NCBI RefSeq assembly: GCF_044324875.1
Contig: NZ_CP172185.1
Length of the DNA stretch: 64,000 nucleotides
DNA from: Escherichia coli
GTDB taxonomy: Bacteria > Pseudomonadota > Gammaproteobacteria > Enterobacterales > Enterobacteriaceae
Strand: one strand, 5' to 3'
Below, piece by piece: positions 1 to 64,000 of this stretch. The notes beneath the pieces are model-generated. The model was not told the DNA's origin. It saw only the letters and a list, made by a program, of their open reading frames with translations, and did not search any database. The translations under genes were made by a program, and so were the position numbers. Numbering within the stretch: the first letter of the stretch is position 1; each line of letters starts with the position of its first letter.

Positions 1-698
1 TCGGCAATGGTATACAGGCAATGAGAAGCGCGCTGTTGCAGGGCATTGGGAGTAAAGCCGGTAATCGCCAGCACTTTTCCGCCCACTCGCAGCATCTCAT
101 CTGCCGCCAGGTTTAACTCGCGTCGTACACCGGTGTAAGAAATGGCTAATAACAGATCGTCAGGGGACGACGCCTGTACGGTAGCGAGTAGCGCATGCAT
201 ATCGCGCACTGCGGCAGCATTGAAGCCAATCTTCATCAGCTTCCAGGCAAAGTTTTGCGCCACCAGACCCGAAGCGCCAATACCGGTCAGAATTATCCGC
301 CGCGCAGAGCGCAACATTGTTACGCATTCATGCAGTTTCTCTTCACTATTAACGTTTAGCGTTGCGTACATAGCGGCAGTATTTTCTTTAATCAGTTTTT
401 CGCCGACCAGCCGTAACGGATCATCACCGCGGATTTGGTTATGAATGGGCACGGAGGGCGATTCCGGCTGGCTTGCCAGCGCTTCACTCAACGCCAACTT
501 AAGCGCCGGAAAACCTTTATAGCCGAGTTTTTGCGCGAACTTCACGACGCTGGACTGACTGACTCCGGCTTCGTTGGCCAGTTGCTGAGAGCTTAAATGG
601 CGCGCCGTATCAGGTTGTAGCAGCAGATAATCCGCCAGTTTTTTATCACTCTGGGCAAGCCCCTGGTAACGCTGACGGATACGAAGTAAGCCGTTCAT
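1..698 (-). CDS. yfhH: RpiR/MurR-family transcriptional regulator (HTH plus SIS domain); C-terminal end runs off the window start
   Basis: Minus-strand reading frame from the window edge to ATG at 698-696, preceded by a GAGGAAAG Shine-Dalgarno; N-terminus MNGLLRIRQRYQGLAQSDKKLADYLL is an RpiR-type HTH; synteny next to pgpC/tadA. Confidence 0.75.
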   Translation of the reverse strand, partial: MNGLLRIRQRYQGLAQSDKKLADYLLLQPDTARHLSSQQLANEAGVSQSSVVKFAQKLGYKGFPALKLALSEALASQPESPSVPIHNQIRGDDPLRLVGEKLIKENTAAMYATLNVNSEEKLHECVTMLRSARRIILTGIGASGLVAQNFAWKLMKIGFNAAAVRDMHALLATVQASSPDDLLLAISYTGVRRELNLAADEMLRVGGKVLAITGFTPNALQQRASHCLYTIA

Positions 699-906
699 AT
701 CTTTCCTCGCGATGAAATAGTGGCGACAACAGGCAATATGAGACAAACGCGAGTGAATTTTATATTCCATTGCCGCTAATTTCCATGAATTAAAAATTCC
801 AGTTAGCCATGATGCGGTCGATTGTTGCCGGAAAAGTGATGATCTATCTGTTAGGCTATGTAGTAGCGAAAATTAATCAGGATGTTTCAGTCCAGAGGAG
901 TATGGT

Positions 907-1542
907 TTGGCAACTCACGAGCGTCGTGTGGTGTTTTTTGACTTAGATGGAACATTGCATCAGCAGGATATGTTCGGCAGTTTTTTGCGTTATTTACTGC
1001 GTCGCCAACCGCTGAATGCGTTGCTTGTCCTGCCGTTGTTGCCGATCATAGCCATTGCGTTATTGATAAAAGGCCGTGCGGCACGCTGGCCGATGAGTCT
1101 GCTTCTGTGGGGATGCACTTTTGGTCACAATGAAGCGCGTTTGCAGGCGTTGCAGGCCGATTTCGTACGCTGGTTTCGTGACAATGTTACCGCCTTTCCG
1201 CTGGTTCAGGAGCGATTAACCACCTACCTGTTAAGTTCCGATGCTGATATCTGGTTGATTACCGGCTCTCCGCAGCCGCTGGTTGAAGCGGTTTATTTCG
1301 ATACTCCCTGGCTGCCGCGGGTTAATCTTATCGCCAGTCAGATTCAGCGTGGCTATGGTGGTTGGGTATTGACGATGCGTTGCCTCGGGCATGAGAAGGT
1401 CGCGCAACTGGAGCGTAAAATCGGCACGCCACTGCGGTTGTACAGTGGCTATAGCGACAGTAATCAGGACAACCCGCTGCTTTATTTCTGTCAGCATCGT
1501 TGGCGAGTAACCCCGCGCGGTGAACTCCAGCAACTGGAATAG
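907..1542 (+). CDS. pgpC: phosphatidylglycerophosphatase C (HAD superfamily)
   Basis: 211-aa ORF with HAD motif FFDLDGTL near the N-terminus; TTG start; synteny with tadA/mltF. Confidence 0.85.
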   Translation: MATHERRVVFFDLDGTLHQQDMFGSFLRYLLRRQPLNALLVLPLLPIIAIALLIKGRAARWPMSLLLWGCTFGHNEARLQALQADFVRWFRDNVTAFPLVQERLTTYLLSSDADIWLITGSPQPLVEAVYFDTPWLPRVNLIASQIQRGYGGWVLTMRCLGHEKVAQLERKIGTPLRLYSGYSDSNQDNPLLYFCQHRWRVTPRGELQQLE

Positions 1543-1554
1543 AGTAAAGCATAG

Positions 1555-3656
<2,102 letters not shown>

Positions 3657-3821
3657 TTAGTTAATTCTCTGTGTCGTGCGCGTCCCAGCTTGAAAAAACG
3701 TAATAATAGTGAAAGGTTTACTCATAAATGAGCGGCATTTTGCGTAAACCTGCGCCAGTTGGCAACTTATTACAGCCATTGGCGGCACGCGTTGCTAATT
3801 CGCGATGGTGATTTTATTTCC

Positions 3822-3837
3822 ACGCAAACGGTTTCGT
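3822..3837. promoter_or_regulatory. PurR operator (pur box) in the purL leader
   Basis: ACGCAAACGGTTTCGT matches the 16-bp pur box consensus ACGCAAACGTTTTCNT, about 80 bp upstream of the purL start codon. Confidence 0.7.
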
Positions 3838-3913
3838 CAGCGCATCAGATTCTTTATAATGACGCCCGTTTCCCCCCCTTGGGTACACCGAAAGCTTAGA
3901 AGACGAGAGACTT

Positions 3914-6900
3914 ATGATGGAAATTCTGCGTGGTTCGCCTGCATTGTCGGCATTCCGAATCAACAAACTGCTGGCACGTTTTCAGGCTGCCAGGCTCCCG
4001 GTTCACACTATTTACGCCGAGTATGTCCATTTTGCTGACCTCAATGCGCCGTTAAACGATGATGAGCACGCACAACTTGAACGCCTGCTGAAATATGGCC
4101 CGGCACTCGCCAGCCACGCCCCGCAAGGCAAACTCCTGCTGGTGACCCCGCGTCCTGGCACCATCTCTCCCTGGTCTTCGAAAGCGACCGATATTGCCCA
4201 TAACTGCGGGCTGCAACAGGTTAACCGCCTTGAGCGCGGCGTTGCTTACTATATAGAAGCCGGTACGCTGACCAATGAACAATGGCAGCAGGTTACCGCT
4301 GAACTGCACGACCGCATGATGGAAACGGTCTTTTTTGCTTTAGATGATGCAGAGCAGCTGTTTGCACACCATCAACCGACTCCGGTCACCAGCGTTGATT
4401 TGCTGGGGCAGGGCCGTCAGGCGCTAATCGACGCTAACCTGCGTCTTGGCCTGGCACTGGCGGAAGATGAAATTGACTATTTGCAGGATGCTTTCACAAA
4501 GCTTGGTCGTAACCCGAACGACATCGAACTGTATATGTTTGCCCAGGCGAACTCCGAGCACTGCCGCCACAAAATTTTTAACGCCGACTGGGTTATCGAT
4601 GGTGAACAGCAGCCGAAATCGCTGTTTAAGATGATCAAAAACACCTTCGAAACCACGCCGGATCACGTTCTCTCTGCTTATAAAGATAACGCCGCCGTAA
4701 TGGAAGGTTCTGAAGTGGGCCGCTACTTTGCTGACCACGAAACGGGCCGCTACGATTTCCATCAGGAACCGGCGCATATTCTGATGAAAGTCGAAACTCA
4801 CAACCACCCGACGGCGATTTCTCCGTGGCCGGGCGCGGCGACCGGTTCCGGCGGTGAAATCCGCGATGAAGGTGCCACCGGGCGCGGCGCGAAGCCGAAA
4901 GCTGGTTTGGTTGGTTTCTCCGTTTCCAACCTGCGAATTCCTGGCTTCGAACAACCGTGGGAAGAAGATTTCGGTAAGCCTGAGCGCATTGTCACCGCGC
5001 TGGACATCATGACCGAAGGCCCGCTGGGTGGCGCGGCATTTAACAACGAATTTGGTCGTCCGGCACTGAACGGCTACTTCCGTACTTATGAAGAAAAAGT
5101 GAATAGCCACAATGGCGAAGAGCTGCGCGGTTATCACAAACCGATCATGCTGGCGGGCGGGATCGGCAACATTCGCGCCGATCACGTACAAAAAGGCGAG
5201 ATCAACGTTGGTGCGAAGCTGGTCGTTCTCGGCGGCCCGGCAATGAACATCGGTCTTGGCGGCGGCGCGGCGTCTTCCATGGCGTCTGGTCAGTCTGATG
5301 CCGACCTCGACTTTGCTTCCGTACAGCGCGACAACCCGGAGATGGAGCGTCGCTGCCAGGAAGTGATCGACCGTTGCTGGCAGCTTGGTGATGCCAACCC
5401 AATCCTGTTTATCCACGACGTCGGCGCTGGCGGTCTTTCTAACGCCATGCCGGAACTGGTGAGCGACGGCGGGCGCGGCGGTAAATTCGAACTGCGCGAT
5501 ATCCTGAGCGACGAACCGGGCATGAGCCCGCTGGAAATCTGGTGTAACGAATCCCAGGAACGCTACGTGCTGGCGGTTGCTGCCGATCAGTTACCGCTGT
5601 TTGACGAACTGTGTAAGCGTGAGCGCGCGCCATACGCGGTGATTGGTGAAGCGACCGAAGAACTGCATCTTTCTTTGCACGATCGTCATTTTGATAATCA
5701 GCCGATCGATCTGCCGCTGGACGTCCTGCTTGGTAAAACGCCGAAGATGACCCGCGAAGTACAAACGCTGAAAGCGAAGGGTGATGCGCTGGTTCGTGAA
5801 GGGATCACCATCGCTGACGCGGTGAAACGCGTACTGCATCTGCCGACTGTGGCAGAGAAAACTTTCCTGGTGACCATCGGTGACCGCAGCGTAACTGGCA
5901 TGGTGGCGCGCGATCAGATGGTGGGTCCGTGGCAGGTGCCGGTCGCTAACTGCGCGGTCACTACCGCCAGCCTTGACAGCTACTATGGTGAAGCGATGGC
6001 GATTGGCGAGCGTGCGCCGGTTGCGCTGCTGGATTTCGCCGCCTCTGCCCGTCTGGCGGTCGGTGAAGCGTTAACCAATATTGCCGCAACACAGATTGGC
6101 GATATCAAACGCATTAAACTTTCCGCCAACTGGATGGCGGCGGCAGGCCACCCTGGTGAAGATGCGGGCCTGTATGAAGCCGTTAAAGCCGTGGGCGAAG
6201 AGCTTTGTCCGGCGCTGGGCCTGACGATCCCGGTGGGTAAAGACTCTATGTCGATGAAAACCCGCTGGCAGGAAGGTAACGAAGAGCGCGAAATGACGTC
6301 GCCGTTGTCGCTGGTGATTTCCGCATTTGCCCGCGTGGAAGATGTACGTCACACCATTACGCCGCAGCTTTCTACCGAAGATAACGCACTGCTGCTGATT
6401 GATTTGGGCAAAGGCAATAACGCGCTGGGCGCAACGGCGCTGGCGCAGGTTTATCGTCAGCTTGGCGACAAACCGGCAGATGTACGCGATGTCGCGCAAC
6501 TGAAAGGCTTCTATGACGCGGTTCAGGCGCTGGTAGCACAGCGTAAGCTGCTCGCGTACCACGACCGCTCTGATGGCGGCCTGCTGGTAACGCTGGCGGA
6601 AATGGCCTTTGCTGGTCATTGCGGCATTGACGCGGATATCGCCACTCTGGGTGACGATCGCCTGGCGGCGTTGTTTAACGAAGAACTGGGGGCGGTGATT
6701 CAGGTTCGTGCCGCTGACCGTGAAGCAGTTGAAGCGGTACTGGCACAGCATGGGCTTGCTGATTGCGTCCATTATGTTGGGCAGGCGGTTTCCGGTGACC
6801 GTTTTGTGATTACCGCCAACGGGCAGACTGTATTCAGCGAAAGCCGCACCACGTTGCGTGTCTGGTGGGCAGAAACTACCTGGCAGATGCAGCGCCTGCG

Positions 6901-7801
6901 TGACAACCCGGAGTGTGCCGACCAGGAGCACCAGGCGAAATCAAACGACGCCGATCCGGGCCTGAATGTAAAACTGTCGTTCGATATCAACGAAGATGTG
7001 GCAGCACCGTATATTGCCACTGGCGCACGTCCGAAAGTTGCTGTGCTGCGTGAGCAGGGCGTGAACTCGCATGTTGAAATGGCGGCAGCTTTCCACCGTG
7101 CAGGCTTCGATGCTATCGACGTGCATATGAGCGACCTGCTGGCTGGACGCACGGGCCTGGAGGATTTCCACGCCCTGGTCGCGTGCGGTGGTTTCTCCTA
7201 CGGTGATGTGCTGGGTGCCGGTGAAGGTTGGGCGAAGTCTATCCTGTTCAATGACCGTGTACGCGATGAGTTTGCAACCTTCTTCCACCGTCCGCAAACG
7301 CTGGCGCTGGGGGTATGTAACGGTTGCCAGATGATGTCTAATCTGCGCGAACTGATCCCTGGTAGTGAGTTGTGGCCACGTTTTGTGCGCAATACCTCCG
7401 ATCGCTTTGAAGCGCGTTTCAGCCTGGTTGAAGTAACCCAAAGTCCGTCTCTGCTGTTGCAGGGGATGGTGGGCTCGCAAATGCCGATTGCTGTCTCTCA
7501 TGGTGAAGGGCGCGTGGAAGTGCGTGATGCGGCGCATCTGGCGGCACTGGAAAGCAAAGGGCTGGTGGCACTGCGCTATGTCGATAACTTCGGCAAAGTC
7601 ACTGAAACCTACCCAGCTAACCCGAACGGTTCTCCGAATGGTATTACGGCGGTCACGACTGAAAGTGGTCGAGTCACCATTATGATGCCGCACCCGGAAC
7701 GTGTTTTCCGTACTGTCAGCAACTCCTGGCATCCGGAAAACTGGGGCGAGGATGGGCCGTGGATGCGTATTTTCCGCAATGCACGTAAGCAGTTGGGGTA
7801 A
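3914..7801 (+). CDS. purL: phosphoribosylformylglycinamidine synthase (FGAM synthase)
   Basis: 1295-aa ORF; single-chain large PurL with AIRS-like domains and a C-terminal glutamine amidotransferase (GVCNGCQ catalytic Cys motif). Confidence 0.97.
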
Positions 7802-7858
7802 GCCGTCAACCCATTGGTTTTGCAGCCGGATGAGGCATTAAGCACCAACTACTATTAT

Positions 7859-7885
7859 AAGCTCCCAACTTCGGGAGCTTTTTTG
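7859..7885 (+). terminator. rho-independent terminator of purL
   Basis: GC-rich hairpin AGCTCCCAACTTCGGGAGCT followed by TTTTTTG, about 60 bp after the purL stop. Confidence 0.8.
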
Positions 7886-7999
7886 TGTCTGTAAATCACG
7901 ACAATGGGTGGTTTGCCGTGTCGCTTTCTGGCGACATTTAACTCATTGATTTTAATATTATCTAATAAGTTTATCTTAAGTTGTCTCTTTTTAGCGACA
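7886..7999. promoter_or_regulatory. three GlrR activator binding sites (TGTC-N10-GACA) upstream of glmY
   Basis: TGTCtgtaaatcacGACA at 7886-7903, TGTCgctttctggcGACA at 7919-7936, TGTCtctttttagcGACA at 7982-7999; all have exact 10-bp spacing and lie 90-230 bp upstream of the sigma54 promoter. Confidence 0.8.
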
Positions 8000-8088
8000 C
8001 AGTGGCTGATTTACAGCCAAATAGCGAAGAAGCCATAAATCCCTCAAAGCGGCGTATAATCAGTACGTTACCAAACTATTTTCTTTAT

Positions 8089-8104
8089 TGGCACAGTTAC
8101 TGCA
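8089..8104 (+). promoter_or_regulatory. sigma54 (-24/-12) promoter of glmY, overlapping a possible sigma70 -10 (CATAAT)
   Basis: TGGCAC-agtta-CTGCA matches TGGCAC-N5-TTGCW; predicted start about 12 nt downstream at 8116. Confidence 0.8.
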
Positions 8105-8115
8105 TAATAGTAACC

Positions 8116-8300
8116 AGTGGCTCATTCACCGACTTATGTCAGCCCCTTCGGGACGTGCTACATAAAATTCGAATGACGCACAACAAGGTGCCTGCCGTCC
8201 AACTTCTGATATCAGCGTAGCTATATCAACCATCGGGCGAAACGTCGAGTTAGGCACCGCCTTATTCCATAACAAAGCCGGGTAATTCCCGGCTTTGTTG
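8116..8300 (+). ncRNA. glmY: GlmY small regulatory RNA
   Basis: About 185 nt from the sigma54 start (AGTGGCTCATTCACCGAC...) to an intrinsic terminator with a perfect 12-bp stem AACAAAGCCGGG/CCCGGCTTTGTT (8271-8299); sits immediately upstream of glrK as expected. Confidence 0.85.
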
Positions 8301-8357
8301 TATCTGAACTTCCCCTCGGTTAGCATCAGGCTATTCGCGTCTGACGAGAGTAACACC

Positions 8358-9785
8358 TTGAAACGCTGGCCCGTTTTTCCCCGCTCATTACGACAACTGG
8401 TAATGCTGGCATTTTTGCTGATTCTGCTGCCCCTGTTGGTGCTGGCATGGCAAGCCTGGCAAAGCCTGAATGCACTTAGCGATCAGGCGGCGCTGGTTAA
8501 CCGCACTACGCTTATTGATGCCCGGCGTAGTGAAGCGATGACCAACGCGGCACTGGAGATGGAGCGCAGCTACCGTCAGTATTGCGTGCTGGACGACCCT
8601 ACGCTTGCGAAGGTTTATCAAAGCCAGCGCAAGCGTTATAGCGAAATGCTCGATGCCCACGCAGGCGTACTGCCAGACGATAAACTTTACCAGGCATTGC
8701 GTCAGGACTTGAACAATCTGGCCCAACTTCAGTGTAACAACAGTGGTCCCGATGCCGCCGCCGCCGCGCGTCTTGAAGCCTTTGCCAGTGCCAATACCGA
8801 AATGGTGCAGGCCACGCGCACAGTGGTGTTCTCTCGTGGGCAGCAACTTCAGCGTGAAATCGCCGAACGTGGGCAATATTTTGGTTGGCAATCGCTGGTG
8901 TTATTTCTGGTGAGTCTGGTGATGGTGCTACTTTTCACGAGGATGATTATCGGTCCGGTGAAAAATATCGAGCGCATGATCAACCGGCTGGGGGAAGGGC
9001 GTTCTCTGGGCAATAGTGTCTCGTTCAGTGGACCGAGCGAGTTACGCTCGGTTGGGCAACGTATTCTTTGGTTAAGTGAGCGCCTGTCATGGCTGGAATC
9101 CCAACGTCATCAATTCTTAAGACATTTATCTCATGAATTAAAAACGCCGCTGGCGAGTATGCGCGAGGGCACTGAATTACTGGCTGACCAGGTTGTCGGG
9201 CCGCTTACGCCAGAGCAAAAAGAGGTGGTGAGCATCCTCGATAGCAGCAGCCGCAATTTGCAAAAACTGATCGAACAACTGCTTGATTACAACCGTAAAC
9301 AGGCGGACAGTGCGGTGGAACTGGAGAATGTTGAATTAGCACCGCTGGTGGAGACAGTAGTTTCTGCTCATAGCCTGCCCGCACGGGCTAAAATGATGCA
9401 TACCGACGTCGATCTCCAAGCAACAGCTTGCCTGGCGGAGCCAATGCTGCTGATGAGCGTACTGGATAATCTTTACTCCAATGCTGTGCACTACGGGACT
9501 GAATCCGGTAACATTTGCCTTCGCAGCAGTTTACATGGCGCGCGGGTTTATATTGATGTCATCAATACAGGCACACCCATTCCGCAAGAGGAACGCGCCA
9601 TGATCTTTGAACCCTTTTTTCAGGGAAGCCACCAGCGAAAAGGGGCGGTGAAGGGCAGCGGTCTGGGATTAAGCATTGCCAGGGATTGTATTCGCCGTAT
9701 GCAGGGGGAACTGTATCTGGTCGACGAGAGCGGGCAAGACGTTTGCTTCCGCATTGAATTGCCGTCGTCGAAAAACACGAAATAA
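8358..9785 (+). CDS. glrK: sensor histidine kinase of the GlrK/GlrR (QseE/QseF) two-component system
   Basis: HisKA H-box LSHELKTPL, HATPase motifs, two TM segments; probable TTG start at 8358 (475 aa), the six-frame ORF extends to 8295. Confidence 0.9.
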   Translation: MKRWPVFPRSLRQLVMLAFLLILLPLLVLAWQAWQSLNALSDQAALVNRTTLIDARRSEAMTNAALEMERSYRQYCVLDDPTLAKVYQSQRKRYSEMLDAHAGVLPDDKLYQALRQDLNNLAQLQCNNSGPDAAAAARLEAFASANTEMVQATRTVVFSRGQQLQREIAERGQYFGWQSLVLFLVSLVMVLLFTRMIIGPVKNIERMINRLGEGRSLGNSVSFSGPSELRSVGQRILWLSERLSWLESQRHQFLRHLSHELKTPLASMREGTELLADQVVGPLTPEQKEVVSILDSSSRNLQKLIEQLLDYNRKQADSAVELENVELAPLVETVVSAHSLPARAKMMHTDVDLQATACLAEPMLLMSVLDNLYSNAVHYGTESGNICLRSSLHGARVYIDVINTGTPIPQEERAMIFEPFFQGSHQRKGAVKGSGLGLSIARDCIRRMQGELYLVDESGQDVCFRIELPSSKNTK

Positions 9786-9949
9786 TGTTAAGAGCCTATC
9801 CCATCAGGCTATTTTATTTGCCAGTTCGGCCCCGGGCGGAGCTCGAAATCCTCACGTACGACATGTACGCTCCGGTTTCTCCGCGCTGTCTGTGCCCAAA
9901 CTGCCTGCAACAATTACGCCCACTGGGATAGGCATTAAGTCTGGTGAAT

Positions 9950-10663
9950 ATGCGACACATTTTTCAACGATTATTGCCCCGACGGCTGTGGCTGGCAGGG
10001 CTGCCATGTCTGGCATTGCTGGGTTGCGTGCAGAGTCACAATAAACCAGCCATTGATACGCCAGCAGAAGAAAAAATTCCGGTTTATCAACTGGCTGACT
10101 ATCTTTCTACTGAATGTAGCGACATCTGGGCGCTGCAAGGTAAATCAACCGAAACCAATCCGCTTTACTGGCTGCGGGCGATGGATTGTGCTGATCGTTT
10201 AATGCCTGCGCAGTCGCGTCAGCAAGCTCGCCAATATGACGACGGCAGCTGGCAAAAGACCTTTAAACAAGGGATTTTGCTCGCCGACGCCAAAATTACG
10301 CCGTATGAGCGCCGCCAGCTGGTCGCGCGCATTGATGCGCTAAGTACCGAGATCCCGGCACAGGTTCGCCCTCTGTATCAACTCTGGCGCGACGGTCAGG
10401 CGCTGCAACTGCAACTGGCGGAAGAGCGCCAACGCTACGGCAAACTCCAGCAATCCAGCGACAGCGAGCTGGATACATTGCGCCAGCAACATCACGTTCT
10501 ACAGCAGCAACTGGAACTCACCACCCGCAAGCTGGAAAACCTGACTGATATTGAACGCCAGCTCTCGACCCGCAAACCGGCTGGAAATTTCTCGCCGGAT
10601 ACGCCGCACGAGAGTGAAAAGCCCGCGCCATCCACCCATGAGGTCACTCCTGATGAGCCATAA
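9950..10663 (+). CDS. qseG: outer-membrane lipoprotein QseG (YfhG)
   Basis: Lipoprotein signal peptide with lipobox LLGC; Gln-rich coiled-coil C-terminus; lies between glrK and glrR and overlaps the glrR start by 11 nt. Confidence 0.8.
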   Translation: MRHIFQRLLPRRLWLAGLPCLALLGCVQSHNKPAIDTPAEEKIPVYQLADYLSTECSDIWALQGKSTETNPLYWLRAMDCADRLMPAQSRQQARQYDDGSWQKTFKQGILLADAKITPYERRQLVARIDALSTEIPAQVRPLYQLWRDGQALQLQLAEERQRYGKLQQSSDSELDTLRQQHHVLQQQLELTTRKLENLTDIERQLSTRKPAGNFSPDTPHESEKPAPSTHEVTPDEP

Positions 10664-11987
10664 ACCTGCGCATTTATTATTGGTCGATGACGATCCGGGA
10701 TTGCTGAAACTGCTTGGCCTGCGCCTGACCAGCGAAGGCTACAGCGTGGTCACGGCGGAAAGTGGTGCTGAAGGATTACGGGTACTGAATCGCGAAAAAG
10801 TAGATTTAGTTATCAGCGACCTGCGGATGGATGAAATGGATGGTATGCAGCTGTTTGCTGAAATCCAGAAAGTGCAGCCGGGAATGCCGGTAATTATTCT
10901 TACCGCACATGGTTCTATTCCCGATGCCGTTGCTGCAACACAGCAGGGCGTGTTCAGTTTCCTCACCAAGCCTGTCGATAAAGACGCGCTATATCAGGCA
11001 ATTGATGATGCGTTGGAACAATCCGCGCCAGCCACCGACGAACGCTGGCGCGAGGCGATTGTCACCCGCAGCCCGCTGATGCTGCGTTTGCTGGAACAGG
11101 CGCGGCTGGTGGCGCAATCAGACGTCAGCGTTTTGATTAATGGCCAGAGCGGCACCGGGAAAGAGATTTTCGCCCAGGCTATCCACAACGCCAGCCCGCG
11201 CAATAGCAAACCATTTATTGCTATTAACTGTGGTGCATTGCCCGAGCAATTGCTGGAGTCGGAGCTGTTTGGTCATGCGCGTGGCGCGTTTACTGGCGCT
11301 GTCAGCAATCGCGAAGGTTTATTCCAGGCGGCGGAAGGCGGTACGCTATTTCTCGATGAGATTGGCGATATGCCCGCACCGTTGCAGGTCAAACTGCTGC
11401 GCGTGTTGCAGGAGCGTAAAGTGCGCCCGCTGGGCAGTAACCGCGATATTGATATCGACGTGCGGATTATTTCCGCCACTCACCGCGACCTGCCAAAAGC
11501 GATGGCGCGCGGGGAATTCCGCGAAGATCTCTATTACCGCCTCAATGTTGTCAGCCTGAAAATTCCGGCTCTGGCAGAGCGCACAGAAGACATTCCGCTA
11601 CTGGCAAATCACCTGTTGCGCCAGGCGGCAGAGCGACATAAACCGTTTGTCCGCGCGTTCTCCACCGATGCAATGAAACGCCTGATGACCGCTAGCTGGC
11701 CGGGTAATGTACGCCAGTTGGTCAACGTGATTGAACAGTGCGTGGCGCTGACCTCATCTCCGGTGATTAGTGATGCATTAGTAGAGCAGGCGCTGGAGGG
11801 TGAAAATACGGCGCTGCCAACCTTTGTTGAGGCACGTAATCAGTTTGAACTCAACTATTTGCGTAAGCTGCTGCAAATTACCAAAGGCAACGTCACCCAC
11901 GCGGCGAGAATGGCGGGGCGCAACCGGACAGAATTTTATAAACTGCTTTCCCGACACGAGCTGGATGCAAACGATTTCAAGGAATGA
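10653..11987 (+). CDS. glrR: sigma54-dependent response regulator GlrR (QseF)
   Basis: Receiver domain (LLVDDD...D), AAA+ sigma54-interaction domain (GESGTGKE-like, GAFTGA motif) and C-terminal HTH; internal ATG at 10653 gives 444 aa. Confidence 0.92.
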
Positions 11988-12011
11988 ATTGGCGTTATGT
12001 GTTACGTTTAG

Positions 12012-12386
<375 letters not shown>

Positions 12387-12398
12387 ACCGCGTCAAGG

Positions 12399-12422
12399 GT
12401 TGCCGGATGTTTCCATCCGGCA
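12399..12422. terminator. bidirectional terminator between convergent glnB and hmp
   Basis: Palindrome TTGCCGGATG-tt-TCCATCCGGCAA between the two stop codons. Confidence 0.6.
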
Positions 12423-12430
12423 ACATCAAA

Positions 12431-13621
12431 TCACAGCACCTTATGCGGACCAAAGCATTCGTAATGAATGTTTTCCTGCTTCACGCCCAGATCCACTAAC
12501 TGTTTCGCGGCAAACTGCATGAAGCCAACCGGGCCGCAGAGATAGAACTGCATTGTCGGATCGCTGAACGCACCTTCCAGTTTGCTCAAATCCATCAGAC
12601 CTTCGCTATCAAACTGACCTTTAGCGCGATCGGCTTCGCTCGGCTGACGATACCAGGTGTGCGCGGTAAAGCGCGGCAGTGCTTGCCCCAGTTCCTTAAC
12701 TTCATCGGCAAAGGCGTGAACATCGCCATTTTCTGCCGCATGGAACCAGTTCACTTGTGCTGTGTGGCCAGCTTTTGCCAGCGTGTCGAGCATTGCCAGC
12801 ATTGGCGTTTGACCGACACCGGCAGAGATTAACGTCACTGGTGTGTCATCTGCGACAGCCATAAAGAAATCACCTGCTGGAGCGACTAGTTTCACGACAT
12901 CGCCAACATTGGCGTGATTGTGCAGCCAGTTGGATACCTGCCCACCCTCTTCGCGTTTCACCGCAATACGATAGCCTTTGCCATCCGGTTTGCGAGTCAA
13001 AGAGTACTGACGAATTTCCTGATGCGGGAAACCTTCCGGCTTCAGCCAGACGCCGAGATATTGCCCCGGACGGTATTCTGCCACTGCGCCACCGTCGACC
13101 GGCTCCAGTTCGAAGCTGGTGATAAGCGCGCTGCGCGGTGTTTTAGCCACAATGTGGAAATCGCGAGTACCTTCCCAGCCACCGGCTTTGCTGGCGTTTT
13201 CGTTATAGATTTCCGCCTCGCGATTGATAAATACATTAGCCAGTACGCCATAGGCTTTACCCCACGCGTCCAGCACTTCCTGGCCCGGGCTGAACATTTC
13301 GTCCAGCGTCGCCAACAGGTGTTCACCGACAATGTTGTACTGTTCCGGTTTGATCTGGAAGCTGGTGTGCTTCTGCGCGATTTTTTCTACCGCTGGCAGC
13401 AGCGCAGGCAGGTTTTCAATATTACTGGCGTAGGCGGCAATAGCGTTAAACAGGGCTTCACGTTGATCGCCATTACGCTGGTTACTCATGTTAAAAATTT
13501 CTTTGAGTTCTGGGTTATGAGTAAACATACGGTCGTAGAAATGGGCGGTTAACTTTGGCCCCGTTTCCACCAGTAAAGGGATGGTGGCTTTTACTGTAGC
13601 GATGGTTTGAGCGTCAAGCAT
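12431..13621 (-). CDS. hmp: flavohaemoprotein (nitric oxide dioxygenase)
   Basis: Globin N-terminus [20 protein letters not shown] and NAD-binding reductase domains; start taken at the internal Met (396 aa). Confidence 0.95.
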
Positions 13622-13645
13622 ATGGTCTTCCTTTTTTTGCATCTT

Positions 13646-13670
13646 AATTGATGTATCTCAAATGCATCTT
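13646..13670. promoter_or_regulatory. NsrR operator in the hmp promoter
   Basis: Minus-strand reading AAGATGCATTTGAGATACATCAATT matches the NsrR inverted-repeat consensus (AAGATGCATTT...AAATACATCTT), about 25-50 bp upstream of the hmp start. Confidence 0.65.
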
Positions 13671-13815
13671 ATAAAAAATAGCCCTGCAATGTAAATGGTT
13701 CTTTGGTGTTTTTCAGAAAGAATGTGATGAAGTGAAAAATTTGCATCACAAACCTGAAAAGAAATCCGTTTCCGGTTGCAAGCTCTTTATTCTCCAAAGC
13801 CTTGCGCAGCCTGAA

Positions 13816-13831
13816 GGTAATCGTTTGCGTA
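13816..13831. promoter_or_regulatory. candidate PurR half-site in the glyA control region
   Basis: GGTAATCGTTTGCGTA contains CGTTTGCGT, the reverse complement of the pur box half ACGCAAACG; glyA is a known PurR/MetR target. Confidence 0.4.
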
Positions 13832-13948
13832 AATTCCTTTGTCAAGACCTGTTATCGCACAATGATTCGGTTATACTGTTCGCCGTTGTCCAACAGGACC
13901 GCCTATAAAGGCCAAAAATTTTATTGTTAGCTGAGTCAGGAGATGCGG

Positions 13949-15202
13949 ATGTTAAAGCGTGAAATGAACATTGCCGATTATGATGCCGAACTGTGGCAGG
14001 CTATGGAGCAGGAAAAAGTACGTCAGGAAGAGCACATCGAACTGATCGCCTCCGAAAACTACACCAGCCCGCGCGTAATGCAGGCGCAGGGTTCTCAGCT
14101 GACCAACAAATATGCTGAAGGTTATCCGGGCAAACGCTACTACGGCGGTTGCGAGTATGTTGATATCGTTGAACAACTGGCGATCGATCGTGCGAAAGAA
14201 CTGTTCGGTGCTGACTACGCTAACGTCCAGCCGCACTCCGGCTCCCAGGCTAACTTTGCGGTGTACACCGCGCTGCTGGAACCAGGTGATACCGTTCTGG
14301 GTATGAACCTGGCGCATGGCGGTCACCTGACTCACGGTTCTCCGGTTAACTTCTCCGGTAAACTATACAACATCGTTCCTTACGGTATCGATGCTACCGG
14401 TCATATCGACTACGCCGATCTGGAAAAACAAGCCAAAGAACACAAACCGAAAATGATTATCGGTGGCTTCTCTGCATATTCCGGCGTGGTGGACTGGGCG
14501 AAAATGCGTGAAATCGCTGACAGCATCGGTGCTTACCTGTTCGTTGATATGGCGCACGTTGCGGGCCTGGTTGCAGCTGGCGTCTACCCGAACCCGGTTC
14601 CTCATGCTCACGTTGTTACTACCACCACTCACAAAACCCTGGCGGGTCCGCGCGGCGGCCTGATCCTGGCGAAAGGTGGTAGCGAAGAGCTGTACAAAAA
14701 ACTGAACTCTGCGGTTTTCCCTGGTGGTCAGGGTGGTCCGTTGATGCACGTAATCGCCGGTAAAGCGGTTGCTCTGAAAGAAGCGATGGAGCCTGAGTTC
14801 AAAACTTACCAGCAGCAGGTCGCTAAAAACGCTAAAGCGATGGTAGAAGTGTTCCTGGAACGCGGCTACAAAGTGGTTTCCGGCGGCACTGATAACCACC
14901 TGTTCCTGGTTGATCTGGTTGATAAAAACCTGACCGGTAAAGAAGCTGACGCCGCTCTGGGCCGTGCTAACATCACCGTCAACAAAAACAGCGTACCGAA
15001 CGATCCGAAGAGCCCGTTTGTGACCTCCGGTATTCGCGTGGGTACTCCGGCGATTACGCGTCGCGGCTTCAAAGAAGCAGAAGCGAAAGAACTGGCTGGC
15101 TGGATGTGTGACGTGCTGGACAGCATCAATGATGAAGCCGTTATCGAGCGCATCAAAGGTAAAGTTCTCGACATCTGTGCACGTTACCCGGTTTACGCAT
15201 AA
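13949..15202 (+). CDS. glyA: serine hydroxymethyltransferase
   Basis: 417-aa [19 protein letters not shown]...; PLP-lysine motif [14 protein letters not shown]. Confidence 0.97.
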
Positions 15203-15223
15203 GCGAAACGGTTAATCTGTTGA

Positions 15224-15251
15224 AAAAAGGCTTCCTTCGGGAAGCCTTTCT
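15224..15251. terminator. bidirectional intrinsic terminator between glyA and yphH
   Basis: AAAAAAGGCTTCC-ttcg-GGAAGCCTTTCT perfect hairpin flanked by A and T runs. Confidence 0.8.
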
Positions 15252-15265
15252 ACGTTATCGCGCCA

Positions 15266-16459
15266 TCAAATCTGCCGTAACTGCGCCTCAACATACAAAT
15301 AGCCAATTCCCAGTACCTGTTGTGCGCGGCTTAATTGCCCAAAGCCAATTTTCGTCGCTTTCACGCTCGGTCCTTCGTCGCGGTCGAACGGGTTAAATCC
15401 CGTCTGGCGAATAATGGTATTAAGCCAGTGCTCACCAAAGGCACAACTGCGACCGTACAACCAAATCTGATTAATATTGAGGATGTTGAGGAAGTTATAC
15501 AGACTCAAACCAATGGCATTGGCAGAGCGATCAACCCAGCTGGTGATCCACGGTTCTCCACTCTGCCAGGCAGCGATTAACTGCGCTGTTGTCAGTTTTT
15601 CAGGATCAAGCTGAGTATTAACCGGTTGTGATTTTAGCCATACCCGTGCCTGTTTTTTTAATGCACTTAACGAGGCGACGGTTTCCAGGCAGCCGTAACG
15701 TCCACAGTCGCAGACGACGCCATTCGGATTAACGATGGTGTGACCAATCTGTCCGCTACCATACAAACAGCCGCGATAAATTTGCTCGTTAATCACGAAC
15801 GACGAGCCAATACCGTAATCAACGTTGATCACGCAGAAATCCCGGCCCTGCGAATTATTTTGCCATTTCTCCGCCAGCGCCAGCATCACGCAGTCATTAT
15901 CGACCATCACCCGAATGCCGAGCTTCTCTTCCAGCAGATACTTCACCTCAACCGGCGTTGTCCACGGTGCTTGCGGCATGGTTTGCGACACGCCAGTCAC
16001 CGGATCAACCTGACCGTGGATTGCCAGCGCCAGGTTGATGGTACGGTCCGGCCACAATTTACGGTGGCGATGCCAGCATTTTTCGATTTCGGACAGCAGC
16101 GCCTGCGGCGTCGGTGCATCAATCTGTAAATACTCAAATTCGCCTTTCGGACTTAAACAGGCGTTAGCGACCTGACACTCAATACTGGTAGGCGTCACGT
16201 TCAGGCACAGCGTCCAGTCACCTTCCGGCGCAATCAGCCATGTACCGCTACTATGCCCGCGCGTCTGGCTTTCATCGTCGATATTCACCACCCGTTTTTC
16301 GCTTTCCAGTTCCTGCAAAATATTACTGACCGCCGGAATCGAAATTTGCGCCAGCCGGGCCAGGGTTGATTTATTGGCGCGCTTTTGCCGGTACAGCAGT
16401 TCCAGAATCACGCATTTGTTATGGTGGCGAATCTGTTGATTATTAATGCAGGCTCTCAT
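15266..16459 (-). CDS. yphH: ROK-family (NagC/Mlc-like) transcriptional regulator
   Basis: N-terminal HTH, ROK sugar-kinase-like fold with zinc motif CDCGRYGCLE; 397 aa from the internal Met; divergent from the yphG-B cluster. Confidence 0.85.
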   Translation of the reverse strand: MRACINNQQIRHHNKCVILELLYRQKRANKSTLARLAQISIPAVSNILQELESEKRVVNIDDESQTRGHSSGTWLIAPEGDWTLCLNVTPTSIECQVANACLSPKGEFEYLQIDAPTPQALLSEIEKCWHRHRKLWPDRTINLALAIHGQVDPVTGVSQTMPQAPWTTPVEVKYLLEEKLGIRVMVDNDCVMLALAEKWQNNSQGRDFCVINVDYGIGSSFVINEQIYRGCLYGSGQIGHTIVNPNGVVCDCGRYGCLETVASLSALKKQARVWLKSQPVNTQLDPEKLTTAQLIAAWQSGEPWITSWVDRSANAIGLSLYNFLNILNINQIWLYGRSCAFGEHWLNTIIRQTGFNPFDRDEGPSVKATKIGFGQLSRAQQVLGIGYLYVEAQLRQI

Positions 16460-16576
16460 CTTCACTAAACCTTGTTTAGTTAATTGCGTGATTATTCCGC
16501 GAAAACATTGCCAGATTGTTCAATACACTGCCACAAATCTTTTAATTCAGTATGTCTTGTTAATATTGAGGGCACC

Positions 16577-19500
16577 ATGACTCCAGTAAAAGTGTGGCAA
16601 GAGCGCGTTGAGATCCCGACCTATGAAACCGGGCCGCAGGATATACATCCCATGTTCTTGGAAAATCGCGTTTATCAGGGATCGTCCGGCGCGGTTTATC
16701 CCTACGGCGTGACCGATACGCTGAGCGAGCAGAAAACCCTGAAATCCTGGCAGGCGGTGTGGCTGGAAAACGACTACATCAAAGTGATGATCCTGCCGGA
16801 ACTGGGCGGTCGGGTGCATCGCGCGTGGGATAAAGTGAAACAGCGCGATTTTGTCTATCACAATGAAGTCATTAAACCGGCGCTGGTGGGGCTGCTGGGA
16901 CCGTGGATCTCCGGCGGGATTGAGTTTAACTGGCCGCAACACCATCGCCCGACCACCTTTATGCCCGTTGATTTCACCCTCGAAGCCCATGAAGACGGCG
17001 CACAAACCGTGTGGGTAGGCGAAACGGAGCCGATGCATGGTTTACAGGTGATGACAGGTTTCACCCTGCGCCCTGACCGGGCGGCGCTGGAAATCGCCAG
17101 CCGCGTCTATAACGGCAACGCCACGCCGCGTCATTTCTTGTGGTGGGCCAACCCGGCAGTGAAAGGGGGTGAAGGGCATCAGAGCGTCTTCCCGCCGGAT
17201 GTAACGGCGGTGTTTGATCACGGCAAACGGGCCGTCTCTGCTTTCCCCATCGCCACCGGCACTTACTACAAAGTGGACTACTCCGCCGGAGTGGACATTT
17301 CTCGCTATAAAAATGTGCCTGTTCCAACCTCATATATGGCTGAAAAATCACAGTACGATTTTGTTGGCGCGTGGTGTCACGATGAAGATGGCGGTTTGCT
17401 GCACGTTGCCAACCACCATATTGCGCCAGGTAAAAAACAGTGGAGCTGGGGACACAGTGAATTTGGCCAGGCGTGGGATAAGAGTCTGACCGACAATAAC
17501 GGCCCGTATATCGAACTGATGACCGGTATTTTTGCCGATAACCAGCCTGATTTTACCTGGCTTGATGCGTACGAAGAGAAGCGTTTCGAGCAGTATTTCC
17601 TGCCTTATCATTCTCTGGGCATGGTGCAAAATGCCTCCCGCGATGCGGTGATAAAACTCCAGCGTAGTGAGCGGGGGATTGAGTGGGGGCTGTATGCCAT
17701 CTCTCCGTTGAAAGGATACCGCCTGGCGATCCGCGAAATCGGCAAATGCAACGCGTTGCTCGATGATGCCGTGGCCCTGACACCAGCGACCGCCATCCAG
17801 GGCGTGTTGCACGGTATCAATCCTGAAAGGCTGACCATTGAACTCTCCGATGCCGACGGCAATATCATACTGAGTTATCAGGAACATCAGCCGCAAGAGC
17901 TGCCGTTGCCGGACGTCGCCAAAGCGCCACTGGCAGCACAAGACATTACCAGTACAGATGAAGCCTGGTTTATCGGTCAGCATCTGGAGCAATATCATCA
18001 CGCCAGCCGTTCACCGTTCGATTACTACCTGCGCGGCGTGGCGCTGGATCCGCTGGATTATCGCTGTAATCTGGCGCTGGCGATGCTGGAATATAACCGC
18101 GCCGATTTCCCGCAAGCGGTGGCGTATGCCACTCAGGCGCTGAAACGCGCACATGCGCTGAACAAAAATCCGCAGTGCGGACAGGCGAGCTTGATTCGCG
18201 CCAGTGCTTACGAACGTCAGGGGCAATATCAACAAGCCGAAGAGGATTTCTGGCGTGCGGTCTGGAGCGGCAACAGTAAAGCCGGTGGCTATTATGGTCT
18301 GGCACGGCTGGCGGCGCGTAATGGTCACGTCGACGCTGGTCTGGATTTTTGCCAACAAAGTCTTCGCGCCTGCCCAACCAATCAGGAAGTGCTTTGCCTG
18401 CATAATCTGCTGCTGGTGTTAAGTGGTCGTCAGGACAACGCGCGTTTGCAGCGTGAGAAACTGCTGCGTGATTATCCGCTGAACGCCACTCTGTGGTGGC
18501 TGAACTGGTTCGATGGTCGTAGCGAATCAGCCCTCGCGCAGTGGCGCGGTCTGTGTCAGGGACGCGACGTTAACGCCCTGATGACCGCCGGGCAACTGAT
18601 TAACTGGGGAATGCCCACCCTGGCGGCAGAGATGCTGAACGCACTGGACTGCCAGCGCACGCTGCCGCTTTATCTGCAGGCGAGTTTATTGCCGAAAGCT
18701 GAACGCGGCGAACTGGTCGCAAAAGCCATTGATGTCTTCCCACAGTTTGTCCGTTTCCCGAATACGCTGGAAGAAGTGGCGGCGCTGGAGAGTATTGAAG
18801 AGTGCTGGTTTGCCCGTCATTTACTGGCCTGCTTCTACTACAACAAGCGCAGCTACAACAAAGCCATTGCCTTATGGCAACGTTGCGTAGAGATGTCGCC
18901 GGAGTTTGCCGACGGCTGGCGCGGGTTAGCGATCCATGCGTGGAATAAGCAACACGATTATGAGCTGGCCGCGCGTTATCTTGATAATGCTTATCAGCTT
19001 GCGCCGCAGGATGCACGTCTGCTTTTCGAACGGGATTTGCTGGATAAGTTAAGTGGAGCCACACCGGAGAAACGACTGGCGCGTCTGGAAAATAATCTGG
19101 AAATTGCGCTGAAACGCGACGACATGACCGCAGAACTGCTCAATTTGTGGCATCTCACTGGTCAAGCAGACAAAGCGGCGGATATTCTCGCCACGCGCAA
19201 ATTCCACCCGTGGGAAGGCGGGGAAGGGAAGGTCACCAGTCAGTTTATCCTCAATCAGCTATTACGCGCCTGGCAGCACCTTGATGCCAGAGAGCCGCAG
19301 CAGGCCAGCGAACTGCTTCATGCCGCGCTGCATTATCCGGAAAATTTAAGCGAAGGCCGTTTACCCGGGCAAACTGATAACGACATCTGGTTCTGGCAGG
19401 CGATATGCGCTAACGCGCAGGGCGATGAAACTGAAGCGACGCGTTGTTTACGTCTGGCGGCGACCGGCGATCGCACCATTAACATTCACAGTTATTACAA

Positions 19501-19858
19501 CGATCAGCCGGTTGATTATCTCTTCTGGCAAGGAATGGCGCTGCGACTGCTGGGCGAACAACAAATCGCACAGCAACTGTTTAGTGAAATGAAACAGTGG
19601 GCGCAAGAGATGTCGAAAACCAGTATCGAGGCGGATTTCTTTGCTGTTTCACAACCTGACCTGTTGTCGCTGTATGGCGATTTACAACAGCAGCATAAAG
19701 AAAAATGCCTGATGGTGGCGATGCTGGCGTCCGCGGGACTAGGGGAGGTTGCGCAATATGAATCTGCTCGCGCTGAATTGACGGCGATTAATCCGGCCTG
19801 GCCGAAAGCAGCATTATTCACCACCGTGATGCCTTTTATTTTTAACCGCGTTCACTAA
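16577..19858 (+). CDS. yphG: large uncharacterized protein with C-terminal TPR-like repeats
   Basis: 1093-aa ORF from ATG 16577 (the six-frame ORF extends to 16484); first gene of a co-directional cluster with an ABC sugar transporter. Confidence 0.8.
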   Translation: MTPVKVWQERVEIPTYETGPQDIHPMFLENRVYQGSSGAVYPYGVTDTLSEQKTLKSWQAVWLENDYIKVMILPELGGRVHRAWDKVKQRDFVYHNEVIKPALVGLLGPWISGGIEFNWPQHHRPTTFMPVDFTLEAHEDGAQTVWVGETEPMHGLQVMTGFTLRPDRAALEIASRVYNGNATPRHFLWWANPAVKGGEGHQSVFPPDVTAVFDHGKRAVSAFPIATGTYYKVDYSAGVDISRYKNVPVPTSYMAEKSQYDFVGAWCHDEDGGLLHVANHHIAPGKKQWSWGHSEFGQAWDKSLTDNNGPYIELMTGIFADNQPDFTWLDAYEEKRFEQYFLPYHSLGMVQNASRDAVIKLQRSERGIEWGLYAISPLKGYRLAIREIGKCNALLDDAVALTPATAIQGVLHGINPERLTIELSDADGNIILSYQEHQPQELPLPDVAKAPLAAQDITSTDEAWFIGQHLEQYHHASRSPFDYYLRGVALDPLDYRCNLALAMLEYNRADFPQAVAYATQALKRAHALNKNPQCGQASLIRASAYERQGQYQQAEEDFWRAVWSGNSKAGGYYGLARLAARNGHVDAGLDFCQQSLRACPTNQEVLCLHNLLLVLSGRQDNARLQREKLLRDYPLNATLWWLNWFDGRSESALAQWRGLCQGRDVNALMTAGQLINWGMPTLAAEMLNALDCQRTLPLYLQASLLPKAERGELVAKAIDVFPQFVRFPNTLEEVAALESIEECWFARHLLACFYYNKRSYNKAIALWQRCVEMSPEFADGWRGLAIHAWNKQHDYELAARYLDNAYQLAPQDARLLFERDLLDKLSGATPEKRLARLENNLEIALKRDDMTAELLNLWHLTGQADKAADILATRKFHPWEGGEGKVTSQFILNQLLRAWQHLDAREPQQASELLHAALHYPENLSEGRLPGQTDNDIWFWQAICANAQGDETEATRCLRLAATGDRTINIHSYYNDQPVDYLFWQGMALRLLGEQQIAQQLFSEMKQWAQEMSKTSIEADFFAVSQPDLLSLYGDLQQQHKEKCLMVAMLASAGLGEVAQYESARAELTAINPAWPKAALFTTVMPFIFNRVH

Positions 19859-19954
19859 ACCTTATTAACTGTAATATTTGAGCGGCACGCGCTGCCGCTC
19901 ACGCTCAAATAATTAAAATAAGCCGTTGTAAATAAAAACCCTACAGGAGGTACT

Positions 19955-20938
19955 ATGCCTAAAAAAATGAGAACAACCCGTAATCTATTATTAATGGCTA
20001 CGCTATTAGGTAGCGCACTATTTGCCAGGGCTGCGGATAAAGAAATGACCATTGGCGCAATATACCTTGATACCCAGGGATATTACGCTGGTGTGCGTCA
20101 GGGCGTTCAGGATGCGGCAAAAGATTCTTCAGTACAGGTACAGTTAATTGAAACTAACGCCCAGGGTGATATTTCGAAAGAAAGTACCTTTGTTGATACC
20201 CTCGTGGCGCGTAATGTCGATGCCATTATTTTATCGGCAGTGTCTGAAAATGGCAGTAGCCGTACCGTTCGTCGCGCCAGTGAAGCGGGTATTCCGGTAA
20301 TTTGCTACAACACCTGTATTAATCAAAAAGGCGTCGATAAATATGTCTCGGCGTATCTGGTCGGCGATCCGCTGGAATTTGGTAAAAAACTGGGTAACGC
20401 TGCCGCCGATTATTTTATTGCCAACAAAATTGACCAGCCGAAAATTGCCGTCATCAATTGCGAAGCCTTTGAAGTTTGTGTGCAGCGCCGTAAAGGATTT
20501 GAAGAAGTATTAAAAATCCGTGTTCCCGGCGCGCAAATTGTCGCTAATCAGGAAGGGACTGTTTTAGATAAAGCGATTTCCGTTGGTGAAAAACTAATTA
20601 TCTCCACGCCGGATCTCAACGCCATTATGGGGGAATCGGGCGGTGCGACACTCGGCGCGGTAAAAGCGGTACGTAATCAAAATCAGACCGGAAAAATTGC
20701 TGTTTTCGGTTCGGATATGACCACTGAAATTGCTCAGGAGCTGGAAAACAATCAGGTGCTGAAAGCGGTGGTGGATATTTCCGGTAAGAAAATGGGCAAT
20801 GCTGTTTTCGCGCAAACTTTGAAGGTTATCAATAAACAAGCCGACGGTGAAAAAGTGATTCAGGTGCCTATCGATCTCTATACCAAAACGGAAGACGGTA
20901 AACAGTGGCTGGCAACGCACGTTGATGGTCTGCCCTAA
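19955..20938 (+). CDS. yphF: ABC transporter periplasmic sugar-binding protein
   Basis: Signal peptide, periplasmic-binding-protein type I fold (ribose/LacI-like); strong AGGAGG Shine-Dalgarno. Confidence 0.85.
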   Translation: MPKKMRTTRNLLLMATLLGSALFARAADKEMTIGAIYLDTQGYYAGVRQGVQDAAKDSSVQVQLIETNAQGDISKESTFVDTLVARNVDAIILSAVSENGSSRTVRRASEAGIPVICYNTCINQKGVDKYVSAYLVGDPLEFGKKLGNAAADYFIANKIDQPKIAVINCEAFEVCVQRRKGFEEVLKIRVPGAQIVANQEGTVLDKAISVGEKLIISTPDLNAIMGESGGATLGAVKAVRNQNQTGKIAVFGSDMTTEIAQELENNQVLKAVVDISGKKMGNAVFAQTLKVINKQADGEKVIQVPIDLYTKTEDGKQWLATHVDGLP

Positions 20939-20960
20939 TCGCTGATTCGCAGAGGTCCCT

Positions 20961-22472
20961 ATGTTCACGGCAACAGAGGCAGTCCCGGTAGCAATAGTGG
21001 TAGCTGGAAATAAGCGTTATCCCGGCGTCGTTGCGCTGGATAACGTTAACTTCACGCTCAATAAAGGAGAAGTTCGTGCGCTGTTAGGCAAAAACGGCGC
21101 GGGCAAATCGACCCTCATTCGAATGCTTACCGGCAGTGAACGTCCGGATAGCGGTGATATCTGGATTGGCGAGACGCGACTGGAAGGTGACGAAGCTACG
21201 TTGACTCGCCGTGCCGCTGAACTGGGGGTTCGTGCGGTTTATCAGGAGTTAAGTCTGGTGGAGGGACTGACGGTGGCGGAAAACCTCTGCCTCGGTCAGT
21301 GGCCCCGCCGCAACGGCATGATTGATTACCTGCAAATGGCGCAGGATGCCCAACGTTGCTTACAGGCGCTGGGCGTTGACGTTAGCCCTGAACAACTTGT
21401 TTCAACGCTAAGCCCGGCGCAAAAGCAACTGGTGGAAATTGCGCGGGTGATGAAGGGCGAGCCGCGCGTGGTCATTCTTGATGAACCTACCAGTTCGCTT
21501 GCCAGTGCGGAAGTTGAACTGGTGATCAGCGCGGTTAAAAAGATGTCGGCACTGGGCGTGGCGGTGATTTATGTCAGCCACCGGATGGAAGAAATCCGCC
21601 GCATTGCCTCCTGTGCCACCGTTATGCGCGATGGTCAGGTAGCGGGCGATGTGATGCTCGAAAACACCTCCACGCATCATATTGTGTCGCTAATGCTCGG
21701 GCGCGATCACGTTGATATTGCGCCGGTTTCCCCTCAGGAAATTGTCGATCAGGCTGTGCTGGAAGTCCGTGCGTTACGCCATAAGCCCAAGCTGGAGGAT
21801 ATCAGCTTTACGCTCCGTCGTGGCGAAGTGCTCGGCATTGCTGGCCTGCTGGGGGCAGGGCGCAGTGAATTGTTGAAAGCCATAGTTGGGCTGGAGACGT
21901 ATGAACAGGGCGAAATTGTTATCAACGGCGAGAAAATCACGCGCCCCGATTACGGCGACATGCTGAAACGCGGCATTGGCTATACGCCAGAAAACCGCAA
22001 AGAAGCGGGGATCATTCCCTGGCTGGGCGTTGACGAAAATACAGTGCTGACCAATCGGCAAAAAATCAGCGCCAACGGTGTGCTGCAATGGTCCACCATC
22101 CGCCGCCTGACCGAAGAGGTGATGCAGCGGATGACGGTCAAGGCCGCCAGTAGCGAAACGCCCATCGGCACGCTTTCTGGCGGCAATCAGCAAAAAGTGG
22201 TGATCGGTCGTTGGGTCTATGCCGCCAGCCAGATTTTGTTGCTCGACGAGCCAACGCGTGGCGTCGATATCGAAGCCAAACAGCAGATTTACCGTATTGT
22301 CCGCGAGCTGGCTGCCGAAGGAAAAAGTGTGGTGTTTATCTCCAGTGAAGTGGAGGAGTTGCCGCTGGTGTGTGACCGCATCCTGTTATTACAGCACGGT
22401 ACGTTCTCGCAGGAGTTTCACTCGCCGGTCAATGTGGATGAGCTGATGTCCGCCATTCTGTCTGTGCACTGA
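20961..22472 (+). CDS. yphE: ABC transporter ATP-binding protein, duplicated ATPase (sugar-import type)
   Basis: Two nucleotide-binding domains with Walker A GKNGAGKST / GLLGAGRSE and signature LSGGNQQK. Confidence 0.9.
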   Translation: MFTATEAVPVAIVVAGNKRYPGVVALDNVNFTLNKGEVRALLGKNGAGKSTLIRMLTGSERPDSGDIWIGETRLEGDEATLTRRAAELGVRAVYQELSLVEGLTVAENLCLGQWPRRNGMIDYLQMAQDAQRCLQALGVDVSPEQLVSTLSPAQKQLVEIARVMKGEPRVVILDEPTSSLASAEVELVISAVKKMSALGVAVIYVSHRMEEIRRIASCATVMRDGQVAGDVMLENTSTHHIVSLMLGRDHVDIAPVSPQEIVDQAVLEVRALRHKPKLEDISFTLRRGEVLGIAGLLGAGRSELLKAIVGLETYEQGEIVINGEKITRPDYGDMLKRGIGYTPENRKEAGIIPWLGVDENTVLTNRQKISANGVLQWSTIRRLTEEVMQRMTVKAASSETPIGTLSGGNQQKVVIGRWVYAASQILLLDEPTRGVDIEAKQQIYRIVRELAAEGKSVVFISSEVEELPLVCDRILLLQHGTFSQEFHSPVNVDELMSAILSVH

Positions 22473-22496
22473 TGAATTTTACCGAGGAACCTGAAG

Positions 22497-23495
22497 ATGT
22501 CTGCTTCGTCATTACCATTGCCGCAGGGCAAGAGCGTCTCGCTCAAACAATTTGTCAGTCGCCATATTAATGAGATCGGTTTGCTGGTGGTGATCGCCAT
22601 TCTTTATCTGGTCTTCTCCCTGAACGCGCCGGGCTTTATCTCATTGAATAACCAGATGAACGTGCTGCGCGATGCCGCCACCATTGGGATTGCCGCCTGG
22701 GCGATGACGCTGATTATTATCTCCGGTGAAATTGATGTCAGCGTTGGGCCGATGGTGGCTTTTGTCTCGGTGTGCCTGGCATTTTTGCTGCAATTTGAAG
22801 TTCCGCTGGCGGTGGCGTGTCTGCTGGTGTTGCTGTTAGGCGCGCTGATGGGAACGCTGGCCGGGGTGCTGCGCGGCGTGTTTAACGTACCAAGTTTCGT
22901 TGCCACACTGGGGCTGTGGAGCGCCCTGCGCGGAATGGGGCTGTTTATGACCAACGCCCTGCCAGTGCCGATTGACGAAAACGAGGTACTGGACTGGCTG
23001 GGTGGACAATTTCTCGGAGTGCCGGTATCCGCGCTGATCATGATGGTGTTGTTTGCGCTGTTTGTGTTCATCAGCCGCAAAACCGCCTTCGGGCGCTCGG
23101 TTTTTGCTGTTGGCGGTAATGCCACTGCAGCACAGTTGTGCGGCATCAACGTTCGTCGGGTGCGCATTCTTATCTTTACCCTTTCGGGATTATTAGCGGC
23201 GGTGACCGGCATTTTGTTGGCGGCGCGCCTCGGTTCCGGTAACGCAGGTGCCGCAAACGGTCTGGAGTTTGACGTCATCGCCGCGGTCGTGGTCGGTGGT
23301 ACGGCACTTTCCGGCGGTCGCGGTTCCCTGTTTGGTACATTGCTTGGTGTGTTGGTGATTACGCTAATCGGTAACGGTCTGGTGCTGCTCGGGATTAACT
23401 CCTTTTTCCAGCAGGTGGTGCGCGGCGTCATCATCGTGGTGGCGGTGCTGGCGAATATCTTGCTGACTCAGCGAAGCAGTAAAGCGAAACGCTAA
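22497..23495 (+). CDS. yphD: ABC transporter permease (RbsC/AraH-like)
   Basis: 332-aa polytopic hydrophobic protein immediately after yphE. Confidence 0.85.
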   Translation: MSASSLPLPQGKSVSLKQFVSRHINEIGLLVVIAILYLVFSLNAPGFISLNNQMNVLRDAATIGIAAWAMTLIIISGEIDVSVGPMVAFVSVCLAFLLQFEVPLAVACLLVLLLGALMGTLAGVLRGVFNVPSFVATLGLWSALRGMGLFMTNALPVPIDENEVLDWLGGQFLGVPVSALIMMVLFALFVFISRKTAFGRSVFAVGGNATAAQLCGINVRRVRILIFTLSGLLAAVTGILLAARLGSGNAGAANGLEFDVIAAVVVGGTALSGGRGSLFGTLLGVLVITLIGNGLVLLGINSFFQQVVRGVIIVVAVLANILLTQRSSKAKR

Positions 23496-23560
23496 ACCTA
23501 AACGCCCCTGGCGCGGGTGCGGCAGGGATGAAAATTAATCGTATTGTTAATGAGGGATTT

Positions 23561-24622
23561 ATGAAAACGATGCTGGCAGCTTATTTACCAGGAAATTCGA
23601 CCGTCGATCTGCGGGAAGTTGCGGTGCCGACGCCGGGGATTAACCAGGTACTGATCAAAATGAAATCCTCCGGGATTTGCGGAAGTGATGTCCACTATAT
23701 CTATCATCAACACCGTGCCACGGCAGCGGCACCCGATAAACCGTTATACCAGGGATTTATCAACGGTCATGAACCGTGCGGGCAGATTGTGGCGATGGGG
23801 CAAGGCTGCCGCCATTTTAAAGAGGGCGACCGCGTGCTGGTGTATCACATTTCTGGCTGTGGTTTTTGCCCGAACTGCCGCCGCGGCTTTCCTATCTCTT
23901 GTACTGGCAAAGGAAAAGCGGCTTACGGCTGGCAGCGTGACGGCGGTCATGCCGAATACCTGCTGGCGGAAGAAAAAGATCTGATCCTGCTCCCGGACGC
24001 GCTGAGCTATGAAGATGGTGCGTTTATCAGTTGCGGCGTTGGTACAGCGTATGAAGGGATTTTGCGCGGCGAAGTTTCCGGCAGTGATAACGTGCTGGTG
24101 GTCGGTCTGGGGCCGGTCGGCATGATGGCGATGATGCTGGCGAAAGGTCGCGGTGCAAAAAGGATCATCGGCGTTGATATGCTGCCGGAACGTCTGGCGA
24201 TGGCGAAACAGTTAGGGGTGATGGATCATGGCTATTTAGCAACGACCGAAGGTCTGCCGCAGATTATCGCCGAACTTACCCACGGTGGCGCGGATGTTGC
24301 GCTCGATTGTTCCGGTAATGCCGCAGGTCGCTTACTGGCGTTGCAATCCACTGCTGACTGGGGACGGGTGGTTTACATCGGAGAAACCGGAAAAGTGGAG
24401 TTCGAGGTTAGCGCCGATCTGATGCATCATCAACGGCGGATTATTGGCTCCTGGGTGACCAGTCTGTTCCATATGGAAAAATGCGCCCACGATTTAACGG
24501 ACTGGAAACTGTGGCCGCGTAATGCCATTACCCATCGCTTCACGCTGGAACAGGCAGGAGATGCCTATGCGCTGATGGCGAGCGGTAAATGCGGGAAAGT
24601 TGTGATTAACTTCCCGGATTAA
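23561..24622 (+). CDS. yphC: zinc-dependent alcohol/polyol dehydrogenase (MDR family)
   Basis: GHEPCG catalytic zinc motif, CxxCxxC structural zinc site, GLGPVG Rossmann motif; internal Met start (353 aa). Confidence 0.85.
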   Translation: MKTMLAAYLPGNSTVDLREVAVPTPGINQVLIKMKSSGICGSDVHYIYHQHRATAAAPDKPLYQGFINGHEPCGQIVAMGQGCRHFKEGDRVLVYHISGCGFCPNCRRGFPISCTGKGKAAYGWQRDGGHAEYLLAEEKDLILLPDALSYEDGAFISCGVGTAYEGILRGEVSGSDNVLVVGLGPVGMMAMMLAKGRGAKRIIGVDMLPERLAMAKQLGVMDHGYLATTEGLPQIIAELTHGGADVALDCSGNAAGRLLALQSTADWGRVVYIGETGKVEFEVSADLMHHQRRIIGSWVTSLFHMEKCAHDLTDWKLWPRNAITHRFTLEQAGDAYALMASGKCGKVVINFPD

Positions 24623-24633
24623 GGAGTCAGCGG

Positions 24634-25505
24634 ATGACCATCTATACGTTATCTCACGGGCCGCTAGAGCTGGACGTTTCTGACCGGGGCGGTGTCATCG
24701 AAGGCTTCTGGCGTGACGCGACGCCGCTCTTACGTCCCGGTAAAAAAAGCGGTGTGGCAACCGATGCCTCTTGTTTTCCGCTGGTGCCGTTTGCAAACCG
24801 GGTGAGCGGCAATCGTTTTGTCTGGCAGGGGCGTGAGTATCAACTGCAACCGAATGTTGAGTGGGATGCGCACTATCTGCACGGCGACGGCTGGCTGGGG
24901 CAGTGGCAATGTGTCTCGCGCAGCGAAGATAGCTTGTGTCTGGTGTATGAACATCGCAGCGGTGTTTATCACTATCGGGTAAGTCAGGCGTTTCATTTAA
25001 CGGCAGATACGCTGACGGTGACGCTCTCTGTCACCAATCAAGGGACAGAGACGCTGCCATTTGGTACCGGCTGGCATCCTTATTTTCCGTTGTCACCACA
25101 AACGCGGATTCAGGCGCAGGCGAGCGGTTACTGGCTGGAGCGGGAGCAGTGGCTGGCGGGTGAGTTTTCGAGCAGCTACCGCAGGAGCTGGATTTCAACC
25201 AGCTCGCGCCGTTGCCGCACCAGTGGGTGAACAATGGCTTTGCCGGATGGAATGGTCAGGCCCGCATCGAGCAGCCGCAGGAGGGTTATGCCATCATCAT
25301 GGAAACGACGCCACCTGCACCATGTTATTTCATCTTTGTTTCCGACCCGGCGTTTGATAAAGGATATGCGTTTGATTTCTTCTGTCTGGAACCGATGAGC
25401 CATGCGCCGGATGACCATCATCGCCCGGAAGGGGGTGATCTCATTGCGCTTGCACCAGGGGAATCAACAACTTCAGAGATGTCGTTGCGGGTTGCGTTAC
25501 TGTAA
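24634..25505 (+). pseudogene. yphB: aldose 1-epimerase-family (mutarotase-like) gene interrupted by a 1-nt frameshift
   Basis: N-terminal frame 24634-25230 and C-terminal frame 25164-25505 overlap; total span 872 nt (3n-1); the frame change maps to GAGTTTTCGAG at about 25162-25170. Confidence 0.7.
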
Positions 25506-25531
25506 TTTATAAAATGCCGGATAAGGCGTTC

Positions 25532-26433
<902 letters not shown>

Positions 26434-26987
26434 TTTTTTTCCAGGAGATGCTCCTGCATGGCTTTCAGATATGCATTTTCTGCGCGAAGATAACGCAGCT
26501 CATTCTTCATCTCTTCCGGCGTCATGTTTGCCTCGTTTTCATGGGTATCATCAGAACGGGTCATGCTTTTCTCCTTCCAGCGCCTGATAAAGGCCTCATT
26601 ACCAGATTTGCGGTAGCCTTTTATCCAGTTTTTAACCGTGTTGTGGCTGGGAATGTTAAACCGGGCAGCTACCCGGGGTAGAGACTCAGAATGCCCGAGA
26701 GCATAAAGAACCACGCAAAGTTTATCTTCAGGAGAATAGCTACGCTTGTGTCTGCAATCCAGTGCCCGAGGACCGTGAAGAAGAAAAAGATTAATCCAGT
26801 GTGAGAGGCTGGTGTGAGAAAGTTGAAAGAGTTTTGCCGTAGAAATGATGCCTGCATGACCGGCCAGGTAATGATTTACAGCGGCAAGTTTTACTTCAAA
26901 TGAATGTTTCATAAACTGCACCTTCAGATGTCAGATTATGTCCAACATTTGGGGTGCAGTTCATTCACGCCGCATCCGGCATCTTTC

Positions 26988-27410
26988 CTAACGCCGATCG
27001 AGAGAAATTGCCCCCGGCCCGGTAATTGCCAACAGCAGGAATGCGCCAGCGATACTGACATTCTTCCAGAAATTAATCATATTTGGCCCAACCGCATCGC
27101 CGGTCATATCCCAGTAATGGTGACCAATTACCGCTGTACCCAGCGTGTAGAAAATAAACAGCACCGCCAGCGGACGGGTGAAAAAGCCAAGCACGATTAA
27201 TATCGCGGCGGGCACTTCCATAACTACCGCAATAATCGCTGCCAGCATCGGCATTGGCGCGCCCAGCGAGGCCATATATTGGACCGTACCGTCAAAGCCC
27301 ATCATTTTGGGAAAACCAAAAATAATGAAAATTAAGACCACGGCGATACGGGCAATTAATAACAAAACGGGGCGTGCAGCACCAAAATCAAAATAACGTA
27401 GTGTGTTCAT
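26988..27410 (-). CDS. yphA: DoxX-family inner membrane protein
   Basis: 140-aa hydrophobic ORF from [10 protein letters not shown]...; the six-frame ORF extends upstream to 27482. Confidence 0.8.
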
Positions 27411-27506
27411 AACCAATCCCTTTGCAAGATAATGTGATTTAAACGTAATACACACTCTTGCACCTCGCCACGCCCCAGGCATTGAGATATTCGCTAATTA
27501 TCCTGG

Positions 27507-28718
<1,212 letters not shown>

Positions 28719-29531
28719 TTAAAGATCCAGCCCAGCCGCTACGTGGCGAATGCCGCGAATCGCTAAACCCGCATCAGCGTTGATCATCACACCGCTTAAT
28801 GCGCGATTATTGCGCCGCGATGCCAACATCACATACGGACCCGTAAAATCCGCCGGTTGCGGGAAAAATTGCAGCGGTAAAATGGCGGCAATTTTCTCCG
28901 GCGTCAGAGACTGCATTATCGAGGTTTCACTTTGCCCGAGCGCCTGTGGGCCGCGCAGGTCGCTGGCCATACCACACGGGCCGACGCCATTCACCCGCAC
29001 TTTCGGTGCCAGTTCATAAGCCAGTTGGCGAATAAGTCCGGTTGCGGCATGTTTACTGGCGGTGTACAGCGGGCCACCGCCGCCGGGATACCAGGCGGCA
29101 TTTGACAGTGTGAAAATCATGCTGCCTTCACTGGCGATTAACGCCGGAGCGCAGGCTTTTGCGCCCAGCAGGTAACCGAGTACGTTGACGTTAAACAGCT
29201 CGTGGAAGCCAGTTTCGAGCGTCTCTGCGGGAGTATTAACCAGTGAGGCATTGTGATCCCAGATGCCCGCATTGCCGATAAAACAATCCAGCTTGCCAGA
29301 ACGAGTCAGGATCTGATCGACCGCGCGTTGATAATCGGCATAGCAGGTCACGTTACCTTCCACCGCCAGAATATGTTCGCCAAATCGCTGACGCAGACTG
29401 GCGACTTTTGCCGCCGACAGTTCCAGCGTGGCAACCTGCGCGCCTTCTTCGATAAATCGCTCGACCAGCGCCAGGCCTAATCCCGATCCGCCGCCGGTAA
29501 TAAAGATGGACTCGTTATGCAGATCGCTCAT
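28719..29531 (-). CDS. hcaB: 2,3-dihydroxy-2,3-dihydrophenylpropionate dehydrogenase (SDR family)
   Basis: 270-aa short-chain dehydrogenase with TGGGSGLG cofactor motif and YTASK catalytic motif. Confidence 0.9.
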
Positions 29532-29847
29532 GGCTGCGCCTCCGGTAAGTCGATGAAGATGTCACCACCTTCAACGTGTACTGGATAAGTGGTTAGCGGA
29601 TCGGTGGCGGGCAGGCATAACGCTTTCCCCGTTTTCAGGCAAAAACTGGCGGCGTGCAGCGGGCACTCCACCGTGGCGTCATCTTCCAGATACCCTTCTG
29701 ACATCGACGCATTACCATGGCTGCAACGATCGTTAATGGCATAAAACTCGCCGCCTACGTTGAACAGGGCGATGACGGGCGAGGTATCGATCCGGAGAGC
29801 CTCACCCTCCGGCACATCCGCAACGGGACACGCATAAATTCGATTCA

Positions 29848-29848
<1 letters not shown>
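29528..29848 (-). CDS. hcaC: Rieske [2Fe-2S] ferredoxin component of 3-phenylpropionate dioxygenase
   Basis: 106-aa ORF with Rieske motifs CSHG...CPLH; 4-nt overlap with hcaB. Confidence 0.9.
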
Positions 29849-31760
<1,912 letters not shown>

Positions 31761-31859
31761 CTATTTTTGTGCCATAAGGATGTTGCTGGTTGGTTGCTAA
31801 TATGTGAAATAGTTAATTTCTACCAGCTGAGACGTTTTTTCGATAACAAGGGGAAGGTG

Positions 31860-32750
31860 ATGGAACTACGGCATTTACGCTATTTCGTCGCAGTGGCGCA
31901 GGCACTGAACTTTACCCGTGCGGCGGAAAAACTGCATACCTCACAGCCTTCGTTAAGCAGCCAGATCCGCGATCTTGAAAACTGTATCGGTGTTCCGTTG
32001 CTGGTGAGGGATAAGCGCAAAGTCGCGTTGACGGCGGCGGGAGAATGTTTTCTCCAGGACGCGCTGGCAATCCTCGAACAAGCGGAAAATGCCAAATTAC
32101 GGGCGCGGAAAATTGTTCAGGAAGACAGACAATTAACCATTGGCTTTGTGCCATCGGCGGAAGTGAATTTACTGCCAAAAGTATTACCGATGTTTCGTCT
32201 CAGACAGCCAGACACCTTAATTGAGCTGGTGAGTTTAATCACCACGGAACAGGAAGAAAAAATTCGCCGTGGTGAACTCGACGTCGGCTTAATGCGCCAT
32301 CCTGTTTATAGCCCGGAGATTGATTATCTGGAGCTTTTTGACGAACCATTAGTGGTGGTGTTACCGGTTGATCACCCTTTAGCACATGAAAAAGAGATCA
32401 CCGCCGCGCAACTGGATGGCGTGAATTTCGTCAGTACCGATCCGGCGTATTCCGGTTCGCTTGCGCCGATCGTTAAAGCGTGGTTTGCACAAGAAAACAG
32501 CCAGCCAAATATCGTCCAGGTGGCAACGAATATTCTGGTGACCATGAATCTGGTGGGCATGGGGCTGGGCGTCACTTTGATACCCGGTTATATGAATAAT
32601 TTTAATACCGGGCAGGTTGTTTTTCGTCCCATTGCCGGAAATGTGCCTTCCATTGCTTTACTGATGGCGTGGAAGAAAGGGGAGATGAAGCCGGCATTAC
32701 GCGATTTCATCGCCATTGTGCAGGAACGTTTGGCAAGCGTAACGGCATAA
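31860..32750 (+). CDS. hcaR: LysR-family activator of the hca operon
   Basis: N-terminal LysR HTH MELRHLRYFVAVAQALNFTRAAEKLHTSQPSLSSQIRDLE; divergent from hcaE; internal ATG start (296 aa). Confidence 0.9.
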   Translation: MELRHLRYFVAVAQALNFTRAAEKLHTSQPSLSSQIRDLENCIGVPLLVRDKRKVALTAAGECFLQDALAILEQAENAKLRARKIVQEDRQLTIGFVPSAEVNLLPKVLPMFRLRQPDTLIELVSLITTEQEEKIRRGELDVGLMRHPVYSPEIDYLELFDEPLVVVLPVDHPLAHEKEITAAQLDGVNFVSTDPAYSGSLAPIVKAWFAQENSQPNIVQVATNILVTMNLVGMGLGVTLIPGYMNNFNTGQVVFRPIAGNVPSIALLMAWKKGEMKPALRDFIAIVQERLASVTA

Positions 32751-32909
32751 TTACGCATTATCTTTGCAACATGCGTCACGGATCGCAGTTTTTGAGTGCT
32801 TGTGAACTGGCGTTACAGACATCGGGAAGCAGGCTCGAATATTCTTATTTTTCAACTTGCACCAACATTCGATTAACCCCAGACTAACGCCTCCTGACGG
32901 GAGGGACTC

Positions 32910-34049
32910 ATGGTTTTGCAATCCACGCGCTGGTTGGCGCTCGGCTATTTCACATACTTTTTTAGTTACGGCATTTTTCTACCTTTCTGGAGCGTTTGGC
33001 TTAAGGGGATTGGTTTAACGCCAGAAACCATCGGCCTGTTATTGGGGGCAGGTCTGGTTGCCCGTTTTCTCGGGAGCTTGCTCATCGCGCCCCGCGTCAG
33101 CGATCCTTCTCGCCTGATTTCCGCCTTGCGCGTGCTGGCACTGCTGACACTTCTCTTTGCTGTCGCCTTCTGGGCGGGGGCGCACGTAGCGTGGCTGATG
33201 CTGGTGATGATTGGCTTTAACCTCTTTTTCTCACCGCTGGTACCGTTGACCGATGCACTGGCGAATACGTGGCAAAAGCAGTTCCCGCTTGATTACGGCA
33301 AAGTGCGATTGTGGGGCTCGGTAGCGTTTGTCATTGGCTCGGCGCTGACGGGCAAACTGGTCAGTATGTTTGATTATCGGGTGATCCTCGCGCTGTTGAC
33401 GTTGGGCGTGGCATCCATGCTGCTCGGCTTTCTCATCCGTCCGACGATTCAGCCACAAGGGGCAAGCCGCCAGCAGGAGAGCACCGGTTGGTCTGCGTGG
33501 TTGGCGCTGGTTCGCCAGAACTGGCGCTTTCTGGCCTGCGTTTGTTTATTGCAGGGGGCGCATGCGGCCTATTACGGTTTTAGCGCCATTTACTGGCAGG
33601 CTGCTGGCTACTCGGCCTCGGCGGTGGGCTATTTGTGGTCGCTGGGCGTGGTGGCGGAAGTCATTATCTTTGCGCTGAGTAATAAACTTTTCCGCCGTTG
33701 TAGTGCACGCGATATGCTGTTGATCTCAGCGATTTGCGGCGTAGTGCGCTGGGGCATTATGGGAGCAACTACGGCGTTGCCGTGGTTGATAGTGGTGCAA
33801 ATTCTGCATTGTGGCACCTTCACGGTCTGCCACCTGGCCGCCATGCGCTATATTGCCGCTCGCCAGGGTAGCGAAGTCATCCGTTTACAGGCGGTTTACT
33901 CTGCCGTCGCGATGGGCGGCAGTATCGCGATCATGACCGTTTTCGCCGGTTTCCTGTATCAATATCTGGGGCACGGCGTGTTCTGGGTGATGGCGCTGGT
34001 GGCGCTTCCGGCAATGTTTTTGCGCCCGAAAGTTGTTCCCTCATGTTGA
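32910..34049 (+). CDS. hcaT: MFS transporter (probable 3-phenylpropionate uptake)
   Basis: 379-aa, 12-TM-like hydrophobic protein; synteny after hcaR. Confidence 0.85.
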   Translation: MVLQSTRWLALGYFTYFFSYGIFLPFWSVWLKGIGLTPETIGLLLGAGLVARFLGSLLIAPRVSDPSRLISALRVLALLTLLFAVAFWAGAHVAWLMLVMIGFNLFFSPLVPLTDALANTWQKQFPLDYGKVRLWGSVAFVIGSALTGKLVSMFDYRVILALLTLGVASMLLGFLIRPTIQPQGASRQQESTGWSAWLALVRQNWRFLACVCLLQGAHAAYYGFSAIYWQAAGYSASAVGYLWSLGVVAEVIIFALSNKLFRRCSARDMLLISAICGVVRWGIMGATTALPWLIVVQILHCGTFTVCHLAAMRYIAARQGSEVIRLQAVYSAVAMGGSIAIMTVFAGFLYQYLGHGVFWVMALVALPAMFLRPKVVPSC

Positions 34050-35321
34050 TTCGAGCATTTTGCGGATCTGCTCCTGTTGATGTGTTGTCAGCGTCAGGTC
34101 CGTATAGATCAGCGGTGGTGAAAAGAGCGGTAATGGCATGGTATAAGGAGCAATAATCAGTGCCGCGCCGCGCGGAGCGCCTGTCTGCAAAAATACCTTT
34201 ACCGACATATGTTTAATGTTGAGCGGCAGTAACGTTAGTTCGCGTAGCTGCTGCTCAATCTGCGCTTCTCGCTCGCTATCATTCCCGGTCAGTAGAATAA
34301 TCTGTTTCTCATGCAGGTCGTTTTCCTGCATTAGCCAGGCACCAAAAATCACCGCGACCAGACCGCTTTCCTCATCAGAAAGATGGACGCCGTATTCACT
34401 TTCAAATCCGGCCAGCGCCGCGCGGGTGGTGCGCACCAGGCGTGGATACAGGCGGGCGAACTCTTCCGGCAGGGTGTTATCAATACCGATGGCAAACAAA
34501 CTGCGATTTAACGCCTGGGCGAGGTGGGTATAAAGCTGATCGCACAACCCCTGTTCATCATAAAAACGAACATTTCCCAGCTCACGAAAATGGTTTACCA
34601 GACGTTTGATAGACTTACGCAGTTGTCTGTCCCGCTGATGCGCATCCCGCAGTGGATCGGGAACCCGCAACATGGAAAAAAGTAATGCCATAAACAGTGG
34701 CTCATCAGGCGGTACAGGCTGGAGCGCCCGACGCTGCCAGTGGCGTCCAATTTCCTGCGCTACCTGAAATTCAAGGCAGGATTCCGCCCAGCGACGTTGG
34801 AGCGGATTAAACTGAGGCGTAATTCCAGCGTGGTGTTGCAGCAAACAATATTGCAGATACAGACACAGGAAATGAATATCGCGCGTTTCAAAGCGTTTTT
34901 GCAGCCGTCGGGAGCAGAGATTCACTAACGCTTGTAGATTGGTATCGTCGTAAAAGTTACGCGCAATTCCGCGTCGCTTCAGTTCACTCTTCTGGGCGGG
35001 GGTGAAATGGCTGGTAATAAATGACGGACACAGACGGAAACCACGTCGTAGCCAGTGAAATAAACACAAACGTTGGTTAAGCACTGTACCTTCAACCCGG
35101 TAGCTACCGTCATAACCAGTAGTCAGTGTGAGTTGATGATAGCGCAGGATCTCACGTCCTGTTTCGCTGATATCAAGACTGGCAATATCATCATCCACAC
35201 CATTAAGCTCGCTGAAAGTTGCCGTGGTGGCGGTCAACCCCGGCTGAAAGAGTGTCAGCAAGATCTGGCAGCGGCGCTGGGGAGCCGAAAGGACAGATGG
35301 TGGAGCAAGCGTAGGCATCAT
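34041..35321 (-). CDS. csiE: stationary-phase inducible protein CsiE
   Basis: 426-aa ORF from MMPTLAPPSVLSAPQRR...; 3' end overlaps the hcaT 3' end by 9 nt. Confidence 0.85.
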   Translation of the reverse strand: MMPTLAPPSVLSAPQRRCQILLTLFQPGLTATTATFSELNGVDDDIASLDISETGREILRYHQLTLTTGYDGSYRVEGTVLNQRLCLFHWLRRGFRLCPSFITSHFTPAQKSELKRRGIARNFYDDTNLQALVNLCSRRLQKRFETRDIHFLCLYLQYCLLQHHAGITPQFNPLQRRWAESCLEFQVAQEIGRHWQRRALQPVPPDEPLFMALLFSMLRVPDPLRDAHQRDRQLRKSIKRLVNHFRELGNVRFYDEQGLCDQLYTHLAQALNRSLFAIGIDNTLPEEFARLYPRLVRTTRAALAGFESEYGVHLSDEESGLVAVIFGAWLMQENDLHEKQIILLTGNDSEREAQIEQQLRELTLLPLNIKHMSVKVFLQTGAPRGAALIIAPYTMPLPLFSPPLIYTDLTLTTHQQEQIRKMLEST

Positions 35322-35511
35322 CTGTAGATCTCCCATAAGCATAATTGATAAGAATAGCTAAAGTTTGCTCAGGGAAATGGCGAAGGGAATGCTAATCATC
35401 AGAAATGTTGGCAAGCGTCACAGAATTTTTCTCATCTTAAACTGTTCTGACCAGTGGATTAGCATGTCTTAAGGTGGTTTTGTGAATGATTATCGTGCTA
35501 GCGATCATGGG

Positions 35512-36366
35512 TTAGTTCTGCGGATTCAACGCGCTAAGGATAAAATCCACCATCTGTTCGCGATAAACATCGCCGTGACGATCGGAAAAAGCATCAATGT
35601 GTTCGCCATCCGGGATTAGGATCAACCGTTTTGGCTCTTTTGCCAGGCTATACAACTTTTCGCTGTGCTGCCATGGGATAACGTGATCAGCTTTACCGTG
35701 AATGAGTAAAAGCGGGATCGGGCTGACGCTGGCGATGTAATTTTCGCCGCTGTAACTCTCATCAAGTAAGTAGCCACTGCCGGGAATCATCTGGTTGGCG
35801 ATGGTCGCATAAGAGGCAAATGTGGAGTCGAGGATCACCGCACGTATGTCTTCACGATCACCCTGACCAATAACATCAAGAATATTCGCCCCGCCAATAC
35901 TCTGCCCGAACAGCACCAGCCGTTGTGGGTTTACATCACTGCGATGGCGCACCACATTGATGGCGCTTTGCGTATCGTCTAATAACCCTGCCTGAGAAGG
36001 TTTTCCTTTTGATTTACCGAATCCACGATAATCAAACATAAAAACATTGAAATTACGCTCGGGTAACCAACTGACCAGCGGCCAGTGGGCGGACATATTT
36101 CCGGCATTGCCGTGAGCATGAATAATGGTAGCAATGGCGTTATCAGCAGGGCCCGTCGAAGAAGGGATAAACCAGCCTTGCAGATGAGTACCGTCCTTAG
36201 CCGTAAATTCGACGGATTCCGCCGACCAGGGTTCGGGACCGTAGATTTTGTCGTCAGGGTAATAGAAAAAATTGATGGCGATGCGCGGTATTAAATAAAT
36301 GCAGAAGGCAACAACAAAGAGAATAAACAGAATTTTGAGAACGCGTTTGTTCACTGGCAGCGCCAT
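35512..36366 (-). CDS. yfhR: alpha/beta-hydrolase family protein (putative peptidase/esterase), membrane anchored
   Basis: N-terminal TM helix, HGNAGN oxyanion-hole motif and GQSIGG nucleophile elbow; start at the internal Met (284 aa), the six-frame ORF extends to 36393. Confidence 0.8.
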   Translation of the reverse strand: MALPVNKRVLKILFILFVVAFCIYLIPRIAINFFYYPDDKIYGPEPWSAESVEFTAKDGTHLQGWFIPSSTGPADNAIATIIHAHGNAGNMSAHWPLVSWLPERNFNVFMFDYRGFGKSKGKPSQAGLLDDTQSAINVVRHRSDVNPQRLVLFGQSIGGANILDVIGQGDREDIRAVILDSTFASYATIANQMIPGSGYLLDESYSGENYIASVSPIPLLLIHGKADHVIPWQHSEKLYSLAKEPKRLILIPDGEHIDAFSDRHGDVYREQMVDFILSALNPQN

Positions 36367-36510
36367 AACCTTTCCTTGCGACTTCTTTATCATCCATTAA
36401 TCGGGGAAAGATGGTGGGAGAGTGGCGAAAGAAAGTAAAGCGGTGAGGAAGTATTTCGGAATAGCGCCTGAAAGGCGAGGGCGGGTGAGTGACATCACCC
36501 GCCAGAGTCA

Positions 36511-37314
36511 TTAACGCTTCAGGGCGTCGCTTAACTCGTCACGCATGTTCGCCAGCATGGCTTTAACAACGCGCGGGTTACCAGCAACGATGTTACCGGT
36601 CAGCATGTAGTTATGACCACCGGTGAAGTCGCTGACGATGCCGCCCGCTTCACGAACCAGCAGCTCGCCTGCCGCGAAATCCCACGGACGCAGACCGATT
36701 TCAAAGAAACCGTCAACGCGACCCGCAGCAACGTAAGCCAGATCCAGCGCCGCAGAACCGGTACGACGGAAGTCTGCACATTCGTTGAACAGTTTGCCGA
36801 CGATGTTGATGTAGGTGGTGGCGTACTGTTTTGCTTTGAACGGGAAGCCGGTCGCCAGAATAGTACCGTCGAGATCGCGAGCGGTGCTGCCGCGCAGACG
36901 GTAGCCGTTCAGCTGTGCGCCCTGACCGCGAGTGGCGGTGAACAGTTCGTTACGCATAGGATCGTAAACCACAGCAACTTCAGTGCGGCCTTTGATACGA
37001 ACGGCGATAGATACCGCGAAGTGCGGCAGACGTTTGATAAAGTTGGTCGTGCCATCCAGTGGATCGATAACCCATTGAACATCCTGATCAGTACCTTCAA
37101 GTTCACCGCTTTCTTCGGTGATGATGGTGTGCTGTGGGTAAGATTTACGAATCGTGTCGATAATCACCGCTTCGGCAGCTTTATCTACGTTGGTCACGAA
37201 GTCGTTACTGCCTTTCTGGCTCGCTTCTACAGCGTCCGGGGTTTCATAGTTTTTGGCAATTAAATTACCCGCCTTGCGCGCTGCGCGCACGGCGATGTTC
37301 AGCATCGGATGCAT
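36511..37314 (-). CDS. suhB: inositol monophosphatase
   Basis: 267-aa ORF with IMPase motifs DPLDGT and WDFAAG. Confidence 0.95.
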   Translation of the reverse strand: MHPMLNIAVRAARKAGNLIAKNYETPDAVEASQKGSNDFVTNVDKAAEAVIIDTIRKSYPQHTIITEESGELEGTDQDVQWVIDPLDGTTNFIKRLPHFAVSIAVRIKGRTEVAVVYDPMRNELFTATRGQGAQLNGYRLRGSTARDLDGTILATGFPFKAKQYATTYINIVGKLFNECADFRRTGSAALDLAYVAAGRVDGFFEIGLRPWDFAAGELLVREAGGIVSDFTGGHNYMLTGNIVAGNPRVVKAMLANMRDELSDALKR

Positions 37315-37432
37315 CGGTCTCTCTCACTGGATGTTAAAGAACGGGAAAACGGCGCAGAGTATAGCAGCGAGATCGGCATCTGTCTTCGTTTTATGATAAG
37401 ATGCGCGAATAATCTTTAGACGAAGAAAGACA

Positions 37433-38173
37433 ATGCTGCAAAATATTCGAATTGTGCTGGTGGAGACGTCACACACCGGCAATATGGGTTCTGTTGCCCG
37501 TGCCATGAAAACAATGGGATTAACCAATCTGTGGCTGGTTAATCCACTGGTGAAACCTGACTCCCAGGCGATTGCCCTGGCTGCAGGGGCCAGCGATGTG
37601 ATTGGTAATGCTCATATCGTCGATACGCTCGACGAAGCGTTAGCCGGTTGTAGCCTGGTGGTGGGCACCAGCGCACGCTCCCGCACGCTGCCGTGGCCGA
37701 TGCTCGACCCGCGCGAATGCGGTCTGAAAAGCGTCGCTGAAGCGGCAAATACCCCGGTGGCGCTGGTTTTTGGTCGCGAGCGCGTCGGCTTGACCAATGA
37801 AGAGTTGCAGAAATGCCATTATCATGTCGCGATTGCCGCTAACCCGGAATACAGTTCGCTGAACCTGGCGATGGCGGTTCAGGTTATTGCCTATGAAGTG
37901 CGCATGGCCTGGCTGGCAACTCAGGAAAATGGCGAACAAGTCGAGCATGAAGAGACGCCGTATCCGCTGGTCGATGATCTGGAGCGTTTTTATGGTCATC
38001 TGGAACAAACGCTGCTGGCAACCGGTTTTATTCGTGAAAACCATCCGGGGCAGGTGATGAATAAATTGCGCCGTCTGTTTACCCGTGCGCGCCCGGAAAG
38101 CCAGGAATTGAATATCCTGCGCGGCATTCTGGCTTCTATAGAGCAGCAGAATAAAGGTAATAAGGCCGAATAA
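37433..38173 (+). CDS. trmJ: tRNA (cytidine/uridine-2'-O)-methyltransferase (SpoU/TrmH family)
   Basis: 246-aa [32 protein letters not shown]...; SPOUT fold. Confidence 0.9.
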
Positions 38174-38182
38174 CAGTGGTTG

Positions 38183-38268
<86 letters not shown>

Positions 38269-38442
38269 AGGTACAAACGCCACGATAAAAAAATGGCACT
38301 GAAGGTTAAATACCCGACTAAATCAGTCAAGTAAATAGTTGACCAATTTACTCGGGAATGTCAGACTTGACCCTGCTATGCAATACCCCCACTTTTACAA
38401 TAAAAAACCCCGGGCAGGGGCGAGTTTGAGGTGAAGTAAGAC

Positions 38443-38931
38443 ATGAGACTGACATCTAAAGGGCGCTATGCCGTGACCGCAATGCTTGACGTTGCGCTCA
38501 ACTCTGAAGCGGGCCCGGTACCGTTGGCTGATATTTCCGAACGTCAGGGAATTTCCCTTTCTTATCTGGAACAACTGTTTTCCCGTCTGCGTAAAAATGG
38601 TCTGGTTTCCAGCGTACGTGGACCAGGCGGTGGTTATCTGTTAGGCAAAGATGCCAGCAGCATCGCCGTTGGCGAAGTGATTAGCGCCGTTGACGAATCT
38701 GTAGATGCCACCCGTTGTCAGGGTAAAGGCGGCTGCCAGGGCGGCGATAAATGCCTGACCCACGCGCTGTGGCGTGATTTGAGCGACCGTCTCACCGGTT
38801 TTCTCAACAACATTACTTTAGGCGAACTGGTTAATAACCAGGAAGTGCTGGATGTGTCTGGTCGTCAGCATGCTCACGACGCGCCACGCACCCGCACACA
38901 AGACGCGATCGACGTTAAGTTACGCGCTTAA
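38443..38931 (+). CDS. iscR: Fe-S cluster assembly transcriptional regulator IscR
   Basis: 162-aa Rrf2-family protein [19 protein letters not shown]...; cluster-ligand cysteines C92/C98/C104. Confidence 0.97.
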
Positions 38932-38950
38932 TAAAAAGTATTCAGAATCA

Positions 38951-39027
38951 GGCCGGAGTGTTTAACACTCCGTAAACACGGTCGTACATCCAGCCGGTAG
39001 CCTGGTTCCTTGCATTGAGTGATGTAC
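38951..39027 (+). promoter_or_regulatory. structured iscR-iscS intergenic region (stem-loops preceding the iscS ribosome-binding site)
   Basis: Hairpins CGGAGTG-ttta-ACACTCCG and GTACATC...GATGTAC; established site of RyhB-dependent differential stability of the isc mRNA (coordinates approximate). Confidence 0.45.
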
Positions 39028-39042
39028 GGAGTTTATAGAGCA

Positions 39043-40257
39043 ATGAAATTACCGATTTATCTCGACTACTCCGCAACCACGCCGGTGGACCCGCGTGTTG
39101 CCGAGAAAATGATGCAGTTTATGACGATGGACGGAACCTTTGGTAACCCGGCCTCCCGTTCTCACCGTTTCGGCTGGCAGGCTGAAGAAGCGGTTGATAT
39201 CGCCCGTAATCAGATTGCAGATCTGGTCGGCGCTGACCCGCGTGAAATCGTCTTTACCTCTGGTGCAACCGAATCTGACAACCTGGCGATCAAAGGTGCA
39301 GCCAACTTTTATCAGAAAAAAGGCAAGCACATCATCACCAGCAAAACCGAACACAAAGCGGTACTGGATACCTGCCGTCAGCTGGAGCGCGAAGGTTTCG
39401 AAGTCACCTACCTGGCACCGCAGCGTAACGGCATTATCGACCTGAAAGAACTTGAAGCAGCGATGCGTGACGACACCATCCTCGTTTCTATCATGCACGT
39501 GAATAACGAAATCGGCGTGGTGCAGGATATCGCGGCTATCGGCGAAATGTGCCGTGCTCGCGGCATTATCTATCACGTTGATGCAACCCAGAGCGTGGGC
39601 AAACTGCCTATCGACCTGAGCCAGTTGAAAGTTGACCTGATGTCATTCTCCGGTCACAAAATCTATGGCCCGAAAGGTATCGGTGCGCTGTATGTGCGTC
39701 GTAAACCGCGCGTACGCATCGAAGCGCAAATGCACGGCGGCGGTCACGAGCGCGGTATGCGTTCCGGCACTCTGCCTGTTCACCAGATCGTTGGTATGGG
39801 CGAAGCCTATCGCATCGCAAAAGAAGAGATGGCGACCGAGATGGAACGTCTGCGCGGCCTGCGTAACCGTCTGTGGAACGGCATCAAAGATATCGAAGAA
39901 GTTTACCTGAACGGTGACCTGGAACACGGTGCGCCGAACATTCTCAACGTCAGCTTCAACTACGTTGAAGGTGAGTCGCTGATTATGGCGCTGAAAGACC
40001 TCGCGGTTTCTTCAGGTTCCGCCTGTACGTCAGCAAGCCTCGAACCGTCCTACGTGCTGCGCGCGCTGGGGCTGAACGACGAGCTGGCACATAGCTCTAT
40101 CCGTTTCTCTTTAGGTCGTTTTACTACTGAAGAAGAGATCGACTACACCATCGAGTTAGTTCGTAAATCCATCGGTCGTCTGCGTGACCTTTCTCCGCTG
40201 TGGGAAATGTACAAGCAGGGCGTGGATCTGAACAGCATCGAATGGGCTCATCATTAA
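39043..40257 (+). CDS. iscS: cysteine desulfurase IscS
   Basis: 404-aa [17 protein letters not shown]...; PLP-lysine [12 protein letters not shown]; active-site SSGSACTS. Confidence 0.97.
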
Positions 40258-40284
40258 TCGGTATCGGAATCAGGAGAATTTATA

Positions 40285-40671
40285 ATGGCTTACAGCGAAA
40301 AAGTTATCGACCATTACGAGAATCCGCGTAACGTGGGTTCCTTTGACAACAACGACGAGAACGTCGGCAGCGGCATGGTGGGTGCACCGGCCTGTGGCGA
40401 CGTGATGAAGTTGCAGATTAAAGTCAACGATGAAGGTATCATTGAAGACGCGCGTTTTAAAACTTACGGCTGCGGTTCTGCTATCGCTTCCAGCTCCCTG
40501 GTCACCGAATGGGTGAAAGGGAAGTCTCTCGACGAAGCGCAGGCGATCAAAAACACCGATATTGCTGAAGAACTTGAACTGCCGCCGGTGAAAATTCACT
40601 GTTCTATTCTGGCAGAAGACGCGATCAAAGCCGCCATTGCGGACTATAAAAGCAAACGTGAAGCAAAATAA
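40285..40671 (+). CDS. iscU: Fe-S cluster scaffold IscU
   Basis: 128-aa ORF with GAPACGDVMKL, YGCGSAIASS and LPPVKIHCS motifs. Confidence 0.97.
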   Translation: MAYSEKVIDHYENPRNVGSFDNNDENVGSGMVGAPACGDVMKLQIKVNDEGIIEDARFKTYGCGSAIASSSLVTEWVKGKSLDEAQAIKNTDIAEELELPPVKIHCSILAEDAIKAAIADYKSKREAK

Positions 40672-40687
40672 GAGTTGAGGTTTGGTT

Positions 40688-41011
40688 ATGTCGATTACAC
40701 TGAGCGACAGTGCAGCAGCGCGAGTAAATACCTTTCTGGCTAACCGCGGCAAAGGGTTTGGCCTGCGTCTGGGCGTGAGAACCTCCGGATGTTCAGGTAT
40801 GGCTTATGTACTGGAATTTGTTGACGAACCGACGCCGGAAGACATCGTGTTTGAAGACAAAGGCGTGAAAGTCGTGGTCGATGGCAAAAGCCTGCAATTT
40901 CTGGACGGTACGCAGCTGGACTTCGTAAAAGAAGGCCTGAACGAAGGGTTTAAATTCACCAACCCGAACGTTAAAGATGAGTGTGGTTGCGGCGAAAGCT
41001 TCCACGTTTGA
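40688..41011 (+). CDS. iscA: A-type Fe-S carrier IscA
   Basis: 107-aa [16 protein letters not shown]... with C-terminal CGCGESF. Confidence 0.95.
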
Positions 41012-41106
41012 TGCGCATACCGATAACCCCACCGTGGTCGCCTGCGCGTGGGGTTTGTTTTACCTGATTCGCCGTTATCGCGGCGGATCGCAGCCCTGAG
41101 AATGTT

Positions 41107-41622
41107 ATGGATTACTTCACCCTCTTTGGCTTGCCTGCCCGTTATCAACTCGATACCCAGGCGCTGAGCCTGCGTTTTCAGGATCTACAACGTCAGTATC
41201 ATCCTGATAAATTTGCCAGCGGAAGCCAGGCGGAACAACTCGCCGCCGTACAGCAATCTGCAACCATTAACCAGGCCTGGCAAACGCTGCGTCATCCGTT
41301 AATGCGCGCGGAATATTTGCTTTCTTTGCACGGTTTTGATCTCGCCAGCGAGCAGCATACTGTGCGCGACACCGCGTTCCTGATGGAACAGCTGGAACTG
41401 CGCGAAGAACTGGACGAGATCGAACAGGCGAAAGATGAAGCGCGGCTGGAAAGCTTTATCAAACGTGTGAAAAAGATGTTTGATACCCGCCATCAGTTGA
41501 TGGTTGAACAGTTAGACAACGAGACGTGGGACGCGGCGGCGGATACCGTGCGTAAGCTGCGTTTTCTCGATAAACTGCGAAGCAGTGCCGAACAACTCGA
41601 AGAAAAACTGCTCGATTTTTAA
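41107..41622 (+). CDS. hscB: co-chaperone HscB (J-domain)
   Basis: 171-aa [13 protein letters not shown]...; J-domain HPD motif (QYHPDKF). Confidence 0.95.
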
Positions 41623-41638
41623 TTTCTGGAAGCTAAAC

Positions 41639-43489
41639 ATGGCCTTATTACAAATTAGTGAACCTGGTTTGAGTGCTGCGCCGCATCAGCGTCGTCTGGC
41701 GGCCGGTATTGACCTGGGCACAACCAACTCGCTGGTGGCGACAGTGCGCAGCGGTCAGGCCGAAACGTTAGCCGACCATGAAGGCCGTCACCTGCTGCCG
41801 TCTGTTGTTCACTATCAACAGCAAGGGCATTCGGTGGGTTATGACGCGCGTACTAACGCCGCGCTCGATACCGCCAACACCATTAGTTCTGTTAAACGCC
41901 TGATGGGGCGCTCGCTGGCTGATATCCAGCAACGCTATCCACATTTGCCTTATCAATTCCAGGCCAGCGAAAACGGCCTGCCGATGATTGAAACGGCGGC
42001 GGGGCTGCTGAACCCGGTGCGCGTTTCTGCGGACATCCTCAAAGCACTGGCGGCGCGGGCAACTGAAGCCCTGGCAGGCGAGCTGGATGGTGTCGTTATC
42101 ACCGTTCCGGCGTACTTTGACGATGCCCAGCGTCAGGGCACCAAAGACGCGGCGCGTCTGGCGGGCCTTCACGTCCTGCGCTTACTTAACGAACCGACCG
42201 CTGCGGCTATCGCCTACGGGCTGGATTCCGGTCAGGAAGGCGTGATCGCTGTTTATGACCTCGGCGGCGGGACGTTTGATATTTCCATTCTGCGCTTAAG
42301 TCGCGGCGTGTTTGAAGTGCTGGCGACCGGCGGTGATTCCGCGCTCGGCGGCGATGATTTCGACCATCTGCTGGCGGATTATATTCGCGAGCAGGCGGGC
42401 ATTCCTGATCGTAGCGATAACCGCGTTCAGCGTGAACTGCTGGATGCTGCCATTGCGGCCAAAATCGCGCTGAGCGATGCGGACTCCGTGACCGTTAACG
42501 TTGCGGGCTGGCAGGGCGAAATCAGCCGTGAACAATTCAACGAACTGATCGCGCCACTGGTAAAACGAACCTTACTGGCTTGTCGTCGTGCGCTGAAAGA
42601 CGCTGGCGTAGAAGCTGATGAAGTGCTGGAAGTGGTGATGGTTGGCGGTTCTACCCGCGTGCCGCTGGTGCGTGAACGGGTGGGCGAATTTTTCGGTCGT
42701 CCACCGCTGACTTCTATCGACCCGGATAAAGTCGTCGCTATTGGCGCGGCGATTCAGGCGGATATTCTGGTGGGTAACAAGCCGGACAGCGAAATGCTGT
42801 TGCTGGATGTGATCCCGCTGTCGCTGGGCCTCGAGACCATGGGCGGCCTGGTGGAGAAAGTGATCCCGCGTAATACCACGATTCCGGTGGCGCGCGCCCA
42901 GGATTTCACCACCTTTAAAGATGGTCAGACGGCAATGTCTATCCATGTGATGCAGGGTGAACGTGAACTGGTGCAGGACTGCCGCTCGCTGGCGCGTTTT
43001 GCACTGCGTGGTATCCCGGCGCTACCGGCTGGCGGCGCGCATATTCGCGTAACGTTCCAGGTCGATGCCGACGGTCTTTTGAGCGTGACGGCGATGGAGA
43101 AATCCACCGGCGTTGAGGCGTCTATTCAGGTCAAACCGTCTTACGGTCTGACCGATAGCGAAATCGCTTCGATGATCAAAGACTCAATGAGCTATGCCGA
43201 GCAGGACGTAAAAGCCCGTATGCTGGCAGAACAAAAAGTAGAAGCGGCGCGTGTGCTGGAAAGTCTGCACGGCGCGCTGGCTGCTGATGCCGCGCTGTTA
43301 AGCACCGCAGAGCGTCAGGTCATTGACGATGCTGCCGCTCACCTGAGTGAAGTGGCGCAGGGCGATGATGTTGACGCTATCGAACAAGCGATTAAAAACG
43401 TAGACAAACAAACCCAGGATTTCGCCGCTCGCCGCATGGACCAGTCGGTTCGTCGTGCGCTGAAAGGCCATTCCGTGGACGAGGTTTAA
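41639..43489 (+). CDS. hscA: Hsp70-type chaperone HscA
   Basis: 616-aa [13 protein letters not shown]... with Hsp70 motifs GIDLGTTNS and DLGGGTFD. Confidence 0.95.
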
Positions 43490-43490
43490 T

Positions 43491-43826
43491 ATGCCAAAGA
43501 TTGTTATTTTGCCTCATCAGGATCTCTGCCCTGATGGCGCTGTTCTGGAAGCGAATAGTGGTGAAACCATTCTCGACGTTGCGCTGCGTAACGGTATCGA
43601 GATTGAACACGCCTGTGAAAAATCCTGTGCTTGCACCACCTGCCACTGCATCGTTCGCGAAGGTTTTGACTCGCTGCCGGAAAGCTCAGAGCAGGAAGAC
43701 GACATGCTGGACAAAGCCTGGGGACTGGAGCCGGAAAGCCGTTTAAGCTGCCAGGCGCGCGTTACCGACGAAGATTTAGTGGTCGAAATCCCGCGTTACA
43801 CTATCAACCATGCGCGTGAGCATTAA
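43491..43826 (+). CDS. fdx: [2Fe-2S] ferredoxin (adrenodoxin type)
   Basis: 111-aa [24 protein letters not shown]...; cysteine ligands CxxxxxCxxC...C. Confidence 0.95.
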
Positions 43827-43837
43827 CAGAGGTTAGT

Positions 43838-44038
43838 ATGGGACTTAAGTGGACCGATAGCCGCGAAATTGGCGAAGCACTGTACGATGCGTATCCCGAT
43901 CTTGATCCGAAAACGGTTCGATTCACCGATATGCATCAGTGGATTTGCGATCTGGAAGATTTCGACGACGACCCGCAGGCATCCAACGAGAAAATCCTCG
44001 AAGCGATTTTGTTAGTCTGGCTGGACGAAGCCGAATAA
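43838..44038 (+). CDS. iscX: Fe-S assembly protein IscX
   Basis: 66-aa acidic [27 protein letters not shown]... Confidence 0.9.
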
Positions 44039-44074
44039 TTTCCGCGTCATGCTTCACGCCGCAGATGCGTTGGC

Positions 44075-44200
44075 TGCGCTCGTTCACCCCAGTCACATAG
44101 TTATCTATGCTCCTGGGGCTTCACTCACTTGCCGCGTGATTCGGCCTTTTGGCCTCACCCCTCCGGGGCCAGCGCAAGCGCTGTTCAAAACGCAATGCGT
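44075..44200. repeat. ERIC/IRU repeat element
   Basis: CGCTCGTTCACCCCAGTCAC...ATGCTCCTGGGGCTTCAC match both ERIC primer-site cores (reverse complement of AAGTAAGTGACTGGGGTGAGCG, and ATGTAAGCTCCTGGGGATTCAC); imperfect palindrome in the iscX-pepB spacer. Confidence 0.7.
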
Positions 44201-44282
44201 TTTGTCCTGCAACGCGAATCATTTAGCGGAAAAATCCTGGGGCTGCCAACTGGCGGCCCTTTTACAAAGAAGGATAACTAAA

Positions 44283-45566
44283 ATGACAGAAGCGATGAAG
44301 ATTACCCTCTCTACCCAACCTGCCGACGCGCGCTGGGGAGAAAAAGCGACTTACAGCATTAATAATGATGGCATTACCCTGCATTTGAACGGGGCAGACG
44401 ATCTGGGGCTGATCCAGCGTGCGGCGCGCAAGATTGACGGTCTGGGCATCAAGCATGTTCAGTTAAGCGGTGAAGACTGGGATGCGGATCGCTGCTGGGC
44501 ATTCTGGCAAGGTTACAAAGCCCCGAAAGGCACACGTAAAGTGGAGTGGCCGGATCTGGACGATGCCCAACGGCAGGAACTGGATAACCGCCTGATGATC
44601 ATCGACTGGGTGCGTGACACCATCAACGCACCGGCAGAAGAATTGGGACCATCGCAACTGGCACAGCGTGCTGTTGATCTGATCAGCAACGTCGCGGGCG
44701 ATCGTGTGACTTATCGGATCACCAAAGGTGAAGATCTGCGTGATCAAGGTTATATGGGGCTGCACACGGTCGGACGCGGTTCAGAACGTTCTCCGGTATT
44801 GCTGGCGCTGGATTACAACCCAACTGGCGATAAAGAAGCGCCAGTGTACGCGTGCCTGGTTGGTAAAGGCATCACCTTTGATTCCGGCGGCTACAGCATC
44901 AAACAGACCGCATTTATGGACTCGATGAAGTCGGACATGGGCGGCGCGGCAACGGTTACCGGGGCGCTGGCGTTTGCCATTACGCGCGGACTGAACAAGC
45001 GCGTGAAGCTGTTCCTCTGCTGTGCGGATAACCTGATCAGCGGCAACGCGTTCAAACTGGGCGATATTATTACCTATCGCAACGGTAAAAAAGTTGAAGT
45101 GATGAACACTGATGCGGAAGGGCGTCTGGTGCTGGCCGATGGCCTGATTGATGCCAGTGCGCAGAAACCGGAACTGATCATTGATGCGGCGACCCTCACC
45201 GGGGCGGCGAAAACTGCGCTGGGTAATGATTATCACGCGCTGTTCAGTTTTGACGATGCGCTTGCCGGTCGCTTGCTGGCGAGTGCCGCGCAGGAGAATG
45301 AACCGTTCTGGCGTCTGCCGCTGGCGGAGTTCCACCGCAGCCAGCTGCCGTCTAACTTTGCCGAACTGAACAATACCGGAAGCGCGGCGTACCCGGCAGG
45401 CGCGAGCACGGCGGCGGGCTTCCTGTCGCACTTTGTTGAGAACTATCAGCAAGGCTGGCTGCATATCGACTGCTCGGCGACTTACCGTAAAGCGCCGGTT
45501 GAACAGTGGTCTGCGGGTGCTACGGGACTTGGTGTGCGCACGATTGCTAATCTGTTAACGGCGTAA
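44283..45566 (+). CDS. pepB: aminopeptidase B (M17 leucyl-aminopeptidase family)
   Basis: 427-aa ORF from [15 protein letters not shown]...; M17 motif [12 protein letters not shown]. Confidence 0.93.
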
Positions 45567-45573
45567 ACTAATA

Positions 45574-45673
45574 TGCCGGATGCGGCGTAAACGCCATATC
45601 CGGCCTACAAAGTATTGCAAATTCAACAAATTGTGAATCCCTTGTAGGCCTGATAAGTATGGCGCATCAGGCA
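45574..45673. repeat. BIME: two inverted REP palindromes
   Basis: TGCCGGATGCGGCGTAAACGCCATATCCGGCCTAC and GTAGGCCTGATAAGTATGGCGCATCAGGCAC between pepB and sseB. Confidence 0.85.
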
Positions 45674-45708
45674 CTTGTGCCCCGAACGTTGAATGAATTG
45701 TGGTTCTT

Positions 45709-46485
45709 ATGTCCGAAACAAAAAATGAACTTGAAGACCTGCTGGAAAAAGCAGCAACCGAACCGGCGCACCGCCCGGCCTTTTTCCGTACTCTACTGGA
45801 ATCCACCGTCTGGGTGCCGGGTACGGCGGCGCAGGGCGAGGCTGTGGTTGAAGATAGCGCGCTTGATTTACAGCACTGGGAAAAAGAAGACGGCACCAGC
45901 GTCATTCCTTTTTTTACCTCGTTAGAAGCACTTCAACAGGCGGTTGAAGACGAACAGGCATTTGTCGTAATGCCCGTTCGCACATTGTTTGAGATGACCC
46001 TTGGCGAAACGCTCTTCCTTAATGCCAAACTGCCAACCGGTAAAGAATTTATGCCGCGTGAAATCAGTTTGTTGATTGGTGAAGAAGGAAATCCGCTGAG
46101 CAGCCAGGAAGTACTGGAGGGCGGTGAATCGCTGATATTATCGGAAGTCGCAGAGCCACCAGCACAAATGATTGATTCTCTCACCACCTTATTTAAAACT
46201 ATTAAGCCGGTGAAGCGTGCTTTTATTTGTTCAATTAAAGAGAACGAAGAGTCACAGCCTAATTTACTTATTGGCATTGAAGCCGATGGTGATATCGAAG
46301 AAATTATTCAGGCGGCGGGAAGTGTAGCGACCGATACATTACCTGGCGATGAACCCATCGATATTTGTCAGGTGAAAAAAGGGGAAAAAGGAATTAGCCA
46401 CTTTATTACCGAACATATTGCGCCATTCTATGAACGTCGCTGGGGTGGTTTTTTGCGTGACTTTAAACAGCATCGGATAATCTAA
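45709..46485 (+). CDS. sseB: enhanced serine sensitivity protein SseB
   Basis: 258-aa ORF MSETKNELEDLLEKAATEPAHRPAFF...; synteny between pepB and sseA. Confidence 0.85.
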   Translation: MSETKNELEDLLEKAATEPAHRPAFFRTLLESTVWVPGTAAQGEAVVEDSALDLQHWEKEDGTSVIPFFTSLEALQQAVEDEQAFVVMPVRTLFEMTLGETLFLNAKLPTGKEFMPREISLLIGEEGNPLSSQEVLEGGESLILSEVAEPPAQMIDSLTTLFKTIKPVKRAFICSIKENEESQPNLLIGIEADGDIEEIIQAAGSVATDTLPGDEPIDICQVKKGEKGISHFITEHIAPFYERRWGGFLRDFKQHRII

Positions 46486-46802
46486 AATATGCCGCCCCAA
46501 AGGGCGGCATTCGGGCTTACTTGCTGCTCTGAAGTTTGTTAACCACCAGTAAATTGTTGCCGGAGAGACTCCGGTTATTATTTACCTCGGTTAACAGCGC
46601 ACCAGAAACAATAAGTACGATACAAAAGCACCGTATCTTCATTGTGCGGTCCATGCGAAGACCGCATCACGACAGCACCACTGGCGATATTGCCGCGATA
46701 GCAAGCGCTGAGACGCGCTTGCTCTAACGGTCGCGGAACATCCTTTCCTTAAGCCAGCGCCCGCTTGCGAGACGGCGGAAAGGGCCGCAGTGGATAATAC
46801 AC
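46486..46802 (-). ncRNA. ryfA: RyfA-like RNA copy 1 (putative small-protein toxin mRNA, TimP/RyfA type); 5' end approximate
   Basis: Minus-strand unit between a promoter-like TTGTCA-16-TATTGT (about 46837-46810) and terminator hairpin ATGCCGCCCTTTGGGGCGGCAT plus U-tract (46510-46486); about 310 nt; leader has SD-sequestering CCTTTCC/GGAAAGG stem. Confidence 0.6.
46517..46654 (-). CDS. hypothetical 45-aa small protein with hydrophobic N-terminal segment (candidate type I toxin)
   Basis: ORF MDRTMKIRCFCIVLIVSGALLTEVNNNRSLSGNNLLVVNKLQSSK verified codon by codon; identical in copy 2 except the last residues; no strong Shine-Dalgarno, so start codon uncertain. Confidence 0.35.
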   Translation of the reverse strand: MDRTMKIRCFCIVLIVSGALLTEVNNNRSLSGNNLLVVNKLQSSK

Positions 46803-46865
46803 TAACAGAACAATAATAACTCTCTTTTGCTTGACAAAAAGAGGGTTACTGGCGAGTATTGTCTC

Positions 46866-46962
46866 CGCTGAGACGCGCTTGCATTACTACGGTAATACAA
46901 CCTGCTGGAAAGGCCGCGAACCGGACCAGCAACAAAAAACCGCCTGATTTTGGCGGTTTTTT
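46866..46962 (+). ncRNA. putative sRNA 1, divergent from RyfA-like copy 1 (candidate antitoxin RNA, TimR-like)
   Basis: TTGACA (46831-46836) -17 bp- GAGTAT promoter; about 97 nt to intrinsic terminator AAAAAACCGCC-tgatttt-GGCGGTTTTTT (46935-46962); 5' 17 nt identical to the plus strand at 46706-46722. Confidence 0.5.
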
Positions 46963-47079
46963 GTTGTTTAAAGAAAGTGAATTTACATGTTCAAGTAATA
47001 TCTTTTATTGGTTAGTATTTTTAATATTAAGCGAAAATTGTTTATATTTGTCTGAATTCGGACTAATAAGCTAGGTTAT

Positions 47080-47163
47080 TTTATTACCGAACATATTGCG
47101 CCATTCTATGAACGTCGCTGGGGTGGTTTTTTGCGTGACTTTAAACAGAATGGGATAATTTAA
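47080..47163 (+). pseudogene. duplicated 3' fragment of sseB (about 27 C-terminal codons plus stop), non-functional remnant at the repeat junction
   Basis: TTTATTACCGAACATATTGCGCCATTCTATGAACGTCGCTGGGGTGGTTTTTTGCGTGACTTTAAACAG repeated from 46402-46470, followed by a diverged tail and TAA at 47161-47163. Confidence 0.8.
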
Positions 47164-47480
47164 AACATGCCGCCCCAAAGGGCGGCATTCGGGCTTACCT
47201 GCTGTTCTGAAGGTTGTTAACCACCAGTAAATTGTTGCCGGAGAGACTCCGGTTATTATTTACCTCGGTTAACAGCGCACCAGAAACAATAAGTACGATA
47301 CAAAAGCACCGTATCTTCATTGTGCGGTCCATGCGAAGACCGCATCACGACAGCACCACTGGCGATATTGCCGCGATAGCAAGCGCTGTGAAACACCTGC
47401 ATTTACGGCCATGGAACATCCTTTCCTTAAGCCAGCGCCCGTTTGCGAGACGGCGGAAAGGGCCGGTGTCGATAATACGC
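47164..47480 (-). ncRNA. ryfA: RyfA-like RNA copy 2; 5' end approximate
   Basis: Same architecture as copy 1, shifted by 678 bp; terminator hairpin at 47167-47188; leader diverged from copy 1. Confidence 0.6.
47195..47332 (-). CDS. hypothetical 45-aa small protein, paralogue of the 46517-46654 ORF
   Basis: Same ORF as copy 1 with three C-terminal substitutions (K to N, S to N, K to R); frame and length preserved. Confidence 0.35.
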   Translation of the reverse strand: MDRTMKIRCFCIVLIVSGALLTEVNNNRSLSGNNLLVVNNLQNSR

Positions 47481-47543
47481 TAAATAAACAATGATTACTG
47501 TCTTTCGCTTGACAAAAAGAGAGTTACTGGCGAGTATTGCTTT

Positions 47544-47644
47544 GCTGTGAAGCACCTGCGTTGCTCATGCAACACAAGCCAACCTGCTGGAAAGGCCGCG
47601 AACCAGACCAGCAATAAAAAACCGCCAAATTCGGCGGTTTTTTA
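47544..47644 (+). ncRNA. putative sRNA 2, divergent from RyfA-like copy 2 (candidate cognate antitoxin RNA)
   Basis: TTGACA (47509-47514) -17 bp- GAGTAT promoter; terminator AAAAAACCGCC-aaattc-GGCGGTTTTTT (47616-47645) also serves convergent sseA; 5' region matches the plus strand at 47384-47403 with G-U wobbles. Confidence 0.5.
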
Positions 47645-47659
47645 TTGCCTGTAAAAAGC

Positions 47660-48505
47660 TTATTTCAATGGCTCAACCGGTAAATCTGCCCGTGCGCCCC
47701 ATTCACTCCATGCGCCGTCGTACAGTTTCACGTTTGGCACATCAAGTGTCGCGAGTGCTAACAAAACCACGGCTGCCGTTACACCAGAGCCGCAGCTGAC
47801 GATAATCGGTTTGTCATAGCTGACGCCGCGACCAAAAAATATCGCATCCAGTTCATCGGTCGTTTTTAGTTCGCCTTCGCGCACCAGTTCCGTCCACGGA
47901 ACGTTCAATGCACCGGGAATATGTCCGCGACGTAAACCTGGGCGAGGTTCATCAACTTCTGCGTTAAAACGTGCAGCCGGGCGGGCATCAATAATTTGCG
48001 CCGTATTTTCATGGCTTGCCAATAACACATCGGTGACTTTCACCACGGCTTCAGGATTAAACGTGGCGTTAAACTCTCCTTCCGGCAGCTCTACTGCACC
48101 TTCTTCTAACAGCAGATCATCGCGCTGCCAGCCTGCAAGTCCACCCCCCAGAATCGACACTTTCTCTACACCAAAGGTGCGCAGCATCCACCATGCTCGT
48201 GGGGCTGAGAAAAGATTACCTTCGTCATAGACAATCAGGTGCTTATCCTGGTTAACGCCTAACTCACGCATCGCCACGGCGAACGTTTTCGGGCGCGGCA
48301 GCATGTGCGGAAGCGGGGAAGTGTGATCAGAAAGCGCTTCGATATCAAAAAACACTGCGCCGGGAATATGTCCATTCAGATACTCCTGAGCAACGTTACG
48401 ATCTTCCTGTCCAGGCGACGCCATGCGGGCATCGATAATCTGAATTTCCGGGTCATCAATATGTTCGGCGAGCCAGTCGGCTCCTACAAACCATGTCGTG
48501 GACAT
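47660..48505 (-). CDS. sseA: 3-mercaptopyruvate sulfurtransferase (tandem rhodanese)
   Basis: 281-aa ORF from MSTTWFVGADWLAEHIDDPEIQIIDARM; catalytic Cys motif SCGSGVTA; the six-frame ORF extends upstream to 48664. Confidence 0.9.
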   Translation of the reverse strand: MSTTWFVGADWLAEHIDDPEIQIIDARMASPGQEDRNVAQEYLNGHIPGAVFFDIEALSDHTSPLPHMLPRPKTFAVAMRELGVNQDKHLIVYDEGNLFSAPRAWWMLRTFGVEKVSILGGGLAGWQRDDLLLEEGAVELPEGEFNATFNPEAVVKVTDVLLASHENTAQIIDARPAARFNAEVDEPRPGLRRGHIPGALNVPWTELVREGELKTTDELDAIFFGRGVSYDKPIIVSCGSGVTAAVVLLALATLDVPNVKLYDGAWSEWGARADLPVEPLK

Positions 48506-48711
48506 AGGCATCTCCATTTTTGCCGGGGTTAGGCTAAATTGTCGGATGTTTAGTGAAATGCGACAAGCAAAAGAGGCTGATTTGGCTGTCTGAGCCACAA
48601 TTCTCACTAAAATTCGGATTGTATGGGCGTGATACTGAATTACATAACGTAAATTCTCACGCATAATAATTATTCGACGTTGCTAACGGGCCATTGTGGC
48701 AGGGATGAAAA

Positions 48712-51700
48712 ATGAAAAAGTTACGCGTAGCCGCCTGCATGCTAATGCTGGCGCTGGCAGGGTGCGACAACAACGATAACGCGCCAACAGCGGTGAAAAA
48801 AGATGCGCCTTCTGAAGTTACTAAAGCGGCTTCTTCAGAAAACGTGAGTTCAGCAAAACTTTCCGCGCCGGAGCGACAAAAACTGGCCCAACAGAGTGCC
48901 GGTAAGGCGCTGACATTGCTGGATCTCTCTGAAGTTCAACTTGATGGCGCAGCCACGCTGGTGCTGACGTTCTCCATTCCTCTCGACCCGGATCAGGATT
49001 TCTCACGCGTTATCCATGTCGTCGATAAGAAAAGCGGCAAAGTGGATGGTGCCTGGGAGCTGTCAGATAATCTTAAAGAGTTGCGTTTACGCCACCTCGA
49101 ACCGAAACGTGATTTGATCGTCACTATTGGCAAGGAGGTCAAAGCACTCAACAACGCAACCTTCAGTAAAGATTACGAAAAAACTATAACTACCCGCGAT
49201 ATCCAACCCAGCGTCGGTTTTGCCAGCCGTGGCTCGTTGTTACCTGGTAAAGTTATTGAAGGGCTGCCGGTAATGGCGCTCAACGTTAACAATGTCGATG
49301 TTAACTTCTTCCGTGTTAAGCCAGAATCTCTGCCTGCATTCATTAGCCAATGGGAATACCGCAATTCGCTGGCGAACTGGCAGTCTGACAAACTGCTGCA
49401 GATGGCGGATCTGGTTTATACCGGACGGTTTGATCTCAATCCTGCGCGTAACACCCGTGAAAAATTATTGCTGCCGCTGGGCGATATCAAACCGCTTCAG
49501 CAGGCAGGCGTGTATCTGGCTGTGATGAATCAGGCTGGACGTTACGATTACAGTAATCCCGCGACGCTGTTTACGTTAAGTGATATCGGCGTTTCAGCTC
49601 ACCGTTATCACAATCGTCTGGATATCTTTACCCAAAGTCTGGAAAACGGCGCGGCCCAGCAAGGAATAGAAGTCTCTTTATTAAATGAGAAAGGGCAGAC
49701 TCTGACTCAGGCAACCAGTGATGCTCAGGGGCATGTGCAGCTGGAAAATGATAAAAACGCGGCATTACTGCTGGCGCGTAAAGACGGTCAGACAACGCTA
49801 CTCGATTTAAAACTTCCGGCGCTGGACTTAGCAGAATTTAACATTGCTGGCGCGCCAGGCTATAGCAAACAGTTTTTCATGTTTGGCCCGCGCGATCTTT
49901 ATCGCCCTGGTGAAACAGTCATCCTCAATGGTTTATTGCGTGATGCAGATGGTAAAGCATTGCCCGATCAACCCATCAAGTTAGACGTGATTAAACCCGA
50001 CGGGCAGGTACTCAGGAGCGTCGTTAGTCAGCCGGAGAATGGCCTCTACCACTTTACCTGGCCACTCGATAGCAATGCGGCAACCGGTATGTGGCATATT
50101 CGTGCTAACACGGGCGATAACCAGTACCGGATGTGGGATTTCCACGTCGAAGATTTTATGCCAGAGCGCATGGCGCTGAATCTGACTGGTGAGAAAACCC
50201 CGCTAACGCCGAAAGATGAAGTGAGATTTTCCGTGGTGGGGTACTACCTGTATGGTGCGCCTGCTAATGGTAATACTTTGCAAGGGCAACTTTTCCTGCG
50301 CCCACTGCGTGAAGCTGTGTCAGCCTTACCTGGTTTCGAATTCGGCGATATAGCTGCCGAAAATCTTTCCCGCACGCTGGATGAAGTTCAGTTGACGCTG
50401 GATGATAAAGGGCGTGGCGAAGTTTCTACAGAAAGCCAGTGGAAGGAAACGCATTCCCCATTACAGGTTATTTTCCAGGGTAGTTTGTTGGAATCGGGCG
50501 GTCGCCCGGTGACGCGCCGCGCTGAGCAGGCTATCTGGCCTGCCGATGCATTGCCGGGGATCCGTCCGCAGTTCGCCTCGAAATCGGTTTACGATTATCG
50601 CACTGACAGCACGGTGAAACAGCCCATTGTTGATGAAGGCAGTAACGCCGCTTTTGACATCGTTTATAGCGATGCGCAAGGCGTGAAAAAAGCCGTGTCG
50701 GGCTTGCAGGTGCGCCTGATTCGCGAACGCCGCGATTACTACTGGAACTGGTCAGAAGATGAAGGCTGGCAGTCACAGTTTGATCAAAAAGATCTGATTG
50801 AAAATGAACAAACTCTGGATCTTCAGGCAGATGAAACCGGTAAAGTCAGTTTCCCGGTAGAGTGGGGCGCTTATCGTCTGGAAGTCAAAGCGCCGAATGA
50901 AGCGGTCAGTAGTGTGCGTTTCTGGGCTGGCTATAGCTGGCAGGACAACAGCGACGGGAGCGGTGCCGTGCGACCCGACCGTGTCACGCTGAAACTGGAT
51001 AAAGCCAGTTATCGCCCTGGTGATACCATTAAGTTGCATATTGCCGCGCCAACGGCGGGTAAAGGTTATGCGATGGTCGAGTCCAGTGAAGGGCCGCTGT
51101 GGTGGCAAGAGATTGATGTTCCGGCTCAAGGGCTGGATCTGACGATTCCGGTCGATAAAACCTGGAATCGTCATGATTTGTATTTAAGTACGCTGGTGGT
51201 ACGTCCTGGCGATAAATCTCGCTCTGCGACGCCAAAACGCGCAGTTGGGGTGTTGCATCTGCCGCTTGGCGATGAAAACCGTCGTCTCGATCTGGCGCTG
51301 GAAACCCCCACCAAAATGCGCCCCAATCAGCCATTAACCGTGAAAATTAAAGCCAGCAATAAAAATGGTGAGATGCCAAAACAGGTGAATGTGCTGGTGT
51401 CTGCCGTTGATAGCGGTGTGCTGAATATTACTGATTACGTTACCCCCGATCCGTGGCAGGCGTTCTTTGGTCAGAAACGCTATGGTGCAGACATTTACGA
51501 TATTTACGGTCAGGTCATTGAAGGTCAGGGGCGTCTGGCAGCTCTGCGTTTTGGTGGCGATGGTGATGAGCTGAAACGTGGTGGTAAACCGCCGGTCAAT
51601 CACGTCAATATTGTCGCGCAGCAGGCGCTGCCGGTAACGCTCAACGAACAGGGCGAAGGCTCGGTTACACTGCCGATTGGCGATTTTAACGGTGAATTGC

Positions 51701-53673
51701 GCGTCATGGCGCAAGCCTGGACGGCAGATGACTTCGGTAGCAACGAAAGCAAAGTGATAGTTGCCGCACCGGTGATTGCTGAACTGAACATGCCGCGCTT
51801 TATGGCGAGTGGCGATACCTCGCGTCTGACGCTGGATATCACTAATCTTACCGATAAACCGCAAAAACTGAACGTTGCCCTGACCGCCAGTGGTTTGCTT
51901 GAACTGGTCAGCGTTTCACCCGCAGCCGTTGAATTAGCGCCAGGTGTGCGTACTACGCTGTTTATCCCGGTGCGAGCATTGCCGGGTTATGGCGATGGAG
52001 AAATTCAGGCCACCATTAGCGGGTTAGCGTTACCGGGTGAAACCGTTGCCGATCAGCATAAGCAGTGGAAAATCGGCGTCCGTCCGGCGTTCCCGGCACA
52101 AACGGTTAATTACGGTACGGCGTTACAGCCTGGTGAGACATGGGCGATTCCGGCGGATGGATTGCAAAACTTCTCGCCTGTTACGCTGGAAGGGCAATTG
52201 TTGTTGAGCGGCAAACCATCGCTGAACATCGCACGTTATATCAAAGAGTTAAAAGCGTATCCGTACGGGTGTCTTGAGCAAACCGCCAGCGGCCTGTTCC
52301 CGTCACTTTATACCAACGCAGCCCAACTGCAGGCGTTGGGCATCAAAGGCGACAGTGATGAGAAACGCCGTGCATCGGTCGATATCGGCGTTTCCCGTTT
52401 GCTGCAAATGCAACGTGATAACGGCGGCTTTGCGCTGTGGGATAAAAACGGTGACGAAGAGTACTGGCTGACGGCTTACGTGATGGATTTCCTGGTCCGC
52501 GCAGGTGAGCAGGGGTACAGCGTGCCGACAGACGTCATTAACCGGGGAAATGAGCGTCTGCTGCGCTATTTACAAGATCCGGGCATGATGTCGATCCCGT
52601 ACGCGGATAATCTCAAAGCCAGTAAATTCGCCGTACAGTCTTACGCTGCGCTGGTGCTGGCCCGTCAGCAAAAAGCTCCACTGGGTGCGCTGCGTGAAAT
52701 CTGGGAGCATCGTGCAGATGCCGCTTCTGGTTTACCGCTGCTGCAACTTGGCGTTGCGCTGAAAACCATGGGTGATGCGACGCGTGGTGAAGAAGCAATT
52801 GCGTTGGCGCTGAAAACGCCGCGTAATAGTGATGAGCGGATATGGCTGGGTGATTACGGTAGTCCACTGCGCGACAACGCGTTGATGCTCTCCTTGCTGG
52901 AAGAAAATAAACTGCTACCCGATGAGCAGAACACTTTGCTGAACACGCTTTCGCAGCAGGCATTTGGTGAACGCTGGCTATCGACCCAGGAAAGCAACGC
53001 GTTGTTCCTGGCTGCCCGTACGATTCAGGATTTACCGGGTAAATGGCAGGCGCAAACCTCTTTCTCAGCTGAGCCGCTGACAGGCGAGAAAACGCTAAAC
53101 AGCAATCTGAATAGCGATCAACTTGCCACCTTGCAGGCGACCAACAGTGGCGATCAGCCGTTATGGCTGCGTGTGGATGCCAGCGGTTATCCGCAATCCG
53201 CACCTTTACCGGCGAACAATGTGCTGCAAATCGAGCGTCATATTCTTGGTACTGATGGTAAGAGCAAATCGCTGGACTCGTTACGTAGCGGCGATCTGGT
53301 GCTGGTGTGGTTGCAGGTAAAAGCCAGCAACAGCGTGCCGGATGCGTTAGTCGTTGATTTACTGCCAGCGGGTCTGGAACTGGAAAACCAGAACCTGGCG
53401 AACGGTAGCGCCAGCCTGGAGCAAAGTGGTGGCGAAGTGCAGAACTTACTGAACCAGATGCAGCAGGCGAGCATTAAGCACATTGAGTTCCGTGACGATC
53501 GCTTTGTGGCGGCGGTTGTCGTTGATGAATACCAACCGGTAACGCTGGTGTATCTGGCGCGGGCGGTGACGCCGGGAACGTATCAGGTACCGCAACCGAT
53601 GGTGGAATCAATGTATGTTCCCCAATGGCGGGCGACCGGCGCGGCTGAAGATTTGCTGATTGTCAGACCGTAA
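48712..53673 (+). CDS. yfhM: alpha-2-macroglobulin family lipoprotein (ECAM)
   Basis: 1653-aa ORF with lipoprotein signal (LALAGC) and thioester motif CLEQ (GCLEQTAS). Confidence 0.92.
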   Translation: MKKLRVAACMLMLALAGCDNNDNAPTAVKKDAPSEVTKAASSENVSSAKLSAPERQKLAQQSAGKALTLLDLSEVQLDGAATLVLTFSIPLDPDQDFSRVIHVVDKKSGKVDGAWELSDNLKELRLRHLEPKRDLIVTIGKEVKALNNATFSKDYEKTITTRDIQPSVGFASRGSLLPGKVIEGLPVMALNVNNVDVNFFRVKPESLPAFISQWEYRNSLANWQSDKLLQMADLVYTGRFDLNPARNTREKLLLPLGDIKPLQQAGVYLAVMNQAGRYDYSNPATLFTLSDIGVSAHRYHNRLDIFTQSLENGAAQQGIEVSLLNEKGQTLTQATSDAQGHVQLENDKNAALLLARKDGQTTLLDLKLPALDLAEFNIAGAPGYSKQFFMFGPRDLYRPGETVILNGLLRDADGKALPDQPIKLDVIKPDGQVLRSVVSQPENGLYHFTWPLDSNAATGMWHIRANTGDNQYRMWDFHVEDFMPERMALNLTGEKTPLTPKDEVRFSVVGYYLYGAPANGNTLQGQLFLRPLREAVSALPGFEFGDIAAENLSRTLDEVQLTLDDKGRGEVSTESQWKETHSPLQVIFQGSLLESGGRPVTRRAEQAIWPADALPGIRPQFASKSVYDYRTDSTVKQPIVDEGSNAAFDIVYSDAQGVKKAVSGLQVRLIRERRDYYWNWSEDEGWQSQFDQKDLIENEQTLDLQADETGKVSFPVEWGAYRLEVKAPNEAVSSVRFWAGYSWQDNSDGSGAVRPDRVTLKLDKASYRPGDTIKLHIAAPTAGKGYAMVESSEGPLWWQEIDVPAQGLDLTIPVDKTWNRHDLYLSTLVVRPGDKSRSATPKRAVGVLHLPLGDENRRLDLALETPTKMRPNQPLTVKIKASNKNGEMPKQVNVLVSAVDSGVLNITDYVTPDPWQAFFGQKRYGADIYDIYGQVIEGQGRLAALRFGGDGDELKRGGKPPVNHVNIVAQQALPVTLNEQGEGSVTLPIGDFNGELRVMAQAWTADDFGSNESKVIVAAPVIAELNMPRFMASGDTSRLTLDITNLTDKPQKLNVALTASGLLELVSVSPAAVELAPGVRTTLFIPVRALPGYGDGEIQATISGLALPGETVADQHKQWKIGVRPAFPAQTVNYGTALQPGETWAIPADGLQNFSPVTLEGQLLLSGKPSLNIARYIKELKAYPYGCLEQTASGLFPSLYTNAAQLQALGIKGDSDEKRRASVDIGVSRLLQMQRDNGGFALWDKNGDEEYWLTAYVMDFLVRAGEQGYSVPTDVINRGNERLLRYLQDPGMMSIPYADNLKASKFAVQSYAALVLARQQKAPLGALREIWEHRADAASGLPLLQLGVALKTMGDATRGEEAIALALKTPRNSDERIWLGDYGSPLRDNALMLSLLEENKLLPDEQNTLLNTLSQQAFGERWLSTQESNALFLAARTIQDLPGKWQAQTSFSAEPLTGEKTLNSNLNSDQLATLQATNSGDQPLWLRVDASGYPQSAPLPANNVLQIERHILGTDGKSKSLDSLRSGDLVLVWLQVKASNSVPDALVVDLLPAGLELENQNLANGSASLEQSGGEVQNLLNQMQQASIKHIEFRDDRFVAAVVVDEYQPVTLVYLARAVTPGTYQVPQPMVESMYVPQWRATGAAEDLLIVRP

Positions 53674-55986
53674 ATGCCTCGCCTGTTAACCAAACGCGGC
53701 TGCTGGATAACGCTGGCAGCTGCGCCCTTTCTCCTTTTTCTTGCAGCGTGGGGAGCTGATAAACTCTGGCCTCTACCGCTGCATGAAGTCAATCCCGCAC
53801 GCGTGGTTGTGGCTCAGGATGGGACGCCGCTCTGGCGCTTTGCCGATGCGGACGGCATCTGGCGTTATCCGGTAACAATCGAAGATGTTTCTCCACGTTA
53901 CCTTGAAGCGCTGATCAATTATGAAGATCGCTGGTTCTGGAAGCATCCGGGGGTGAATCCATTCTCGGTGGCGCGCGCAGCATGGCAAGATCTCACTTCG
54001 GGAAGAGTTATTTCCGGTGGCAGCACGCTCACTATGCAGGTTGCTCGTCTGCTTGATCCTCACCCCAAAACATTTGGCGGCAAAATTCGCCAGCTCTGGC
54101 GCGCGTTGCAACTGGAGTGGCATCTGTCTAAGCGTGAAATTCTGACCTTGTATCTTGACCGCGCCCCGTTTGGCGGTACGTTACAGGGGATCGGTGCGGC
54201 AAGCTGGGCTTATCTCGGGAAGTCGCCTGCAAATTTGAGCTATTCCGAGGCGGCAATGCTGGCGGTTTTGCCGCAAGCGCCCAGCCGACTACGCCCGGAT
54301 CGCTGGCCGGAACGTGCCGAAGCCGCGCGTAATAAAGTGCTCGAACGGATGGCTGCGCAAGGTGTGTGGTCCCGTGAGCAGGTAAAAGAATCAAGGGAAG
54401 AACCCATCTGGCTGGCACCCCGACAAATGCCGCAACTGGCACCGCTGTTTTCGCGCATGATGCTCGGTAAAAGCAAAAGCGACAAAATCGTTACTACGCT
54501 GGATGCCGGTCTTCAACGACGTCTGGAAGAACTGGCGCAAAACTGGAAAGGACGATTACCACCGCGCAGCTCACTGGCGATGATCGTGGTTGATCATACC
54601 GATATGCGTGTTCGCGGCTGGGTGGGTTCGGTTGATCTCAACGATGATTCACGCTTTGGTCATGTTGATATGGTCAATGCGATCCGATCGCCAGGATCGG
54701 TGCTCAAACCGTTTGTTTATGGTCTGGCGCTGGATGAAGGCTTGATCCACCCGGCATCACTGCTGCAAGACGTCCCCCGGCGCACCGGTGATTATCGACC
54801 TGGCAACTTTGACAGCGGTTTTCATGGCCCGATCAGCATGAGTGAGGCGCTGGTGCGCTCGCTGAACTTACCTGCTGTGCAGGTGCTGGAAGCCTATGGG
54901 CCGAAACGGTTTGCTGCAAAGTTACGCAATGTTGGATTGCCGTTATATTTGCCCAACGGTGCTGCACCGAATCTTTCGCTCATTCTCGGCGGCGCTGGTG
55001 CAAAACTGGGGGATATGGCGGCGGCCTATACCGCGTTTGCTCGCCATGGCAAGGCAGGTAAATTGCGCTTACAGCCTGACGATCCGCTGCTTGAACGGCC
55101 TTTAATGTCGTCGGGGGCTGCGTGGATCATTCGCCGGATTATGGCTGATGAAGCGCAACCCTTGCCGGATGGTGCCTTGCCGCGCGTCGCCCCACTGGCA
55201 TGGAAAACGGGCACCAGCTATGGCTATCGTGATGCCTGGGCGATTGGGGTTAACGCTCGCTATGTCATTGGGATCTGGACTGGCAGACCGGACGGCACGC
55301 CCGTTGTTGGTCAGTTTGGCTTTGCCAGCGCCGTACCATTGTTGAATCAGGTTAATAATATCTTACTGTCGCGCAGTGCGAATCTGCCGGAAGACCCACG
55401 TCCTGACTCTGTAAGTCGTGGCGTTATCTGCTGGCCGGGCGGACAGTCTTTGCCGGAAGGTGACGGTAACTGCCGCCGCCGCCTGGCAACCTGGCTGCTG
55501 GACGGGAGTCAGCCGCCAACTCTATTACTGCCGGAGCAGGAAGGCATTAATGGCATTCGTTTCCCCATCTGGCTGGATGAAAACGGCAAACGTGTTGCCG
55601 CTGATTGCCCTCAGGCGCGACAAGAAATGATAAATGTCTGGCCGCTACCGTTGGAACCCTGGTTGCCCGCATCAGAACGCCGCGCTGTGCGCTTACCACC
55701 GGCCTCGACAATTTGCCCGCCATACGGTCACGATGCACAACTCCCACTGCAGCTGACAGGTGTTCGCGATGGCGCGATTATTAAACGTTTACCGGGCGCA
55801 GCGGAAGCGACTTTGCCGTTGCAATCAAGTGGAGGGGCAGGCGAACGCTGGTGGTTTCTGAATGGCGAACCGTTAACTGAACGCGGGCGCAACGTGACCC
55901 TGCATTTGATGGATAAAGGCGATTATCAATTGCTGGTGATGGATGAGGTGGGGCAAATCGCGACAGTGAAATTTGTCATGCAATAG
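53674..55986 (+). CDS. pbpC: penicillin-binding protein 1C (bifunctional glycosyltransferase/transpeptidase)
   Basis: 770-aa ORF starting immediately after the yfhM stop; GT51 motifs (EDRWFWKHPG...), transpeptidase SxxK and KTG motifs. Confidence 0.92.
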   Translation: MPRLLTKRGCWITLAAAPFLLFLAAWGADKLWPLPLHEVNPARVVVAQDGTPLWRFADADGIWRYPVTIEDVSPRYLEALINYEDRWFWKHPGVNPFSVARAAWQDLTSGRVISGGSTLTMQVARLLDPHPKTFGGKIRQLWRALQLEWHLSKREILTLYLDRAPFGGTLQGIGAASWAYLGKSPANLSYSEAAMLAVLPQAPSRLRPDRWPERAEAARNKVLERMAAQGVWSREQVKESREEPIWLAPRQMPQLAPLFSRMMLGKSKSDKIVTTLDAGLQRRLEELAQNWKGRLPPRSSLAMIVVDHTDMRVRGWVGSVDLNDDSRFGHVDMVNAIRSPGSVLKPFVYGLALDEGLIHPASLLQDVPRRTGDYRPGNFDSGFHGPISMSEALVRSLNLPAVQVLEAYGPKRFAAKLRNVGLPLYLPNGAAPNLSLILGGAGAKLGDMAAAYTAFARHGKAGKLRLQPDDPLLERPLMSSGAAWIIRRIMADEAQPLPDGALPRVAPLAWKTGTSYGYRDAWAIGVNARYVIGIWTGRPDGTPVVGQFGFASAVPLLNQVNNILLSRSANLPEDPRPDSVSRGVICWPGGQSLPEGDGNCRRRLATWLLDGSQPPTLLLPEQEGINGIRFPIWLDENGKRVAADCPQARQEMINVWPLPLEPWLPASERRAVRLPPASTICPPYGHDAQLPLQLTGVRDGAIIKRLPGAAEATLPLQSSGGAGERWWFLNGEPLTERGRNVTLHLMDKGDYQLLVMDEVGQIATVKFVMQ

Positions 55987-56134
55987 TCTGTTTTGTCCCT
56001 GATTGTTGCTTAAACTAGGTTTATTTTAAAAAAATGTTACCTTCATCAATAGTCAACGGCCCTGTTGCTCATTATAATCCGCGCCATCTCGTACGCTGGT
56101 ACAGACAACAACAGAACAATTTACAGAGGTAAAA

Positions 56135-56566
56135 ATGGCTATTGAACGTACTTTTTCCATCATCAAACCGAACGCGGTAGCAAAAAACGTCATAGGTAAT
56201 ATCTTTGCGCGCTTTGAAGCTGCAGGGTTCAAAATTGTCGGCACCAAAATGCTGCACCTGACCGTTGAACAGGCTCGTGGCTTTTATGCTGAACACGATG
56301 GAAAACCGTTCTTTGATGGTCTGGTTGAATTCATGACTTCTGGCCCGATCGTTGTTTCCGTGCTGGAAGGTGAAAATGCTGTTCAGCGTCATCGCGATCT
56401 GCTGGGCGCGACCAATCCGGCAAATGCACTGGCCGGTACTCTGCGTGCTGATTACGCCGACAGCCTGACCGAAAATGGTACCCACGGTTCTGATTCCGTC
56501 GAATCTGCCGCTCGCGAAATCGCTTATTTCTTCGGCGAAGGCGAAGTGTGCCCGCGCACCCGTTAA
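56135..56566 (+). CDS. ndk: nucleoside diphosphate kinase
   Basis: 143-aa [18 protein letters not shown]... with active-site NGTHGSDS. Confidence 0.97.
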
Positions 56567-56715
56567 TAATTTCGTAAATGCCGCGTGCAAACGTGGCATC
56601 CGTGCGCCAGAATTTGTACAATGCAGCGCCCCCGGACGAGCAGCCGCTCACCGGGGCGTTTCTTTTTTCAACCCTCCAGGGGCCATAACGTGTAATAACG
56701 AGGCCGGAATAGCAT

Positions 56716-57870
56716 ATGTCTGAACAATTAGTCACACCTGAAAACGTCACCACGAAAGATGGAAAAATCAACCTGCTGGATCTCAACCGTCAGCAGATGC
56801 GGGAGTTTTTTAAAGATTTAGGTGAAAAACCCTTCCGCGCCGATCAGGTGATGAAGTGGATGTATCACTATTGCTGCGACAACTTTGATGAGATGACCGA
56901 CATCAACAAAGTGTTGCGCGGCAAACTGAAAGAGGTGGCGGAGATCCGCGCACCGGAAGTGGTTGAAGAACAGCGTTCATCTGACGGCACCATTAAATGG
57001 GCAATTGCCGTTGGCGATCAGCGCGTCGAAACGGTGTATATCCCGGAAGACGACCGTGCCACGCTCTGCGTCTCTTCGCAGGTGGGGTGTGCGCTGGAGT
57101 GTAAATTCTGTTCCACCGCCCAGCAGGGCTTTAACCGCAACCTGCGGGTATCGGAAATTATCGGCCAGGTGTGGCGTGCAGCGAAAATCGTCGGCGCAGC
57201 AAAAGTCACCGGTCAGCGTCCAATCACTAACGTAGTGATGATGGGCATGGGCGAGCCGCTGCTCAACCTGAACAATGTCGTTCCGGCGATGGAAATCATG
57301 CTTGATGATTTCGGTTTTGGCCTGTCTAAACGTCGCGTGACGCTTTCCACTTCCGGTGTAGTTCCGGCGCTGGATAAACTGGGCGATATGATCGACGTTG
57401 CACTGGCAATTTCCCTGCACGCGCCGAACGACGAAATTCGTGACGAAATTGTGCCGATCAACAAAAAGTACAATATCGAAACGTTCCTTGCTGCGGTACG
57501 CCGTTATCTGGAGAAATCCAACGCCAATCAGGGCCGAGTCACTATTGAATACGTGATGCTTGACCACGTTAACGACGGCACTGAACACGCGCACCAACTG
57601 GCGGAGCTACTGAAAGATACGCCGTGTAAGATCAACCTGATCCCGTGGAACCCGTTCCCTGGCGCGCCGTATGGACGCAGTTCGAACAGCCGTATCGACC
57701 GTTTCTCAAAAGTGCTGATGAGCTACGGTTTCACCACTATTGTGCGTAAAACTCGTGGTGATGATATCGATGCTGCCTGTGGTCAGTTGGCGGGCGATGT
57801 TATCGACCGTACGAAACGTACCCTGCGTAAACGGATGCAGGGTGAAGCCATCGATATTAAAGCGGTCTGA
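56716..57870 (+). CDS. rlmN: dual-specificity RNA methyltransferase RlmN (radical SAM)
   Basis: 384-aa ORF with radical-SAM CxxxCxxC (CALECKFC). Confidence 0.93.
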
Positions 57871-58154
57871 TAGCCATTACGCCACGGTTACTTTATGTAC
57901 CGTGGCGTAATCTTTTATGAATGAAGTATTAAGTTGCAATTGTCTGGTCAATATTAACGGTGCGTTTTTGCTGACTTTAAGGCAGTATGTAACGATGCAA
58001 CAGTAAGTTAGCCTTAGTGAATGTGGGCTTTGTCACGAGCACACAGACGGTCTTATACTGTATGATAACGGTTAACTTAACGGATGTTTCGCGGTGTGGG
58101 TGAGCATGATGGTTCACCGGCATCTCAATTCTCATTTAAACGTACCTGCAGCGA

Positions 58155-59168
58155 ATGAATACTGAAGCCACGCACGACCAAAATGAAGCACTTACTACCG
58201 GCGCTCGCCTGCGTAATGCTCGCGAACAACTAGGACTTAGTCAGCAGGCCGTTGCCGAGCGACTTTGCCTGAAGGTTTCCACGGTACGCGACATTGAAGA
58301 AGATAAGGCACCCGCCGATCTTGCTTCAACATTCCTGCGCGGATATATCCGCTCTTATGCGCGTCTGGTACATATTCCAGAAGAAGAACTGCTGCCAGGG
58401 CTGGAAAAGCAGGCTCCACTTCGGGCTGCAAAAGTTGCGCCGATGCAGAGTTTTTCCCTCGGTAAACGCCGCAAAAAACGCGACGGCTGGCTGATGACCT
58501 TCACCTGGCTGGTGTTGTTTGTGGTTATCGGCCTGAGCGGTGCCTGGTGGTGGCAAGACCACAAAGCTCAGCAGGAAGAGATCACCACTATGGCCGATCA
58601 ATCTTCGGCGGAATTGAGCAGTAATAGCGAGCAGGGGCAGAGTGTTCCGTTAAATACGTCGACAACTACAGACCCGGCTACAACGTCCACGCCGCCAGCG
58701 TCTGTGGATACTACCGCAACCAACACGCAAACACCTGCCGTAACTGCGCCAGCACCAGCTGTTGATCCGCAACAGAATGCGGTTGTTTCGCCTTCGCAGG
58801 CAAATGTTGATACCGCCGCGACCCCGGCACCAACGGCAACAACAACGCCAGATGGTGCTGCGCCGTTGCCAACCGATCAGGCTGGCGTGACCACGCCGGC
58901 GGCTGATCCGAATGCGCTGGTGATGAACTTTACTGCCGATTGCTGGCTGGAGGTCACTGATGCTACCGGTAAAAAACTGTTTAGCGGGATGCAGCGTAAA
59001 GACGGTAATTTGAATTTAACCGGCCAGGCACCGTATAAACTGAAAATTGGTGCGCCAGCCGCAGTACAGATCCAGTATCAAGGGAAACCTGTCGATCTGA
59101 GTCGTTTTATCAGAACTAACCAGGTTGCGCGTCTGACCCTCAATGCCGAACAATCACCGGCGCAGTAA
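58155..59168 (+). CDS. rodZ: cytoskeleton protein RodZ
   Basis: 337-aa ORF: N-terminal HTH (Xre-like), single TM helix, Pro/Thr/Ala-rich periplasmic linker, C-terminal domain. Confidence 0.9.
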
Positions 59169-59194
59169 CAGACGGGTAACGCGGGAGATTTTTC

Positions 59195-60313
59195 ATGCAT
59201 AACCAGGCTCCAATTCAACGTAGAAAATCAACACGTATTTACGTTGGGAATGTGCCGATTGGCGATGGTGCTCCCATCGCCGTACAGTCCATGACCAATA
59301 CGCGTACGACAGACGTCGAAGCAACGGTCAATCAAATCAAGGCGTTGGAACGTGTTGGCGCTGATATCGTCCGTGTCTCAGTACCGACGATGGACGCGGC
59401 AGAAGCGTTCAAACTCATCAAACAGCAGGTTAACGTGCCGCTGGTGGCTGACATCCACTTCGACTATCGCATTGCGCTGAAAGTAGCGGAATACGGCGTC
59501 GATTGTCTGCGTATTAACCCTGGCAATATCGGTAATGAAGAGCGTATTCGCATGGTGGTTGACTGTGCGCGCGATAAAAACATTCCGATCCGTATTGGCG
59601 TTAACGCCGGATCGCTGGAAAAAGATCTGCAAGAAAAGTATGGCGAACCGACGCCGCAGGCGTTGCTGGAATCCGCCATGCGTCATGTTGATCATCTCGA
59701 TCGCTTGAACTTCGAACAGTTCAAAGTCAGCGTGAAAGCGTCAGACGTCTTCCTCGCTGTTGAGTCTTATCGTTTGCTGGCAAAACAGATCGATCAGCCG
59801 CTGCATCTGGGGATCACCGAAGCGGGTGGTGCGCGCAGCGGGGCGGTTAAATCCGCCATTGGTTTAGGTCTGCTGCTGTCTGAAGGCATTGGCGACACGC
59901 TGCGCGTATCGCTGGCGGCCGATCCGGTTGAAGAGATCAAAGTCGGTTTCGATATTTTGAAATCGCTGCGTATCCGTTCGCGCGGGATCAACTTCATCGC
60001 CTGTCCAACCTGTTCGCGTCAGGAGTTTGATGTTATCGGTACGGTTAACGCGCTGGAGCAACGCCTGGAAGATATCATCACTCCGATGGACGTTTCGATT
60101 ATCGGCTGTGTGGTGAATGGCCCAGGTGAGGCGCTGGTTTCTACACTCGGCGTCACCGGCGGTAACAAGAAAAGCGGCCTCTATGAAGATGGCGTGCGCA
60201 AAGACCGTCTGGACAACAACGATATGATCGACCAGCTGGAAGCGCGCATTCGTGCGAAAGCCAGTCAGCTGGACGAAGCGCGTCGAATTGACGTTCAGCA
60301 GGTTGAAAAATAA
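59195..60313 (+). CDS. ispG: 4-hydroxy-3-methylbut-2-enyl diphosphate synthase
   Basis: 372-aa [31 protein letters not shown]...; [4Fe-4S] cysteines CPTCSR...C. Confidence 0.95.
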
Positions 60314-60423
60314 TAACGTGATGGGAAGCGCCTCGCTTCCCGTGTATGATTGAACCCGCATGGCTCCCGAAACATTGAGGGAAGCGTTGAGGGTTCATTT
60401 TTATATTCAGAAAGAGAATAAAC

Positions 60424-61698
60424 GTGGCAAAAAACATTCAAGCCATTCGCGGCATGAACGATTACCTGCCTGGCGAAACGGCCATCTGGCAGCGCATTGA
60501 AGGCACACTGAAAAACGTGCTCGGCAGCTACGGTTACAGTGAAATCCGCTTGCCGATTGTAGAGCAGACCCCGCTATTCAAACGTGCGATTGGTGAAGTC
60601 ACCGACGTGGTTGAAAAAGAGATGTACACTTTTGAGGATCGCAATGGCGACAGCCTGACTCTGCGCCCTGAAGGGACGGCGGGCTGTGTACGCGCCGGCA
60701 TCGAGCATGGTCTTCTGTACAATCAGGAACAGCGTCTGTGGTATATCGGGCCGATGTTCCGTCACGAGCGTCCGCAGAAAGGGCGTTATCGTCAGTTCCA
60801 TCAGTTGGGCTGCGAAGTTTTCGGTCTGCAAGGTCCGGATATCGACGCTGAATTGATTATGCTCACCGCCCGCTGGTGGCGCGCGCTGGGTATCTCCGAG
60901 CACGTAACTCTTGAGCTGAACTCTATCGGTTCGCTGGAAGCACGCGCCAATTACCGCGATGCGCTGGTGGCATTCCTTGAGCAGCATAAAGAAAAGCTGG
61001 ACGAAGACTGCAAACGCCGCATGTACACTAACCCGCTGCGCGTGCTGGATTCAAAAAATCCGGAAGTGCAGGCGCTTCTCAACGATGCTCCGGCATTAGG
61101 CGATTATCTGGACGAGGAATCTCGTGAGCATTTTGCCGGTCTGTGCAAACTGCTTGAGAGCGCGGGGATCGCTTACACCGTCAACCAGCGTCTGGTGCGT
61201 GGTCTGGATTACTATAACCGTACCGTTTTCGAGTGGGTGACTAACAGCCTCGGTTCCCAGGGCACCGTGTGTGCAGGCGGTCGTTATGACGGTCTGGTGG
61301 AACAACTGGGTGGTCGTGCTACACCGGCAGTCGGTTTTGCGATGGGCCTCGAACGTCTTGTATTGTTAGTTCAGGCCGTTAATCCGGAATTTAAGGCCGA
61401 TCCTGTTGTCGATATATACCTGGTGGCTTCAGGTGCTGATACACAATCTGCGGCTATGGCATTAGCAGAGCGTCTGCGTGATGAATTACCGGGCGTGAAA
61501 CTGATGACCAACCACGGCGGCGGCAACTTTAAGAAACAGTTTGCCCGTGCTGATAAATGGGGTGCCCGCGTTGCTGTGGTGCTGGGTGAGTCTGAAGTGG
61601 CTAACGGCACAGCAGTAGTGAAGGATTTGCGCTCTGGTGAGCAAACGGCAGTTGCGCAGGATAGCGTAGCCGCGCATTTGCGCACGTTACTGGGTTAA
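60424..61698 (+). CDS. hisS: histidine--tRNA ligase
   Basis: 424-aa [21 protein letters not shown]... with GTG start; class II aaRS motifs. Confidence 0.95.
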
Positions 61699-61715
61699 GG
61701 AAGGAGAAGGACAGC

Positions 61716-62336
61716 GTGGAAATTTACGAGAACGAAAACGACCAGGTTGAAGCGGTTAAACGCTTTTTTGCTGAAAATGGCAAAGCACTGGCTGTTGGGG
61801 TGATTTTGGGCGTTGGTGCACTGATTGGCTGGCGCTACTGGAACAGCCATCAGGTTGATTCTGCACGCTCCGCTTCTCTTGCCTATCAAAATGCGGTTAC
61901 CGCAGTGAGCGAAGGCAAACCGGATAGCATCCCGGCGGCGGAAAAATTTGCTGCTGAAAATAAAAATACTTATGGTGCGCTGGCTTCTTTGGAACTTGCG
62001 CAGCAATTTGTTGACAAAAATGAACTAGAGAAAGCTGCCGCCCAGTTACAACAGGGGCTGGCAGACACGAGCGATGAAAATCTCAAAGCCGTGATAAATC
62101 TGCGTCTTGCTCGCGTTCAGGTTCAGCTCAAGCAGGCTGATGCCGCGCTGAAAACCCTTGATACCATCAAAGGTGAAGGGTGGGCTGCCATTGTTGCCGA
62201 CCTGCGTGGTGAAGCATTGCTGAGCAAAGGTGATAAGCAAGGTGCGCGTAGTGCATGGGAAGCAGGCGTGAAAAGCGATGTTACCCCGGCACTGAGCGAA
62301 ATGATGCAGATGAAAATTAATAATTTGTCCATCTGA
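61716..62336 (+). CDS. yfgM: membrane-anchored TPR-like protein YfgM
   Basis: 206-aa ORF with one N-terminal TM helix; synteny between hisS and bamB. Confidence 0.85.
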   Translation: MEIYENENDQVEAVKRFFAENGKALAVGVILGVGALIGWRYWNSHQVDSARSASLAYQNAVTAVSEGKPDSIPAAEKFAAENKNTYGALASLELAQQFVDKNELEKAAAQLQQGLADTSDENLKAVINLRLARVQVQLKQADAALKTLDTIKGEGWAAIVADLRGEALLSKGDKQGARSAWEAGVKSDVTPALSEMMQMKINNLSI

Positions 62337-62346
62337 GAGGGACCCG

Positions 62347-63525
62347 ATGCAATTGCGTAAATTACTGCTGCCAGGACTGCTTTCCGTTACCCTTTTAAGC
62401 GGCTGTTCGCTGTTTAACAGCGAAGAAGATGTGGTAAAGATGTCCCCATTGCCAACCGTTGAAAACCAGTTTACGCCGACCACGGCGTGGAGCACTTCCG
62501 TTGGTAGCGGCATTGGCAACTTCTATTCCAATCTTCATCCGGCACTGGCGGACAACGTTGTCTATGCAGCGGACCGCGCTGGTTTAGTAAAAGCGCTGAA
62601 TGCGGATGATGGCAAAGAAATCTGGTCTGTCAGCCTGGCCGAGAAAGATGGCTGGTTCTCTAAAGAGCCTGCATTACTTTCTGGCGGCGTGACCGTGTCT
62701 GGCGGGCATGTCTACATTGGCAGTGAAAAGGCGCAGGTTTACGCGCTGAATACCAGCGATGGTACTGTGGCATGGCAAACTAAAGTCGCGGGTGAAGCTC
62801 TTTCTCGCCCGGTGGTCAGCGACGGTCTGGTGTTAATCCACACCAGTAACGGTCAGTTACAAGCGCTGAACGAAGCTGACGGCGCTGTCAAATGGACAGT
62901 TAACCTCGATATGCCTTCGCTCTCTTTGCGTGGCGAGTCTGCGCCGGCAACGGCTTTTGGTGCGGCCGTCGTGGGTGGCGATAATGGTCGCGTCAGCGCA
63001 GTGCTGATGGAACAGGGCCAGATGATTTGGCAGCAGCGTATTTCCCAGGCGACCGGTTCAACCGAAATTGACCGTCTGAGCGATGTTGACACGACTCCCG
63101 TCGTTGTTAACGGCGTTGTTTTCGCGCTGGCCTATAATGGTAACCTGACGGCGCTTGATCTGCGCAGCGGTCAGATTATGTGGAAACGCGAACTTGGTTC
63201 GGTGAATGATTTCATCGTCGACGGCAACCGCATCTATCTGGTCGATCAAAATGACCGGGTGATGGCGTTGACCATTGATGGCGGCGTTACGCTGTGGACA
63301 CAAAGCGATCTGTTGCATCGCCTGCTGACTTCTCCGGTGCTGTATAATGGCAACCTGGTGGTAGGTGACAGTGAAGGTTATCTGCACTGGATTAACGTCG
63401 AAGATGGTCGTTTCGTTGCCCAGCAAAAAGTTGATAGTTCCGGTTTCCAGACTGAACCGGTTGCCGCTGACGGCAAACTGCTGATCCAGGCAAAAGACGG
63501 AACCGTGTACTCTATTACACGTTAA
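62347..63525 (+). CDS. bamB: outer-membrane protein assembly factor BamB (PQQ beta-propeller lipoprotein)
   Basis: 392-aa ORF with lipobox LLSGC and repeated propeller blades. Confidence 0.93.
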   Translation: MQLRKLLLPGLLSVTLLSGCSLFNSEEDVVKMSPLPTVENQFTPTTAWSTSVGSGIGNFYSNLHPALADNVVYAADRAGLVKALNADDGKEIWSVSLAEKDGWFSKEPALLSGGVTVSGGHVYIGSEKAQVYALNTSDGTVAWQTKVAGEALSRPVVSDGLVLIHTSNGQLQALNEADGAVKWTVNLDMPSLSLRGESAPATAFGAAVVGGDNGRVSAVLMEQGQMIWQQRISQATGSTEIDRLSDVDTTPVVVNGVVFALAYNGNLTALDLRSGQIMWKRELGSVNDFIVDGNRIYLVDQNDRVMALTIDGGVTLWTQSDLLHRLLTSPVLYNGNLVVGDSEGYLHWINVEDGRFVAQQKVDSSGFQTEPVAADGKLLIQAKDGTVYSITR

Positions 63526-63546
63526 TCGTCTCTGTCGTTCACTTTG

Positions 63547-63580
63547 AAAACGGCTCCTGGACAGGGGCCGTTTTCCTGTT
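63547..63580 (+). terminator. putative intrinsic terminator after bamB
   Basis: AAAACGGCTCCTGGACAGGGGCCGTTTT hairpin followed by CCTGTTTTT. Confidence 0.5.
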
Positions 63581-63642
63581 TTTAACAACGACACGAATAT
63601 AGCGTGCGTTGTCTGATGATTTATAAAAATGAGGCTTTAAAC

Positions 63643-64000
63643 ATGGTACCTGTGGTCGCGCTTGTCGGGCGCCCTAACGTAGGAAAATCCACGTTATTTA
63701 ACCGTCTAACTCGCACCCGAGATGCGCTGGTTGCGGATTTCCCGGGTCTGACTCGTGACCGTAAGTACGGTCGTGCGGAAATTGAAGGCCGTGAGTTTAT
63801 CTGTATTGATACCGGCGGGATTGATGGCACAGAAGACGGTGTAGAAACCCGCATGGCGGAACAGTCGCTGCTGGCGATTGAAGAAGCGGACGTCGTACTG
63901 TTTATGGTGGATGCGCGCGCGGGCCTGATGCCGGCAGATGAAGCGATTGCCAAACATCTGCGCTCCCGTGAAAAACCGACCTTCCTGGTGGCAAACAAAA
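63643..64000 (+). CDS. der: GTPase Der (EngA), N-terminal part; continues beyond the window end
   Basis: [43 protein letters not shown]... with G1 P-loop GRPNVGKS and DTGG; reading frame open to the window edge. Confidence 0.93.

Follow-up and report, generated by a model that had tools for sequence, protein, structure and literature searches.

What is the strongly biased stretch in the middle of rodZ, and why should it vary between strains when the rest of the gene does not? The 64-kb window analysed here, a single stretch of 64,000 nucleotides of Escherichia coli DNA, carries rodZ at 58155-59168, listed among its open reading frames as 337 aa plus stop and lying between rlmN and ispG (all features below are on the + strand). 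The translation matches the RodZ equivalog NF008109 (NCBIfam / PRK10856) at 610.4 bits against a cut-off of 208, over residues 1-333 of 337. The order rlmN-rodZ-ispG-hisS is kept in loci L001-L011, and rodZ is annotated, chromosomal and single-copy in 5425 of 5426 E. coli genomes, never on plasmids. Strain P276M has a rodZ that looks broken; pbpC and rlmN are frameshifted too in that assembly, and on the strength of these frameshifted neighbours the broken gene was put down to sequencing error and set aside as biology. RodZ binds MreB and has a role in rod shape (PMC6946637, PMC6052060).

The architecture of the protein gives the stretch its context. [quoted passage not shown] The single transmembrane segment, aa 112-133 (58488-58553), was located by Kyte-Doolittle hydropathy, the top 19-aa window of RodZ being 112-130 with a mean of 1.94; PDB 6s0k chain k spans residues 106-138. 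Just before it lies a basic juxta-membrane stretch, KRRKKRD, which under the positive-inside rule makes the segment C-terminal to the membrane periplasmic, as in PMC6946637; from these two sources we infer an N-in, C-out topology with one transmembrane helix. The sequence-only reading had assigned the biased segment to the periplasmic part of RodZ, and the NF008109 match, the hydropathy peak at 112-130 and the KRRKKRD stretch N-terminal to the segment all uphold that assignment. Next comes a membrane-proximal periplasmic segment, aa 134-154 (58554-58616), near-invariant in alignments of 31 and 135 sequences. It lies directly upstream of the PT-rich spacer and coincides in part with a published motif at aa 138-155 that activates MreC; RodZ residues 138-155 are reported to bind MreC (bioRxiv 10.64898/2026.01.05.697639). 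The Pro/Thr/Ala-rich low-complexity spacer itself, aa 155-250 (58617-58904), is marked out by composition, entropy, AF2 modelling, divergence and length variation, and is followed by the RodZ_C (DUF4115) beta-domain at aa 256-328 (58920-59138; Pfam PF13464, E 2.4e-24), which has zero amino-acid differences among E. coli alleles. The region is very probably the known Pro/Thr-rich disordered periplasmic spacer of this bitopic cell-shape protein, a connection with the transmembrane helix and the MreC-binding motif (aa 138-155) on one side and RodZ_C on the other.

The bias in composition can be stated without reservation. The segment first remarked on, 58620-58900, corresponds to rodZ residues 156-249 (58620 opens codon 156 in frame, and 58900 falls inside codon 249), and the peptide quoted for it matches residues ~172-208 of the RodZ translation. 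This is a near-match to the natural edges of the spacer, which fall at ~155-250 (nt 58617-58904) by composition, conservation and structure prediction. Residues 156-249 are 23% T, 18% A and 16% P, for a combined Pro+Thr+Ala content of 57%, and have a Shannon entropy of 3.07 bits vs 3.9-4.0 in the two folded domains. A scan of 13,946 windows of 94 aa, taken from all 45 long ORFs of the 64 kb that do not overlap one another, places the rodZ spacer at the extreme on both measures, with the lowest entropy (2.97 vs 3.25 in the next ORF) and the highest P+T+A fraction (0.62 vs 0.34 in the next ORF). Against a P+T+A background of 0.197, the binomial tail for 54/94 is 9e-16. The bias is thus far beyond chance, and the description of this linker as compositionally biased, made from the letters of the DNA, holds. 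Over the whole periplasmic linker of 122 residues, the composition is 20% T, 18% A, 13% P and 9% S; F/W/Y/I/L/M/C account for only 6 of the 122 residues, and acidic residues outnumber basic ones 13 to 1. The ORF with the second-lowest entropy (22497-23495) encodes a hydrophobic, membrane-permease-like protein and is ordinary.

Such a bias could in principle reflect something other than the RodZ protein, such as an overlapping gene, a structured RNA, a simple-sequence contingency locus or the remnant of a mobile element. Two weak signals can be cited for a reading of this kind. Tandem Repeats Finder gives, as the only tandem repeat in the spacer, a 19-nt, period-9, 2.1-copy array with a score of 31, and a terminator-like 5-bp hairpin is found at 58767-58782, within shuffle expectation. 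Everything else points away from it: ORFs in other frames across the stretch reach at most 53 aa, the RNA fold z-score is -0.64, and an Rfam E-value scan of 57600-59400 gave one sub-threshold match, which lies outside rodZ, and none in the gene. Counts of promoter- and terminator-like sites are at or below shuffle means, and a search for dispersed repeats returned only chance-level short matches. The gene is a chromosomal single copy in 5425 genomes, and the frame is kept in every indel allele. A non-protein origin of the bias is therefore next to impossible in our estimation, and the original statement that the segment is neither a repeat nor a mobile element stands. A tandem-repeat or contingency locus was rejected on further grounds, in that allele lengths form three lineage-associated classes with no copy-number ladder and the indels sit at scattered microhomologies.

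As a protein segment, the spacer is probably unstructured. In the AF2 model the transmembrane helix runs on to residue 151, after which residues 152-250 have no secondary structure and a pLDDT of 31-35, compared with 75-84 for the RodZ_C strands; the model was built on a shallow alignment of 31 close sequences, and even the HTH domain, whose fold is well established, stays at pLDDT <50, so that the AF2 disorder signal is weak when taken alone. No PDB chain with a solved structure was found over the spacer. Published work describes the periplasmic part of RodZ as a disordered domain followed by a beta-domain (PMC6946637) and labels the RodZ periplasmic region 'PT-rich' (bioRxiv 10.64898/2026.01.05.697639).

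The spacer also evolves at its own pace. Among close homologues its mean identity is 79% vs 98% in the domains, and protein-level divergence from the window protein is ~21% in the spacer vs ~2% in the flanking domains, about ten times faster. All amino-acid differences among four aligned E. coli alleles fall within residues 136-250. Linker dN/dS is 0.26-0.53, with dN = 0 in the domains; constraint on the spacer is relaxed, but some purifying selection remains. Positive or diversifying selection as the main driver was rejected, because dN/dS is below 1 and the protein is periplasmic and not surface-exposed. Within this variable background lie two conserved islands. The first, at aa 206-221 (58770-58817), is seen in both the 31-sequence and the 135-sequence alignments. 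Thirteen of its residues (Q207, N208, A209, V210, V211, P213, S214, Q215, A216, N217, D219, T220 and A221) do not vary across 31 sequences from Escherichia, Citrobacter and Salmonella, and runs 206-211 and 213-221 are conserved in 135 unique sequences. The second, at aa 236-250 (58860-58904), leads into the C-terminal domain; its conserved run is 236-243, from which conservation mostly continues to residue 255. To call the segment a linker is thus apt as far as a biased, low-complexity segment goes, but it is not uniform or featureless. The near-invariance of the islands across Escherichia, Citrobacter and Salmonella implies a sequence-specific function, so the spacer would not be purely passive. 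Of 150 distant representatives, just the 6 nearest keep an AVVSPSQ-like motif; the island was for this reason rejected as a RodZ-wide feature and can be regarded as one at family level only.

Does the spacer vary in length between strains, as the sequence-only reading predicted? It does, by small steps. An even sample of 118 complete E. coli genomes shows just three rodZ lengths: 1014, 1008 and 1011 nt. The 1014-nt class makes up ~76% of the 118, and the 1008-nt class takes in ST131, Nissle 1917 and APEC IMT5155. Both indels that separate the three alleles fall in the linker, so the linker is indeed a site of length variation and its length is not identical in all strains; the scale is modest (1-2 codons, three classes), and the locus is not hypervariable. 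The 337-, 335- and 336-aa alleles appear to be old, lineage-associated variants. Over greater distances the same segment absorbs far larger changes. Across 146 clusters of close homologues, lengths outside the linker are all but fixed (N-terminal part 111 aa in 143, transmembrane part 22 aa in 144, RodZ_C 82 aa in 144), and the linker ranges from 72 to 123 aa. In 127 distant homologues (representatives at 30-68% identity) the spacer measures 76-190 aa, with a median of 119. Hot spots for indels, mapped on 135 unique sequences, lie at aa 157-160, 171-176, 188-194 and 224-230. The spacer takes up essentially all of the length change of RodZ.

Larger changes within E. coli can be found in rare isolates, which carry in-frame linker deletions of 25, 34 and 50 codons with microhomologies of 3-8 nt at their edges. 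The 34-codon case (L008) lost 102 nt, window-equivalent 58719-58820. Its edges lie in an imperfect 18-nt direct repeat, with the left copy GTGGATACTACCGCAACC (VDTTAT) at 58704-58721 and the right copy GTTGATACCGCCGCGACC (VDTAAT) at 58806-58823, and junction analysis places 3 nt of exact microhomology within this 14/18-matching repeat. In L005, 150 nt (50 codons; window-equivalent 58673-58822) were lost between two copies of CCCGGC, at 58673-58678 and 58823-58828, a microhomology of 6 nt by the same analysis. L006 and L007 each lost 75 nt (25 codons) at an 8-nt microhomology, again from the junctions. One edge is GCACCAGC at 58752-58759; its partner at 58827-58834 has the same letters, GCACCAGC, on the L001-type (335-aa) backbone but reads GCACCAAC in the window. 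This 75-nt deletion allele is present in 5 contigs, among them two independent samples (GCA_024846065.1 and ERR11812397). The three large deletions are known from draft or read-derived assemblies; when complete genomes were queried with each deletion allele, full-length alleles aligned in two pieces and ranks were tied. All indel alleles keep the reading frame. The larger deletions are rare and probably young or mildly deleterious. As to how they arise, we propose that a coding sequence so biased inevitably holds short imperfect direct repeats, which would serve as the substrate for length change. Replication slippage or illegitimate recombination between such repeats could then shorten or lengthen the spacer, with in-frame products being tolerated.

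The substitutions that distinguish the common alleles are also unevenly placed, and they raise the question of whether the allele classes arose by mutation in place or were brought in. Variable tract A (aa 152-186; 58608-58712) combines a substitution cluster with a 2-codon indel (aa 157-158), which parts the 337-aa class from the 335/336-aa classes. Over the 99 aligned nt of tract A the window differs from the APEC IMT5155 allele (L001) at 21, and over the other 3219 nt of the locus at 62. Differences between species number 19-27 in tract A and 232-238 in the rest of the locus, giving a within-E. coli to between-species ratio of 0.78-1.11 in the tract vs 0.26 elsewhere (Fisher p = 0.0016 with E. 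marmotae and 4.5e-05 with E. albertii). Variable tract B (about aa 190-206; 58721-58772) is a substitution cluster with a 1-codon insertion found only in the 336-aa class (L002), and the window differs from L002 at 12 of 52 nt there vs 43 of 3219 nt elsewhere (Fisher p about 4e-4 to 7e-4). Linker dS is 0.19-0.32 vs 0.05-0.10 in rlmN and ispG. Synonymous divergence in tracts A and B is 2-4 times that of the flanks, and simple relaxed constraint does not account for either tract. The finding that over ~105 nt E. coli lineages are as divergent as Escherichia species suggests mosaic recombination.

One explanation is that short-tract homologous recombination may have brought tracts A and B from other Escherichia lineages, which would make the gene a mosaic and the length polymorphism a by-product. 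The match of tract A divergence within E. coli to the between-species level, with the rest of the locus far lower, would fit such an origin, as would the raised linker dS over rlmN and ispG and the repetition of the tract A pattern by tract B in L002 (p about 5e-4). The 2-codon gap state NNN--QSQ, moreover, occurs in E. marmotae as well as in the 335/336-aa alleles of E. coli (L001, L002), and the ungapped state is found in the window class, E. whittamii-like clades, Citrobacter and Salmonella, a distribution incongruent with the species tree. The L002 lineage also has a foreign-looking hisS nearby. Against this, no near-identical donor tract was identified, comparison with E. fergusonii gives no significant difference in the ratio (p = 0.45), counts are small in tracts of only 52-105 nt, and the DNA-level alignment comprises four E. 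coli alleles only. Recurrent indels combined with fast, multi-hit substitution in low-complexity sequence could mimic the pattern. On balance, recombination as the source of the allele classes is possible but less likely than not. A broader version would have the spacer as a mosaic, in which ~50-105-nt tracts are swapped between Escherichia lineages or species to leave two or three ancient E. coli haplotypes, and in which the islands at aa 206-221 and 236-250, flanked by the tracts, could serve the Rod complex in the periplasm as uncharacterised sites of docking or self-association; this combined proposal is somewhat unlikely.

What, then, might the spacer do? We propose that it acts mainly through its physical properties, as a flexible, acidic, polar and protease-tolerant tether. 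With such a tether, the beta-domain and a pair of short conserved motifs could make contact, away from the membrane, with partners in the periplasm or with further copies of RodZ. Judging from comparative lengths, neither exact sequence nor exact length would be of much consequence once a minimum of some 75 residues is reached. RodZ constructs ending at residue 142 or 155 still give rod-shaped cells, and the disordered domain promotes RodZ self-interaction (PMC6946637). Alternatively, and in partial overlap with the tether, the spacer could be a scaffold for short linear motifs, in which the islands at aa 206-221 and 236-250 dock or self-associate and the PT-rich stretches separate them. The islands are near-invariant over three genera, with neighbouring residues that vary freely and carry indels, and in vivo photo-cross-linking shows that RodZ dimerises via the disordered domain (PMC6946637). 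Natural isolates with the L005, L006/L007 and L008 deletions nevertheless survive loss of the first island, the motif is gone beyond about 50% identity (6 of 150 representatives), and GFP-RodZ 1-155, from which the PT-rich region is missing altogether, complements a rodZ deletion even when little inducer is given (bioRxiv 10.64898/2026.01.05.697639). A motif scaffold is possible, if rather doubtful. Modification offers a further reading, in which the Thr/Ser-rich extracytoplasmic segment would be a substrate for O-glycosylation. Thr makes up 20% and Ser 9% of this linker beyond the membrane, and there is a streptococcal precedent: in Streptococcus pneumoniae, glucosylation of the Ser/Thr-rich linker of RodZ by GtrB raises the protein level (PMC11092751). 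The E. coli linker cannot be aligned with the streptococcal one, however, and the NCBIfam Streptococcus RodZ model scores 34 bits vs a cut-off of 375. E. coli K-12 is not known to possess a general pathway for O-glycosylation, nor is E. coli RodZ known to be O-glucosylated in its linker. A glycosylated E. coli spacer is highly improbable.

Other envelope proteins have Pro/Thr/Ala-rich spacers that span the periplasm, such as the proline-rich region of TonB; these are low-complexity, extended and fast-evolving, and their length is thought to matter rather than their sequence. Unlike these spacers, that of RodZ shows no sign of a need to span the whole periplasm. The disordered parts of the Bacillus subtilis and E. 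coli proteins are presumably unrelated in sequence; the comparative set used here reached only 30% identity. As cited in PMC6946637, the NMR assignment of the B. subtilis RodZ ectodomain (Pereira et al. 2015) likewise has a disordered stretch followed by a beta-rich fold. The linker IDR of S. pneumoniae RodZ is likewise extracytoplasmic, rich in hydroxy-amino acids and disordered, and it is O-glucosylated by GtrB (PMC11092751), a modification not known for the E. coli protein. The closest relative is E. coli RodZ (YfgA) itself. Published accounts of its 'disordered domain' or 'PT-rich region' (Ikebe et al. 2018, cited in PMC6946637; bioRxiv 10.64898/2026.01.05.697639) describe the same gene, residues and architecture, with nothing different in kind.

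The spacer is therefore already described in the literature, where published domain schemes draw a PT-rich disordered region, and differences of 1-2 codons between major E. coli lineages are ordinary for such a fast-evolving segment. RodZ is a well-studied component of cell elongation, and the observation is of little importance, opening no new question. Its additions are descriptive: E. coli has three common linker lengths, apparently by lineage; rare isolates from nature live with the loss of 25-50 codons, a conserved island among them; and the spacer of distant homologues never falls below about 75 residues in the set examined. This information can be used to guide the design of linker truncations or the search for RodZ periplasmic contact motifs. 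The window and published E. coli RodZ have in common the HTH domain, juxta-membrane stretch, transmembrane helix, PT-rich region and beta-domain. Window and K-12-type alleles share 99% identity and differ at 3 amino acids, all at residues 136-250: the window has H136, T229 and A249-A250, and the K-12-like allele R136, A229 and V249-A250. The UniRef name of the 337-aa window allele is RODZ_ECO55, which is the common allele and not the K-12 sequence.

The rodZ open reading frame lies on the plus strand at 58155-59168 (337 codons), with rlmN (56716-57870) adjoining it on the upstream side, where ndk also sits, and ispG (59195-60313) and hisS on the downstream side. Its product matches the RodZ equivalog NF008109 (NCBIfam) at 610 bits over residues 1-333, against a cut-off of 208, and carries the Pfam domains HTH_25 at the N terminus (residues 18-79) and RodZ_C (residues 256-328). 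The sole strongly hydrophobic segment, residues 112-130, is directly preceded by KRRKKRD, and RodZ is therefore predicted to be oriented N-in, C-out, in agreement with its published topology (PMC6946637). Of 5426 complete E. coli genomes, 5425 carry the gene as a single chromosomal copy, and none has it on a plasmid. One genome of the 5,426 had no match to rodZ by megablast. The complete genome of E. coli P276M (NZ_CP044293.1) lists rodZ as a pair of pseudogene fragments; since the adjoining pbpC and rlmN are frameshifted too, the likely cause is an error-rich assembly and not a true loss of rodZ.

The stretch 58620-58900 is in frame and codes for RodZ residues 156-249, which are rich in Thr (23%), Ala (18%) and Pro (16%) and have an entropy of 3.07 bits, compared with 3.9-4.0 in both folded domains. 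Among 13,946 windows of 94 aa taken from 45 long, non-overlapping ORFs across the 64 kb, the RodZ spacer was the most extreme on both measures, with an entropy of 2.97 bits (next ORF, 3.25 bits) and a P+T+A fraction of 0.62 (next ORF, 0.34). For residues 156-249, with 54 of 94 being P, T or A, the binomial tail is 9e-16 against a local background of 0.197. Over the whole spacer (residues 134-255), just 6 of 122 residues are bulky hydrophobic, aromatic or Cys, and 13 are acidic versus 1 basic. The sequence-only reading, which had quoted a peptide corresponding to residues ~172-208, is confirmed in its observation of a compositionally biased RodZ linker, and its interpretation is supported. The second-lowest-entropy protein stretch of the window is a very hydrophobic, permease-like membrane protein of 332 aa (ORF 22497-23495), which adjoins an ABC ATPase-like ORF (20961-22472). 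Low complexity of the kind found in this permease-like protein is ordinary for membrane proteins.

[quoted passage not shown] RodZ truncations ending at residue 142 or 155 keep rod shape (PMC6946637), and low inducer is enough for GFP-RodZ 1-155 to complement a rodZ deletion (bioRxiv 10.64898/2026.01.05.697639). The RodZ linker of S. pneumoniae, likewise disordered and rich in Ser/Thr, undergoes O-glucosylation (PMC11092751). It cannot be aligned with the E. coli linker, and nothing here suggests O-glucosylation in E. coli.

Variation among strains was assessed in two evenly spaced samples of 60 rows from 5,425 matching genomes; one P276M row per sample was set aside for its error-ridden assembly, leaving 118 rows. 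Only three rodZ lengths were seen in these rows: 1014 nt (337 aa; 89/118), 1008 nt (335 aa; 24/118) and 1011 nt (336 aa; 5/118). As estimated from identity bands and the samples, the 1014-nt class comprises ~4,128 genomes (76%) and the other two classes together ~1,296 (24%). ST131, Nissle 1917 and APEC IMT5155 belong to the 1008-nt class. UniRef gives the name RODZ_ECO55 to the protein of the window, a common allele, and RODZ_ECO27 to the 335-aa allele. Alignment of the window allele with the K-12-like, APEC IMT5155 and 336-aa alleles placed all amino-acid differences in residues 136-250, with none in the HTH, TM or RodZ_C parts, and revealed two indels: a gap of 2 codons (residues 157-158) and, near residue 195, an insertion of 1 codon. 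Spacer length thus differs between strains, as had been predicted.

Beyond E. coli, domain length is fixed and spacer length varies. In 146 close homologue clusters from Escherichia, Citrobacter and Salmonella, the N-terminal part is 111 aa long in 143 clusters, the TM segment 22 aa in 144 and RodZ_C 82 aa in 144 (mean identity to the window protein 98%, 95% and 98%), while the spacer ranges from 72 to 123 aa at 79% identity, with indel hot spots at residues 157-160, 171-176, 188-194 and 224-230. In 127 full-length distant representatives (30-68% identity), with both domains placed by HMMs from the close set, the spacer measures 76-190 aa (median 119), never under ~75 residues, and is rich in A, S, T, E, P, V and Q. 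From these lengths and this composition it follows that what is conserved is the presence of a long acidic polar spacer, and neither a given sequence nor an exact length.

Pairwise comparisons gave dN = 0 in residues 1-133 and 256-337 and a spacer dN/dS of 0.26-0.53, with no sign of positive selection on the spacer, which indicates that purifying selection there is relaxed rather than absent. Residues 134-154, directly upstream of 58620-58900, are almost invariant and coincide with residues 138-155, reported in a 2026 preprint as the periplasmic MreC-binding motif 'CAD' (bioRxiv 10.64898/2026.01.05.697639). Two islands within the spacer, residues 206-221 and 236-250, show conservation in Escherichia, Citrobacter and Salmonella alike; an AVVSPSQ-like motif is kept in only 6 of 150 distant representatives, the 6 nearest. 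Self-interaction of RodZ through its disordered domain has been described in a review (PMC6946637). An AlphaFold2 model built from 31 close sequences has a helix over residues 111-151, a beta-domain at pLDDT 75-84 and no secondary structure in residues 152-250 (pLDDT 31-35), and backs disorder only weakly because the HTH domain is low-scoring too. The PDB has no chain over the spacer or over the C-terminal domain of the E. coli protein, and its sole strong sequence match, 6s0k chain k, is a 57-residue 'Cytoskeleton protein RodZ' fragment comprising the TM segment as a nascent chain (window 58470-58568, residues 106-138).

A protein search also returned shorter forms of E. coli RodZ (287-319 aa), and DNA was examined for three. 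These carry in-frame deletions of 150 nt (window-equivalent 58673-58822; junction at a 6-nt CCCGGC repeat), 75 nt (two independent samples, five contigs; junction at an 8-nt GCACCAGC repeat) and 102 nt (58719-58820; junction within an imperfect 18-nt repeat coding VDTTAT / VDTAAT). Junctions of this kind would be expected from replication slippage or illegitimate recombination at short direct repeats, in which biased coding sequence necessarily abounds. The large-deletion alleles are singletons or near-singletons and therefore probably young or mildly deleterious. The spacer is most likely a flexible periplasmic tether, punctuated by a few conserved motifs, whose physical length would count more than its sequence and would shift by well-tolerated, microhomology-mediated in-frame indels.

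Other readings of the same DNA found little in their favor. Open reading frames in other frames of the spacer are all <=53 aa, which argues against an overlapping gene; its RNA is predicted to be no more stably folded than shuffled sequence (z = -0.64), with no Rfam match inside rodZ; and promoter and terminator matches do not exceed shuffle expectation. Tandem Repeats Finder gave one 19-nt array (score 31) and nothing else, and a repeat finder returned short imperfect pairs only. With no repetitive DNA, in a single-copy chromosomal gene never on plasmids, the span is not a mobile or repeat element, as the sequence-only reading held.

The 284-nt rlmN-rodZ gap contains a single sigma-70-like promoter match (58030-58059; TTGTCA, 18-nt spacer, TATACT, 10/12), ~95 nt upstream of the rodZ start and within shuffle expectation. 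Six bases past the rlmN stop codon (57868-57870) begins an inverted repeat (57876-57911) whose 12-bp arms, ATTACGCCACGG / CCGTGGCGTAAT, pair perfectly around a 12-nt loop; CTTTTAT follows, and the whole is probably the rlmN terminator; a simple terminator scan missed it because the loop is >8 nt. A sub-threshold Rfam match, BcKCsr7, overlaps it (20.8 bits versus a gathering score of 59).

The positions at which the 335/336-aa alleles depart from the window class are clustered, not spread. Tract A (58608-58712) holds 21 differences in 99 nt versus 62 in 3219 nt across the rest of the rlmN-rodZ-ispG locus, and a second cluster, tract B (58721-58772), occurs in the 336-aa allele. Within E. coli, tract A diverges by 21%, as much as it does when E. 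coli is compared with E. albertii or E. marmotae (18-30%), and the within-to-between ratio is ~0.26 outside the tract (Fisher p = 0.0016 and 4.5e-05); against E. fergusonii, the excess is not significant by Fisher test. Synonymous divergence is 0.19-0.32 in the spacer versus 0.05-0.10 in flanking genes. E. marmotae has the 2-codon gap in common with the 335/336-aa alleles of E. coli, and the ungapped state occurs in the window class, E. whittamii-like clades and outgroups. Together, these alignments suggest that the alleles arose by short-tract recombination or are haplotypes of great age, with simple drift the less likely origin; both tracts are short, and no donor was found for them.

The 3' part of rodZ coding for RodZ_C (58920-59168; L011:2266-2517 in the E. 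fergusonii locus) is only 2.0% divergent when E. coli is set against E. fergusonii, compared with 8.5% for codons 1-133 at the 5' end; in E. marmotae and E. albertii the same 3' part differs by 5-6.5%; the low 3' divergence may be another sign of a rodZ mosaic between Escherichia species. At the 336-aa allele locus of AR Bank #0349 (NZ_CP041996.1), the ispG gene that separates rodZ from hisS is unremarkable, at 98.6% nt identity. The start of hisS there (L002:3767-4011, window 60424-60668) diverges strongly from the window: the last ~245 nt hold ~81 differences, and protein identity is 75% over 77 aligned residues. This hisS, annotated at 1290 nt versus 1275 nt elsewhere, looks like a replacement by a foreign allele.
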